A stretch of 64,000 nucleotides of DNA. It comes from Octopus vulgaris (lineage: Eukaryota). Each line of letters begins with the position of its first letter. The stretch's first letter is position 1. Location: the NCBI GenBank assembly GCA_951406725.2, contig OX597824.1:4402001-4466000 (forward strand), read 5' to 3'. The notes under the pieces were generated by a model. The model searched no databases, was not told the DNA's origin, and was given only the letters and a program-made list of their open reading frames with translations. The position numbers and the translations under genes were made by a program. Positions 1 through 64,000 of the stretch are shown one piece after another.

Positions 1-109
1 GCTGAAGGTCAAAAATAAGCCAGGATATCATGCTCACATATTTGGAGTGGTGGAGCCACCAAACATCCTCATGTACACACACACACACACATACACATGC
101 ACACATCCT

Positions 110-345
110 GGGTTGTATATAACTAAATGGTCCTCTATCTGATACGGATACTCTGAATCTCCACCATGCTTCAAACACTGGTCCATTAACATCATACTGG
201 CTCCTTGACTGCGGCTAAAATATTCTTTGCTTCTTTGACTTTTCCATTCTTCCTAACTGCCTCTTCTACCCAGTTAGTTCTTCTAAGCAATATGGCTGAG
301 AGGAAATGCCTCAGGGCAGCAGTCTGTATAATAAATACAAATATG
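110..345 (-). mobile_element. Highly decayed retroelement RT relic, possibly DIRS-like
   Basis: Minus strand, allowing stops and frameshifts, gives LYRLLP*GISSQPY, then LM-PV-LKH-W-RFRVSV and IEDHLV. This resembles the RT segment YRVLPFGLSSAP...RPVLKHWR..G.RVSVYIDD.LV. Seen by eye only. Confidence 0.3.
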
Positions 346-592
346 GTCCTGTTCTCTTTCTCTCCCTCTCTCTCTCTCTCTCTCACACACTCACACACTG
401 AGTTGAAAAGTTTTCATTGAGATTATCCAAGTAATTAGTAAACAAAAACTCCTAGGTTTAAATCTAAAAACAGTAAGCAAAAAAGATGACTCCTATGAGA
501 TAATTTGATGAAATGCTTTGGACATTCAATTCACAACATAACATATGTGAATCCATACCATATTTGTATTGAGTACACAGAACACACACCTG

Positions 593-1481
593 TGCGGTTT
601 GATCAATAAGAATCTGGACTATTGCCATAATAACAAAGTTGAAACATGCAGAATGAAACCACTTCGCACAGATTGACCTTGAATTCTGCTCTGCATGCAC
701 ACTAAGTTTTAAAATTCTAGCTTACTTCTGTTGTTTACAACAGTGCTTGGAAGGAAGGTGTGCCACGCATGATTATCGCATTGACCATGACAGAGAAAGT
801 TGAGCAGAGAATCTGCTACAAATTTTGCCAAAAGATTGGCAATACCTGCTAAGAGGCCTACGCAAAGTCTTTAAAAATTTTTCATCATTCTTGACACAAT
901 CAGGGAGATCTTGTGCAACTGAAACCCAAGTGTCTTCTTGGTCAGCTGAAAGCAGTTTTGGCACAAACACGGCAGACACGAGTCTCATACCCAAATCTTC
1001 AGGGATAATGGACTGAACTGAACCATAACTAATCTGCACATTTTCTGATAACTCATGGATGGGGATTTGATGATTTCCCTCACAGGTGCATGCACATCCG
1101 CGATGTTTTTCTCAGTTCTGCTGCAGGTCTCCCAGAACGTTCATCATTATTGACATTTTTCAGACATATTGGAAACATTTGAACCACTCAAACACTTGTG
1201 TGTGGCTCATACACTCCTTTCCATATACTTTCCACCACTTTGTATAGGCCTTTGAGTAGGTATTGCCATATCAACTTTCTCAGTCATGGTCAATGCAATG
1301 ATCACACGCTACACACGTTCCTTCCAAGCACTGCTGTAAACAGTAGAAGCGAGCTAGAACATTAATATTTAGTGTACATGCACAGCAGAGTTCAAGGTCA
1401 ATCTGTGCCAAACGGCTTTCCTCTGTGTGCTTTAGCTTCGTTACTATGGCAACAGTCCAGATACTTACTGATCAGACCTTG
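593..1481 (-). mobile_element. Non-autonomous mariner derivative with ~190-270 bp inverted ends
   Basis: 593-~860 is the reverse complement of the right end (gatcaataagaatctggac... / ...gtccagatacttactgatc), with TA at 1482-1483. The minus strand encodes a decayed mariner N-terminus (QVFEWFKCF..NDERSGRP..ISYGSVQSIIPEDLGMRLVSAVFVPKLL). The plus strand begins MTEKVEQRICYKFCQKIGNT. Confidence 0.85.
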
Positions 1482-3009
1482 TATGTGTATAAAACATTAA
1501 ACAACAACTTTATAACATGCAGGGGTTTTTTTTTTCTCACTTATTTACATCACTTTGCCTTTCATCCTTTTAGGGTTGATGAAATGAAGGGCCACTTGAT
1601 GAAATCAACTTGGCCCTCCCTTCAAAACCAGTGGCCTGGGGCTAAAATCAAAGAGAATTTGTATGTAATACCAGTACTCAGCTTTAACTTGTTTCATATA
1701 TCCCTTAGAAAGAGAGGGTGTGGAGAGGGAGAAAGAAGTTCAAAGGGAGAGAGAGGGAGGAGAAAGAAGGACAGCGGGACAGAGAGAGAGGGGGGGAGAA
1801 AAACAGAGAGAGGGGTAGAGAGAGATTGTAGACCAAATGGTCTTTCTCTGGTGTTGCATACTATAAAGATATCACTCCAGACTGTTTGATGAAGTTCGCT
1901 TGGTGGAGCCCATCCCTCTCCATCCGGTGGTTGATAGGAGAAGTTAAATTCAACACGGAAAGTCAATTTATACATTTATCAATATAACATAACTACTGCT
2001 GCTGCTACTTATGGGTATGAGTTGCTTACCCCTTCCCCACCCCTTTGATACATATTTATAGATAGGCATGAAAAGTTCGTATACGTTAAAACATTAAATC
2101 ACTGAGGCTAATTACTCAACAACATCTAAAGTAAGGAAAAAAACAATATTTAAATTTGCGTTAACATATTTCATGCAACAAGTATTAAATATCTAATCAG
2201 AAATAATTATGTAGTGAAGAAAAAACATTATTAGCTAATATTAGTTTAATTCTTTTGTCTAGTATGACAGACAACTTTGGCTGAAGATGTTTCTGTCTTA
2301 TTAGACCTTCTCAGCAAAGCACAGACTTTAAAGAATTTGTCGAAGTGGTGATGACAGAAACACTAAGTAGATTTAAGCAGACTAAACCATCAACAGTTAA
2401 GCGAATGCACCAAGGACACAGCTTAGGATGAGTGACATGATATGAATTGCCAACCATTTTATCAATAATCTGCTACAACCAGCTGCGACTTTCTCGGAAT
2501 TTAGAACTTCTCGGAGGAAGGCGGTTTCTATGTAGAAGTTAAAAACAAAAAACACAATACATGAAATCTTGACAATTTTGAAATTTTTTTATCTAGTTTA
2601 GAATTTATTCTTTCATTTTTTTTTTTTATGCTCTTTTTAAAAATCAATTTCTGATGATTTATTTTATGTTTTGTTTCTTGAGATAAAAATATGGCAAATC
2701 AAAAATTTTATTATAATGATAATGATTGTTTCATTGAAATAACAGAAAAGAAAGAAAGGAAATATTCGTTGAAGTTTTGTGGATTCAGAGACATCAAGTC
2801 TTTTGATTACGCCATTGAGTACATCTATAACATTAATAAGTGCTGACACAAGTGCTTCATGGCTTCCTTGCAAAAATAGAATCTTACTTTAAAACTCTTT
2901 GAGCATTAATTTGGCTGAGAATTATTAAGGAACTGTTTTAAGAAGAGGGAGAGCTGGGATTTTTACAGTCTATACACTGAGTGGAAAAAAGGTTTTATTT
3001 GTTACATTT

Positions 3010-3043
<34 letters not shown>

Positions 3044-3056
3044 CGTATATATATAC

Positions 3057-3133
<77 letters not shown>

Positions 3134-3188
3134 TATATTATTTCATTTTGTTAGTTTTAGCATTTTGAGTTCTTTTACTACTTTTGTG

Positions 3189-3272
<84 letters not shown>

Positions 3273-3277
3273 ACACA
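3010..3277. repeat. (TA)n and (CA)n microsatellites
   Basis: Long TA run 3010-3135 and CA run 3190-3277. Confidence 0.97.
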
Positions 3278-4204
3278 AAGATATTATTGGCCATTTTCCA
3301 TAAATCCCTTGAGCTCTATACCTATAATGTTATTGATTGCTAAGTGAAATTTGCCAACTGCTGATTGGCTAATAAATTTGTCCACCACTGATTGGTTGAT
3401 GGATTCTGCAGTTATTGTACCTGCAAGATTTTTTTTTATATAACATTACACAGAGATCTTTATTTAGTTTAAATATACAAATATTAGATGAATATTTAAA
3501 TTGATTGCAGTGATTGCAAATATTACTTAAAAGGAAAACAGTTATTTTTTATTATTATTCTTTTGGAGTATAATAGTTAAAAATCAATGCAGATGGAGTT
3601 TATGGTAAATAATGAAAAGAATAAGGAATTATTCTTTACTGGACAAAAGTCTCTATATTGTTAGTGAATGGATTAACAGAATCGTGGTATATTCATAATG
3701 CTTTAAAACATATTGGTATTATAAATGATGTGCGATTACTTAAACCAAAGACTCGAGCCATGTTGCGGTCTTGCTTTGATGTGGTCTACGCCCCCACCCC
3801 ATCCACCCACCCACTAATGAAAATACCACTTCACATTGGTACAAAGTTACACGTTTGTAGAAAAGGCAGAATGATTCATTGGATCGGAATCAGTAAAATA
3901 GTGGTGTTTACTTTACCAAAACCCTGGAAGATGACAGACAAGTTAAACCCTGGAGTGATTTGAACATTGAATACTGAGAGAAATCTTTTAACCTACCATC
4001 AAGAATTTGTTCAATGTTTTGCTGTTTTCTGCTCCTCCATTGCTTACAGTCCTGATTAAACTGGTCCAGTAAAAGCAGAGTGTATTCGGTAGGGAAACAA
4101 CACAGCACTGGAAATAGAATATGAACCACATACATTCTGCTTAGCAAACCACTTGCTTATATGAAAATAAATAATCATAACAAAAAAGATATTCTTAAAA
4201 TAGA

Positions 4205-4665
4205 AACATCATCATCATTGTTTGACCGTGGTTGAGACAATAGAATTTACTATGTTACGCTAGACTTCACAGTCCATCATAGCATCACGGATGTCCTGTT
4301 GCTTGATGCCTGTATCCCTGGAGATTACATCAGGGTAGGAGAGTGTGCGCCCTCTGGTATCATGAGCAGATGGCTTCCAGAGGAGAAGAGTAGAAATTAC
4401 CTCGTTTTCAGCTCTACAACAATGTCCAGCAAACTGGACTCTCCTACCTTTCACAAGAGATGATACAGGTAGTAGTTTCCCATATATTTGTACTTTGGTT
4501 GGATGGCGCTTCCATGAGAGATTTTTAGCTCTCATAAGGAGGCGAGTGTAAGTTCCATCCAACCACCTCTCAAGCTTCTTTGATAACGTCCAGGTTTCTG
4601 AGTCATATAGTAGAATTGGTTCAACTGTGGCTTTGAAGATTTTAAGTTTTTAAGTCTTCATACAG
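4205..4665 (-). mobile_element. 5'-truncated RTE/RTEX-type LINE 3' end
   Basis: Minus strand reads KIFKATVEPILLYDSETWTLSKKLERWLDGTYTRLLMRAKNLSWKRHPT...RRVQFAGHCCRAENE...GRTLSYPDVISRDTG, typical of an RTE C-terminus, and ends in a (GAT)n tail. Confidence 0.85.
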
Positions 4666-5294
4666 AAACAAGAAGATATAGGTTATACATACAACCAGAT
4701 CTAGTAAACTAGGTTGACACAAGCTCTGTTTGCTTATGCCACAAATGTCCATGGGAAAAGCATGAATACTACAACATCCTAAAATATTCCACAAATTTCC
4801 CTTTTCTACCCTATCAAAAAAGAAAACAAATCATGTTGTGTTCCCCCAGGTAAAAACTCAAAAAATTAAAAACTTAGAGAGAGGAAAGATGTGAAGAATA
4901 GGTATTATAATAATGAGAAAAATGAAAAGAAAAATATTCCTCAGGAAAATTGAACTTTTAGTTGACATACCTATTTAAAAAAACAACTCAATAGTGGATG
5001 TTTTTATATGAGACAAGACTACCAAAGCAAATTAAGCAAAATTTCTCTAATTCTCTCTCTTTCTCATATATGTGCAAGCATATGTAGCTAACATGCATAA
5101 TATACATATTATAAAAGAGAAGCTGATCTCCATATCTGTAACAACACTTGTGTACAGAGAAGAAAGAAGGGGAGGAAAATGTGTTGCGAGAGAAATACAG
5201 TGAAAGAGTGAGAGAGAAAGAGAGAGAATGTGTGTGTAAGATAGAGAGAGAAAGAAAAATAATAGGTCGTGTTATCAACTTAGTAACTAACAAG

Positions 5295-5482
5295 TTTTGA
5301 TTAAAAACATGGGAATTTTAAGTGCAAGTCTGTCAACACAACAGACTTCAAAAGTCACGAGGCCAAACATCCCTAAAAGTTTCATCCGAATCCATCCAGC
5401 AGTTTTTGAGATATCTTGTTCATGGACAAACAAACAAACACAACTGAAAACAAAACCTCTGCCTTCACTAAGGCGGAGGTAA
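5295..5482 (+). mobile_element. Helentron-associated non-autonomous element (HINE-like)
   Basis: aagtttcatccgaatccatccagcagtttttgagatatc core, (ACAA)n tract, and terminal palindrome acctctgcctt-cact-aaggcggaggt. Confidence 0.6.
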
Positions 5483-5699
5483 TAATAATAATAACAATAA
5501 TCAGCACTGCACACATTCTACATAAAACACTTTCAACACAATAACAATAAGAGCATCACAACAAACCACAGCACATACTCAAGGCAGACAGAGGATGAAA
5601 AACAAATTCAATCTCAACGTAATTTCAATTCAAAATGTGTAAAGGGCCAGGTAAAATGCTGCAAAGCATTTCGTCTGATTCTGTCAACTCACAAATTCT

Positions 5700-5830
5700 G
5701 GCCCAAGGAAGGGGTTAATCAATTACATCAACCCCAGTTCTTGAGACATACTTTATTTTACTGACTCCAAAAAGACGGAAGGCAAAGTTGACAATGACAG
5801 GATCTGAACTCAGAATGTAAAAAAGCCAGA
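5700..5830 (-). mobile_element. SINE family B fragment
   Basis: Matches the gaaggcaaagt(c/t)gac...gaactcagaa core of the full copies at 24757, 26697 and 39815. Confidence 0.7.
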
Positions 5831-6079
5831 GATTGCATGTATAACTTTCTGCAGACCTTCATTTAACTGTTAACTGATTCAAGCCATGTGTCGTAGGTTG
5901 AAAGCAGCATATTCTGATATTGAGAACATGGAAAGCTTATTGCAAGAGATATCAACTGTTTCAACTGACAGTTTCCCCGGAAGTGCAGAATTACCGAGAA
6001 CAACATTTTCATTAATAAGCAGAACACGACTGAAATTGGAGAGGTAAAACAACATTTTCAAAACCTAACAATAAATATT

Positions 6080-6620
6080 CATGATGGAACAAGATTTTCG
6101 TTTTTATTTCTCTCACCACATTCCTATCAAACAGCTGAGATTTGTCAGCCATGCTTCTGTCCTTATGCAATCCAACGAGAAAAATCAGCATGCAAACCAT
6201 CAACATGCAATTCAGACTTTGCTAACTGTGCATCAAGACTTCAACATCAAAATGGCCCCTTTTTCTCAGGCAAAACAGGCTCTCTTCCTTTTTACCTTTT
6301 ACAGAATATTTCAAGGAATACGTGAGCTTTTTTTTTCTTTTTTTTTTGTCCCTTTATTAGAAAGACTGAGAAAAAAATCACAGCCCAGTTGTTAATCCAA
6401 AATTTCTTTTTGATATTTATAAAACATATAAACATTCTACTCTTGCTCCAAATATCCGACAGTTCTACCATTACCAGAACTGACTCTACAAGACACTAGT
6501 TTGTTTCATTCTAGATCTGCTTTCACTAGCAACCCAATAAACTCTCTTCTCAAGAAAATAACTTAATATTCCTTAAGTACTGGTGTCTTTCAAAAGTCAG
6601 AGCTTCACTCATGATATTAA
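6080..6620 (+). mobile_element. Very decayed CR1/Jockey-like LINE 3' region
   Basis: MAPFSQAKQALFLFTFYRIFQG resembles the LINE C-terminal motif L.PLSHRR.VASLSLFYRY.HG. Downstream RTDS and SFKSQ are also LINE-end-like. Weak. Confidence 0.3.
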
Positions 6621-6838
6621 CCAGAAAAAGGATACATCCTTCTATAAACAGGGTACCTGACTATCTCAGGTGACATCTTCAGATGGACACACCATTTCTT
6701 CATGGCATCTTAATCCACTGCACCGTGTGTATGGCAATGCAGAATATTCAAGAAACACATTTAAAAATAGTAATTTTCTAATTTATAGATCAGTGACTAG
6801 TTGTCACTTTCAAAACTATATATTTTGAATGGGAATTT

Positions 6839-6857
6839 GGCAGCGCCACCTCTAGCC
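6839..6857. promoter_or_regulatory. CTCF-like motif
   Basis: ggCAGCGCCACCTCTAGCc approximates the CTCF core consensus (reverse complement of CCACYAGRKGGCGCTG). It sits directly upstream of the structured element. Confidence 0.35.
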
Positions 6858-6867
6858 GAACAATTAT

Positions 6868-7112
6868 TCAGTGCTGATAAAGAGAAATAACCCAGAAATC
6901 ACAATACACAGATATTGTTTTGAGCTGGGTTAGGGTGCTAGATTCCCTTGTTTGAAAATATAAGGACACAAATTGTGTCGTATATCCAACTGGAGACGAT
7001 GTCTCCTGGGGCTAAATTACAGCAACATTAGTCCTAAACCAGGACTGCCATGTTATGTTGGCAAACAATCTTTGCTACATATTTCCTGCTTTGCATCTTC
7101 TCTCAGCACTGA
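6868..7112 (+). ncRNA. Unclassified multi-hairpin element, copy 1 (candidate structured RNA)
   Basis: Closed by a 10-bp inverted repeat tcagtgctga/tcagcactga. Internal stems: taacccag/ctgggtta, aggg/ccct, gacaca/tgtgtc, ggagac/gtctcc, agtcct/aggact, tgcca/tggca. Homologous to 29847-30097. Confidence 0.5.
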
Positions 7113-7586
7113 TCATATTCTATCTTGAAAATTTGACTCAAATAGGAATAACTTTTGAAGATACTCTGTAATAATACATAATCGTATTGTCAGATCTTTA
7201 TCATTTATCTCCATAAACGACAGCTTAAAAGTAAGCTAATGAGGCATCCTAAATGTTGCTGTCCAATCTGCCCAATACAGCAGCCAAATTTCTCAAATCA
7301 CAAGTGACAGTCTTAATAATAAGAAGGACGCATTCAATCCTGGATGCCTGTATGAAGAAAAAAGACATGAGGTCATAACTGGAATGTCTTTGATCATGGT
7401 TTTGCTTCTTCAGAAATGATATGCGGCTAAGCAACTTACAGAGTTATGCTGACTGAAGTCAGTCCTTTAATCAAACTCCCTAATTTATAGAGGACTAATT
7501 ATTTGATGACATTTAAATACCAAGAACACATCTTTTTTCTTCCCCCAACCCATGCCACGAGGTCTCACATTCCGCCCCCACCCCAC

Positions 7587-7653
<67 letters not shown>

Positions 7654-8647
7654 TCATTTCTACAAACAGTGGGAATCTTTTGTTCTCCATTGATGACCAG
7701 ACTTGCTCACAATTAAGTAAACTCAACAAATTACCTTGTCATAAAGCAGATCATGTCTTCACTTGTTCCCATTCGAAAGACTGCTACGTCTTCTTTCCTC
7801 TTCAGATTGACTGAGTACAGCGACCAGAATAAGTTGTTATCTGGTGGCCCACATATCTCAGTCCATGGAGCATAATTTCGCCTTAACAAAACAAAATGTA
7901 TTATCACTTTTAGCAATATTTGAAACTATAAACGACTGGCTATGAGACTTGCAACGTTAGTTTATAATCAATACTTTCACTTTCTCTTTCTACCCTCTTC
8001 CTCCCTCCCCCCTCTCTCTCTCTCCCTCTCCTTCAATCTCCCTTTGCTTCACTCAAACACTAATTCTCCCACACAAATACATCACGTAATTGGATTACTA
8101 TTAACATAGATGTAAGTATGTACATATATAACGTCGGAAGACAATTCCCATGTAGATTGCATCAATTTATGCATAATTTATATATAAATTGCATGGGCGT
8201 ACATTTGCGAGTAGGTTCGAAACTTGTACACATTTTGGAAGATTGATGTAAACAGAAATTAGTCTGGAAGTCATTAAGAGGACAAAACAAAAAAAAGCAT
8301 AAGAAAAAATGAGTCACCTTTTCAAAGAGAATTATTAAAAAGTATGAAACAGGAACAAGAAATAAACCACCCTTGTGCTATATGACATCATGAAGGAAAC
8401 AACCAATCAACACGCAGCATTTAAGCCAGATGTAAGTTTAGAAGAAGGCTACAGGGAGACGTAATGTTAGGGATAATTTCTAATATTTTTTAAAAAGACG
8501 CAAATTCATAACAAATTTACTAAATTTTAAGATGAATAATTAACGAATTGACAAGAAAAATATGGCTCTGTAACGATATCTTATAATTGATTACTTCCTC
8601 TATTTAGTGCTTTACTTAGAATTGATATTGCACTATAATGGTTTCAA

Positions 8648-8790
8648 AGTTTGGCACAAGACCAGCAATTGGGGCGGGGGGGAGAGTGGTAAACCAATTA
8701 CACCGACCCCAATGTTCATCTGGTACTTATTTTGTTGACACTAAAAGGATGAAAGGCAAAGTCGACCTTCATGGAATTTGAACTCAGATT
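8648..8790 (-). mobile_element. SINE family B
   Basis: ctggtacttattt...aaaggatgaaaggcaaagtcgacc...ggaatttgaactcag, containing the reverse complement of B-box GAGTTCAAATTCC. Confidence 0.8.
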
Positions 8791-8868
8791 CTGTCAGTTT
8801 ACTGCCCTATATTGTGTAATAACAACAGCAAGAGTTATAAAAAGTAAAGAAAAAATAGCACGTTGAAA

Positions 8869-8869
<1 letters not shown>

Positions 8870-8956
<87 letters not shown>

Positions 8957-8965
8957 ATGTGTGTG
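8870..8965. repeat. (GT)n microsatellite
   Basis: Near-perfect GT run. Confidence 0.97.
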
Positions 8966-9624
8966 TAAGAGGTAGAGAGAGCGAGAGAGGAAGTTAGAGA
9001 GAATAGGTAACAAATAAAAAATACAAATGGAATTAATGGCCCCATGAGCTCCAGAGGTTTGTGAAGGGATTAAAATAATATATTAAGATTGTGCCCACAT
9101 GAACACACACACAAAGTATGGATGCGTGTGACAGTGTATGTGTGTATTTTTAAATATAAACAATTTTAAAAAGAAACAGTTAAAGAATAAATTATTTCCT
9201 ACTTCCCATAGAATTCGAAAGCATGCAGTAACATTTTGGAGATACAATTTTAAATGAGGAATTTAACTACCCATAGTATTTCTCTAAATAGTACTTATCC
9301 ATTGTTACCCTAGAGAGACAAGAGAGAGAGTAGGTAAAGTTTTGTGTATGTCTGTGTATGATTGAATAAGAGGGAGAGAGAAAAAAACTGAAGAAAACTG
9401 ACATTTCTGTGCCTCACACTAACACTCCTAATCTACTACCACTCTATTACAACTACAGGTTTTCCAGTATAACTTTCCTTGAATCCTGTTTTAGCTTCCT
9501 TGCCAGTGGGCATCAGACCTATGATTTTTTTTTTAATGCATTATTTTGAGATAATTTTGCATTTGTGCTCAAATTTTGAAATTTTGAAAAATTTTAGAAA
9601 AGATTTTCTTAGAAGTGGTGACAT

Positions 9625-9987
9625 TCTCTTTTACTCTCTTTTACTTGTTTCAGTCATTTGACTGCGGCCATGCTGGAGCACCGCCTTTAATCGAGCAACT
9701 TGACCCCGGGACTTATTCTTTGTAAGCCCAGTACTTATTCTATCGGTCTCTTTTGCCGAACCGCTAAGTGATGGGGACATAAACACACCACCATCAGTTG
9801 TCAAGCAATGCTAGGGGACAAACACAGACACACAAACACACACATATATATATATATATACATATATACGGCGGGCTTCTTTCAGTTTCCGCCTACCAAA
9901 TCCACTCACAAGGCTCTGGTCAGCCTGAGGCTATAGTAGAAGACACTTGCCCAAGGTGCCACGCAGTGGGACTGAACCCAGAACCAT
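9625..9987 (-). mobile_element. tRNA-derived SINE family A (CORE-like centre, internal TA/CA tract), 5'-truncated
   Basis: Reverse complement closely matches the full copy at 34188, with B-box-like ggttcagtccc and (GTAAAAGA)n tail. Confidence 0.9.
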
Positions 9988-10516
9988 TGTTTCAAGATTT
10001 AAAAAAAAAAAACATCAACAAATATATGTGTCCATGTCTGTTGCTTTATGCATGTCTATACATATAATTTCAGTTCTTGTATCTGCTGTAGCTGCTCACT
10101 CTTCTCTTTTATATCTTCACCTCTCTTCTCATCTTCCTTAATTTCTTGTCATAGACTATTACACATTTTGCCTTCAATTCTGGCCATTCCTGAAAGCTAA
10201 TCCTATCTCCCACCTTCTCTCCCTATTCCTCTGTGTTTGTGTATCTGCAGTCATGTTATCAAATATACATATGTAAGTGTATATATATATAAACACACAC
10301 ATGTATGTATGTGTATATATACATATATACCTATATATATGCTCGAAATGAGGAGTAGACAGACAGCTGATAACTGATGAAGGGTATTTTCTCTGTGTTT
10401 ACTTGCCCTGTTTTCCATTTCTTCTCATTGTTCACGTATTTCATTCATTTTCCCCTTGTTTGTTTATGTATTTCATGTTATTTGCACTGCTGGTGACATC
10501 ATGTACCCATATACAC

Positions 10517-10556
<40 letters not shown>

Positions 10557-10699
10557 GTACATATACATATACACATACATATATATAAAATATAAATCTT
10601 TGAGTGTGTGTGCATATATATATATATATCTGTGTGTGTGTGTGTCCAACCCATGCCAGAATGGACATTGGACATTAAATGATGATGACAATATGTATA

Positions 10700-11060
10700 T
10701 CTATATAAACATGACCGCATCCACATACACGTCTTTTTGTCTTTGTCTCTGGCCTCCTTTCCCAACCATCCCTCTCATCTCCAACCCCATTGACCAGGCA
10801 CTCACCATTTAAACTGACCAACATTTCGATGTTGCTTTGATCACTGCTCCCCCTACATTTTGCTTCTTACCACTGTACATCTCCCAAATTATTTACATCA
10901 TCACAGAGACTGGCTTACCCTGCACCAAACATCCACCCTGTATTGCCATATTCTCATATGCAATTTTGTGGCCAGTGATAAGACCTTAACTTTTTTTCTC
11001 TCTGATGAAGGCCAAGTGCCCATAACAAAGTTCTCTTGTTTGATTAAACATATTCTCAAT
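10700..11060 (+). mobile_element. Penelope-like element 3' end relic with degenerate hammerhead core
   Basis: Pyrimidine-rich tract followed by CTGATGA-aggccaagtgccc-ATAAC (GAAAC mutated) at 11002-11026, then ATTAAA. Confidence 0.35.
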
Positions 11061-11077
11061 CTGAAGGCTGACCACAG

Positions 11078-11087
11078 CTACTACTAT

Positions 11088-11145
<58 letters not shown>

Positions 11146-11160
11146 GCTACTACTACTACT
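11078..11160. repeat. (TAC)n microsatellite
   Basis: Direct reading. Confidence 0.95.
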
Positions 11161-11674
11161 TTGTATTAATGCTATAGTTGTTTTAATATAATAAAATGTG
11201 GGGGGAGGGGGTAAATAAATTAATGAAACCAAAAAGACAGAAATATATGACAGCATTTAGAACACACCACCCGAAAGGCAAACTATGTAACAGCCAATAT
11301 TTACCCAGGGATGAGAGTGGAAGGAAATTCCTTACAATTACAAAACCTATTATACCATAGACCACTGGGTTTACATAAATACACAGCAGAAAATAATAAC
11401 AGATTGTTTGTCTTTATTAAGGAATATGAAAAATGTTTCTTTTACTTTCAAGCAGGGACGAAATGATAAATAAACGAAATGCTTAGAAGAGGTGGGGTTC
11501 AAAATGAAGAGAGAAAATCCTTAGAAGAAACAAAGTAAAAATAAAAATGAAATTTAGAACAAAAGTGCAGAGGAATTTACTGTATGAATGGTAAGATATT
11601 CTCTGCAAGGTCTGTCCTTTTTTAAGAACTGAAAGAGCCAACATAAACTACCTAACAAAGGTACTGCTATGTAG

Positions 11675-11860
11675 CTACTGAACCTGCTAGAAATAGCAGT
11701 AAGCCTTTCTCAAATTCTTACCACCTACTGTCTTGGAAAAGAAAGGAGACACTGGGCAAGACTTTGGTATGTAACACAGATGTAACAGTCATGGCTAGAA
11801 AATGTTTGATTATAGTTCTGCTCAATCAGAGATAATTTAAGACACAGTAACAATAACTAA
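11675..11860 (+). mobile_element. SINE-like interspersed repeat family D
   Basis: aacctgctagaaatagcag...ctcaaat...gtcatggctagaa...tttgattatag.tctgctcaatcag. Related copies near 7285, 19310, 23285, 34095, 34610, 43268, 43985, 44430, 54430, 58165 and 60530. Confidence 0.7.
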
Positions 11861-11877
11861 GAACTACAAAATCTGGT

Positions 11878-12078
11878 TGAACCCTTTTGACATCAGACTA
11901 ACTGAGACTACCCTGCTTCCAAAGTGATCTAAATTCAAACCTTCTATCAAAATTTCAAGTGAATCTACAAATTTCAGTTTAATTATGACAAAGTTATTTT
12001 ACAAAATTCTCCCTCATTTTCAGAATTAATTGAAAGAAAAAGTGTTTGTCAACAGAAAAATGGTAACAAAAGAGTTAG
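11878..12078. mobile_element. piggyBac-type MITE
   Basis: Ends tgaa-ccctttTGAC...GTAACAAAAgag-ttag, a decayed form of TTAA-CCC...GGG-TTAA with short TIRs. Confidence 0.5.
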
Positions 12079-13056
12079 AAAAGAAAAATTCAAAGACTGC
12101 AACTAAAAGGCTTCCTTATATTGGCCCAAGATCGAAGTCTGGTACTGAAAAAGTAAAAGGATTTAATAAAAAGTGCTCAAAGAAGATTGAATGTTAAATT
12201 AAGGTCATTCTATACATCAAGAGGTACAATAAAGTTCGTAAATATATTCGCTTGAAATTCTGTCCAAACTATATACAATTAGTAAAGAAAATGTATCATA
12301 GGCAATGTCTGTAAATGATAGAATAATGGCATTCTATAAGACAAACTTGTACGTGCAGACAGAGAAGTAAAGGTAGAATTTGCAGCTAGTTTCAATGACC
12401 AGAGACAATGAAAGAATGAACATAATAATTGAGAAAGAGAGAAGCATATGGTGCTGTTATTAACTTTCATGATTAGCTTCCTGACTGCAAAAATTGCAGC
12501 CACTCCTTCAAACTCTGCCCTGTTTATTGTCAGATGTGATTGGTGACATATTTGGTATATATCCATAAAAAAAAAGGGACAAAATGCCTCGTATGACTGG
12601 GAAATAGTCAACTGAATAAACTCCGGTGCATGTTTAGTTCTTATTTATCTTTTCAGCAGAGATGGGAGGCAAAACTGACCCCAGCAGAATTGGAAGGAAT
12701 GGACTAAATACCATGAGCCATTTTGTCTGACCATCTCCTCCTTGTGTCATCATGGGTGTTTTAAAAGTGTTGCTTCTGCTCCCTTCAGCTATTTTGGGAA
12801 TGGATTAAGCATGTTTACTGTTCAGCATATAAACATCTTTCTGGATCTTGCAATGATATCCAACACCCTGTATTCTGACTGAACTATTTCTTTGAATGTC
12901 ATTTTAGCAAGAGAACTTGTACAGAAAGGCTCAACAGGTTAGAAATAGAAGCCAAATACATACACCAGATACTGTTACATTGTCCAGCTTATTCTGTTAT
13001 TTAAAATGGCAAAATGTGATAGAAATACGAGGATGGTGGCAGTGCATGCATGTATG

Positions 13057-13120
<64 letters not shown>

Positions 13121-13495
13121 TGAGTGGACAGACAGACAGACAGTTAAAAGACTAAAAAGTAAAAAAAAACATGAGTTCCTAGAAGAATTTGATAAGTTCT
13201 TTGTTTGTTGTGGGGAGTGAATAATTGAATGTTTAGGGGCCGTGCCCTTTGAATATACTGAACCTGTATATGAAATTTCCAATGGACTTGTTGTTGCATC
13301 ACTAATTTACTGAATTCCAGATTTTACATTAAAAATTTAAAATAACTAACATACAGCCTTTCTCTGTTTGGCAATATTCACCAATGGAAGATATTCACCC
13401 AGTTACCAATACCATGAAGAAATAAGCAAAAGGATGCATATGTACATCAACACATACACACGCATATATATTTATATAGTTGTGCGTGTGTGTGT

Positions 13496-13533
<38 letters not shown>

Positions 13534-13794
13534 ATGTATAACAAATGAAAAGAGGAAAGAAGTGTAGTCAAAACTAATTACATTCAAGAAAATAATGAAA
13601 TATTCTCCATTGAAGAAACAGTCGGTTGTCTATTTCATTTAATGGTTAAAACTTGTTTCATATCAAGTGTGCCACCGTATCCAAAGCTTTAAAATATGCA
13701 AGGCACATACACACATACATATGTGTGGAAATACACATGCACACACACACACATGCACACACACATGCATACACATCTATATACATACTCACTG

Positions 13795-14110
13795 TTAGTG
13801 AAAATTTCAGCTAGGTGATCGTAGTAAGCCACAATATTATAAAGGACGGCTGCAGAGTACATGCAATTCATGTTAAAGGGTCCCTCTTTTTGTTTCCTTA
13901 TAACATGTCCACATGTTTCAACTTTTACTTCTAAGGGAGAAAGTAGCTGCATTTCTACATGAAGTAAACACAGGAGGTACAAGGGAGGTGGTACAAGCAA
14001 CTCCTTGGACCTCTCCTTCTCAATGATTAGCAGACTTCCCACACGACTAAAAACTGCCTACTGCAGAAATGAGTGTTGAAACATCTGGCTATGTTGTAAA
14101 GAAACAATAT
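13795..14110 (+). mobile_element. Penelope-like element GIY-YIG C-terminus and 3' end relic
   Basis: AAEYMQFMLKGPSF ~ SAVHLHLKEKGHSF; gggagaaagtagctgcatttctacatgaag ~ RGVKEAIYVK; KGGGTSN ~ NRGGGLRHN. Followed by ...gttGAAACATCtgg, as in PLE pseudo-LTRs. Confidence 0.5.
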
Positions 14111-14999
14111 ACATATCATATGTTTGTGTATGGGGAGAAAGAGGGGGGGAGAGAGAGAGTATTTAAATACTTTAATAGTGTTCACACACATACACACAAC
14201 ATCTATGCATGGATCTCTTTACAAGATATACAATCCAATTTGGATGTAATATGTGCATTCAAGCACATGTGCACGTATATGCACACACACACACACACAC
14301 ACATGCATGTGCATGCACACAGATCTATAGGTGTGTGTGTATGTGTCTCGGTGTATGTGTGTGGGTTTGTTTCTAAATACATGCAGAGGGATTTCCAAAG
14401 CACTTCAGTAAGGTTGGCGAAAAAACCTACGAAAGGTAAATGGGAAAACGGTGAGAGATAAAGATGAGAGAGCAGGTAAGAAAACGAAACCAGAGGAGTG
14501 TTAGTGAGCAAGAAACAGGGTATTAAAGAAAATAAGTGTAGGGATGTGTGTGTGTGTGTGTGAGAGCATGAGAGAGAGAGAGAGCAAGAGAGAGAGCCTT
14601 TAATTTCCTCAAACAGTATTATAGGAAATGGAGTTGGCAGCACAAAACAAAACTCTACTTTCTGAAGAAAATAGAATGTCTAACTGTTAATAGAAAACAT
14701 AGAAATAAAAGTAAAGATAAACAAATAAATTGAATGAAATAAATTAAAATATACATTATAGCTACATAAATACCACAAAAACAATGAAAATAATCGAAAA
14801 TTGGGAAAAAAATAATAAGTGAATAATTTTAGTATAAATAAGATACAAGCAAACATTATTATTATTATTATTATTATTATTCCCCAAAAATTTCCAATGG
14901 TAAAATACCTGGACAAGACATGGTGGCTGACAACTTGTAAGAAAGCTGAGTAAATTGGTTTGTTTGATCTGGGAAACTGGGTCTGTGCCCTAACAGCTC

Positions 15000-16320
15000 A
15001 AAGATGCGTCTGTAATAATGCAGAAATAAGGGGAAGAAGAGCGTTTGTGATAATCACAGAGGAACGAGTTTGATGTGTACAGCTGGAAAAATTCTTACGA
15101 GGGTGATTCTTAACCGCATCAATAAGCATGTAGTAAATGGTATATATCCTGAGTCCAGATGTGGATTTCCAGCTGGAAGACGTGATCTTACCCTTCAACA
15201 AGTTCAAGAAGAAGCACATGAGCAAAATACTGACCTATACATTATCAAAAGTTGGTCTTTTGAAATGATAAAAGTAACAGTATCTTTGCGAGAAGGAATG
15301 ATAGCAACAGTGACATCTCATGATCAATGTTCAGAAGCATTTTCTATTTCCAATGGGACTAAACAGAGTTGTGTTTTAGCTCCCATACTTTTTGCCATAT
15401 TCTTTCCGTTGATGTTTCAACATGCTTTTAAGGATTACCGTGGAAAGTTTCAGACAGACAGCAATTTACTAATCCTAAATGGACAAAGCTTCAGATCAAA
15501 GGAAAAGACTAACAAAGAGATTCTAAATGATCTTCTGTTTGCTGACGATTGTGCTTTGATTCCTCATACATTTGAAAGAATTCCGGAAATAATTGACAGG
15601 TAGATCGTGGCAGCTCATGCAAATGGACTATCAGCATTTAGAAGACTGAAGATTTATTCCAACTGAAGCTTAGGACAGAACATACCCAAGTTTCAAATGT
15701 AATAATTGACAATAAGCCATTCAAATGGGCCAAGTCATTTAAATATCTTGGAAATACTGAAAACTTGAAGATTACTCTTGATGTCAAAATCAATATTAGA
15801 CTATCTAAGGCTAAAAGTGCTTTTGGAAAAATTTCCCATCATGTGTGGTATGAACACAGTCAGTTTCAAATCTAAAATAAGTGTATACAAATCTTGTATA
15901 TTCAGCACAATTTTTGTATGAGGCAGAAGCATAGACCCCCACTTCTACAGACAGATAAAAAATTTTGAAACCTTTCGCATGCACTGTCTGTACAATCTCT
16001 ATAACATAAAGTAGCAAGATAGGAACCAAATGCCAAGATTTTAGCAAAATGTGATATCTGCAGCATTGAAAGTACACTGTTGAGAATTCAGCGCAGATGG
16101 GTAGGATATGTTGTTTGAATGGAAGATGACCACATTCCAAAAAGTCAATGAGAGGGATCCTGTGGTAAAGGAAGACTCTTGCTAAGGTACAAGAATAAGT
16201 TGAAACAATCTCTATAGTCCCTACATGTTTAACATGTTGGGAAAGTTATTGTTTAGATCAATCTGAATGGAGTGAAATGTGTCATGATACATGAAAACAA
16301 TTTGAGTTGAAGAAATAGAA
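15000..16320 (+). mobile_element. RTE (BovB-like) LINE reverse transcriptase fragment, inactive
   Basis: ORF 15070-15603 has CTAGKILTRVILNRI...PESRCGF...GTKQSCVLAPILFAIFF...DLLFADDCAL. Downstream interrupted frames give FKYLG and FLYEAEA. Many stops and frameshifts. Confidence 0.9.
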
Positions 16321-16589
16321 CAATAAAAGAAACATATTCTGCATTCAACAAATAAATTTGTTCAATCTCAGGTAAAAATCATCATTATCCTTATTGCTTC
16401 TTCATAACAAAATCCATCCCTGGATCCAAATTACATTCATGCATCCATCACAAATTGATGCAGCTTACTTTTTGACATCCTTTTTGTTTTTATTACTTTT
16501 AATCTTTTTTCCTTCAAATACCCAAATGTCAAAATCAACAGAAGTGACCATCACCATACCAATATGCATTTATATGTACCATTACATAC

Positions 16590-16760
16590 TGTCATCATCA
16601 TCACTTAAAGTTTGTCTTCCTTATTTGGCATAAGTTGGATGACTTGGTCGGATGCTGGTGCATTGTGTTCTAATGTCTGTTTTGGCACAGTTTCCGTGGC
16701 CGGATGCCTGTCCTCACATCAACCTCCCAGCACAGTGCACTGGGAACTCTTTTTATGGAG
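16590..16760 (-). mobile_element. RTE-type 3' tail (family C), diverged
   Basis: (CAT)n tail and ggatgcc.tcct.a core. Confidence 0.65.
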
Positions 16761-17205
16761 AAAGTGATAATTTTAGGCAATGTGATGAGAAAGGATAATT
16801 TAGTATGATGAGAGGAACAGATTGTGAGCCAATGATAGTGTAGAGACACTCTAGGAAGAGGAATAGTTGTGAGGGAGTAGGAGTAGAGAGAGAGAGAGTA
16901 AGCAAGCAGATGCTATTGGGGTGGATGGAAGGATCAGGAGAAAAGAAAGGGATTAGTGTCAGTTGTTAGTGAGGAAGGGCAGGACAGAGTAGTATGAGTG
17001 GTGAGAAGGGTAATGGGGTGGGGTGGGGTTCCAGGAGTATCCCACATTATACTGATGAGTATAGATGGATGTTGTGAGGGAAGGTAACATGAAAAAGAGA
17101 AAATAGATGAGTGTGGCAAGGATTTATAGAGAGCCATTAAAAGAGAGATGTAGTAGTCATGGGGATAGACCAGAGGGGGAGAGAGGAAAAGGGTGTTGGA
17201 GAGTA

Positions 17206-18101
17206 TTGATATCATAATCATATTTAAGTGATAAGACTGCCAGTTCATCAGGGAGAGGATGGCAGAGTGTGTGACACTCCCATTTTTTCTCATATTTCCT
17301 TATCTCACATCAGATTGGGAATCAAAGCCATACAGGTACTCTCTTTTATCAAGAACTTGCTTTTTGCTCTATGCTGGCTTGTTTTACACTGAAATGAGTT
17401 TATTTGGTATAAAATGTCAATATCTGGGAAGCTGAGGGGAGAAGACAACAAAATGAAAAAATATGCAGAAGAGAAATAATGGACAGGTGTGAGTGATCAT
17501 CACAGGTGGTGAAATGAGATGTGAACAACAGGGTGATGATTGGAGGCTGGAGATGGATGGAAGAGAAAAGGTAGATGCAGGTAGAGTGACAACGTTACTG
17601 TTACTCATCTATAAATCTAGTGATGGATGGTGACTAATACAGTCACACGTAAATAGGTTTCATCATCATCATCATCATCATCATTTAGCGTCCGTTTTCC
17701 ATGCTAGCATGGGTTGGACAGTTCAACTGGGGTCTGTGAAGCTGGAAGGCTTCATCAGGCCCAGTCAGATCTGGCAGTGTTTCTACGGCTGGATGCCCTT
17801 CCTAACGCCAACCACTCCATGAGTGTAGTGGGTGCTTAGAATGATGGTGATAAGTAGGGTGGCTATTTTCTAGTTTACAAGCTTCATATGTGATGGAAAT
17901 ATGGAATAGATATTGACATGTAAAATAAGGTAGTGTAGAGCAGAAAGTAAGCTCTTGACAAAAGAGAGGACATATACGGCTTTGATTCCCAATCTGAAAT
18001 GAGATGAGTAAATATGAGAAAAAATGGGAGTGTCACACACTCTGCCATCCGCTCCCTGATAAACTGGCAGTCTTATTACTTAAATATGACTGTGATGTCA
18101 A
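17206..18101. repeat. ~185-bp inverted repeat pair (17206-17390 / 17918-18101), likely PLE-type inverted ends
   Basis: ggcagagtgtgtgacactcccattttttctcatattt...cagattgggaatcaaagcc is mirrored by ggctttgattcccaatctg...aaatatgagaaaaaatgggagtgtcacacactctgcc. Confidence 0.85.
17660..17837 (-). mobile_element. RTE LINE 3' tail (family C)
   Basis: (CAT)n-tttagcgtccgttttccatgctagcatgggttggac...ggatgcccttcctaacgccaaccactcc. Confidence 0.88.
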
Positions 18102-18249
18102 ACAACTTACTCTCAAGCAAAATGCTGAAAGGAATCTGAGAGAATAAATTTGATTATTTGCAATATTTAAGAAGAATGATAAGTCTAGTCAACTAAGTGT
18201 TAAGACACTAAGCTGTTAATTGCTAACTCTATTTATCTCTAAGTAGGTA

Positions 18250-18900
18250 CCATAGGTTCTGAAATTTACTGCAGTTAACAGCAGCATCAGTGTAGAAGAG
18301 ATGAGGATTTTGCCGGTTTCAATTTCTTTGGTATGAAAAGGCTACTTGCAATAGACAACCACCCGATCTAGAAACAAATTTATTTCCTATTTGTTTAATG
18401 CAATGGAAACTGAAGATAAGCACTAACCTTATTAATCATTGGGATTTGGGAAAGGATTAACTTCGTAATATGCAGTTCAAAAAGGCAGTGCTATCATATA
18501 AGTTCCCTGGAGTTAGACAATTGACAATAGAGGTAAGCTGTTGGTTAGATAAATTTATATAATCTTAGGGTTGTACTTGTTGGGCAAGCAACTCGATCTG
18601 AAACCATGAATTGAAACTAAACCAATTACATCCAGCAAGAAACAGGATAGAAATTTAAACACATAAAACGCATTTACATTCACTGTCATCATTATTGTTT
18701 TTTAATAGCGTTGTATACTGTAGGATGTCAAAAACTGTTGTCAAACATCTATGACCCAATTACTGGTGCTAACATTGAGATGTAGTGGAATGGTGTCAGT
18801 GGTCAGTTTGCAGAATTATTGCAAGTGGAATTGTATGAACAGGTGACACATATTCAGTAAAACTTTATGACAAATTTTAGTATTTCTACCTTTAACAAGT
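18250..18900 (-). mobile_element. Very decayed LINE RT relic
   Basis: Minus-strand fragments PVH..NNSAN and HGFRSSC occur in the order expected for TPVHK..PANYRP and QHGFR..RSC. Confidence 0.3.
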
Positions 18901-19469
18901 AAAGGTGAATATAATATATATATGGTTCAAATGACTATCAAGACTCTTCCACAATGTAAATTGTTTCAGTTTCAATTCACATTTTCTGATCAAGTCACTT
19001 GCTAAGCAAGTACATCATCAAGGTTATAAAATTTCTCTCATTGAAACTTTACTTCTATATCATGTCTCTGCCATGATAAGATTAATTCCTAACCATTTCA
19101 CTGAGAGAATCAGGAATAGCTGAATGGAGATACAATGAAATACTTAGCTAAACATTCAGTGATTCCTATCTCCTCACCAACACTGTGTTGTGCATCACCT
19201 GTAAGTAACAGCCATTGCTTGCCGGACTGTTCTGCCACTGGAAGCATGCTGAGTTGAGAGAGCACCTCCAGGTTTAGGCAATGATAGCTGTCCTAACAGA
19301 AGAAACCATTAAGTAATCACTCAGCCTGCTAGAAAAAACAGTGAAGTCCCTCTCTCAAGTCACAACCCTACCATCTTTAAAAAGTGAGAACACAGAAAAT
19401 AGTGTAGTCCCAGATATTATGTCTGAAAAAAACAAATAAATAAATAAATAAATAAAAGAGACACAGTGA

Positions 19470-19615
19470 AAATGGTGCTGTGTGGTAAGTAGCTTGCTTA
19501 CCAACCACACAGCTCCAGGTTCAGTCCAACTGTGTGGCACACTCTGGCCTCGGACCCACAAAAGAATTGTCAATGGATTTGGAAGACGGAAACTGAAAGA
19601 AGCCTGTCATATATA

Positions 19616-19668
<53 letters not shown>

Positions 19669-19865
19669 TTGTATGTCTGTGTCTGTCCCCCCACCATTAC
19701 TCGACAACAATATTGGTATGATTACATCCCTGCAACTTAGCAGTTTGGCAAAAGAATAAGTACTAGGCTTACAAAAAACAAGTCCTGGGGTCAATTTCTG
19801 AGACTAAAAGACACTGCTCCAGCATGGCCACAGTCAAGTGACTGAAACAAATAAAAGAATAAAAG
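19470..19865 (+). mobile_element. SINE family A
   Basis: gctgtgtggtaagtagcttgcttaccaaccac head, TA/TG tract, gactgaaacaaataaaagaat tail. Confidence 0.88.
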
Positions 19866-20551
19866 CATAGAAGAATACTGAAATGCCTTTGATCAGAGCT
19901 GCCTGGGGCTAAACAATAATAATAACATAGGCCTACAATCATCACAACTCCAGATCAGGCACAAAAATGAATAAATGCCTACTGGCTTTGCAAGGTCACT
20001 ATCGACTTGAGTCAGAAATGACCTGAGTAAGTTGTTATGGTCAAGTCTTTCTCTTACAAGGAAAAGAGAAAAACTTGATCATAACAGCTACTATTCTTCA
20101 CCTTTGCACAATCAATAACATTTTATCACTTCTCAATGGATAACCATGATTATGAAAACCAAGTCTGATAGAAAAGTCAACTAGCAGATTACTGCAGCAA
20201 TCAAACTTATTGACATTCTACAAACTTTTCTTTATATTAATTGTTGGAGATGCAAACCTTCACCAGATTCCAGACTCCACTGAATGCATAGTCATTAGTT
20301 CAAACCTTACTAATTGTTGTAGAAATTCAGCAAACAGTAAAATGGAACTAAAGCAAATAAAGGAATAAATTGTTATTCTTTCTCTTTTCTTTTATATCTT
20401 TTATCATGGGAATGTTCTGGAAGCTAAGAAAATTATATTTCATACGATTTATTTCAACGGCTCAATGTTCATGTACAACTATCATTCAATTGATTCAAAA
20501 ATGCTTTTTTTGCTAATTAATTTAAGACACATTTAAAACCTATTATTGTAA

Positions 20552-20805
20552 ATCATCATCATCATCGTTTAATGTCCGCTTTCCATGCTAGCATGGGTTG
20601 GACGATTTAGACTGAGGGCTGGCGAACCAGATGGCTGCACCAGGCTCCAGTCTGATCTGGCAGATTTTCTACAGCTGGATGCCCTTCCTAATGCCAACCA
20701 CTCCGAGAGTGTAGTGGGTGCTTTTACGTGCCACCGGCACGGGGGCCAATCAGGCAGTACTTGCAACGGCCATGCACAAATGGTGTTTTTTACATGCCAC
20801 CTGCA
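20552..20805 (-). mobile_element. RTE LINE 3' tail (family C)
   Basis: Same core as 17660, extending into the first hairpin repeat unit gtgccaccggcac. Confidence 0.88.
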
Positions 20806-21811
20806 CAGTCATTAGTTCAAACCATTCTTTTATAAGCTGGCATATGTTGGATGGATCTGCTTTGCACAGTATCTCACCACTTGCTGTGGTTCTTTATCCC
20901 CACACAAGGTTCAACATCTTAAAAGTCAGCTTTCACCAATTCAGCTCCTGTAGACACCTTCCACTTATTTATCCCTTCTTCACCCAACTGCCATCCTGCC
21001 AGTAAAAAAATATATATCACACATCTCTACTAGCACCGTCTTCTCTTTCATACTCTGTGGTTAATACCTCTAATGCTCATTTTCTTTTCCCTCAACCCCA
21101 GATAATGCTCCATCATTCATGTTATCTGACCACACATCCTGTATGAAGTGGTGAAGACTGACACCTCTATTACACAAAATACTCTATAATCTAAAGTAAT
21201 GTAATTTAATCTAAATAAATTATGAACCACTTACAATATCTACAAATAAGTAACTTCCCAAAACTATCAAATATTTGTTCTAAGTTGTAGTGAGTTTCTT
21301 GCACCTGGATGAAATTGTGGTCCCTCATCATGTTCTAACCGTTTATTGGATCAATGTGGAAGCAAAAGCTCTAAGCCATGAACTGACTATATTTCAGGTT
21401 CTCTGACCCTTTCTTATATTATCACACTCTAGTAACACTACAAGGCTAACTACAAATTGCAATTAATATAATGGAATGTAGCACAAAATAATTAATTAAC
21501 TTGTTATTTGTATGTATGTATATTTTAGATCTGAGTTCTTAATTGAGTTCAAGCTAGTTGCTAACAAAGTGACAAGACTTTTTGATGTAAAAGAGTTCCT
21601 GGGGTTTGTAAATACCTGGTTGCATTGGTGTGTGCATATATGTAGGTGTGTTTTGTAAAAGAACAATGTTTCAGAGAAGCGGCAATCAGCGGGCACCGTC
21701 TGCCTTCCCTCATTAATACCATTTTTTTTCATCATTCATCTCATTAATGTTATCGTCCAGCCCACAGCTACTACTTCTATGTAATGCTTTCATGGCAAAT
21801 TGAATAAAATA

Positions 21812-22202
21812 AAGTAGCTTGATTACCAACCACATGGTTCTGGGTTCAGTCCCACTGCGTGGCACCTTGGCCTAGTGTCCTCTACTATAGCCTTGGGCCG
21901 ACCAAAGCCTCGTGAGTGGATTTGGTAGACGGAAACTGAAAGAAGCCTGTCATGTAAATGTGTGTGTGTGTGTGTGTGTGTGTGCATGTGTGTGTGTATG
22001 TTTGTATATCTGTTTGTCCCCCCACCATCGCTTGACAACCGATGTTGGTGTGTTCATGTCCCTGTAACTTAGCAGTTCAGCAAAAGAGACCTATAGAATA
22101 AGTACTAGGCTTACAAAGAATAAGTCCTGAGGTCAATTTGTTCAACTAAAGCTGGTGCTCCAGTATGGCCACAGTCAAATGACTGAAACTAACTAACAAA
22201 AG

Positions 22203-22205
<3 letters not shown>
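21812..22205 (+). mobile_element. SINE family A
   Basis: Head, CORE-like ggcaccttgg..agtgtc.tctactatagcc and 3' part all present. Confidence 0.9.
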
Positions 22206-22251
<46 letters not shown>

Positions 22252-24756
22252 ATGTATGCATGGTGGTGGTGGTGGTGGTGGTGGTGGTGAATTCACCCAC
22301 TGAGAATGACACGAGTGATAATGGTTAATTATTATACATCACTGATAAAAGCTAGTATAACTAAATAAAAACAGAATTGATAAAAAGTTGATAAAATCAG
22401 GTGAAATTGGTTGAAATTCTATAAAATTAAGAAAATTAAGAGAAAATTAAGTTAAACGATGGTGACAGACAAGAGTCATTTGTAAAGTTAGAGATCATGT
22501 CTTGACTTGCAACAGTTTCTGGATTAGGTTTAATCTTTGTGCGCTGCACTCTGCACATTTTTTGCTATAAACAACAAAGCAAGATTTGGTCCAACAGCAG
22601 AGGTGACAAACCTCCTGATAGACATTTCTATTTGCTCTAATGAAAAATTTATACAAATATATATATAAAGATGCAGATACAGCTGTGTGGTTAAGAGTAC
22701 AGTTTGTAACAGCATGGTTCTGTGTTCAATCCTGCTGTGGTGCAGTCTGGAAAAAATGTCTTCAACCATAGCCTTCAGCTAACCAATGCCACAGTCTTCA
22801 GATGTCAGTAAAACTTAGTAAATAGAAACTTTGCAGAAAGCTACTGTGCAGACATACAGACAGACAGATGATGGTGATGATGATGATGATGATGAGGAGG
22901 AGGAGGAGGAGGAGGATATATGTGTCTGTTTTCTCTGTCCATGTTGGTGATTATGCTTAAGAGTACAAACCATTGTGGCAAACTGCACCCTTCTGTGTGA
23001 AAGCATAACTTAGAGGTTTGATAAATGGACATCAACAAAATAAATTCCCGACTGGATCAAGTACAAGGTCAGCCTTATCACCAGACACCTTAGAAAGTAG
23101 TGCACCAGCATGACCGTGGTCCAATGGCTGAACGCAGCAAAAGAATACAAGGCTACACTGTTATATGACATGATACCATATACCACATGCATATACATGC
23201 ACATGCATGTTTATGCATGCATGTGTTGCAAGAGTGTGTGTCTATTTCACTGCAATGAGTTTAATGAAGGGCCATTTACATGGCTGCTGAACCAGCTGGA
23301 ATAGCAGCCAAGTCACACACAATTGTCATATAAATGAAGGACACATTGGATAATAATGTAGTCCTGGAACAACTCTGATCAGAAGTTTGCTCAATGAGAG
23401 TTGTGGAGAAACAACAACAACAACAACAACAAAAAGTGTGAAAGCGGTAAGTGCTGCATTACCGAACGCCTGCCACTCCATGGTTGCGTCTGCCACTCCT
23501 ATCCCGTGTCAACAGATAGCTGCATTACAGCTAATCTCAGTGGAACTTGTACTAATTTCATTTGCACAGGTTTCCAGTATAATATGGCTTCGAATATTTC
23601 TAGAAATCTTACAGTCAGGTTAACATGGAGCACCCAGCAGGAGATAAGAGAAAACACTGCTAAACAGCAAGCAGAGCTGAAGCACAACAAAACAACAACA
23701 AAACAAAACCCAAAAAAAAAAAGTAAAAGAGAGAGAAAGAAAATAGGAACTTAAGAAAATACAAGGAACAACAAAAAATAACAATAACAAACACTGCTGC
23801 AATAATGTCTGTAATGACAGTGTTAAAAGAGCATTAAAATAGAATAACAAGAATAAATGGAAAGTTTAGAGAAATGGTGAGATAAAGAAAGCGTGAGAGT
23901 GAAGAATATGGAGTAGAAGAAAGTTGCCATGAATTGCAATAAGAAAACAAGGAAATTCTGGTTGGAAAAATATATGGGAAAATTTTGATTACATATTGAT
24001 CTGGAAGAGCAAGTTAGATGTCAATAATAGGAATAAAGAAATTTCATGGTTAGAGACACTCGTTTACATGAATGTGTATTGTATGTGTTTGTATGTGTGT
24101 GTGTGTGTGTTTGTATATGTGTGTGTGTTTGTATATGTGTGTGTGTGTTTGTATATGTGTGTGTGTGTAGATTTGTAATTCAACAATTGGAAGCATAAAA
24201 CTCTGAGTTACAATTCAAGAAGTTTCAGTTTCTAATAAAATGTATCCATCCTTCTCTGTGTATTGAGTATTTCTTTTGCTTGTAAAACCAATCCATACCA
24301 TCGTACTCACACCCACAACCACACTTGCATATTTACAAACACATATACTCATGCATGCATGCACCACACATACACAGGCACACACACGTATACAAACACA
24401 CAGACACTATAGAAAATAAAAATATAACAATAAAATCGCAACTGAAAATAAATCAGGTACCAATATTTCTTTTAATATTTGCACCTGATTTATTTTCAGT
24501 CGTCATTTTAAGCACGTGCACACGGACACACAGACACACACAATGCACACATACAGACACATACATGCACACACACACATCTGCATTAGAGAACATGCTA
24601 ACAGCTCCAGCTTCTCTGGGACACTTTCATCAGCTGTTGACTGCTGGGGAGGTGGAAGCGAGCGAGAGAAAGAAAAGGGAGAGAAGAGGAGAAAGAGGAG
24701 AAGGAGAAAGGTAGGTAAGGAGAGAGAGAATGACTGAGTCAATATAACATTATACA

Positions 24757-24972
24757 TTCCTTTCTACTATAAGCGCAAGGCCCGCAATTCTGGTGGAAGG
24801 GGTCAGTTGATTACATCAACCCTATTGCTTGACCGGTACTTATTTTATCGACCCTGAAAGGATGAAAGGCTAAGTCGGCCTTGGCAGAATTTGAACTCAG
24901 AATGTAAAGACGATTGAAATGCCACTAAGCCTTTTGTCCAGTGTGCAAACGATTCTGCCAGCTTGCTGCCTC
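24757..24972 (-). mobile_element. SINE family B, full length with target-site duplication
   Basis: Flanked by tcaatataa(c/t)attata on both sides. B-box and central ctttcatcctttcagggtcgataaaataagtacc on the minus strand. Confidence 0.9.
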
Positions 24973-24985
24973 AATATAATATTAT

Positions 24986-24986
<1 letters not shown>

Positions 24987-25019
<33 letters not shown>

Positions 25020-25152
25020 CCATTCCCATCATTTAACTTCCATTGTCCATGCTGGCATGGGTTGGGCGGTTTGACTGGGATGACAAGCTGGAATGCTGCA
25101 CCAAACTCCAGTCTGATTTGGCATGGTTTTCTACAGCTGAATGCCCTTCCTT
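24987..25152 (-). mobile_element. RTE LINE 3' tail (family C)
   Basis: (CAT)n tail, ccatgctggcatgggttgg and gcccttcct cores. Confidence 0.8.
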
Positions 25153-25369
25153 CATCCCTTAATCCTTTCATCCTTAATTTTCCTTTCCTCCCTTAAGTAT
25201 CAATAAGACAAGTACCACTTGATCACTGGGGGGGGGGTCAACATAGTCAACTTCCCCTCCCATCAAAACTTGCCATCCTTGTGCCAGAATGAGAAAAATA
25301 TATCATATTATTATATGATGATAGTATACATTATTATATATAATAATAATATTTGTTATTATATTATAA

Positions 25370-25668
25370 TGGATGCATGGCCTAGTGGTTAGTGTGATGC
25401 ACTCTTGATTGCAAGATTGTGGTTTCAATTCCTAGATCAAGTGGTGCATTGTGTCCTTGAGCAAAACACTTCATCTCGAATTGCTCTGCAATCACTTTGA
25501 TACTTAATGCATGGTACACTAGACACCAGTTCAGGCAACATCGATTTGAAGGAGAGAGAGAGCTAATGTACAGCTCAGACATTTCATCATTATAAACGAA
25601 TCTTTTGTGCAGATCATTTGGAAAAAGCTGAACATTCATACTTTGTCTTTGACAGGAGAGTCCATCAT
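25370..25668 (+). mobile_element. tRNA-derived SINE with gtgtccttgagcaa-type centre
   Basis: A-box-like tggcctagtgg, B-box-like ggtttcaattcc, then gtgtccttgagcaaaacacttc. Related head at 47815-48095 (-). Confidence 0.75.
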
Positions 25669-25685
25669 ATATTATTATATTATAT

Positions 25686-26095
25686 TACTAGCTGGTGCAC
25701 CCAGTAATTCCCGGGGGTAAAGATGTTCTATTGAAACGCCTTTTTACTCTGATAAAAGAAAGCAATTTCCTAATAACTGCCACAAAAGGTGTATTTTCCA
25801 TCACGAAAAAGTACAAAAGCTGTTGGCTGGAGGTGGGAGACATTGTTGGAGGTTGGCAAGAGAGGTTTTTGGAGGTTGACGATAGGCTAAGACATTATTC
25901 TGCTTAGCAAAGGCATCTGGGAAATGTATAACTGCTGTCATTCACTAGTGAGAAAAGCGCTGTTGAAATATTGAGTTAAATTTGGCAATCGAGGATCAAA
26001 TCCACGCTATGCCTCCATGAAGCCACTACAAATATGTTGTGGAATAAAAAATTTATCTACTGTCATGGAAAAAGTGTAGCATTGATGTAAGTCTT
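25686..26095 (+). mobile_element. Helentron/HINE-like non-autonomous element
   Basis: Begins tACTAGctggtgcACCCagtaattcCCGGG, the typical ACTAG plus subterminal hairpin start. The 3' boundary is uncertain. Confidence 0.45.
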
Positions 26096-26696
26096 TCTGT
26101 GATTCTGGAGAAAATAACAAGAAAGAATTCCAATGTCTACATTAGTGAAAACTATGATAACACTTTGCCTAGAAATGTACTTGCCAAGCATCTGCCATAG
26201 TTTGGCACTATGTATTTACACGCACGCACATACCCACTTGTTCATTCAGTCATTCATTGTAGGCCCGTTTTTGTATGTTAGCATTGGTCAGACAAATAAC
26301 TATCATTGAGATATTATTTTGCAGTTGGATGCCCCACATGCCACTAAACCTTATCTCTTTTCAAGTAAAATAAGATGTTTATATTTATTCCACTTATGTT
26401 CAAATGCACAGAAGTACAGGCCAATTTATTAACTGATTAACAAGAAAATGTCAACAGAATGTCACACACATTCATATATTTATTATTAACACATTAATGA
26501 TTGCAATTAAGAGTCTTTTGATTCTTTGATCAGATGTTTTCATTTGCACCTTTAGTGCAAAAGAGCCTAGGCTATATATTATTTAATTATTCTTTCCATT
26601 TACGAAAGGCTAATTTCATATGAAACCATTCAGCAACATTTTGGCAGCAAATGGTGTTTAATTTACAATATTGTATTGATAATACACCCTCTCTAC

Positions 26697-26910
26697 AAGG
26701 CGGCAAGCTGGCAGAAACATTAGCACACTGGCCAAAATGCTTATCAGTATTTCATCTGCCTTTACGTTCTGAGTTCAAATTCCGCCAAGGTTGACTTTGC
26801 CTTTCATCTTTTCAAGGTCGATAACTTAATTACCAGTTGCATACTGGGGTCAACCTAATCGACTGGCCACCCCCTCCCCAAAAAGAATTGTGTTTAGAGT
26901 AGAAAAGAAT
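26697..26910 (+). mobile_element. SINE family B, full length with TSD
   Basis: ggcggcaagctggcagaa head, gagttcaaattcc B-box, and direct repeat aata(c/t)accctctc at 26681-26693 and 26908-26920. Confidence 0.9.
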
Positions 26911-27199
26911 ATACCCTCTCCATTGCTTTATAATAAATGTGTCCTTTTTCTCCTCTTTCACTTATGAGCCTTCTTCATACAATTATATATGAATATATAC
27001 AAGCACACAGGCATACTTGCACAGAGTGGAGGATTCACTGTTGCCACTCAGAGACTTGGGTTCCAATGCAATCATTTGGGCAACAAAAATGAATCTCTTG
27101 AGTAGAGATGGAACACATCACCAATCTCATTCACTGCAACATGTATCAAGTACTCTTTCTCATTTGTTAAACCAGACAAACTTATGCACAGACATATTT

Positions 27200-28042
27200 A
27201 TGTGTATCAACTTTATTTTTTCCTGCCAAAGCCAATGTCATGCAGGAGGTGATGCCACCTTTTCTATTCATCCATGAAAATATTCATGCCATTAGGCCTT
27301 TGCCAGCTCACAGCTGTTACACCTAAACTACAGACATGTAGTGCATGCTTGTTGGATATTCATTTTCATGTAAGATGGCCAAACACATCATCAAGCAGAG
27401 ACCATAAACCCATGTTTCATCACCAGGCTTTGTGATGGTTTTCATAAAGCCTGGACCATGGCTTGCAAAGTCTGGCATGTCCTGAGTGATTTTCCTGTGG
27501 GGTTCCTTCTGCTGTTTGATGATGAATTCCACTGAAACTCTCCACAGGCACAAACCTCTATTAAAATGGAATTCACTGATCTGCAACTTAATCCCACTCC
27601 ATGAACGATTTCCTGGATTGTTACACAATGGTCTCAATCAGCTCCTTGTTTCATCTTGCAAATGGCCTGCCTGAGCATGCTTTGCTCTGTCTCCACTGAG
27701 GTGCAGGCATGTTTGAAGTGGTTGTACCACTCCTTGATCTGAGTTTTACCCATGGCACCATCACCAAATGCCTGCTCAGTCTTCTGGATGGTTTGAGCCT
27801 GAGAATCACCATGCTTTAGGCAAAACTCAAAGCAATGTCTCAGCTCAATGCATTCAGTGAAAATGAAAATCTGCTGAGCAAGCACTACATGTCTGTGCTT
27901 TAGGCATAAACAACTTGGAACTGATGCAGCCAAACAGTGTGAAAGTTTTCCCACATGCACAGGAAGGGCAGTGTCATCTCCCACCTAAAGGAATTTTCCC
28001 ATGCAGCTTTAGTTTTGGTTGGAAAATATAAAGTCGGATATT
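27200..28042 (-). mobile_element. Second mariner derivative with long inverted ends
   Basis: Minus strand gives IELRHCFEFCLKHGDSQAQTIQK..QAFGDGAMGKTQIKEWYNHFK and FMKTITKPGDETWVYG (first catalytic D). The segment cctaaa..acagacatgtagtgc..gct.....gat.ttcattttca occurs inverted at both ends. Confidence 0.82.
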
Positions 28043-28402
28043 TTTTAAACACACTTCCTGTATCATCATTATCTAACATGTTTTCCATGCTGGCATGGGT
28101 TGGACAGTTTGGCAGGAGCTGGTGAGCCAGAAAACTGTGCCAAACCCTTTTGTCTGCTTTGGCATGGTTTCTGCTGATGGATGCCCTTCCTAACACCAAC
28201 CGTTTTACAGAGTGTAGTGGGTGTTTTTTAAGTGGCAACAGCACCAAAGGGGTCACCAAGTAACTTGCAAGACAAAGATCCCTTGACTGGGAGAGAAAGT
28301 TGTATTGAGGGAGGTGGCTTTGTGCCAGCAGATGAGAGGCTAAAGTATAAGAGAAGGGTCAAGACAGGTGTCTTGCTGTGGAGGTGATACATGACGACCC
28401 CA
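28043..28402 (-). mobile_element. Non-autonomous retroposon with family C (RTE) tail
   Basis: ttttccatgctggcatgggttggacag and ggatgcccttcctaacaccaacc cores, with a different 5' extension from the other copies. Confidence 0.75.
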
Positions 28403-28687
28403 ATTGGAAAAGAAAGGATAGAAAAAGAGACAGATTTGATAGAATAAAACAAAATTCATCAAAGACTAATTTTGGATAATTTAAGTTCACAAATGTCGTT
28501 AAGTAATATTAAATTTGTTTCTCTAATTACACAGTATTAATTAACTGTACATATAAGATTATAGAATTTCATTAAATACACTGTTATAGAATATCATGAT
28601 AAAAGGTTTTAATAACATGTGAACTGGATGGGGTTGTGTACAGGTACATATCCTCCTTTTGCTGCTCCCTTACTGGATACCCTGCTT

Positions 28688-28918
28688 TTAACCCATTACC
28701 ATTTACATCAACTATATCTGGCCCAAATTTTCTACATGCTTTGTGCTCAAACTGGCCTGATCTGGCCTGTCATGCCTACCCTGCAGTGTCATTTTGAAAA
28801 TAAATAAATCGCACCATCGAAATCTCAAAGTTGTGAAATAAATGTATGATTAATTGAGAACAATGTGAAGAAATAAGGATTACATTTGACAGAGTCACCT
28901 GAATGCCAAAGGGGTCAA
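28688..28918. mobile_element. piggyBac-type MITE
   Basis: TTAA-CCCattaccatt ... aatgccaaagGGG-TCAA ends. Confidence 0.6.
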
Positions 28919-29846
28919 TTGTAAACTTGTGCCCATGCAACGTTACCTCTTTGATGGTCCTTGCATCATTTGATGCTGCCATTAACTATTGTTCTTTTTA
29001 TTAGAATCATCAACATCATTTCACATCTGCTTTTCTACGCTGGGCTGGCATGGGCTGGGCAGGTTCTCTGAGGCAGTGGATACCCTTTCTGTTGCCTGCC
29101 CCTTTTGGTCACAACAAAACATATAGGGACACAATCTACTTCTAAAACCAAACTACAGACAGCTATTCTTTTCTTTTTTTTTTTAAAGATGATGGCATTA
29201 AAGAATAACATATTTTCCTAATACATTTCTAGTTTTCTAGGCTAACCGGTGTACACGATTGTACATTTACAAGTATGATGAAGCCTGTGCTTCACTGAGT
29301 GGTTTAAGAAAACTGAAACACATCCAAAGTTGTCTTTTAGAAAAGAACTATAGAAATAATTTGCTGAAAAATTGTTTCTTCCTTACCACAGAATTTTTTC
29401 TAGTTGCCTTTTTGCTGCAAACTACATTAAATGTATTAGCACTAACTTTAAGTTACAGTAACTCTGGCTAGGAAACTGTGACTTCATGTATATAGAGTTG
29501 GAAACATTCTAACTGAAATAAGTTATCAAGTGAATTGCACAGAAAAGCTCTTTTTGTATTAAATTCATTGACATTTTATTATATCACTTTTTATACATTT
29601 TAAAAATATAGAATTCAATTTATTTATTGTATTATAACATTTTTTTGTAATAACAATTTATAATAACAAAGCTTTTTTTTTTATGAGAGAGGATAATGAA
29701 TGTGTAGGACAGTTTATCATAGTTTCTTTGTATTTTTCTACATCATTTTATTTCTGTATAAGTTCAAAATCTATGTACAATATAATTTTTGTTTCTATTT
29801 CTGTTGCCTTCATCTTCAATATACTATCTTTACAGATGTACCAAAA

Positions 29847-30097
29847 TGTACAGGTCTCTCTTATCGAAAACCCGTGATTAGCGTGCGTTGACAAGAGACA
29901 ATAATCTCAAAACTGCAGTCCATGCGTATCACTTAGGTTTTCGAGAGGGGATGACCTCTCTTTGCGAATATCATTAAAGGGCACAAGATTGTGTCTAAAG
30001 CCAGCTGGAGACGATGATCTCCTGGGGCTTAAAAGCTACAGTAACAACCCCAACCCCTAGTGGTTAGCCATATTAAGATGGCTAGTATACTTTACGT
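29847..30097 (+). ncRNA. Unclassified multi-hairpin element, copy 2, between 10-bp direct repeats
   Basis: tgtaccaaaa at 29837-29846 and 30098-30107. Stems: tcgaaaacc/ggttttcga, gagagg/cctctc, ggcaca/tgtgtc, ggaga/tctcc, tagccat/atggcta. Shares cca.ctggagacgatg.tctcctggggct with 6986-7013. Confidence 0.5.
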
Positions 30098-30454
30098 TGT
30101 ACCAAAACTATTCTACATTTAAATTATACTTGCAAACACTATGCTGGTTTTGGTAATTGAAGTTTGGTCACACTGAGGCAGTGGCTCCAAAAACTACAGA
30201 CAACTACATTGACTCCAGTTCTTTGTCTGGTTCTTATTTCATTGACCTCGGCAGAAAGAAAAGCAAAATCCAACTAGGAATAAAGGGGTGGGGTTGGGCG
30301 GTAAACAGAATGTAAAAGGTTAAAACCAAACATCACAGTTTTTGTTTTTTTGCACCAAATCTGTCATCCATTGCCTACACACACACACACACACACACGT
30401 GTGTGTGTGTGTGACTTAGTTTACAGCATAACTATGCAGTATGATGTATATATT

Positions 30455-30655
30455 GGTGTGTCTGTCCCCCGACTATTGTTTGACAACCGATGTTGGTGTG
30501 TTTACGTCCCCCGTAACTTAACAGTTCAGCAAAAGACAACAAAAGAATAAGTACTAGGCTTACAAAGAATAAATCCTGGGGTTAATTTGTTTGACTAAAT
30601 GTGGTGCTCCAGCATGGCCACAGTCAAATAACCAAAACAAGTAAAAGAATAAGAG
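30455..30655 (+). mobile_element. SINE family A, 3' half
   Basis: tgacaaccgatgttggtgtgtttacgtcccccgtaactta...tgctccagcatggccacagtc. Confidence 0.85.
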
Positions 30656-31254
30656 GATAGAGCACTGGTTTTTAACCATTTACTTCCTCACTTCATTACA
30701 CTGTTGAACAAATTCTAGCTCTTACCCAGAAGCATTTTTTTTAAAAATCTAGTTTCAGCTCACGAGCTGTGGCCATGCTGGGGCACTGCATTCTTAGCTT
30801 GGTTTGCTTGGGTTTAGTGACATCACACAATGTTTTGTCTTTTAAAACGAACTTTTGTGAAATCATTGCTAATTTATTTCTTCGCTATTAATTGACACAT
30901 TGACACACAAGATTAAAGTGAAGTATAAATTCCTGGAAGTCAAATATGGACAACAATCACTGCTCAAAATAGGGTCTGAATAATGAGATTTAATATTTCT
31001 GTCATGGTTAATTATTTAGAAGCTGTACAGAAGCCAACAGTAAGAATAGCTTGCATAAATTTATAACCCATTATCATACGATTAACTAAAAATGCATTTT
31101 TGAGAAAAAGAAACGGAATAATCAAAGCTTCAGTGTTTTATCACACACATCTTTTTATATTAGGAAAGGAGCTCAGACTTGGAAAGCAATCTATTTATAA
31201 AAGAGGAATAATAAACCGGTGTAATTTATTTCAAACTTTGGCAGTGCCAATGTC

Positions 31255-31845
31255 TTTGTGTATGTGTGTATGTATGTGTTGTGTGTGAGGGTGTGTGCTT
31301 GTTAGTGTATGTATGTGTGTGAATGTGTGTGTGTGTGTGCTTGTTTGTGTATGATTGTGTATGTATGTGTGTGTGTGTTTGAGTGTGTGCGCTTATTTGT
31401 GTGTGACTGTGTATGTGTATGTGCTTGATTGTGTGTGTACCTGTGTGTGTGCATGTGTGTGTATGTGTGTGCTTGTGTATGTGTGTGTACTTGTGTGTAT
31501 GTGTGATTGTGTGTATGTGTGATTGTATGTGTGCTTGTGTGTGCATGTCTGTGTGTATTTGTTTGTGTTTGTGTGTGTGTGTATGTGTGTTTGTGTGTGT
31601 ATGTGCATGTGTGTACTTGTGTGTGTGCCTGTGTGTGTTCATTTGTGTGTGTCTGTGTGTGTGTCTGCTGCATGCTTGTTTGTGTGTGCTAGTATGTGTG
31701 TGTGTATCTAGTGAGTGCTTGTTTGTGTGTGCTAGTGTGTGTGTGTGTGTGTGTGTGCATGTGTGTGCGTCTGTTGCATGCTTGTTTGTGTATGATAGTA
31801 TGTGTGTGTCTGTTGCATACTTGTTTGTGTGTGCTAGTAAGTGAG
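31255..31845. repeat. Cryptic (GT)-rich satellite
   Basis: ~590 bp of interrupted GT with recurring gcttgtttgtgt and gctagt subunits. Confidence 0.92.
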
Positions 31846-32169
31846 AGAGAGAGATTTTAGATATTGCTAATCCCAGTAACTTTCCAAGTGTTGGGTTAAC
31901 AGGGGCCACACAACCTGCAGGAACTACGAACCTCAAATTACACCCAACAACGAGGAAAGGACACACTGCACAATGAAATCCCCACAGATCTACAAAACAG
32001 TAAAAGCAAAGAAAAAAAGCCTCCAACAAAACAGGATGTTTGGGCCAGCTTGAATGCTTGGTCAACAAGAAATAATCTGGGGTCAAACGACAACACCAAC
32101 AAACATGAAGTGAACCTCTGTTGCAGGAGTGGGGCAAACACATTTGGCTTTGTTGAGTAGACCGAATTA

Positions 32170-32355
32170 AAAAGCATAAAAGCACTCACTACACTCTCAG
32201 AGTGGTTGGTGTTAGGAAGGGCATCCAGCTGTAGAAACTCTGCCAGATCAGATTGGAGCCTGGTGCAGCCATCTGGTTCGCCAGACCTCAGTCAAATCGT
32301 CCAACCCATGCTAGCATGGAAAGCGGACATTAAACGATGATGATGATGATGATGA
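32170..32355 (+). mobile_element. RTE LINE 3' tail (family C)
   Basis: gttaggaagggcatccagctgtagaaactctgcc...ccaacccatgctagcatggaaagcggacattaaac(GAT)n. Confidence 0.9.
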
Positions 32356-32456
32356 TTGATCTCATGGCCCATGTAGGGAGAACTATTCCTAAAATCCCTA
32401 TTCATGATGTAAAGAGATAGAGGCGTCAATAGAGATTATAATAACTTTATTAACAA

Positions 32457-32660
32457 TCCTTTCTACTCTAGGCACAAGGCCTGAAATTGTGGGGGAAGGG
32501 GACCCCAGTGTTCAACTGGTACTTATTTTACTGACTCCGGAAAGATGAAAGGCAAAGTCAATCTTGGTGGGATTTGAACTCAGAACATAAAAATGAACAA
32601 AATGAACAAATGCTGCTGAGCATTTTGTCCAGCATGCTAACAGTTCTGCCAGCCTGCCAT
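32457..32660 (-). mobile_element. SINE family B
   Basis: cctttctactctaggcacaaggcctgaaatt tail through ttctgccagc head. Another diverged copy at 33255-33450. Confidence 0.85.
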
Positions 32661-34187
32661 CTTTAGCTTTATCAACAATAGAGGAAAGAACATGAGGTCT
32701 CAGTAAAGTCTGTATGCAGAGAGGCGCAGGATAACCCATCGTAATGGTATTTATACAACCCTGTTAAACAGGAGTGCTTACATAGAGTGCAAATAGCTAG
32801 AGGAATTATCCAAATGAAAGTAAATGGTCTTTAAGACTAATACTTAATAGAAATCTTGCATTGTTTCAGTTGCAAATCTTTCATAATCATTCATATAACA
32901 TGAATAGATAATGCATCAGACTAGATTATTAGACAACTAATGCACATAAATTTTGGCATATATAGATAAAGTGAAGGAGAGATAGGTCACATCTTTTGAT
33001 ATATAGTTCATAAGATTCTTGTTGCTATTTTAGTGTCCTTTGTCTGAAATCTTTCATCACACATCCTGTGACCTCTTCAGAATGGACTAAACAGTCCATT
33101 AGATCCTTTTTCATTTACTGAAAAAATTCCCCTAAAGTATGCTGATGGCACCAGTGTAAATTACTCTAGTCAGGCTCCAACTTTCAGCATCTGCTAGTGA
33201 AATATGCTTTTACAGAATATTTTGAAATTGGAAATAATCCTTAGCTCTAATTTTAGCAGGAAACATGAAATTTGGAGGGGAGGGGGAAATCAATTATTTC
33301 ACTCCAGTGCTCAACAGATACTTATTTTATTAACTCTGAAAGGATAAATGGCAAAGTTGACCTTGACAACAGCAGAGGAACTCAGAACATAAAAAGCCAG
33401 AAGTGCTGCTAAGCATTTTTCCAGGTAAATAATTCTGTCAGCTCACCTCACTCTGTTTCCATCTACCTGTCCAACCATTCTGTTATCTTCATATTCAAAT
33501 ATATTCATACAATCTTACTGCTGTGTGTATGCAAGCATGCATGTGTGGTGAATATTGTAACCTGTGTAATAAGTTTCCTGGTTTCCCTACTCCAAGGTTC
33601 AATTCTTGGTTGTTGCTATTTCGTCTTCTCTGATAATAAATTCTCTGAAAGGTAGGAACTTCCCAACTCTGATCCGATTCCTAATCACTTGTTTATAAAT
33701 TAGCTCTGGTTATGAAAGCTAGAACAATCAATTTTCTCTAACAAATGCATGTGTCAGGTGAAATACACACACACATATACAAGCCCACGTATAAACATGA
33801 ATACGGCTGCATGTACATGTATATATGTTTGTGAATGCATTTTCATATATGCAGCGTGATGCAGCAATGGTTCAATTAACATGAGTGCTCATGTGCTGAT
33901 TAATATGCATGATAAGCAACAAGAAATTCTGCACCACTTCACAGCTGCATCCATAAGTGGCTGCTCCAGTCATCTCGCATCTTGCTGCATCTCTGCATAT
34001 ATGTGTTTCAAAAAAAAAAACACTCAATTGTGTAATCTGTGTAATGCTGTCATGATACAATAATTTATTCAGTTAGATAACAGATGCTATTTGTTGTTGA
34101 AGTTGTTTTTTTGGCCCCAGGTCAGCTCTGTTTGAGCAAACCCAGGATTGAAACCATTCTAGTCCTGACCATTTTGTATTATCAATT

Positions 34188-34598
34188 AGGCGCAGGAGTA
34201 GCTGTGTGGTAAGTAGCTTGCTTACCAACCACATGGTTCCTGGTTCATTCCCACTGCATGGCACCTTGAGCAAGTGTTTTCTACTATAGCCTTGGGCCGA
34301 CCAAAGCCTTGTGAGTGGATTTGATAGACGGAAACTGGAAGAAGCCTGTTGTATATATATGTATATGTATGTGTGTGTGTTTGTGTGTCTGTGTTTGTCC
34401 CCGCAAAATCGTTTGATAACCGATGGTGGTGTGTTTATGTCCCCCGTAACTTAGCGGTTCGGCAAAAGGGCCCGATATAATAAGTACTAGGCTTACAAAG
34501 AATAAGTCCTGGGGTCAATTTGCTCGACTAGAGGCAGTGCTCCAGCATGGCTGCAGTCAAAATGACTGAAACAAGTAAAAGAGTAAAAGAGTAAAGAG
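34188..34598 (+). mobile_element. SINE family A, full length
   Basis: ggcgcaggagtagctgtgtggtaag (A box), ggttcattccc (B box), CORE-like segment, TA/TG tract, 3' domain and (GTAAAAGA)n tail. Confidence 0.92.
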
Positions 34599-35125
34599 TT
34601 TATCTCCAAATACATCATCCAATGTATTCTTCTATTTTAAAAGATGGTAGATAGAGAGCTAAGAGGGATTTGGATGCTATTTCTAGCAGACCAAGAGACA
34701 TCCTAAATGTCTTGTAGTGCTGCTTTATTAATTTTTAAATGAATTCCTTGCTAAAAGCATACAGTGACAATGGATTGCAGGCTAGCTGAGTCTTTGTTAG
34801 CATGTTTGGGTTTGAATTTCATTTATTTCCTTTTACAGACCATCCAACTTGTACACTGCATTTGCAGAAGTAAAGTCAATGATTTGTAGAGGAATGTCTG
34901 TCACTAAGACGACTTTGCCTTGACACATTCGGTGGAGACACAGTAAAGAAGTAACTGTTATAAGATGACCTCAGCCAAACCGTCCAACCCATGCCAGCAT
35001 GGAAAACAGACGTTAAACGATGATGATGATGAAGATGACTGGTTTAATCTATTAACCAATCTATCACTACTAACAAATGGAAATAAGACTTGGTTGAATA
35101 TACATATATATATATATATATATAT

Positions 35126-35370
35126 ACACGATCTGATCAATAAGTATCCAGACTGCCTGTCATGGTAACAAAGCTAAAGTACACAGAGTAAAGCTGCTTG
35201 GCACAGATTGACTTTGAACTCTGCTGTGCAAGTTTTAATGTTCTAGCTCGCTTCCACTGTTAACAGCAGTGCTTGGAAGGAAAATGTGTAGCATTTGATC
35301 GTTACATTGACCATGACAGAGAATGTTGTGGTGGAGACACCTGGTTAAAGGACTACGCAAAATCGCAGAA
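35126..35370 (+). mobile_element. Partial copy of the mariner derivative at 593-1481
   Basis: tctgatcaataagtatccagact...ggcacagattgactttgaactctgctgtgca...cagtgcttggaagg...cattgaccatgacagaga matches its terminal sequence. Confidence 0.85.
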
Positions 35371-35655
35371 GGGTTTGACCAGGGCTGGCAAGCTTGAGAG
35401 CTGCACCAAGCTCCAGTCTGATTTGGCAGTTTCCACAGCTGGATGCCCTCCCTAATACCGATGACTTTACAGAGTGTGGTGGGTGCTTTTACATGGCACC
35501 ACATGAGTGATCCTCCCCTACTGCTAATTTGGTCCCCTGGTGGCAGAAATTATCTATTACTTCCAATGAGTAACCAGGGCATTTGAGGGAATCAATTTCT
35601 CGAGTCTCTAAAGTTTTTATGGATCCTCTGCATCTTCCACATACAAACATTACTT

Positions 35656-35660
<5 letters not shown>
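35371..35660 (-). mobile_element. Internally deleted RTE LINE piece
   Basis: FVCGRCRGSIKT..IDSLKCPGYSLEVIDNFCHQG (LE.V..F.YLG region of RTE RT) is joined directly to a family C 3' UTR. Confidence 0.7.
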
Positions 35661-35703
<43 letters not shown>

Positions 35704-37189
35704 ATTTTTTTTTGTTGTGCGCATGTGTGTAAGTGTGTGTGCATGCACATGCATTGCAATCTTCCATGGAATCCTGTTCAGCCATTGAACTGTTCTTGTT
35801 TGAAGGACGAAAGAAAAATGTTATCTTGTTTAGAAAAGGCAAGGATTGCCATAAGGAAGAGCATTTGGCCCTAGGAAAACTGTGTCAATGAAGTACATCT
35901 GACTCAGGCAAGCATGGAAAAGTAGACACAATGATGATAATGATGATGGTGGTAGTGGTGATGATGATGATGATGATAGTGGTGGTGGTGGTGGTGGTGG
36001 TGGTGGTGGTGGTGGTGGTGGTGGTGGTAGTGATGATGATTTTTCTATTTAAATCCGGTGTCTTCTTCTTACTTAACTCTGTTTAATAACACCCTTATAC
36101 TTTCTATAATTGAAATGCTTCAGTGGTTGGAGTGTAGACGCATCTGTACTTTTAGCCTCCACAGAGTTAAATACTATGAAACATTTATAGTCATTAATTT
36201 CTTTTATAATTCAAAGTGAAACCAACAGAACCCGTCATGAAACGTCTGTCTTTCCTGCCTGGCTCTGCTTCATATTCAACAGGACCCATCAATAGTTAAT
36301 TATCTCCATTAACTTTAGCTGATGCCCATGACATTCTCAAAGGCTTCCAATAACATGCATGATGAAGAATTACAACCGGGAAGGGAATTCTGCTGCCAGC
36401 TGAGTCTATTCTCAGTTTACTCTCTACAGTATTATTGTGTTTGCCTAAATAGTTTACGCATCAATCCAAACCAGTTCAGGCTCAAACCTAAAGGGAAGAA
36501 CTTATCGAACTCTTCTAGGAACTCTCCAAAGAAAAAAAAAGTTTGGCTTTCATCACATCCTACCCAACCTCATCACTTCTACGTCACCTTCTCTTTTTTC
36601 TACAATCCAATTCCACTGATTACCTTTGATTTCTCATCAAACAGTTTATAACATCATTGATTTTTCTTTGAATATGATTAAATTTTGTTGACTTTTTTAA
36701 ACCAATTATTTAAATATTTTACATTATTTTATATTCTACATTACTACTACTACTACTACTACTGCTACTGCTGTTGCTGCTGCTGCTGCTATGACAATGA
36801 CTATTACTACTTATAACAATAATAACCAAAATGAAAATAATACTAATAAATAAACATAATAGGTGAGTTAATTGATGAAGCTAAGCACAGGACCAACAAC
36901 AATTCCTTTCTGAATTCCAATGGGGTGCTTCAGTCCTTTTGGCTGAGGTAAAATCTCCCACAGATTCCCTTTACTTTTCATTCTTCTGGGCCCAATAAAG
37001 TAAAACCCACCCAAGTTACCAGGTTTAACAGAAATTGACTCAGTCTCACCCTCAAAATGCCTCAGAAGCTGTTTACTTTCCAGCATTATTACATGAATGA
37101 ACAATGATTTCTACAACCGACAAGAAAGCTACAACATTAGTATATCTCCCATCTTATTTGATTGTAATGGTTTCATTTTTAATATTAGC

Positions 37190-37253
<64 letters not shown>

Positions 37254-37365
37254 TCTGTCATACTCTTTCCTAATTTTATTCCTTTCTCTATGTTGCATTT
37301 TACTAGTTTCATCTGCTCCCCAGTATTTTCATTTTTGGCCCCAGTTTAATTTTTACATTTCAATG

Positions 37366-37680
37366 TCATCATCATCATTGTTTAACGTCTGCTTTCCATG
37401 CTGGCATGGGTTGGATGGTTTGACTGAAAACTGGTAAGGCCTGGGGAAGGGGCTGCACCAGGTTCCGATCAGATTTGGCAATGTTTCTATGGCTGGATGC
37501 CCTCCCTAATGGCAACCACTCCGAGCATTTAATGGGTGCTTTTTACATGCCACCAGCATGGGTGCCATTGACCTGACACTGGCATCAGTCATGACTACGG
37601 TCTCACTTGGTTTGACAGGTCTACACAAGCACAGCATATCGCCAAAGATCTCGGTCAATTTTAGTCACTTGCCTCTTCGA
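37366..37680 (-). mobile_element. RTE LINE 3' end
   Basis: Family C tail plus the last codons RDLWRYAVL. Confidence 0.85.
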
Positions 37681-38359
37681 AGAGTCGATCTGGTACATTC
37701 CGCTCATCCTTATGTCTGTTGAAATTAAGAACAACTTTTACAATATTTTCCAGTTGAATATTATTACTTATAAATATTTTCAAGTCATCAATATTGAGGA
37801 GATGGATTATGGTTTGTCAACAGCACCTGTACCAAAAGGTGTTTCATTTAAGATTAATGGAATTAGAGATAGACAAAACAAAGAATAAATAATGAAATTC
37901 CCAAGAAGATCACTCCATCCTTTGGGCAGTGGGCTGCTTAATTATATTCTCTTGTTTGTCATTTTATTATAACTGTTGTATTCCATTACTATTGGGGTAA
38001 ATAAATTTATTTACAGTGTCTCCACTACTACTACTACTCTTATTAGTGTCATTTTGAAATATAGTTACTGTTATATTAAAAGTGTGCTGCAATGTACACA
38101 TTGTTCTGTTTGCATGAATATCTTACAAATAAATTGATAATAAGCCAAATTGAATTGAATGTTATGATGTAATCCAGGCCATGTAGTTGAGAAATGTGTT
38201 TCACAATCTGGCAGTTCTGGGTTCAATCTCACTGTGTCACACCTTGGACAACTTTCTGGGTGAGACTGGTTTAATGGGAATTGGGTAGATGGAAATTAGG
38301 GAGATAGAACAAGGCATAAACATTACAGTTTTGAGCATGCTTTCCTCCTCCTCCTCCTC

Positions 38360-39200
38360 CTCATCATCATCATCAATTAATGTCTGTTTTCCTTGCTGGT
38401 ATGGGTTGGCTGGTTTGACTGAAAACTGGTAAGCTGGGGAGCTGCACCAGGTTCCAGTCTGATTTGGCAAGGTTTCTACAGCTGGATGCCCTTCCTAATG
38501 CCAACCACTCCAAGAGTGCTGTGGGTGCTTTTTACATGCCACCAGCATGGGTGCCAGTTATGTAACACTGGCATCAGCCATGGCTATGATCTCACTTGGT
38601 TTGACTGGTCATCTCAAGCACGGTATACGGCTAAAGGTCTCAGTCACTCGTCACAGCCCCCCATGTGGCCCAACATTTGAACGGTGCTTTTTACGTGCCA
38701 CTGGCATGGATGGCAGTTATGCGAAACTGGCATTGGCCATGGTTACGATTTCACTTAGTTTGACAAGTCTTCTCAAGCATGGCATATAGCTCAGTATTTG
38801 AAGGGTACATTTTACATGCCACCAGCAAGGGTGCCAGTTATGCAACACTAGCATGGGCCAAGGCCATGATTTTACTTCACTTGACAGATCTTCTCAAGCA
38901 CAGCATATCACCAAAGGTCTTGGTCACTTGTCCTTGCCTCTTTGAGGCATGGGTTGGACAGTTTGACCAAAAATTGATAAGCTGGGGAGCTACACCAGGT
39001 TCCAATTTGATTTGGCTCAGTTTCTACAGTTGCATGCCCTTCCTAATGCCAACCACTCCAAGACTACAATCTCACTTGGCTTGATGGATCTTCTCAGGCA
39101 TGGCATATAATCAAAGGTCTTGGTCATTTGTCGTTCCCTCCGTCAGGCCCAATGTCTGAAGATCATGCTTCACCACTTTGTCCCATGTCTTCCTGGGTAA
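38360..39200 (-). mobile_element. RTE LINE 3' end with tandemly reiterated ORF-end/3' UTR segments
   Basis: Minus strand 39198-39070 reads PRKTWDKVVKHDLQTLGLTE..NDQDL*LYAMPEKIHQAK*. The unit tttacatgccaccagcatgggtgccagttatg...tcactt..tt.gac..gtc.tctcaagca occurs three times, plus a partial. Confidence 0.88.
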
Positions 39201-39274
39201 TGTCTTTCCTGTAATGTGCAAGAAACTATCAATATTGTTCAGTTCAGTTCACTCACATTTTTATATCTTTTATT

Positions 39275-39660
39275 TTTCCCTTCTTTCAGTCATTAGGCTG
39301 TGGCCATGCTGGGGCACCACCTTGAAGAACTTTTAGTTGAATGGATTAACCTCAGCACTTGTTTTTTTTTTTTTTAGCCTGGTACTTATTCTATCATTCT
39401 CTTTTGCCGAACTGCTAGGTTAGGGGACATAAACACACCAACACCAGCTGCCAAATGGTAGTGGAGGACAAACATAGACACAAACACACACACACACATG
39501 ACTGGCTTCTTTCAGTTTCCATCTGTCAAATCCATTCGCAAGGCTTTGGTTGGCCTGAGGCTAGAGTAGAAGACACTTGCTCAAGGTGCCACACAGTGGG
39601 ACTGAACCTGGAATCAAATGGTTATGAAGCAAACTTCTTACCACACAGCCATGCCTATGC
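39275..39660 (-). mobile_element. SINE family A variant
   Basis: Reverse complement of head and body; ggccatgctggggcaccacc tail variant. Confidence 0.85.
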
Positions 39661-39814
39661 TTATCTGAGGAAGATTTCGCAGCTATATCTTCCTTATTGA
39701 CTTCCTTATTGTCTAAGCTAAAAGAAATATTCCATCAATCAGAGTTCCAATACTACAGGGGCATATTTACTCATTTCCTACAGGGTCAATAAAATAAGCA
39801 CCAGTAATATATTT

Positions 39815-40027
39815 TTTTCTACTCTAGGTACAAGGTCCAGAATTTTTGGTGAGGAGGCCAGATGATTAGATCGCCCCCAGTACACAACTGGTACTTAATT
39901 TATCAACCCCGAAAAAATGAAAGACAAAGTCGACTTCAGCAGAATTTGAACTCAGAACGTAAAGACAGATGACATACTGCTAAGCATTTCACCTGGCCTG
40001 CTAACGTTTCTGCCAGCTCGCCGCCTT
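39815..40027 (-). mobile_element. SINE family B, full length, nested in an older B copy
   Basis: TSD accagtaat(a/g)tatt on both sides. The flanks (gggtcaataaaataagcaccag ... gatggcctagtgccaa) are pieces of a plus-strand B copy. Confidence 0.88.
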
Positions 40028-40727
40028 GGTACCAGTAATGTATTGTGATTAATTTAATTGACTCTACAACCTCCCTTACAAAAGATGGCCTAGTGCCAAG
40101 CCCCTCAAAAAATCATTATTTTGTACTCTGTGCTAGTTTGCTACTTATTCTTCTTGTTAGTGCTGCTGTTCTTTAAATGTATTGGAACTTTTTTTTTATG
40201 TTGCTTTCATTCACTTTTGTTGTCTTCTTTTTTTGCTTGTTTCAAAATATCCAATTAATCAATTAAATTAATTAAATCTTTTCTTTTATTTTCTCTTTCT
40301 TCTCTTTGTGCCACCCCCACCACAATCTATTCATCTCTGTCTGTCTGTATGTCTCACATTCTCTCTCTCTCTCTCTAAACTTTGTCCTTTTAACTTCTTT
40401 CAATTCCTTCTTTCTCTTCCTCTCTGTCTTTCCTTTTCTTCATCCATCTCCTCTTCTTTCCTTTCTCTCATCATTTTATCCTCCACCCAACCCTCTTTCC
40501 TCCCACTCTCAGCCATCTCTTGCTTTTTTCTAAGCATTCTGATTTCTTTATCCAACTCTCTTTCTCACTCTTCCCTTTCCCCCTCTTTCTCATTCTTTCT
40601 TTCTTTCTTTCACTCTTATGCCCACCCCTCCCTAATTTTCCTCTTTCCATTTTCCTTCAGCAATTTTTCCTCTCTTCTATTTCTTGATGTTTTAAAATCA
40701 AATTTTCTTTTAGTTTTGCTTTCCACC

Positions 40728-40759
<32 letters not shown>

Positions 40760-40919
40760 CATCAACAACACTGCCACCACTATCATCATCATCATCATCA
40801 TCATCGCCATTGTATTCTAAATACTCCCATCTCACAACCGAAGTTCTGGTACCCCATTCTCTTCAGTATATCATTCCATTTAAAGTATCCTGAATAAGGT
40901 TATACTTTTATCCAGTGCA

Positions 40920-41638
40920 GAAATGGTATGGAGATGCTAGTGGTGGTGGTTATAGTAGTGTTTGCTGTGATGGTGATAGTGATGGTGGTGGGTGTGGTCA
41001 TTCTGAGGGTGGGGTGGGGTTTAGCAGCATCAGTGATGGTGATGAGGGGGTGGTGGTGTTGGTGGTGGTTGTAGTGTTACTGATGAGATGATGCTTGTGG
41101 TCAATGTGATGGAAATAGTGGTGGTGGTGGTGGTGGTGGTCTTAGCAGTGTTGGTGATAGTGATAAGATGATGATTGTGGTTACTGAGGCAGCGGTGGTA
41201 GTAGTGGTTGTGGTCATTGTGGTGATGTAAATGGTGGAGGTGGTGTTTGTGGTGTGTGTGTGTGTGAGAGAGGGAGAGATCCTAGCTGTTGGTGATAGTG
41301 ACGGGGTCACAATTGCGGTCACTGTGGCAGTGATGGTGGTGGTTGTTGTTATAATAGTGATAATGTTTAGGTGGTAGCTGCAGTGGTACCGAGTGGTTCT
41401 GGTGGTAGTGATTAGACGACGGTAATGGCTTTTAGTGGTAGAGATGATGATAATGGTAGTAGTGATGATGGTTGTGATGGTGATGTAGTATTAGTGATAG
41501 TGACGGTGGTAGAAATGGTGGTATAAGATTGATGCCATGGTAGTGGTGGTGAGGCGAGTGTCGTCATGGTGATGTTGATAGCAATGGTAGAAGATGGTTA
41601 AAGTATTGCTGAGATGTTGCTGTCAGGAGTGGCAGTGG

Positions 41639-41691
<53 letters not shown>

Positions 41692-42381
41692 CATTTATGT
41701 ATGTAGTGGCAGTGTTGCTAATAATGATGATAACAGGTGAATATCTTACAAACAATGGCCAGGTTAACGATGAGGATGTGGAGGCAATTATGCTGGTGGA
41801 GGTGGTGGCGCTAGTGGTAGTGGAGATCAGTTGCAGTGGTGATTTCAGTGGTTGCAGGTAGCTGTGATGATGATGGTGATGAGGATGGTGGTGGTGGTGG
41901 TGGTGGTGGTGGTGGTGGTGGTGGTGGTGGTGGTAGTGGTGGTGGTGGTGGTGGTGGTGGTGGTGGTGGTGGTGGTGGTGGTGGTGGATGGTGGTGGTGG
42001 TGGTGGTGGTGGTGGTGGTGGTGATAAGGATGGTGGTGGTGGTGGTGATAAGGATGGTGGTGGTGGTGGTGGTGGTGATAAGGATGGTGGTGGTGGTGGT
42101 GGTGGTGGTGATAAGGATGGTGGTGGTGGTGGTGGTGGTGACAGCAGAAGTATCAATAGCTGTAGAGAATAAATGGCAGTAAATACCATTATGTGGCGGT
42201 GGGAGTGAGAGAGAGGGTGGTAGGGAGGGATATTGATGGAGGTAGGTAAGAGAGTGGAGGGAGGAATAGTGTGAGAGAAAGAGGTGGCCGAAGGTATCTA
42301 GGTAGGATATCCTGGACGGGGCAAGAATGGTTATGGGCCGAGGGAGAGGTAGAGAGAAGGGAGAACAAAAGAGAGGGAGGG

Positions 42382-42419
<38 letters not shown>

Positions 42420-43700
42420 AGGAGAGAAGGTGAGAGGGGGAGAGAGAAAAGGAAGTGAGAGAAGAAGGAAGAGGAAGTCGGAGCTGAAGGGAATGGAGTG
42501 TAACGAAATGAAACGAAAGTCAACAGAGAGAAAAATGGAACGGAATGAGAGATGAAAGTAGACTGCAGACGGAGGAGAAGACGACAACGTTGCACTTTTA
42601 AATGTGCTATTTCTGGACTCTCAGATGCACCCTTGTTCCTTCAAGCTGCAGGTAATAAATGGCTGTAATGCTAGCAGTAGTAGTAGTGGTGGTGGTGGTG
42701 GTAGTGGTGGTAGTAGTGGTGGTAGTAGTGGTAGTGGTGGTAGTAGTGGTGGTAGTGGTAGTGGTGGTAGTAGTAGCAACAGCAGCAGTGGTGGTAGTAG
42801 TAGTAATAGTTATGGCAGTAACAACAGCACCGGCAGAAACAGAAGCTGCAGCGGTAACAACAATGGTGGTACCTCAGTTGATAGGGACAGAAGTGGTGGT
42901 GGTGGTGGTAGTGGTGGAGATGGTGGTGGTGGTAGTGGTGGTGGTAGTGGTGGTGGTGGTGGTGGTGGTGGTGGTGGTGGTGGTGGTAGTGGTGGTGGTG
43001 GTGGTGGTGGTGGTGGTGGTGGTGGTGGTGGTAGTGGTGGTGGTGGTGGTGGAAGTGGTGGTGGTGGTGGTGGTGGTGGTGGTGGTGGTGGTGGTGGTGG
43101 TGGTGGTGGTGGTGGTGGTGGTGGTGGTGTGGTGGTAGTGGTGGTGGTAGTGGTGGTTGTGGTGGTGGTGTTAGTGTTGGTAGTGGTGGAAGTGGTGGTA
43201 GTGGTGGTGTTAATGGTGGTGGAAGTGTTGGTGGTAGTGGTGGTGGTGGTGGTCATGACACTAGCCTTGTTGTTGTTATTTAGCCCCATGCCAATTCTGA
43301 TTGAGCAGACCTTATCATCAAAAGCATTCCAGTTATGGCCATCCCTTCCTTTTCTTAAATGCTGGAAAAAACAAGACCACATTATCTAAAGAATCCATTT
43401 TTTAAAGACAGTATGGTGTCATTTGAAGGGTATTTTGCCGCTATTTCTAGCAGGCCGAGTGACCATGTAGAGGAACCCCCGAAGTTGCTGGCGGTGACGG
43501 TTGGTGATGAAAATATTGATGGTGATAATGGTGGTATTGATGATAAAATGGTGATAAAAATTCTGATGGTGATTGGCAATAACAGCGTTAATGGAGGAGA
43601 AGGTGATGCGCTGATGGTGGTGGTGGTGGTGGTGGTGGTGGTGGTGGTGGTGGTGGCAGTGGTGGTGGTGATGGCAGTGGTGTGAGAGCACTTAATCGAA
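40920..43700. repeat. GGT/GAT/AGT trinucleotide low-complexity domain
   Basis: Long (GGT)n at 41885-42140, 42685-43255 and 43615-43680; (GAT)n at 41640-41690; a four-fold ggtgataaggat minisatellite at 42020-42120. Confidence 0.95.
43268..43485 (-). mobile_element. Family D repeat
   Basis: ttgttgttatttagcccc...gattgagcagacc..atcaaaagcattccag.tatggccatccc...gctatttctagcagg. Confidence 0.75.
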
Positions 43701-45374
43701 AAACAGCAACCTCCATAAAGGCAACAGCTGAAGTAGCACCTAGATTATCATCACCCATAGCAACAGCAACAGCTGGAGCAAAACGTACAACAATAACCTG
43801 TTATAGTAACAACAACAACAACAACAGCAGCAGCAACAGCAGCAGCAGCAATGACAGCAGCCGTAATATCAATAAGCATTAGAATAACAGACCACACGAC
43901 TAAGAGGAATTACTTATGGCAACTTTGAGGAATAACACCTCACAATGTTACAATAGTGTAGAGGCTAATGAGGGAGTGTATACACACAGACGCTCAACGT
44001 GCTAAAAATAGCAGCTAATTATTTATTATATCTTTAAAAAAATATGTGGAAGGATATATATAGAGTATGATGTAGGCTGTTACAAACCATATTTGGAAAA
44101 GCAGGATGGTTGTGTCTAAAATGTTTTTAACCACGAGCCCGTGGACCTGGGACTAAGAAACAACAACATCAACAACAACAGACATCAAAACAAAACTCAA
44201 CAACAAAATGTGAATATAAAAAAAAAAAAACAATAAAAAAATACCTACAAGAGATGAGAAAGAAGACATAAAAGAGAAAGAATCTGATCCAGCAGGTGAG
44301 ACAGGTGAGAACGGTAAGGTAGAGAAAGAAGAATCAGGAATCTTCTTGTAGGACACTTCCGAGAGGCAAGGAAAGAGAAATAAAGGATAAGGATAGGGTG
44401 GATAATTAAGACCGAAATCCTGTGAGTAGCGTGTTCTTTAGTCCCAAATCAACTCTCAGCAAGCAGGAATATGATTAAAGACACTCTAACCATAACCATC
44501 CCATCTTAGTTATCTAGGATGCTGCTTTTTCTACAAGCCCGTTGCAAAAGCGGATGGAATCACAATCTTTTATTGCACATTCTTCACATTTACAGATTAA
44601 AATGTTGATTACCTGTCTTGACCAGGTATATTTATTGTCACATGCAGATCTGAATAGGGTTTATTTAATGGTTGCATGAAATTTCACTTCAAGAAAATAT
44701 ATTCGTGCTATTTGATATTTACGAAAACAAGAGTACATCATCTTCCTTGATGGATTTGGAAATAATGATCCAGAACTACATTATTTAAAGCATCCGTCTT
44801 TTCCTAAGATGGAATTGTATGATATGAGGTAACTCAGCAGCTATGTTTAGCAGGTCAAACAATCACATAGAGAATTGTATGAGTAATGTGCACAGAGAGA
44901 AGAAACAAACAGGAGCATAAAGGAGAAGAAAGAGAGAAGGAGAGAGAGATAGCAAAAATGGAGGACAAATGCACACACAAAACTTTAAAAAAAAGGGGAC
45001 AGACAATAGACAGGTTAACAAAGCAAGGACTAAGAAGGAACAGGAAAAGGGGTCACTTAATCAACCTGTCTAGTTATCTGCTAACCTGTCAAGAAGCAAT
45101 CATTACACAGAAGTTATTCATATGTTTAGACATGATGTATACAAATATGTATATGTGTGTGTGTATACGCACACAAGGATAAAAGGGAAAGATATAAAAG
45201 ATTTGACACAGTGTGTGTTTGTGTATGTGTGTGTGTGTGTGTTTTATGCCCAACACTGCATAAATCGGAAGACCTTAAATAAATTTAAACCACAGAAAGC
45301 TTTATTGTGGGTTTGGTAAGAACGTGAACACGTCTTTTCTTTGCAACTGATGTGTAGAAAAAGGAGGGAGAGAG

Positions 45375-45422
45375 TCTTCTGACAAACCATTTCATCAATT
45401 GTTGACCTCTCATCAGGGAAGA
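45375..45422 (-). ncRNA. Type I hammerhead-ribozyme-like motif in a PLE-type end
   Basis: Minus strand: TCTTCC-CTGATGA-gag-GTCAA-caa-TTGAT-GAAA-tggttt-GTC-AGAAGA, with AATAAA about 70 nt downstream. Confidence 0.6.
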
Positions 45423-45864
45423 AGGATCCAGCTTTCCCAATGAATAGGTCAGTTGCTGTGTAAAGCAGTTTTGAATCAGGCTAGCACTATGATGGGTTTT
45501 ACACCAAGTCTTTCAAATGTTTAAATTTATTTCAGTTCTTCTGATTTACACTGTGGTGTGCATAAAATAGATATTGTTTAATTAATAACGAACTGTCAAA
45601 AGCACAGAGGTGCATATAAGGCTATTCATGATGGGGCTGGCCTACTTTATGAACCCTGTGTGTAGCAGCTGACCTACGTCATTGATTGTGGAAGGAAGCC
45701 AAATATGTATTCTCTGAGGAACAGTTAACGAACTGTGAAACAGTCCCTCAAGAGACTCTCTCTCTCTCTTTCACATTTGAATATCATAGAAATAATGTGC
45801 CTTCATTGTCATCTAAACCACTGAAGTTTTGTAATGTTGAGGTGTGTGTGTGTGTGTGTATGTG

Positions 45865-46315
45865 CCATGGCATTCAGGCTAAATTTAGAGATATTTTTAT
45901 GCTTCCTTTCTTCAGGAAGAACCTGATGTACTGGTGAACAGCCAACAGCGTTAGAAAGCATAAAGATTAAGGTTGTAGATGACAAAAAAACTTAGCTGAC
46001 AAAGAGGACTGGGAGCCATCTGAATATTGAAAAAGAGTTATCTGTATCATGATGATTCACACCAGGTACCAAAAAGCCAACATCATGACTGCTGCTCCTC
46101 AATGTTCTGTGGACACTGTAAAGGTTGTAAGGCATGACATGGACAGCAGCAACTGAGACTACAAAGCCATGACCAGCAGGAAGGGACACAACAAATGCTC
46201 TGACTGCTTCTGCATGCCAGTATTCCTCTAACAACATACAAATATAAAAACTTTTTATAGTATACTATAAAAAGAGACAAATCTCCTGAAAAAATTCAAT
46301 CTGAAGACTCCACTA
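45865..46315 (+). mobile_element. Tc1/mariner-superfamily non-autonomous element with transposase N-terminal relic
   Basis: WEPSEY*KRVICIMMIHTRYQKANIMTAAPQCSVDTVKVVRHDMDSSN*DYKAMTSRKGHNKCSDC is HTH-like. Decayed TIR-like ends ttcaggctaaattt / aaattcaatctgaa. Confidence 0.55.
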
Positions 46316-46361
46316 GAGTGGACACAAGTATTAATACATGATTTATAAAACATGTGACATA

Positions 46362-46500
46362 TTAGTAGCTTGCTTACCAACTACATTGTTCCAGGTTCAG
46401 TCCCACTGCATGGCACCTTGGGCAAATATCTTCTACTATAGCCTCGGGCCGACCAAAGCCTTGTGAATGGATTTGAGAGACGGAAACCGAAAGAAGTCTG

Positions 46501-46550
<50 letters not shown>

Positions 46551-46750
46551 TTATGTGTCTGTTTGTCCCCGCCATCACTTGACAATTGATGTTGGTGTGT
46601 TTACATCCCCATAACATAGCAATTTAGCAAAAGAGACTGATACAATAAGTACTACATTTACAAAGAATAAGTTCTAGGGTCAAATTGTTTGACTAAAGGT
46701 GGTGCTCCAGCATGGCCACAGTCAAATGACTGAAACAAAAATAAAAGAAT
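46362..46750 (+). mobile_element. SINE family A
   Basis: Head, CORE-like part, (TA)n and 3' domain present. Confidence 0.9.
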
Positions 46751-47336
46751 ATACATTTATGGTAGAACTTCTTTCAGTCTCCATTTATGAGATCCAATCA
46801 CAAGAGTTGACAGCCCAATGCCATAGAATTGCCACTGTTATGTTACTAGCTTCATGTTATGTTACTGCAGAGCCCTAGATTTCCAACAGTGGGACTGAAT
46901 CGAAGATTAGTGGATGAAAAGCATGTCTGTGCATATGTGTGTGCATGTATGCATGCATGTGCATGCGTGCATGCATGTGTATGGGTTTGCGTGTATATGT
47001 GTGTGCATTGTGAAGCCATGTTGTTATGGAGTTTGGGTTTGTCTCCACTTTACACTACTTTGCCTAAGTGCCTTTGACCATAGCTTTAGATCGATCCCAT
47101 ACTTTGTGAATATAAGCGACTCATAAGAAATTGTGCTAAAGCTTCTAAGATTTAAGGTACCTTTGACTCAAGGTTCCACCCTTGTCAAACACATTGTTGA
47201 GTTGACAAAATGATTCTGCCCAAGGATTAGGAACAATTATCTGAGAAATACCTAGCCACTTATATTATAATTCAATGAGCATGTAGTGTCATTGATCTAA
47301 GAACTGGAACACTTGCTCTTCAAAGATATAGAAAGG

Positions 47337-47802
47337 ATCATCATTATCAATTAACGTCTGTTTTCCATGCTGGCATGGGTTGGACAGTTTGACTGAAGTC
47401 TGGAGAGCTTGTGGCTGGACCAGGCTCCAATCTGATCTGGCAGAGTTTCTACAGCTGGATGCCTTCCTAATGCCATCCACTCCGAGAGTGTTGTGGGTGC
47501 TTTTTATGTGCCATCGGCACAGGAGCCAGTAAGGCAGGCCTGGCAATGATCACGTTCAGATGGTGCTTTTTAAGTGCTACTGGCACAGGAACCAATAAGG
47601 GGGTACTGGTGCCAATCACGATCAGTTGGTGCTTTTTACATGCCATCGGCACCAGATCCAGTAAAGCAGGCCTGAAAATGAACACATTCGGATGGTGCAT
47701 TTTAAATACCACCAGCACAGGAGCTAGTCAGTGGGTACTGGCATTGGTCACGATCGGTTGGTGCTTTTTACATGCCATCCGCCACAGGAGCCAGTCAGGC
47801 GT
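47337..47802 (-). mobile_element. RTE 3' UTR (family C) with 66-bp tandem hairpin array
   Basis: Family C tail followed by about 4.6 units starting gtgc(t/a)ttt(t)a at ~66-bp spacing from 47497. Confidence 0.88.
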
Positions 47803-47814
47803 AATCTGTCATAT

Positions 47815-48095
47815 ATATATTAGCTTATGTATATCATGTGATCATGTGACTAACCAGACTATCAGATGTTGTTACACATCATTAGTCACAAAGCACTTTG
47901 AATCGTTTTCACCTGTGAATAATGCCACCTCGCTGGCCAGGTGAGCAGATCAATATTTCATTTGATGGAAAGGAAGTCTGGAGCAACATGAAGTGTTTTG
48001 CTCCAGAACACAATGTGCTACCTGGTCTGAGATTTGAAGCCATGATTGAGCCATCACGAGTACAACAAGCTAACCAGATGGCCATGTGCTTTCAT
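47815..48095 (-). mobile_element. tRNA-derived SINE (head related to 25370)
   Basis: Minus strand gcacatggccatctggttag...ggcttcaaatctc...ttgtgttctggagcaaaacacttcat. Confidence 0.65.
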
Positions 48096-48107
48096 TTAAA
48101 TATATAT

Positions 48108-48334
48108 TCTTTTATTTGTTTCAGTCATTTGACTGCAGCCATCCTGGAGCACCACCTCTAGTCAAACAAATCAACTATTTTTTGTAAGCCTAGTACTTAT
48201 TCTATCAGTCCCTTTTGCCAAACTGCTAAGTTACGGGGATGTAAACACTCCAACATCGGTTGTCAAGCAATGGTGGTGGGGGGACAAACATAGACACACA
48301 AACATATACATACATACATACATACATACATACA

Positions 48335-48370
<36 letters not shown>

Positions 48371-48690
48371 TATATACTTAGCACGAAGCTTTAAGGATGC
48401 AGAGAGCATCAACCTATTCAGAGATGAGAGTTAAGATCTCATTTGAGAGCTAAGCTCTCATTTCTGAATAGGTTGATGATTTTTGCTTTTATATATATAT
48501 ATGACGGGCATCTTTCAGTTTCTGTCTACCAAATCCACTCACAAGGCTTTGGTCAGCTTGAGACTAAATCAGAAGACACTCGCCCAAGGTGCCATGTAGT
48601 GGGACTGAACCTGGAACCATGTGGTTGGGAAGCAAGCTACTTACCACACAGCCACTCCTGCACCTTACTCACTGCACAGCCACTCCTGTG
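48108..48690 (-). mobile_element. SINE family A interrupted in its microsatellite by a hairpin insert
   Basis: 3' half 48108-48365, insert 48378-48490, 5' half 48500-48690. Confidence 0.88.
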
Positions 48691-49489
48691 CCTTTATATA
48701 TATATTGGTTTTATTCCACAAAAGCATGTTAAGAAGCTCTCATTTATCTACTTTTGTCATAAGGAACAAGATGAATGCAGGGAGAATAGAACACTGAAAA
48801 TGCATTTTAGAAGGATATCATAATGACTATTATGAGTGACACAAGATTGCTAATTTGTGTAGCAGACTTAACGCTGTCAGATGCTCCTTCAGTAATCCCT
48901 AAAAAGATGAAAAGTAAACTGATCCCAGTGGGATTTGAACCCAAAACTTAGATGAACTTTGATACTGATAAGCATTTTTAGTCTAAATACAGACTCCATA
49001 TCTTTGATTCCCCATCCTTTGTATGGTGACAAAAATCATCCATATAAGATTTGGTTTTTTGAAGTACAGGGCCAGTGGAAGAATAAGAACAAGGTTGGTT
49101 ATAACAAGATTCTAATTCTCAGAACACAGAGAGTGAAACCAAATCAAAGCAATCAGTGCAGTGCTTTGTTTCTGCCACATCAAGGTAACAGGTGAAATTA
49201 GAAATATCTTACCTTCCTCCTAAAATCTTTTAGACAAACTCAGTAAATATGGTCAAATCTAGCATGAGCAAATGGGTCTGCACAAACGATGTGATTCGGT
49301 TGTTGGTCAGCTGAAGTATGAGTTTCTGGCTCATCTCAGTAGGTCTGTGGAGTTCTCTTCCTGTGTGGACCACACTAGAATAAAACCAATATCATAACTT
49401 TACTAATTCGAAGAAAGAAACACAAAAATTTTATTGGAAATGCAGTGTTATTCTTATATAATCATTTTTTAATATATTTTTATTGTTTC

Positions 49490-49975
49490 TCTTCAGCCTC
49501 TCAAGATCTGGTGTTTAATGAAGCTCAAGAAAACAGTATTCATTCTCAACATGGACACAGTAACTACAAATTCTGGAGAAGTCAATATGAATTGTGGAAT
49601 CGTCCTAAGAGATTTATTATCTGCTTTGTTAGTCTGTTTAGAACAATTCTCTGAAGTAAATCCTGAATGAAACAAATTATGGATAGAAGGTGTATTGAAA
49701 AAACCATAACCATCTTCTCTATGTGGATAACTTTCAAAACAAGTCTTTGAAAATGTTTAAGAAATTGAGTAAATAGAAGGACATGGAGATAGAAGTCAGA
49801 AGAATACAGAATCCTAAAGCAACAGCAATAATCATTGTTATTGGGGCACTTGGAATGATTTCAAAAACGGCAAACAAATGTCGACCAAATCCCTGGCAAC
49901 CCCCAAATAAGTGAATTGCAAAAGATCATGCTTAGGGGTATCTTATATAGTTTATGTAAATTCATCTCCATATAA
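49490..49975 (+). mobile_element. Internally deleted R4/Dong-clade LINE relic
   Basis: VNMNCGIVLRDLLSALLVCL (~GIFQGDSLSPLLFCL) and NHLLYVDN (~HLLYMDD) are joined to KLSK*KDMEIEV..IVIGALGMI..IPGNPQISELQKI. Confidence 0.75.
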
Positions 49976-50119
49976 AACTACAGTTTTATTCATTCAGTTT
50001 TATTATAAATTTTATAATCAGTCTTTTGTTTTGTTTTTTTTTCTTTACAACTTCACCTGGCACTTCACCTGCTTGCCTCTTTCGATGCTGAAACTTGTCC
50101 CTTTGACATCTCTGTTTGA

Positions 50120-50905
50120 GATTTGATTGCAGCTTGTATAAATTAAAGCAAAGGCAAAATATAAGGAGGAGGAGGGGGGAAGATGGGGAGGGAGGGAGGA
50201 GGAAGAGGCGGAGGAGGATGCAGGGAGGGAAGAGGAGGGAGAGGCGGAGGAGGATGAAGGGGGAAGAGGAGGGAGAGGCGGAGGAGAATGAAGGGAGGGA
50301 AGAGGAGGGAGAGGCGGAGGAGGATGAAGGGAGGGAAGAGGAGGGAGAGGAGGAAGAGGATGAAGGGAGGGAGGAGGGGGAGGAGGAGGAGGAGGAGGAT
50401 GAAGGGAGGGAGGGAGGAGGGGGAGGAGGAGGAGTGAAACAAAGGCAAAATATAAGGAGGAGGGGGGAAGATGGGGAGGGAGGGAGGAGGAAGAGGCAGA
50501 GGAGGAGGAAGGAAGGGAGGAGGGGGAGGAGGAGGAGGAGAAGGAGTGAAACAGTCTCACATATTGTGAGTGAGTGTAGCAAATTGGCTCAAAAGGAATA
50601 GAAAAGGAGGCTTGATAATGTAGCTGGGTTCATTGGAGATTGAGTGTGAAGTATGGTTTTGAAAAGACAATGAACGGTAGGAGCATAAATCAGCAGGGGA
50701 ATAAGATCTTGTGGGATTTAGTGGTTGGTGCTCAGAGACCCGACATTGTTGCAGTTGATAAAATGATGAAGGAGACAAAGATCATAGACGATGCTGTACC
50801 TGGGCATGTACGAGTGGATGATGAAGAACTGGAAAAAGATTGAGAAGTAGAAGAAGCCACTCAAAAATGAGATTGCATGAATGTGGGCAAAGAAGAAAGT
50901 AAGAG
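50120..50905 (+). mobile_element. R4/Dong-clade LINE zinc-knuckle/RLE fragment split by a polypurine minisatellite
   Basis: ETVSHIVSECSKLAQKE*KRRLDNVA..., KILWD..AQRPDIVAVDK..KETKIIDDAVP (PD..D restriction-like endonuclease). Confidence 0.85.
50150..50545. repeat. Polypurine minisatellite (~36-bp units) bracketed by ~60-bp direct repeats
   Basis: gaggagggagaggcggaggag(g/a)atgaagggagggaa units; aaaggcaaaatataaggaggag... at ~50150 and ~50440. Confidence 0.9.
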
Positions 50906-52440
50906 TCGGGAAGGAATGTTACAGGAGAGTTTGAGCATTCCTGAAATCCAAGTTAAATGCATGGAAAAAAGGCGTTAGCTAATTCCTAAGTAGTTCTGGT
51001 TGTTATTTATAGTTTCAATGAGTTGAACTGGAATATGAGTAAAATAAGGAAGATTGACAGGAAAATCTGTGAGCTGCTGACTTGCAATAAGATGCACCAC
51101 CCAATGGCAGAGACAGATCGTCTTTACCTACCCAGGGCTCAAAGAGGCCAAGACTTGATCCAATTTGAAATCTCTTACAAAAACCACCACAATTGGACTG
51201 GCAAAAAATCTTGAAACATCTAATGGCTGGATGCTAAAGCTTGATGAAAATTACAAAAGATGTAAGAAGCTTCATTCTGTTATGAAGGAGAGCAAAATCT
51301 TTTCTAGTGAGTTTACACATAATACCCAGATTGAACAGTATGATGGAAGTGCAGCAACTGTAGTTGCAAAGAGGGCGAAAACAATAGCAAAACAAAATAT
51401 GTTTGAACAATTGGCTGATAGGTGGGAACAAAAACCTCTGCATGGCAAATATGTGGTCCATAGCAAACAAGCTGATGTAGACCAGAAGCACACCCATCAG
51501 TGGCTACGGAGATCAGGGCTAAAGGCAAAGAGTGAAGGCTTTATCTTGACTGCTTAAGATCAGAGCTTATTGACCTGTAACTACCAAGCCAATGTGATGA
51601 AATATGGTGTAGACGATGGGATAGAAACAGTAGAGCACCTAATCTCTGGATGTATGGTTTTAGCACCTGTAGAGTACAAATCAAGGCATAACAGAGTTGG
51701 ACAATATCTACATTGGAAATCAAAACTGCTGACAAATGGTACAAGCACCACCCTGAGGTTATAACTGAGGGAGAAAATGTAACTATTCTTTAGGACTTCC
51801 CATTATGTACAGACTGGACCATCAAAGCAAATAAACCAGATGTTGTTGTGAAAGGCCCAAACAATAAAGTCTGTTTATTGACTGACATGAGCATTCCCTG
51901 TGACCATAATATCACGGCAAAAGAAATTGATAAGCTCAGAAAATATAAAGATCTGCTAATTGAAATTGAAAAGATGCAGCATCTGAAGAGGGTTACAGTA
52001 CCAGTAATTGTAGGAGCACTTGGAATGATCAAAAAAGAAACTGAACTTTATTTAAGAATGACCCTTGGCTTACCCATCCACGCAGGAAGTGCAAACGATT
52101 GCCTTAACTGGTACATCACACATACTGAGAGGAGCATTGTTACTGTGAATTTTCTTTCCCTTTTTCCCATTTATTTTCTTTGTTTACTTATTTATTCATT
52201 TACTTTTTATATTTATTTTATTTATTTTTAGAGATTTTTTCTATTTTTCTTTTTTATTTTTCATTTTTCTTTGTCTTTCTGCCTCCTTCTTCTCTACCAC
52301 ATGACTTTGTAAATGAACAATTTAGTGTTTATTTTAATGGCCTACCAATGTACACAGTACGTTTCTCTGCCCTAGGTGTCAGGAAGACACTCAGCAAGAA
52401 ATGGAAACAGAATTGAAAAATGATGATAATGAAAATGAAA
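50906..52440 (+). mobile_element. 5'-truncated R4/Dong-clade LINE (post-RT region, RLE, 3' UTR), inactive
   Basis: KIDRKICELLTCNKMHHPMAETDRLYLPRAQRG; WEQKPLHGKY..QWLRRSGLKAKSEGFILTA*DQ; ETVEHLISGCMVLAPVEYKSRHNRVGQYLHW; ANKPDVVVK..CLLTDMSIPCDHNITAKEIDKLRKYKDL..PVIVGALGMI. Confidence 0.92.
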
Positions 52441-52457
52441 ATGATGATGATGATGAT

Positions 52458-52941
52458 ATACCCTGATGCAATACAAGCACTGGCTGTCATGGCTTCTGAT
52501 CGTAACTGATTGGAAGCGTTATCATGTACATTGTTTTGTCTTGGTATAAAAGATGAACTGCAGCAAATATTCTGCTCAATACCACAGATTTGCTTGTCAG
52601 TTGTTTGACCTTAACCTGTTGAGCATGTCCCTTAGTGGCTGACAATATGTGCATCTCTGATCATGAGCAGAAGTAGTGGGGGTGCATCATAGCCTTAAAC
52701 AACCCTTATTCATAGACCTTTTGAGCGAGATGGGCAACCTGAAGAAAATTCTAACTGGGCCCCCACCTGCAAGGTCATATGCTGTTTATCTTGATTTGAG
52801 ATCACCATGTCATACACATATGGTTGCGATGCATGTGCCTGGTGTACCCTTAACAGACAGGTAGTCATGATGGGTATATTGGGCTTCATATATTTGTACC
52901 CTAGTGTCACTTTGATGACATGCACTGCACTGTCACTCAAT
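52458..52941. mobile_element. Unclassified ~480-bp element between (GAT)n and (TAA)n tracts
   Basis: Complex, more GC-rich sequence sharply bounded by trinucleotide repeats, directly after the Dong tail. No meaningful ORF. Only one copy in this window. Confidence 0.45.
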
Positions 52942-53176
52942 AATAATAAAGATGATGATGATAATAATAATAATATGATACTTAACATCTAAGTAGCAAG
53001 TCTTATAATTCGAGGAAAGAGACCCTAAGAGATCCTGTGAGATCTTTGACAAGTTGCTAACCACTCTCACAGAATTAACCAGAGCAGGTAAGATCAAGAG
53101 CTCTGAGAAGTAAAATATAATAATGATGATGATGATAAAACTGCTGTTGTCCACTACCTCCTCCTCCTCCTCCTCC

Positions 53177-53210
<34 letters not shown>

Positions 53211-54245
53211 TAGCAATTACAACAACGTTATTAGTTAAAAGAGTTAATGCTAAGTATCTTGTCATGAGAACCAAGGCAATACTTGAAGCTGAAAGTGGAC
53301 ACACAACCCAGGAAACAAGGAATATTCTAAAATATTTACTCATCCATTGCACATCTCTACACTACAACAACAACATCAACCACCACCACCACAACCACCA
53401 CCACCAATGATAACAAAAATAATAACAACAACAATAATGATTGTGATGACAACAATATCATAATCATTATGATTTCTTAATGAGGCATGAAGCCTTAGGA
53501 AAGTAGCATTAATAATAATGATGATTTCTTAATTAGGAAATAGGGGTGATGGTGGTGTCTGTGATGGTTATGGCAGTGGAAATAATGGTTAGGATGAAAA
53601 TGGTAATATGGAGGCAAAAGGAAGATGGCTTAATGAAACACATAGTGTTATTAGTTGTAGTGGCTGTGTTGGTAGTTGAATGATGATGATGATGATGATG
53701 ATGATTGCACTAATAGAGTTAGTGACAGTGCGTGAGATGATGTAGTTTTTTCTTTCTTTTTTTGCTTTGCTTTGGACAGAGAATTCCATCAGCAGTCATT
53801 GCAATAACGATTATGATAAATCTCCCTAGCTTAGAAACATGATCTCAACTACTTCGTAATGGCCAAAACTAGATGAAGAGAAACATAAAATAGTTGAGTG
53901 GACATTGTGTTAGTTAAAAAAAATTTCCTGCAGGAATTTTGTCACAGATTTGGGCAGTAGCCCTTAAATCTATGAGGTTCATTTGGCTTTGGCCTTTTGA
54001 AAGACTGGGGTCATATCCAGAGAAGACTTGTTTCTCTTTTACATGACACCACAATTTCAGAGCTAAACTGTTGTCAGTCAGCAAACGACCCACATTTTAA
54101 GAGACATATCTTTGTACAGAAATCCCTCACCATATCGTGGTTACCGATCGTGGTTTACTATTTAAGCTTACGTCGATTCCTCTGTGGTGTTGTTTTGCAG
54201 TTATAATAAAATGAATATATACAAATTATAAAAAATATATATATA

Positions 54246-54327
54246 CAGTACTGTTTCTACTTCATGGATTTTCACCTATCACAGGGGGTTTTGGAATGTA
54301 ACACCTGTGATAGTCAAAGAATTACTG
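54246..54327. mobile_element. pogo/Tigger-type mini-MITE
   Basis: TA-CAGTA...TACTG-TA ends with internal inverted repeat ctatcacagg/cctgtgatag. Confidence 0.75.
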
Positions 54328-54834
54328 TATTTGCATTACCAGCTGATAAATGAAAATCCTTTTGGAGAGGACAAGAGATATTGAGAGGAACTTTTCCCAC
54401 ACCACTATTATACACATGGGCCAAGGAGAGATGCCTACGCTGCTAGAAACATCAACCAAACTAACCACAGATCATGCCTTACTGACTTGGTTAATGTAGC
54501 CTGCATTTTCAAAATGACAAGATTGTTAAGTGTGGAGTATCTTTGATCAGGGAGCTACTAGATCAAGACTGGCTTAGGAGTTAAACAACAGCAATCTACA
54601 TCTTCCTGTAAGTACCTGAGAGTCATACTTCTAAGAGAAAGAGATGTGAAGAGGAGGAACTGTGGGCCGACCACAATTATAACTCATAAATAACCAAATC
54701 TGAAAGGCTGAGTTCTGTCAGTGAGAAGAGGTGTAAAGGGAAAAACCTTTCAGTCTCATTATGCGTTTGTGACATTTGAAATATAGACATCAAATAACAC
54801 ATACACCATCGGATGTATTGAGCTATATTTGCAA

Positions 54835-54884
<50 letters not shown>

Positions 54885-55033
54885 ACGCACGCACACACAT
54901 CAAAATATGGAGATTATCTGAACATCAATGAAGAAATTAGCTAACTTCATTGCCCACTGGAAGGTAGATATAGAGAAAAAAGAACTTCAGGAATAATCTC
55001 ATGTTCTTATTCTGCGGGAGGAGGAGGAGGAGG

Positions 55034-55085
<52 letters not shown>

Positions 55086-55791
55086 GAAGAAGTTGCTGCT
55101 GATGATGATGATGATAACGATGATGATGATTTTTCATTCATCCATTAACGCCTCGTGATTCAATGAACGCATAGCTGGTACAGTGAAACATATTGGGATA
55201 TTGATAAGTTAGGAATGGTGACTAGTGTTATTGGGAGGGGGGTGGCAAATTGACTGTTGATTAGATTTAATTCTAGTAGGATCTATTACCATAGATTCCT
55301 GTCAATAATTGTCTGTTTCTGAGAAGTGGCCAGCATAATATAGTGAGAAAATCTGGAACTCATAGAGATTTCTAGGCTTGAAAGAGAAGCAAGACAGGAA
55401 TTTTTATTCCCAAATATCATATCAGACAATGAATGATTAAATTACAACAGTTAATATAGTCTTGTTGTTTGTATTATTGTGCATTGTGGTGTCATTCAAA
55501 ATAGTTTATTCTTTACAAACGATGCACAATGCTTCAAACAAACTACAACACTCTCCCATTCTTTATAGTAAAAGGTGCAAGAGAAGAAGGATTTGAAGTG
55601 AAAACCCTAAAATAATAAAACTACAACTGCCATCAATGGCCATCTTTTCTCCAATAGCTGCTATTTTGATTGATAAGAGTGGGAATGGTTGAGAGTTCAT
55701 CTAAGTTTCAGGAGGTTTATAAAGTTTTGTGTTTATGCATTAAGTGAATGAGAAATAAATTTATCTTGATTTGAAAGAAAACTCTCGCTCT

Positions 55792-55850
<59 letters not shown>

Positions 55851-55944
55851 AAATGACACCTGATGAACTGTACGTTTCTTCTGAAACAGTGGTTTGTATT
55901 ATTAAGTGCATGGCCCAAACACAAATGCAAGCAGTAAATTAAAA

Positions 55945-56800
55945 CTCAAAACCCTTGATGAATAAGTATAAACCACAAACATTCTCAAGTATTCCACTTA
56001 AATACATAATGCCCTACGGACTTAACAAGCGATTGAAACATAAGAAAACTACTTCAAGAGATTGTTTCTATACAAGCAAGTCAGTCTAATGGAGTCCATT
56101 TCTCACAAAAACTAGATCTATGAGGTGAGTTGTACTCAACACTGGAAACAGTTAATGAAAAACCTCATTATTTATATCCATAAACTCCCAAGGGTTTCTA
56201 GTGTGGAGTTTTATCAACACATGGTTTTTATTTGCAGTTATGCAAACTGAGCCAGTAACGGGCAAAATGCTTACCGGTATTTCATCTGCCGTTACGTTGT
56301 GAGTTCAAATTCTGCCAAGGTCAACTTTGCCTTTCATCCTTTCAGGGTTGATAAATTAAGTACCAGTTACGCACTGGGGTCGATGTAATCGACTTAATAC
56401 CTATGTCTGTCCTTGTTTGTCTCCTTGTGGGTAATAAAGAAATAGGTTGTTTCAAGCTGAAGTTCCAATGAGGTTTTCAAAGGTTGTTGCCTACCTTCAG
56501 TTTCATCGTATGAAGTGGACATAAGATAAATTTCTCAAGCAGCAAACATTAATATACCCTGGGTAACATTCCCAAAGGGTCTGATGGTACATATTCTCAA
56601 CAGGCAATTCAAAATATAATGTTCTAATGAGAAACACAATGAGATGTAAAAAGCAGATTTGAGCTGACAACTTATAAGCAGGAAGTCTAATAAACTTATC
56701 TACTCAACCATATCACCATTTACTGGTGACGGGTTACATAAAACCATCAACACATTTCGCTAACTGGTTGACAGTCTGTTGATTTAGCTAGCAATGAATG
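55945..56800 (+). mobile_element. Decayed Penelope-like RT relic interrupted by a SINE
   Basis: In order: LD....TNI (~LDVTSLYTNIP), NYFK, YKQVSLMESIS (~YKQ..GL.MGSP.S), TLGNIPKGLMVHI (~...NIP.SLA.RI). Frameshifted. Confidence 0.45.
56250..56445 (+). mobile_element. SINE family B
   Basis: gagttcaaattctgccaaggtcaactttgcctttcatcctttcagggttgataaattaagtaccagttacgcactggggtcgatg. Confidence 0.88.
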
Positions 56801-57180
56801 AATGACATCATACAGCTTTTAAATTGCACATTCACATATAGACACACCTACATGCGGAAGAATCCTTTGGGACACTGCTGGACAAAGAAGTAGACTGTGC
56901 GGTAAATCGAGGGAGAGAGCTGGATGCAAAAACTAAAACAGTGACTAGGTTTCCTGCAGCAGTCAACGCTGTAACAATGGGGTGGATGCTGATGGCAAGG
57001 ATGCTGAAGTTACTGTTGATGATGTTTTGCTAATCCTGCTGAAAACTACTGCTGGTAGTGTTCACACTTATGATGATGATGATGATGATGATGATGAAAG
57101 GGGTGGTGATGATGCTGGGGATGGTGATGGTAGAAGTAACAATGGAAATAAGGATGTTAATGAGGATGAGGATGGTACTA

Positions 57181-57228
<48 letters not shown>

Positions 57229-57561
57229 TCATGATATGTAAACTCCCAACACTTTGTCTTAGTATTGTCCCCTCATCCTTTGTCCTTGTGGCAAATAAAT
57301 GAAATTATCATCGTCATCATCATCATCATCATCATCATTATCATAACAATGAGGATAACAATGATAATGGCAGCAACATTATGATGATGATGATGATGAT
57401 GATGATGACGGCAACGACCAATATCCTGATATTAGTTATGGCTACTGAGAAGGGGGTAGGTGTGGTGGTGGTGGTGGTGGTGATGAGGATGATGATGAAG
57501 GTCAAAGAGAAGGAAGGGTATGAGAGTCTGAATCAATACACTAGAGAAAATAGGTGTGGGA

Positions 57562-57620
57562 GGTGCAACAGCAGCAGCAGCAGCAGCAGCAAAAGTTGCT
57601 GCTGCTGCTGCTGCTGCACC
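57562..57620. repeat. (CAG)n/(CTG)n fold-back palindrome
   Basis: ggtgcaa(cag)7caa-aag-ttg(ctg)6cacc. Confidence 0.9.
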
Positions 57621-58399
57621 CATCGTTATGGTGGCTTGGCATTGCATGGAACACTTCACGCATGACTCCACCGAAGCCTGACCACCACCACCACCACCAC
57701 CACCACGTACGACGACACCGCCACTAGCATCACTCCACTCTCAACACTAGCTAAGCCAGCTTCCAAACAGGAGAAAGAGAAGAAGAACAACAAAACACAA
57801 ATATACTCCCACAATACACACACAACTCAAAAGTATCTCACCACCAACACCAGCACCAAAACTAGCATCGACAACAAAGTCAACAACAACATACTCTTAA
57901 ATTAGCAATAGAAAGCATACATTCACACACATACACACATATATAGCCAAAACTCACCACAACCACCACGACCACCACCACTAGCAGTTCCACTCCCCCC
58001 ATTGCCAAATTTTCCCCTGCACCTCCACCACAGCTAGGCATAACCATCACCACCATCGCAACCACCACCATCAACTACTATCATTCACAGTAAAACTACT
58101 CTCACCACACTAACAACATCAACCAATATCCCCAGCACTTTCGACAACACAAACCAGAAGCCAACGAGGGAGAAATAGCAGCCAAATTTCCCTCAGCTTG
58201 AAAACTACTATCTTAAAAAAAAAAGATATTATATTGGTTAATGTAGGCTGAAGTGCATTAGGCCTAAAAAAAGGCAGGGTGATCATGGTTGGAATGTTTT
58301 TGATCATAAGTCTCCTCATATGTGCCAAACTAGGGCTAAATGAAAGCAAAAGCAACAACAATCACACCAACCACAGTTATCATCATCACCATCATAAAC

Positions 58400-61420
<3,021 letters not shown>

Positions 61421-62004
61421 ATAAATTTGTGTAGATAACGGATTCGGCTATGTGCATCACTGTACTCGTTGACCTATGTATCGATGAGTGTTAGTTGTGT
61501 GTGAGTGTGTCTGCATGTGTTGGTATATTTGTGAATGAATAGATATGTGTATGCGTGTATTTGTGAATATGAATGGGTGGGTGTGAGTGTTTCTGTGCTC
61601 ACATGTATGTAAGTATATGCACGGGGAGGGGGGGGGGGCAGGAGAGCCAATATGGTAAAGATACGAAGAAAGAAAAAATTAAGGAAAGAAAGGAATGAAT
61701 AAGCAAAGAAAACTGAAAGAAGAGAAAATGAAAAAGAAAAGAAATCGCGAATGAAAGACAAAAGAAAATTATAGAAATGTGATACAAGAGAGAAGGAGGG
61801 AGGGAGGGAGAGAGAGAGAGGAAGAGAGATAGAGAGAGGGAGAGAGAGAGAGAGGAAGAGAGAGAGAGGGAGAGAGAGAATGAGTGAATGAAATTAGTGA
61901 AAGTAAGAAAGACAAAGAAATGAAATATAAAAACAGAAAAGCGAAAAAACAGAAAAGCGAAAAACAGAAAAAGGCAAAAAAATTTGAAAAGTAGAACAAT
62001 GAAA

Positions 62005-62073
<69 letters not shown>

Positions 62074-62915
62074 GAGAGTGATGGACTGACAGACAGACAG
62101 AAAGACAGTATAGAAACAAAGAACTGGAAATATTGGAATGGCAATGAAAGTGGGGTGTATTCAGCCTGTGTGGGGGATGTCCTGCCCCCACCCCCCACCC
62201 CACCCCCATCTACTTGCCCTGGCCTCAGAATTCTTTGCAAAGCTGGCAAAAAATTATAATCAGTAAGTTTGACACATAGCCATATACAAGACGGACAGAC
62301 AGACATTTCGTGAGACACAGGCAGACAGACGAACAGCCTTTAACACTAAACTGTTGATTCCAAATGAGTCCCGCCATAGTTGATCTAGATAAATTTCTAA
62401 TCAGTTTGTATCGATCTAGACGTATATCTATATATCTATCTCCTCAGACAGCCGTCTCGCACTCCTTCTCTTTCTACCTCTCTCTCTCTCTCTCACTACT
62501 CCTCACTCTCTCTCTCTCTCCCTCTCTTTTTTGGTCTCTATGTAACTCTCAATCTATCTATCGTTTTATCAATCTACCTCTCTGTCAGTCTCCCTATCAA
62601 TCAATTTTTTTATGCGTCTGTTTATCAATCAATCTATACCTCTCTCACTCTCTCTGTATATATATATATATATATATATATAATGTGCATGCATATACAC
62701 ATATATGCAGGCATATTCGAATCTGCCAGGACATATTAAGAGTAAATATGCAGATCATTGTTTTAGATCTCACTGTACACAGTGCAAATAATGATCACAC
62801 ACACACACACACACATACATGCATATATGTCTGTGTGTGTATCTGTGTGTGTGTGTGCATGCATGCATGCATGTATGAGTGTATATATATATATGTGTGT
62901 GTATATATATATATA

Positions 62916-63101
62916 GATACTTTATTTAAAGCAGCAGAAAATTCAACAAAACCAGTTACTCTGAGTTTCGCGTTGCCGTTCATCTCAGAGTAACAGCTTT
63001 TGTTGAATTTTCTGCTGCTTTAAATAAAGCATATTACTCTACCACTGGTATTTGAGTACTCTTTTTTCCACCTTGTTTCACATTTATGTGTTTACTCCGG
63101 T
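62916..63101. mobile_element. PLE-type terminal fragment as a fold-back hairpin with hammerhead remnant
   Basis: 46-bp arms at 62920-62965 and 62984-63029. Minus strand reads GATGA-ACG-GCAA-CGC-GAAA-CTCAGAG-TA. AATAAA lies in the arm. Embedded in (TA)n. Confidence 0.7.
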
Positions 63102-63107
63102 ATATAT

Positions 63108-63145
<38 letters not shown>

Positions 63146-63160
63146 TCCCCCCTATATATA

Positions 63161-63575
63161 TAGGTGCAGGTATAATTGTGTAGTAAGAAGCTTGTTTTCC
63201 AACCACATGGTTCTGGGTTCAGTCCTACTGTGTGTCACCTCAGGCAATTGTCTTCTATTATAGCCTTGGGCCGGCCAAAGCCTTGAGAGTGAATTTGGTT
63301 GATGGAAACTGAAAGAGGCCTATCATATATAAATGTGTATATATCTTTATGTGTGTGTCTTTGAGATTGTGTTCATTCATACACCACTGTCCAACAACCA
63401 GGGTTGATGGGTTTACGTCTCTGTAACTTAGTGGTTTGGCAAAAGAGACTGATAGAGTAAGTACCAGATTTTTAAAAAATAAGTACTGGGGTTGATACAT
63501 CCAGCAAAAAATTCTATAAGGGGGTGCTCCAGAATGGCAGCAGTCTAATGACTGAAACAAGCAAAAGATAAAAGA
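63161..63575 (+). mobile_element. SINE family A variant
   Basis: Head ggtgcagg...tgtgtagtaagaagcttg...ggttcagtcc, body, and gactgaaacaagcaaaagat tail. Confidence 0.87.
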
Positions 63576-63765
63576 TATGCATATATGTATAAATTTACGT
63601 ATACGTGTTTATGTGCATTTGTGTGTGTGTATATATATATGTATATATATACACACACACACACATACATATATGCATATTACATATACATATATCTATA
63701 TACACACATATCTAACAATTATATATATATAACATGCACACATATATATACTCACACACACATAC

Positions 63766-63818
<53 letters not shown>

Positions 63819-64000
63819 CACACACATGCATGGATATGTATGTGAATTTTAATATAAATGCATTTACATTTATATATTTTCATTCAAACATGCAGACATG
63901 AACTTTTCTGGATGTGTGTGTGTGTGTACATATATTTTATATGTGTGTGTATATATATTTTATATTTTATATTTTTTATATTTTTTAATTAATTTTATTT

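Follow-up and report, generated by a model that had tools for sequence, protein, structure and literature searches.

Decayed hammerhead retrozyme copies in the Octopus vulgaris genome and the conserved RNA fold downstream of their ribozymes

INTRODUCTION

Animal non-LTR retrozymes have been defined at the sequence level as elements with short (150-450 nt) monomers (PMC7229834). In the available text of this and a later study (bioRxiv 10.64898/2026.07.22.740005), they are portrayed as non-coding units of approximately 350 nt and low GC content arranged head-to-tail, each with one canonical type I hammerhead that has a weak, palindromic helix III, and with thousands of dispersed copies, a rod-like predicted fold and Penelope-like elements alongside; the octopus family described here is alike in all of these respects. 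The later study argues for an origin of retrozymes from Penelope-like elements, and of the predicted Xenopus retrozymes, one of nine dimers tested is said there to have cleaved in vitro. Penelope-like elements themselves are reported to insert as partial tandems that have a tail at one end and are accompanied by an inverted, 5'-truncated arm (bioRxiv 10.1101/2021.04.23.441226), those of Schistosoma possess a U3-A8 variant of the hammerhead (PMC4209133), and the tail of the Poseidon element PAc is given as the stretch between two internal start sites of reverse transcription, both of which lie past the hammerhead in a stem loop rich in A and C (PMC11167929). The available text of the squid genome paper counts 235 Hammerhead_1 loci (PMC6962438). 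A search of the main text of the literature found no paper on octopus retrozymes or on the conserved block presented below.

The DNA analyzed here, called the window, is a stretch of 64,000 nt from O. vulgaris (assembly GCA_951406725.2, contig OX597824.1, positions 4,402,001 to 4,466,000, forward strand). A first-pass annotation, made from the letters alone, had singled out two diverged copies of a multi-hairpin element within it as a candidate new family of structured RNA. Judged by its sequence, the element is instead a non-LTR retrozyme, of a kind already described and representing no new class of RNA; the octopus family falls within the sequence-level definition cited above. Unlike the elements in the available text of the retrozyme papers, it occurs mostly as dispersed insertions of one to three units with inverted arms, the core of its hammerhead toggles between C3-G8 and U3-A8 among lineages, and it is known here from sequence alone. 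The octopus family further has a conserved domain of several hairpins that is tied to its two fixed 3' ends, a feature of which the available text of those papers gives no description. The host group is likewise absent from that text.

THE WINDOW COPIES AND THEIR REPEAT FAMILY

The central block that the annotation had seen in both stretches, here 6962-7027 and 29977-30046, was recovered by blastn with 81.7% identity over 71 nt (E 1.5e-10) and by nhmmer (E 7e-10), and its view that both are structured held, copies 1 and 2 folding better than shuffled sequences with z values of -5.0 and -4.0, respectively. The boundaries first proposed, 6868-7112 and 29847-30097, were corrected by alignment to relatives (Table 1). 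Positions 7080-7112 proved to be flanking DNA of copy 1 that relatives lack, and the 10-bp outer stem of this copy (6868-6877/7103-7112) is the element paired by chance with its flank. A scan of the window revealed no third noteworthy copy beside these two.

Genome-wide, the supposed two copies became thousands. With the 2.8 Gb genome (227 contigs) as target, 2,178 and 2,229 candidates were obtained at first look with copies 1 and 2 as queries, and the 40 of each that were scored shared 85-98% identity. Exact patterns of the shared block were found at 1,343 (strict), 6,646 (loose) and 1,496 (third lineage) places with reversed controls yielding 0 each, giving more than 8,000 dispersed places (6,646 + 1,496). 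Three main lineages, approximately 50% alike in sequence, were recognized. Longer relatives, which the annotation had suggested examining for open reading frames (ORFs), turned out to be head-to-tail tandems of monomers with periods of 350, 356-358, 353 and 361-362 nt: in the loci examined, copies exceeding one unit run on into the next monomer and never into coding sequence, no ORF for reverse transcriptase (RT) and GIY-YIG domains lies within units, and monomer joins monomer without any ORF between. The joint between units is also present in genomic tandems. The two window stretches are mutated, truncated copies from two lineages of an abundant non-coding repeat.

Table 1. Coordinates of features of the two window copies
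Feature	Position	Strand	Description
Copy 1	6759-7079	+	5'-truncated lineage-1 retrozyme copy (350-nt monomer); extent from blastn alignment to relatives and to a genuine tandem monomer
Copy 1, 3' end	7079	+	3' end site 1, +173 from predicted cut
Copy 1 hammerhead, decayed	6860-6918	+	Predicted cut after 6906
Copy 1 helix I	6868-6873/6907-6912	+	Hammerhead parse
Copy 1 core	6874-6880	+	G8A at 6879; hammerhead parse
Copy 1 helix II/loop II	6881-6894	+	GAAA at 6895-6898
Copy 1 loop III	6899-6904	+	Non-palindromic
Copy 1 block	6965-7062	+	Hairpins 6965-6979, 6986-7012, 7031-7045, 7047-7062
Copy 1 closing helix, 5' strand	7019-7026	+	Pairing partner in missing tail
Copy 2	29850-30100	+	5'-truncated lineage-2 retrozyme copy (356-358-nt monomer); 3' end at site 1
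Copy 2 hammerhead, decayed	29874-29932	+	Predicted cut after 29920
Copy 2 helix I rod extension	29864-29872/29936-29944	+	Strands pair
Copy 2 helix I C-A mismatch	29886/29922	+	
Copy 2 core	29888-29894	+	U3-A8
Copy 2 helix II	29895-29908	+	G12A at 29909
Copy 2 loop III	29913-29918	+	Palindromic
Copy 2 block	29980-30082	+	Hairpins 29980-29995, 30000-30028, 30067-30082
Copy 2 closing helix, 5' strand	30038-30045	+	
10-bp direct repeat	29837-29846 (left), 30098-30107 (right)		Candidate target duplication around copy 2

One very young subfamily (loci L161, G000:C1:38582500-38586500, and L162, C1:21557500-21560500) comprises near-identical 353-nt units in tandem and as inverted arms within (TA)n, with a canonical C3-G8 core.

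Two other kinds of repeat were considered and rejected. A SINE derived from tRNA is contradicted by the architecture, a tandem in circular permutation whose ends are fixed at two sites, and ARAGORN found 0 tRNA genes in eight loci, a weak test for decayed heads. For a MITE, the apparent terminal stem of copy 1 would need flank that relatives lack, and the junctions of inverted arms are variable.

The window also holds an unrelated repeat of approximately 360-440 nt, probably a SINE, in at least seven copies (9626-9987, 19477-19876, 21812-22253, 34187-34591, 39257-39649, 46364-46760 and 63161-63618), and two more short repeat families near 17660-17837 and 24744-24971. A LINE fragment at 15019-15603 (+) gave an RVT_1 match (E 9e-8), and two others, at 4260-4649 (-) and 51159-52231 (+), resemble retrotransposon C-termini by eye with no informative Pfam match.

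THE TYPE I HAMMERHEAD

Intact relatives carry a predicted type I hammerhead, one per monomer, in which the conserved core is present in type I order (C3 U G A N G8 A or its U3-A8 covariant, GAAA, UH) together with helices I-III. A strict type I scan was positive for 9 of the 30 loci of lineage 1 and for 26 of the 30 of lineage 2, among which two pairs overlap one place; in the window it found nothing. The annotation had recognized no hammerhead, and yet mutated type I hammerheads are discernible at 6868-6912 and 29882-29926. Copy 1 has suffered G8A, a mismatch in helix I and the loss of its loop III palindrome; in copy 2, a mismatch in helix I accompanies G12A. Both G8 and G12 take part in catalysis by the hammerhead, and with G8A in the one and G12A in the other, it is understandable that the ribozyme was overlooked. 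By the same token, the window copies are likely to be catalytically dead single arms.

Comparison with Rfam did match a described family: Hammerhead_1 (RF00163) was covered over its whole model by L162 with an E value of 2.3e-6 at 32.2 bits, which is below the gathering score of 34. This model missed both window copies, lineage 1, and the lineages with a U3-A8 core. Rfam at gathering score gave 0 matches over the window, E-value scans of both window copies returned no hammerhead, and a similar scan of 12 loci, intact lineage-1 and -2 copies among them, produced 146 matches, mostly microsatellite-driven, none of which was a hammerhead.

Covariation was assessed with 19 representatives drawn from 24 clusters of 95 copies plus the window copies. 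Pairing was found in 91.7% of cells and double changes in 21 of 33 pairs, values equaled in 0 of 500 shuffles and compared with 36-46% in slid controls, the structures counted having been drawn from the same sequences as were tested and from few independent lineages. Double changes affected all 11 pairs of helix I, three of four in helix II, one of two in helix III, and the 3-8 pair. This last core pair was UA in 10 representatives, CG in 8 and broken in 1, namely window copy 1. At 10.1-11.1, seven representatives had GC and four some other standard pair, and the remaining eight, lineage 1 included, were unpaired. The base of helix II in lineage 1 (e.g., L027:1507-1545) is A-A or A-G rather than G-C, and C-A is seen in some other subfamilies.

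With the hammerhead on the plus strand and helix I varying through G-U pairs, the plus strand is identified as that of the RNA, as the annotation had proposed. The 5' stems that it had matched between the copies are another matter: that of copy 1 (6888-6895/6925-6932) is not homologous to that of copy 2 (29864-29872/29936-29944), since the former uses loop II/helix II and a private variant that a single one of the 28 lineage-1 copies parsed (out of 34 examined) displays, and the latter truly extends helix I. The register of helix I had a predicted probability of only 0.01 in one lineage-2 copy, for which another register was preferred.

Loop III was palindromic in 65 of the 95 copies. The predicted energy of self-duplexes was approximately -12 kcal/mol for 6-nt loop III palindromes vs. 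+2.0 for copy 1, which fits the dimeric cleavage described in the available text of PMC4209133.

THE CONSERVED DOWNSTREAM BLOCK

Downstream of the hammerhead, the block is kept in all three main lineages and is more strongly conserved than the hammerhead helices. Where both are retained, it lies 96-105 nt beyond the predicted cut, and in the loci examined it forms part of the hammerhead monomer. That the block is conserved through pairing, as had been surmised, is supported by double changes at three pairs of the central hairpin, two of the last hairpin and three of a helix that closes the structure. In this closing helix, a conserved ACAG segment pairs with the sequence between two 3' end sites (see below); its 8 pairs are paired in 92% of cells, and it was predicted with a probability of at least 0.69 in 12 of 14 tail-bearing copies. 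For the 14-pair set containing this helix, the cell and score measures beat 500 of 500 shuffles, and the pair-count measure was equaled by 102 of 500. Hairpins B, D, F and G were left out of the covariation count because alignments shift register there. With the closing helix joining ACAG to the stretch between the end sites, site 1, which lies just after a conserved AC, would be placed inside the junction that the helix closes; site 2 lies beyond the next hairpin.

The conformational switch that had been thought possible received little support. The alternative pairing was predicted at 0.01 or less in 13 of 14 copies that keep their tail, and at 0.65 only in truncated window copy 2; on these folding predictions, the switch is an artefact of truncation.

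No Rfam family matched the block in the window copies and loci scanned. The closing helix was preferred to a pseudoknot in which the conserved ACAG would pair with the central hairpin. When a pattern was designed to capture more variants of pairing in that hairpin, it matched 33 places, largely an unrelated repeat, vs. 47 for its control. A more divergent copy of the block was observed at L230:2025-2200 (minus strand; covariance model E 0.007), with no hammerhead seen upstream.

INSERTION ANATOMY

The ends of copies were mapped in 87 non-overlapping loci, 67 of them taken by pattern in positional order and 20 hand-picked for divergence. Of 148 3' ends, 126 fell within two windows at +165-182 and +215-235 from the predicted cut, which together cover approximately 11% of the unit and were set after a first look at the ends. 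The two sites, at +173 and approximately +222, are thus about 50 nt apart, and their distances from the cut are maintained across the lineages despite the divergence of these. Among 47 head-to-head inverted pairs, 32 combined site 1 with site 2, 4 used the same site twice and 11 had an end elsewhere. The footprint of Penelope-like insertion is present in full: copies are truncated at their 5' side, tandems are partial, the inverted arm is 5'-truncated as well, and one end alone bears a tail. A (TA)4 run occurred in the 3' flank of 16/40, 17/30 and 20/35 ends in three lineages, the background being 188 of 3,479 20-mers; lineage 1 had such a run at 1 of 43 ends only and shows no (TA)n preference. 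To test for one template per insertion, as with a circular template, copies were compared with their partners within the locus, and the partner was the nearest or tied relative in only 15 of the 38 comparisons of inverted arms and 10 of the 23 of tandem units.

At the 5' junction of copy 2, 3 extra bases adjoin a 10-bp direct repeat (Table 1) that resembles a target duplication, a single case. To our knowledge, such duplications are usually absent from insertions of the Penelope-like type.

RESIDENT PENELOPE-LIKE ELEMENTS

A GIY-YIG search of the genome gave at least 6,136 candidates, and among the best 150, which were scored, were many intact ORFs of 781 amino acids with RVT_1 and GIY-YIG domains. 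The resident Penelope-like elements sampled possess their own minimal hammerheads and (TA)n-flanked ends. From these best 150 candidates, 60 partly overlapping stretches around GIY-YIG matches were drawn and searched by blastn, profile HMM and covariance model, and no autonomous element with the block in its own 3' end was found in them. The two matches that these searches did give, at L109 and L154, look like separate insertions near Penelope-like elements.

One young, many-copy family has intact 781-amino acid RT and GIY-YIG ORFs at L151:1745-4087, L152:1664-4006 and L153:2140-4482, and its 3' end carries a minimal U3-A8 hammerhead with two ends approximately 60 and 90 nt after the cut. In another (L154:4306, L160, L243:861 and L250:858), position 4 of the hammerhead core is a C; L249 has the usual U.

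In the available text on Penelope-like elements (PMC4209133; bioRxiv 10.1101/2021.04.23.441226; PMC11167929), the same 5' truncation, partial tandems and inverted 5'-truncated arms are described, as are the tail on one end, two internal end sites past the hammerhead, the U3-A8 variant of the core, and targets that are rich in AT or consist of (TA)n. The octopus family differs from them in having no ORF and a hammerhead of canonical form (6-bp helix I, 4-bp helix II, 6-nt loop), where theirs is minimal. Its tail is approximately 50 nt compared to 30-40 nt, and its ends lie 173 and approximately 222 nt after the cut compared to approximately 85-92 nt for the first PAc site, as computed from the coordinates given in PMC11167929.

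DISCUSSION

The earlier proposal of a functional RNA spread by a mobile element stands insofar as the RNA is structured, functional and mobile; the unnamed new family has been replaced by the type I hammerhead retrozyme. We consider it highly probable that the two stretches are decayed animal non-LTR retrozymes which were likely reverse-copied by the enzyme of a Penelope-like element starting at the shared block. Tandem loci would be transcribed into RNA, in which two hammerheads would pair via the palindromic loop III and self-cleave the transcript into monomers that are probably ligated into circles. The downstream fold would then be bound by the RT/GIY-YIG protein of a Penelope-like element, which would cut both strands of an AT-rich target, and cDNA would be primed at site 1 on one end and at site 2 on the other, with synthesis running round the monomer.

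The part of the block in this process is held with less confidence. With its closing helix paired to sequence between both end sites, the fold is a plausible signal for recognition and initiation by an RT, as suggested by correlation and analogy. In its stronger form, to which we give somewhat less than an even chance as a whole, the block would be a cis-acting RNA domain of two hairpins and a multi-way junction, with the closing helix reaching into the tail, that recruits the Penelope-like RT and determines where it starts, once within the junction and once just past it.

The principal alternative, which is rather unlikely though by no means negligible, is that the element is a true retrozyme whose block serves some role other than recognition by the RT, whether in the ligation of circles, in stability or export, as a promoter element or in binding a host protein, the fixed ends being then set by short sequence motifs only. 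The link between the block and the adjoining ends is correlative, two ends and hammerheads are present in the autonomous elements sampled without any such block, and several helix positions of the block are invariant in sequence, which would fit recognition by protein or at the level of DNA. Against this reading, the closing helix reaches across end site 1 to pair with tail sequence, with compensatory changes, the cut-to-end distances are kept across lineages only about 50% alike, and the Poseidon protein is reported to bind just the corresponding region of its RNA (PMC11167929, available text).

It is improbable that the copies are solo pseudo-LTRs, i.e., the 5'-truncated ends of a long autonomous Penelope-like element. 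The anatomy of insertion is identical to that of autonomous elements, Xenopus retrozymes are related to pseudo-LTRs according to the available text of bioRxiv 10.64898/2026.07.22.740005, and lineage 3 and a resident Penelope-like family share a U3-A8 core with a four-base palindromic loop III. Against this, over-length copies enter another monomer and not coding sequence, the 781-amino acid protein matched only 4 of 190 loci by tblastn, and the monomer does not align to the 3' ends of the autonomous elements sampled. Slightly more improbable again is a new and independent RNA family (a second ribozyme, a switch or an IRES-like element), to which the lack of any Rfam match and the conservation of the block beyond that of the hammerhead helices might point, but the block rides within the hammerhead monomer at a set distance from the cut in the loci examined, the pairing of the supposed switch is gone once the tail is present, and the topologies of the HDV, twister, pistol and hairpin ribozymes, compared by inspection of their consensus folds, do not fit.

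With the class of element known and its link to Penelope-like elements already proposed in print, the window copies themselves are ordinary dead repeats. The value lies in the family, which offers thousands of natural insertions, a clean footprint of two start sites, and a covarying fold situated exactly at them. How the RTs of Penelope-like elements choose their RNA and internal start sites has been addressed in one in vitro system so far, going by the available text of PMC11167929, and the fold provides a concrete structure for mutation and rescue by which this question becomes testable. If the block does prove to be a cis-acting domain, the Penelope 'tail' would be explained in structural terms, a portable RNA tag for telomerase-related reverse transcriptases would be at hand, and lineages of such low similarity would supply natural covariation for modelling.
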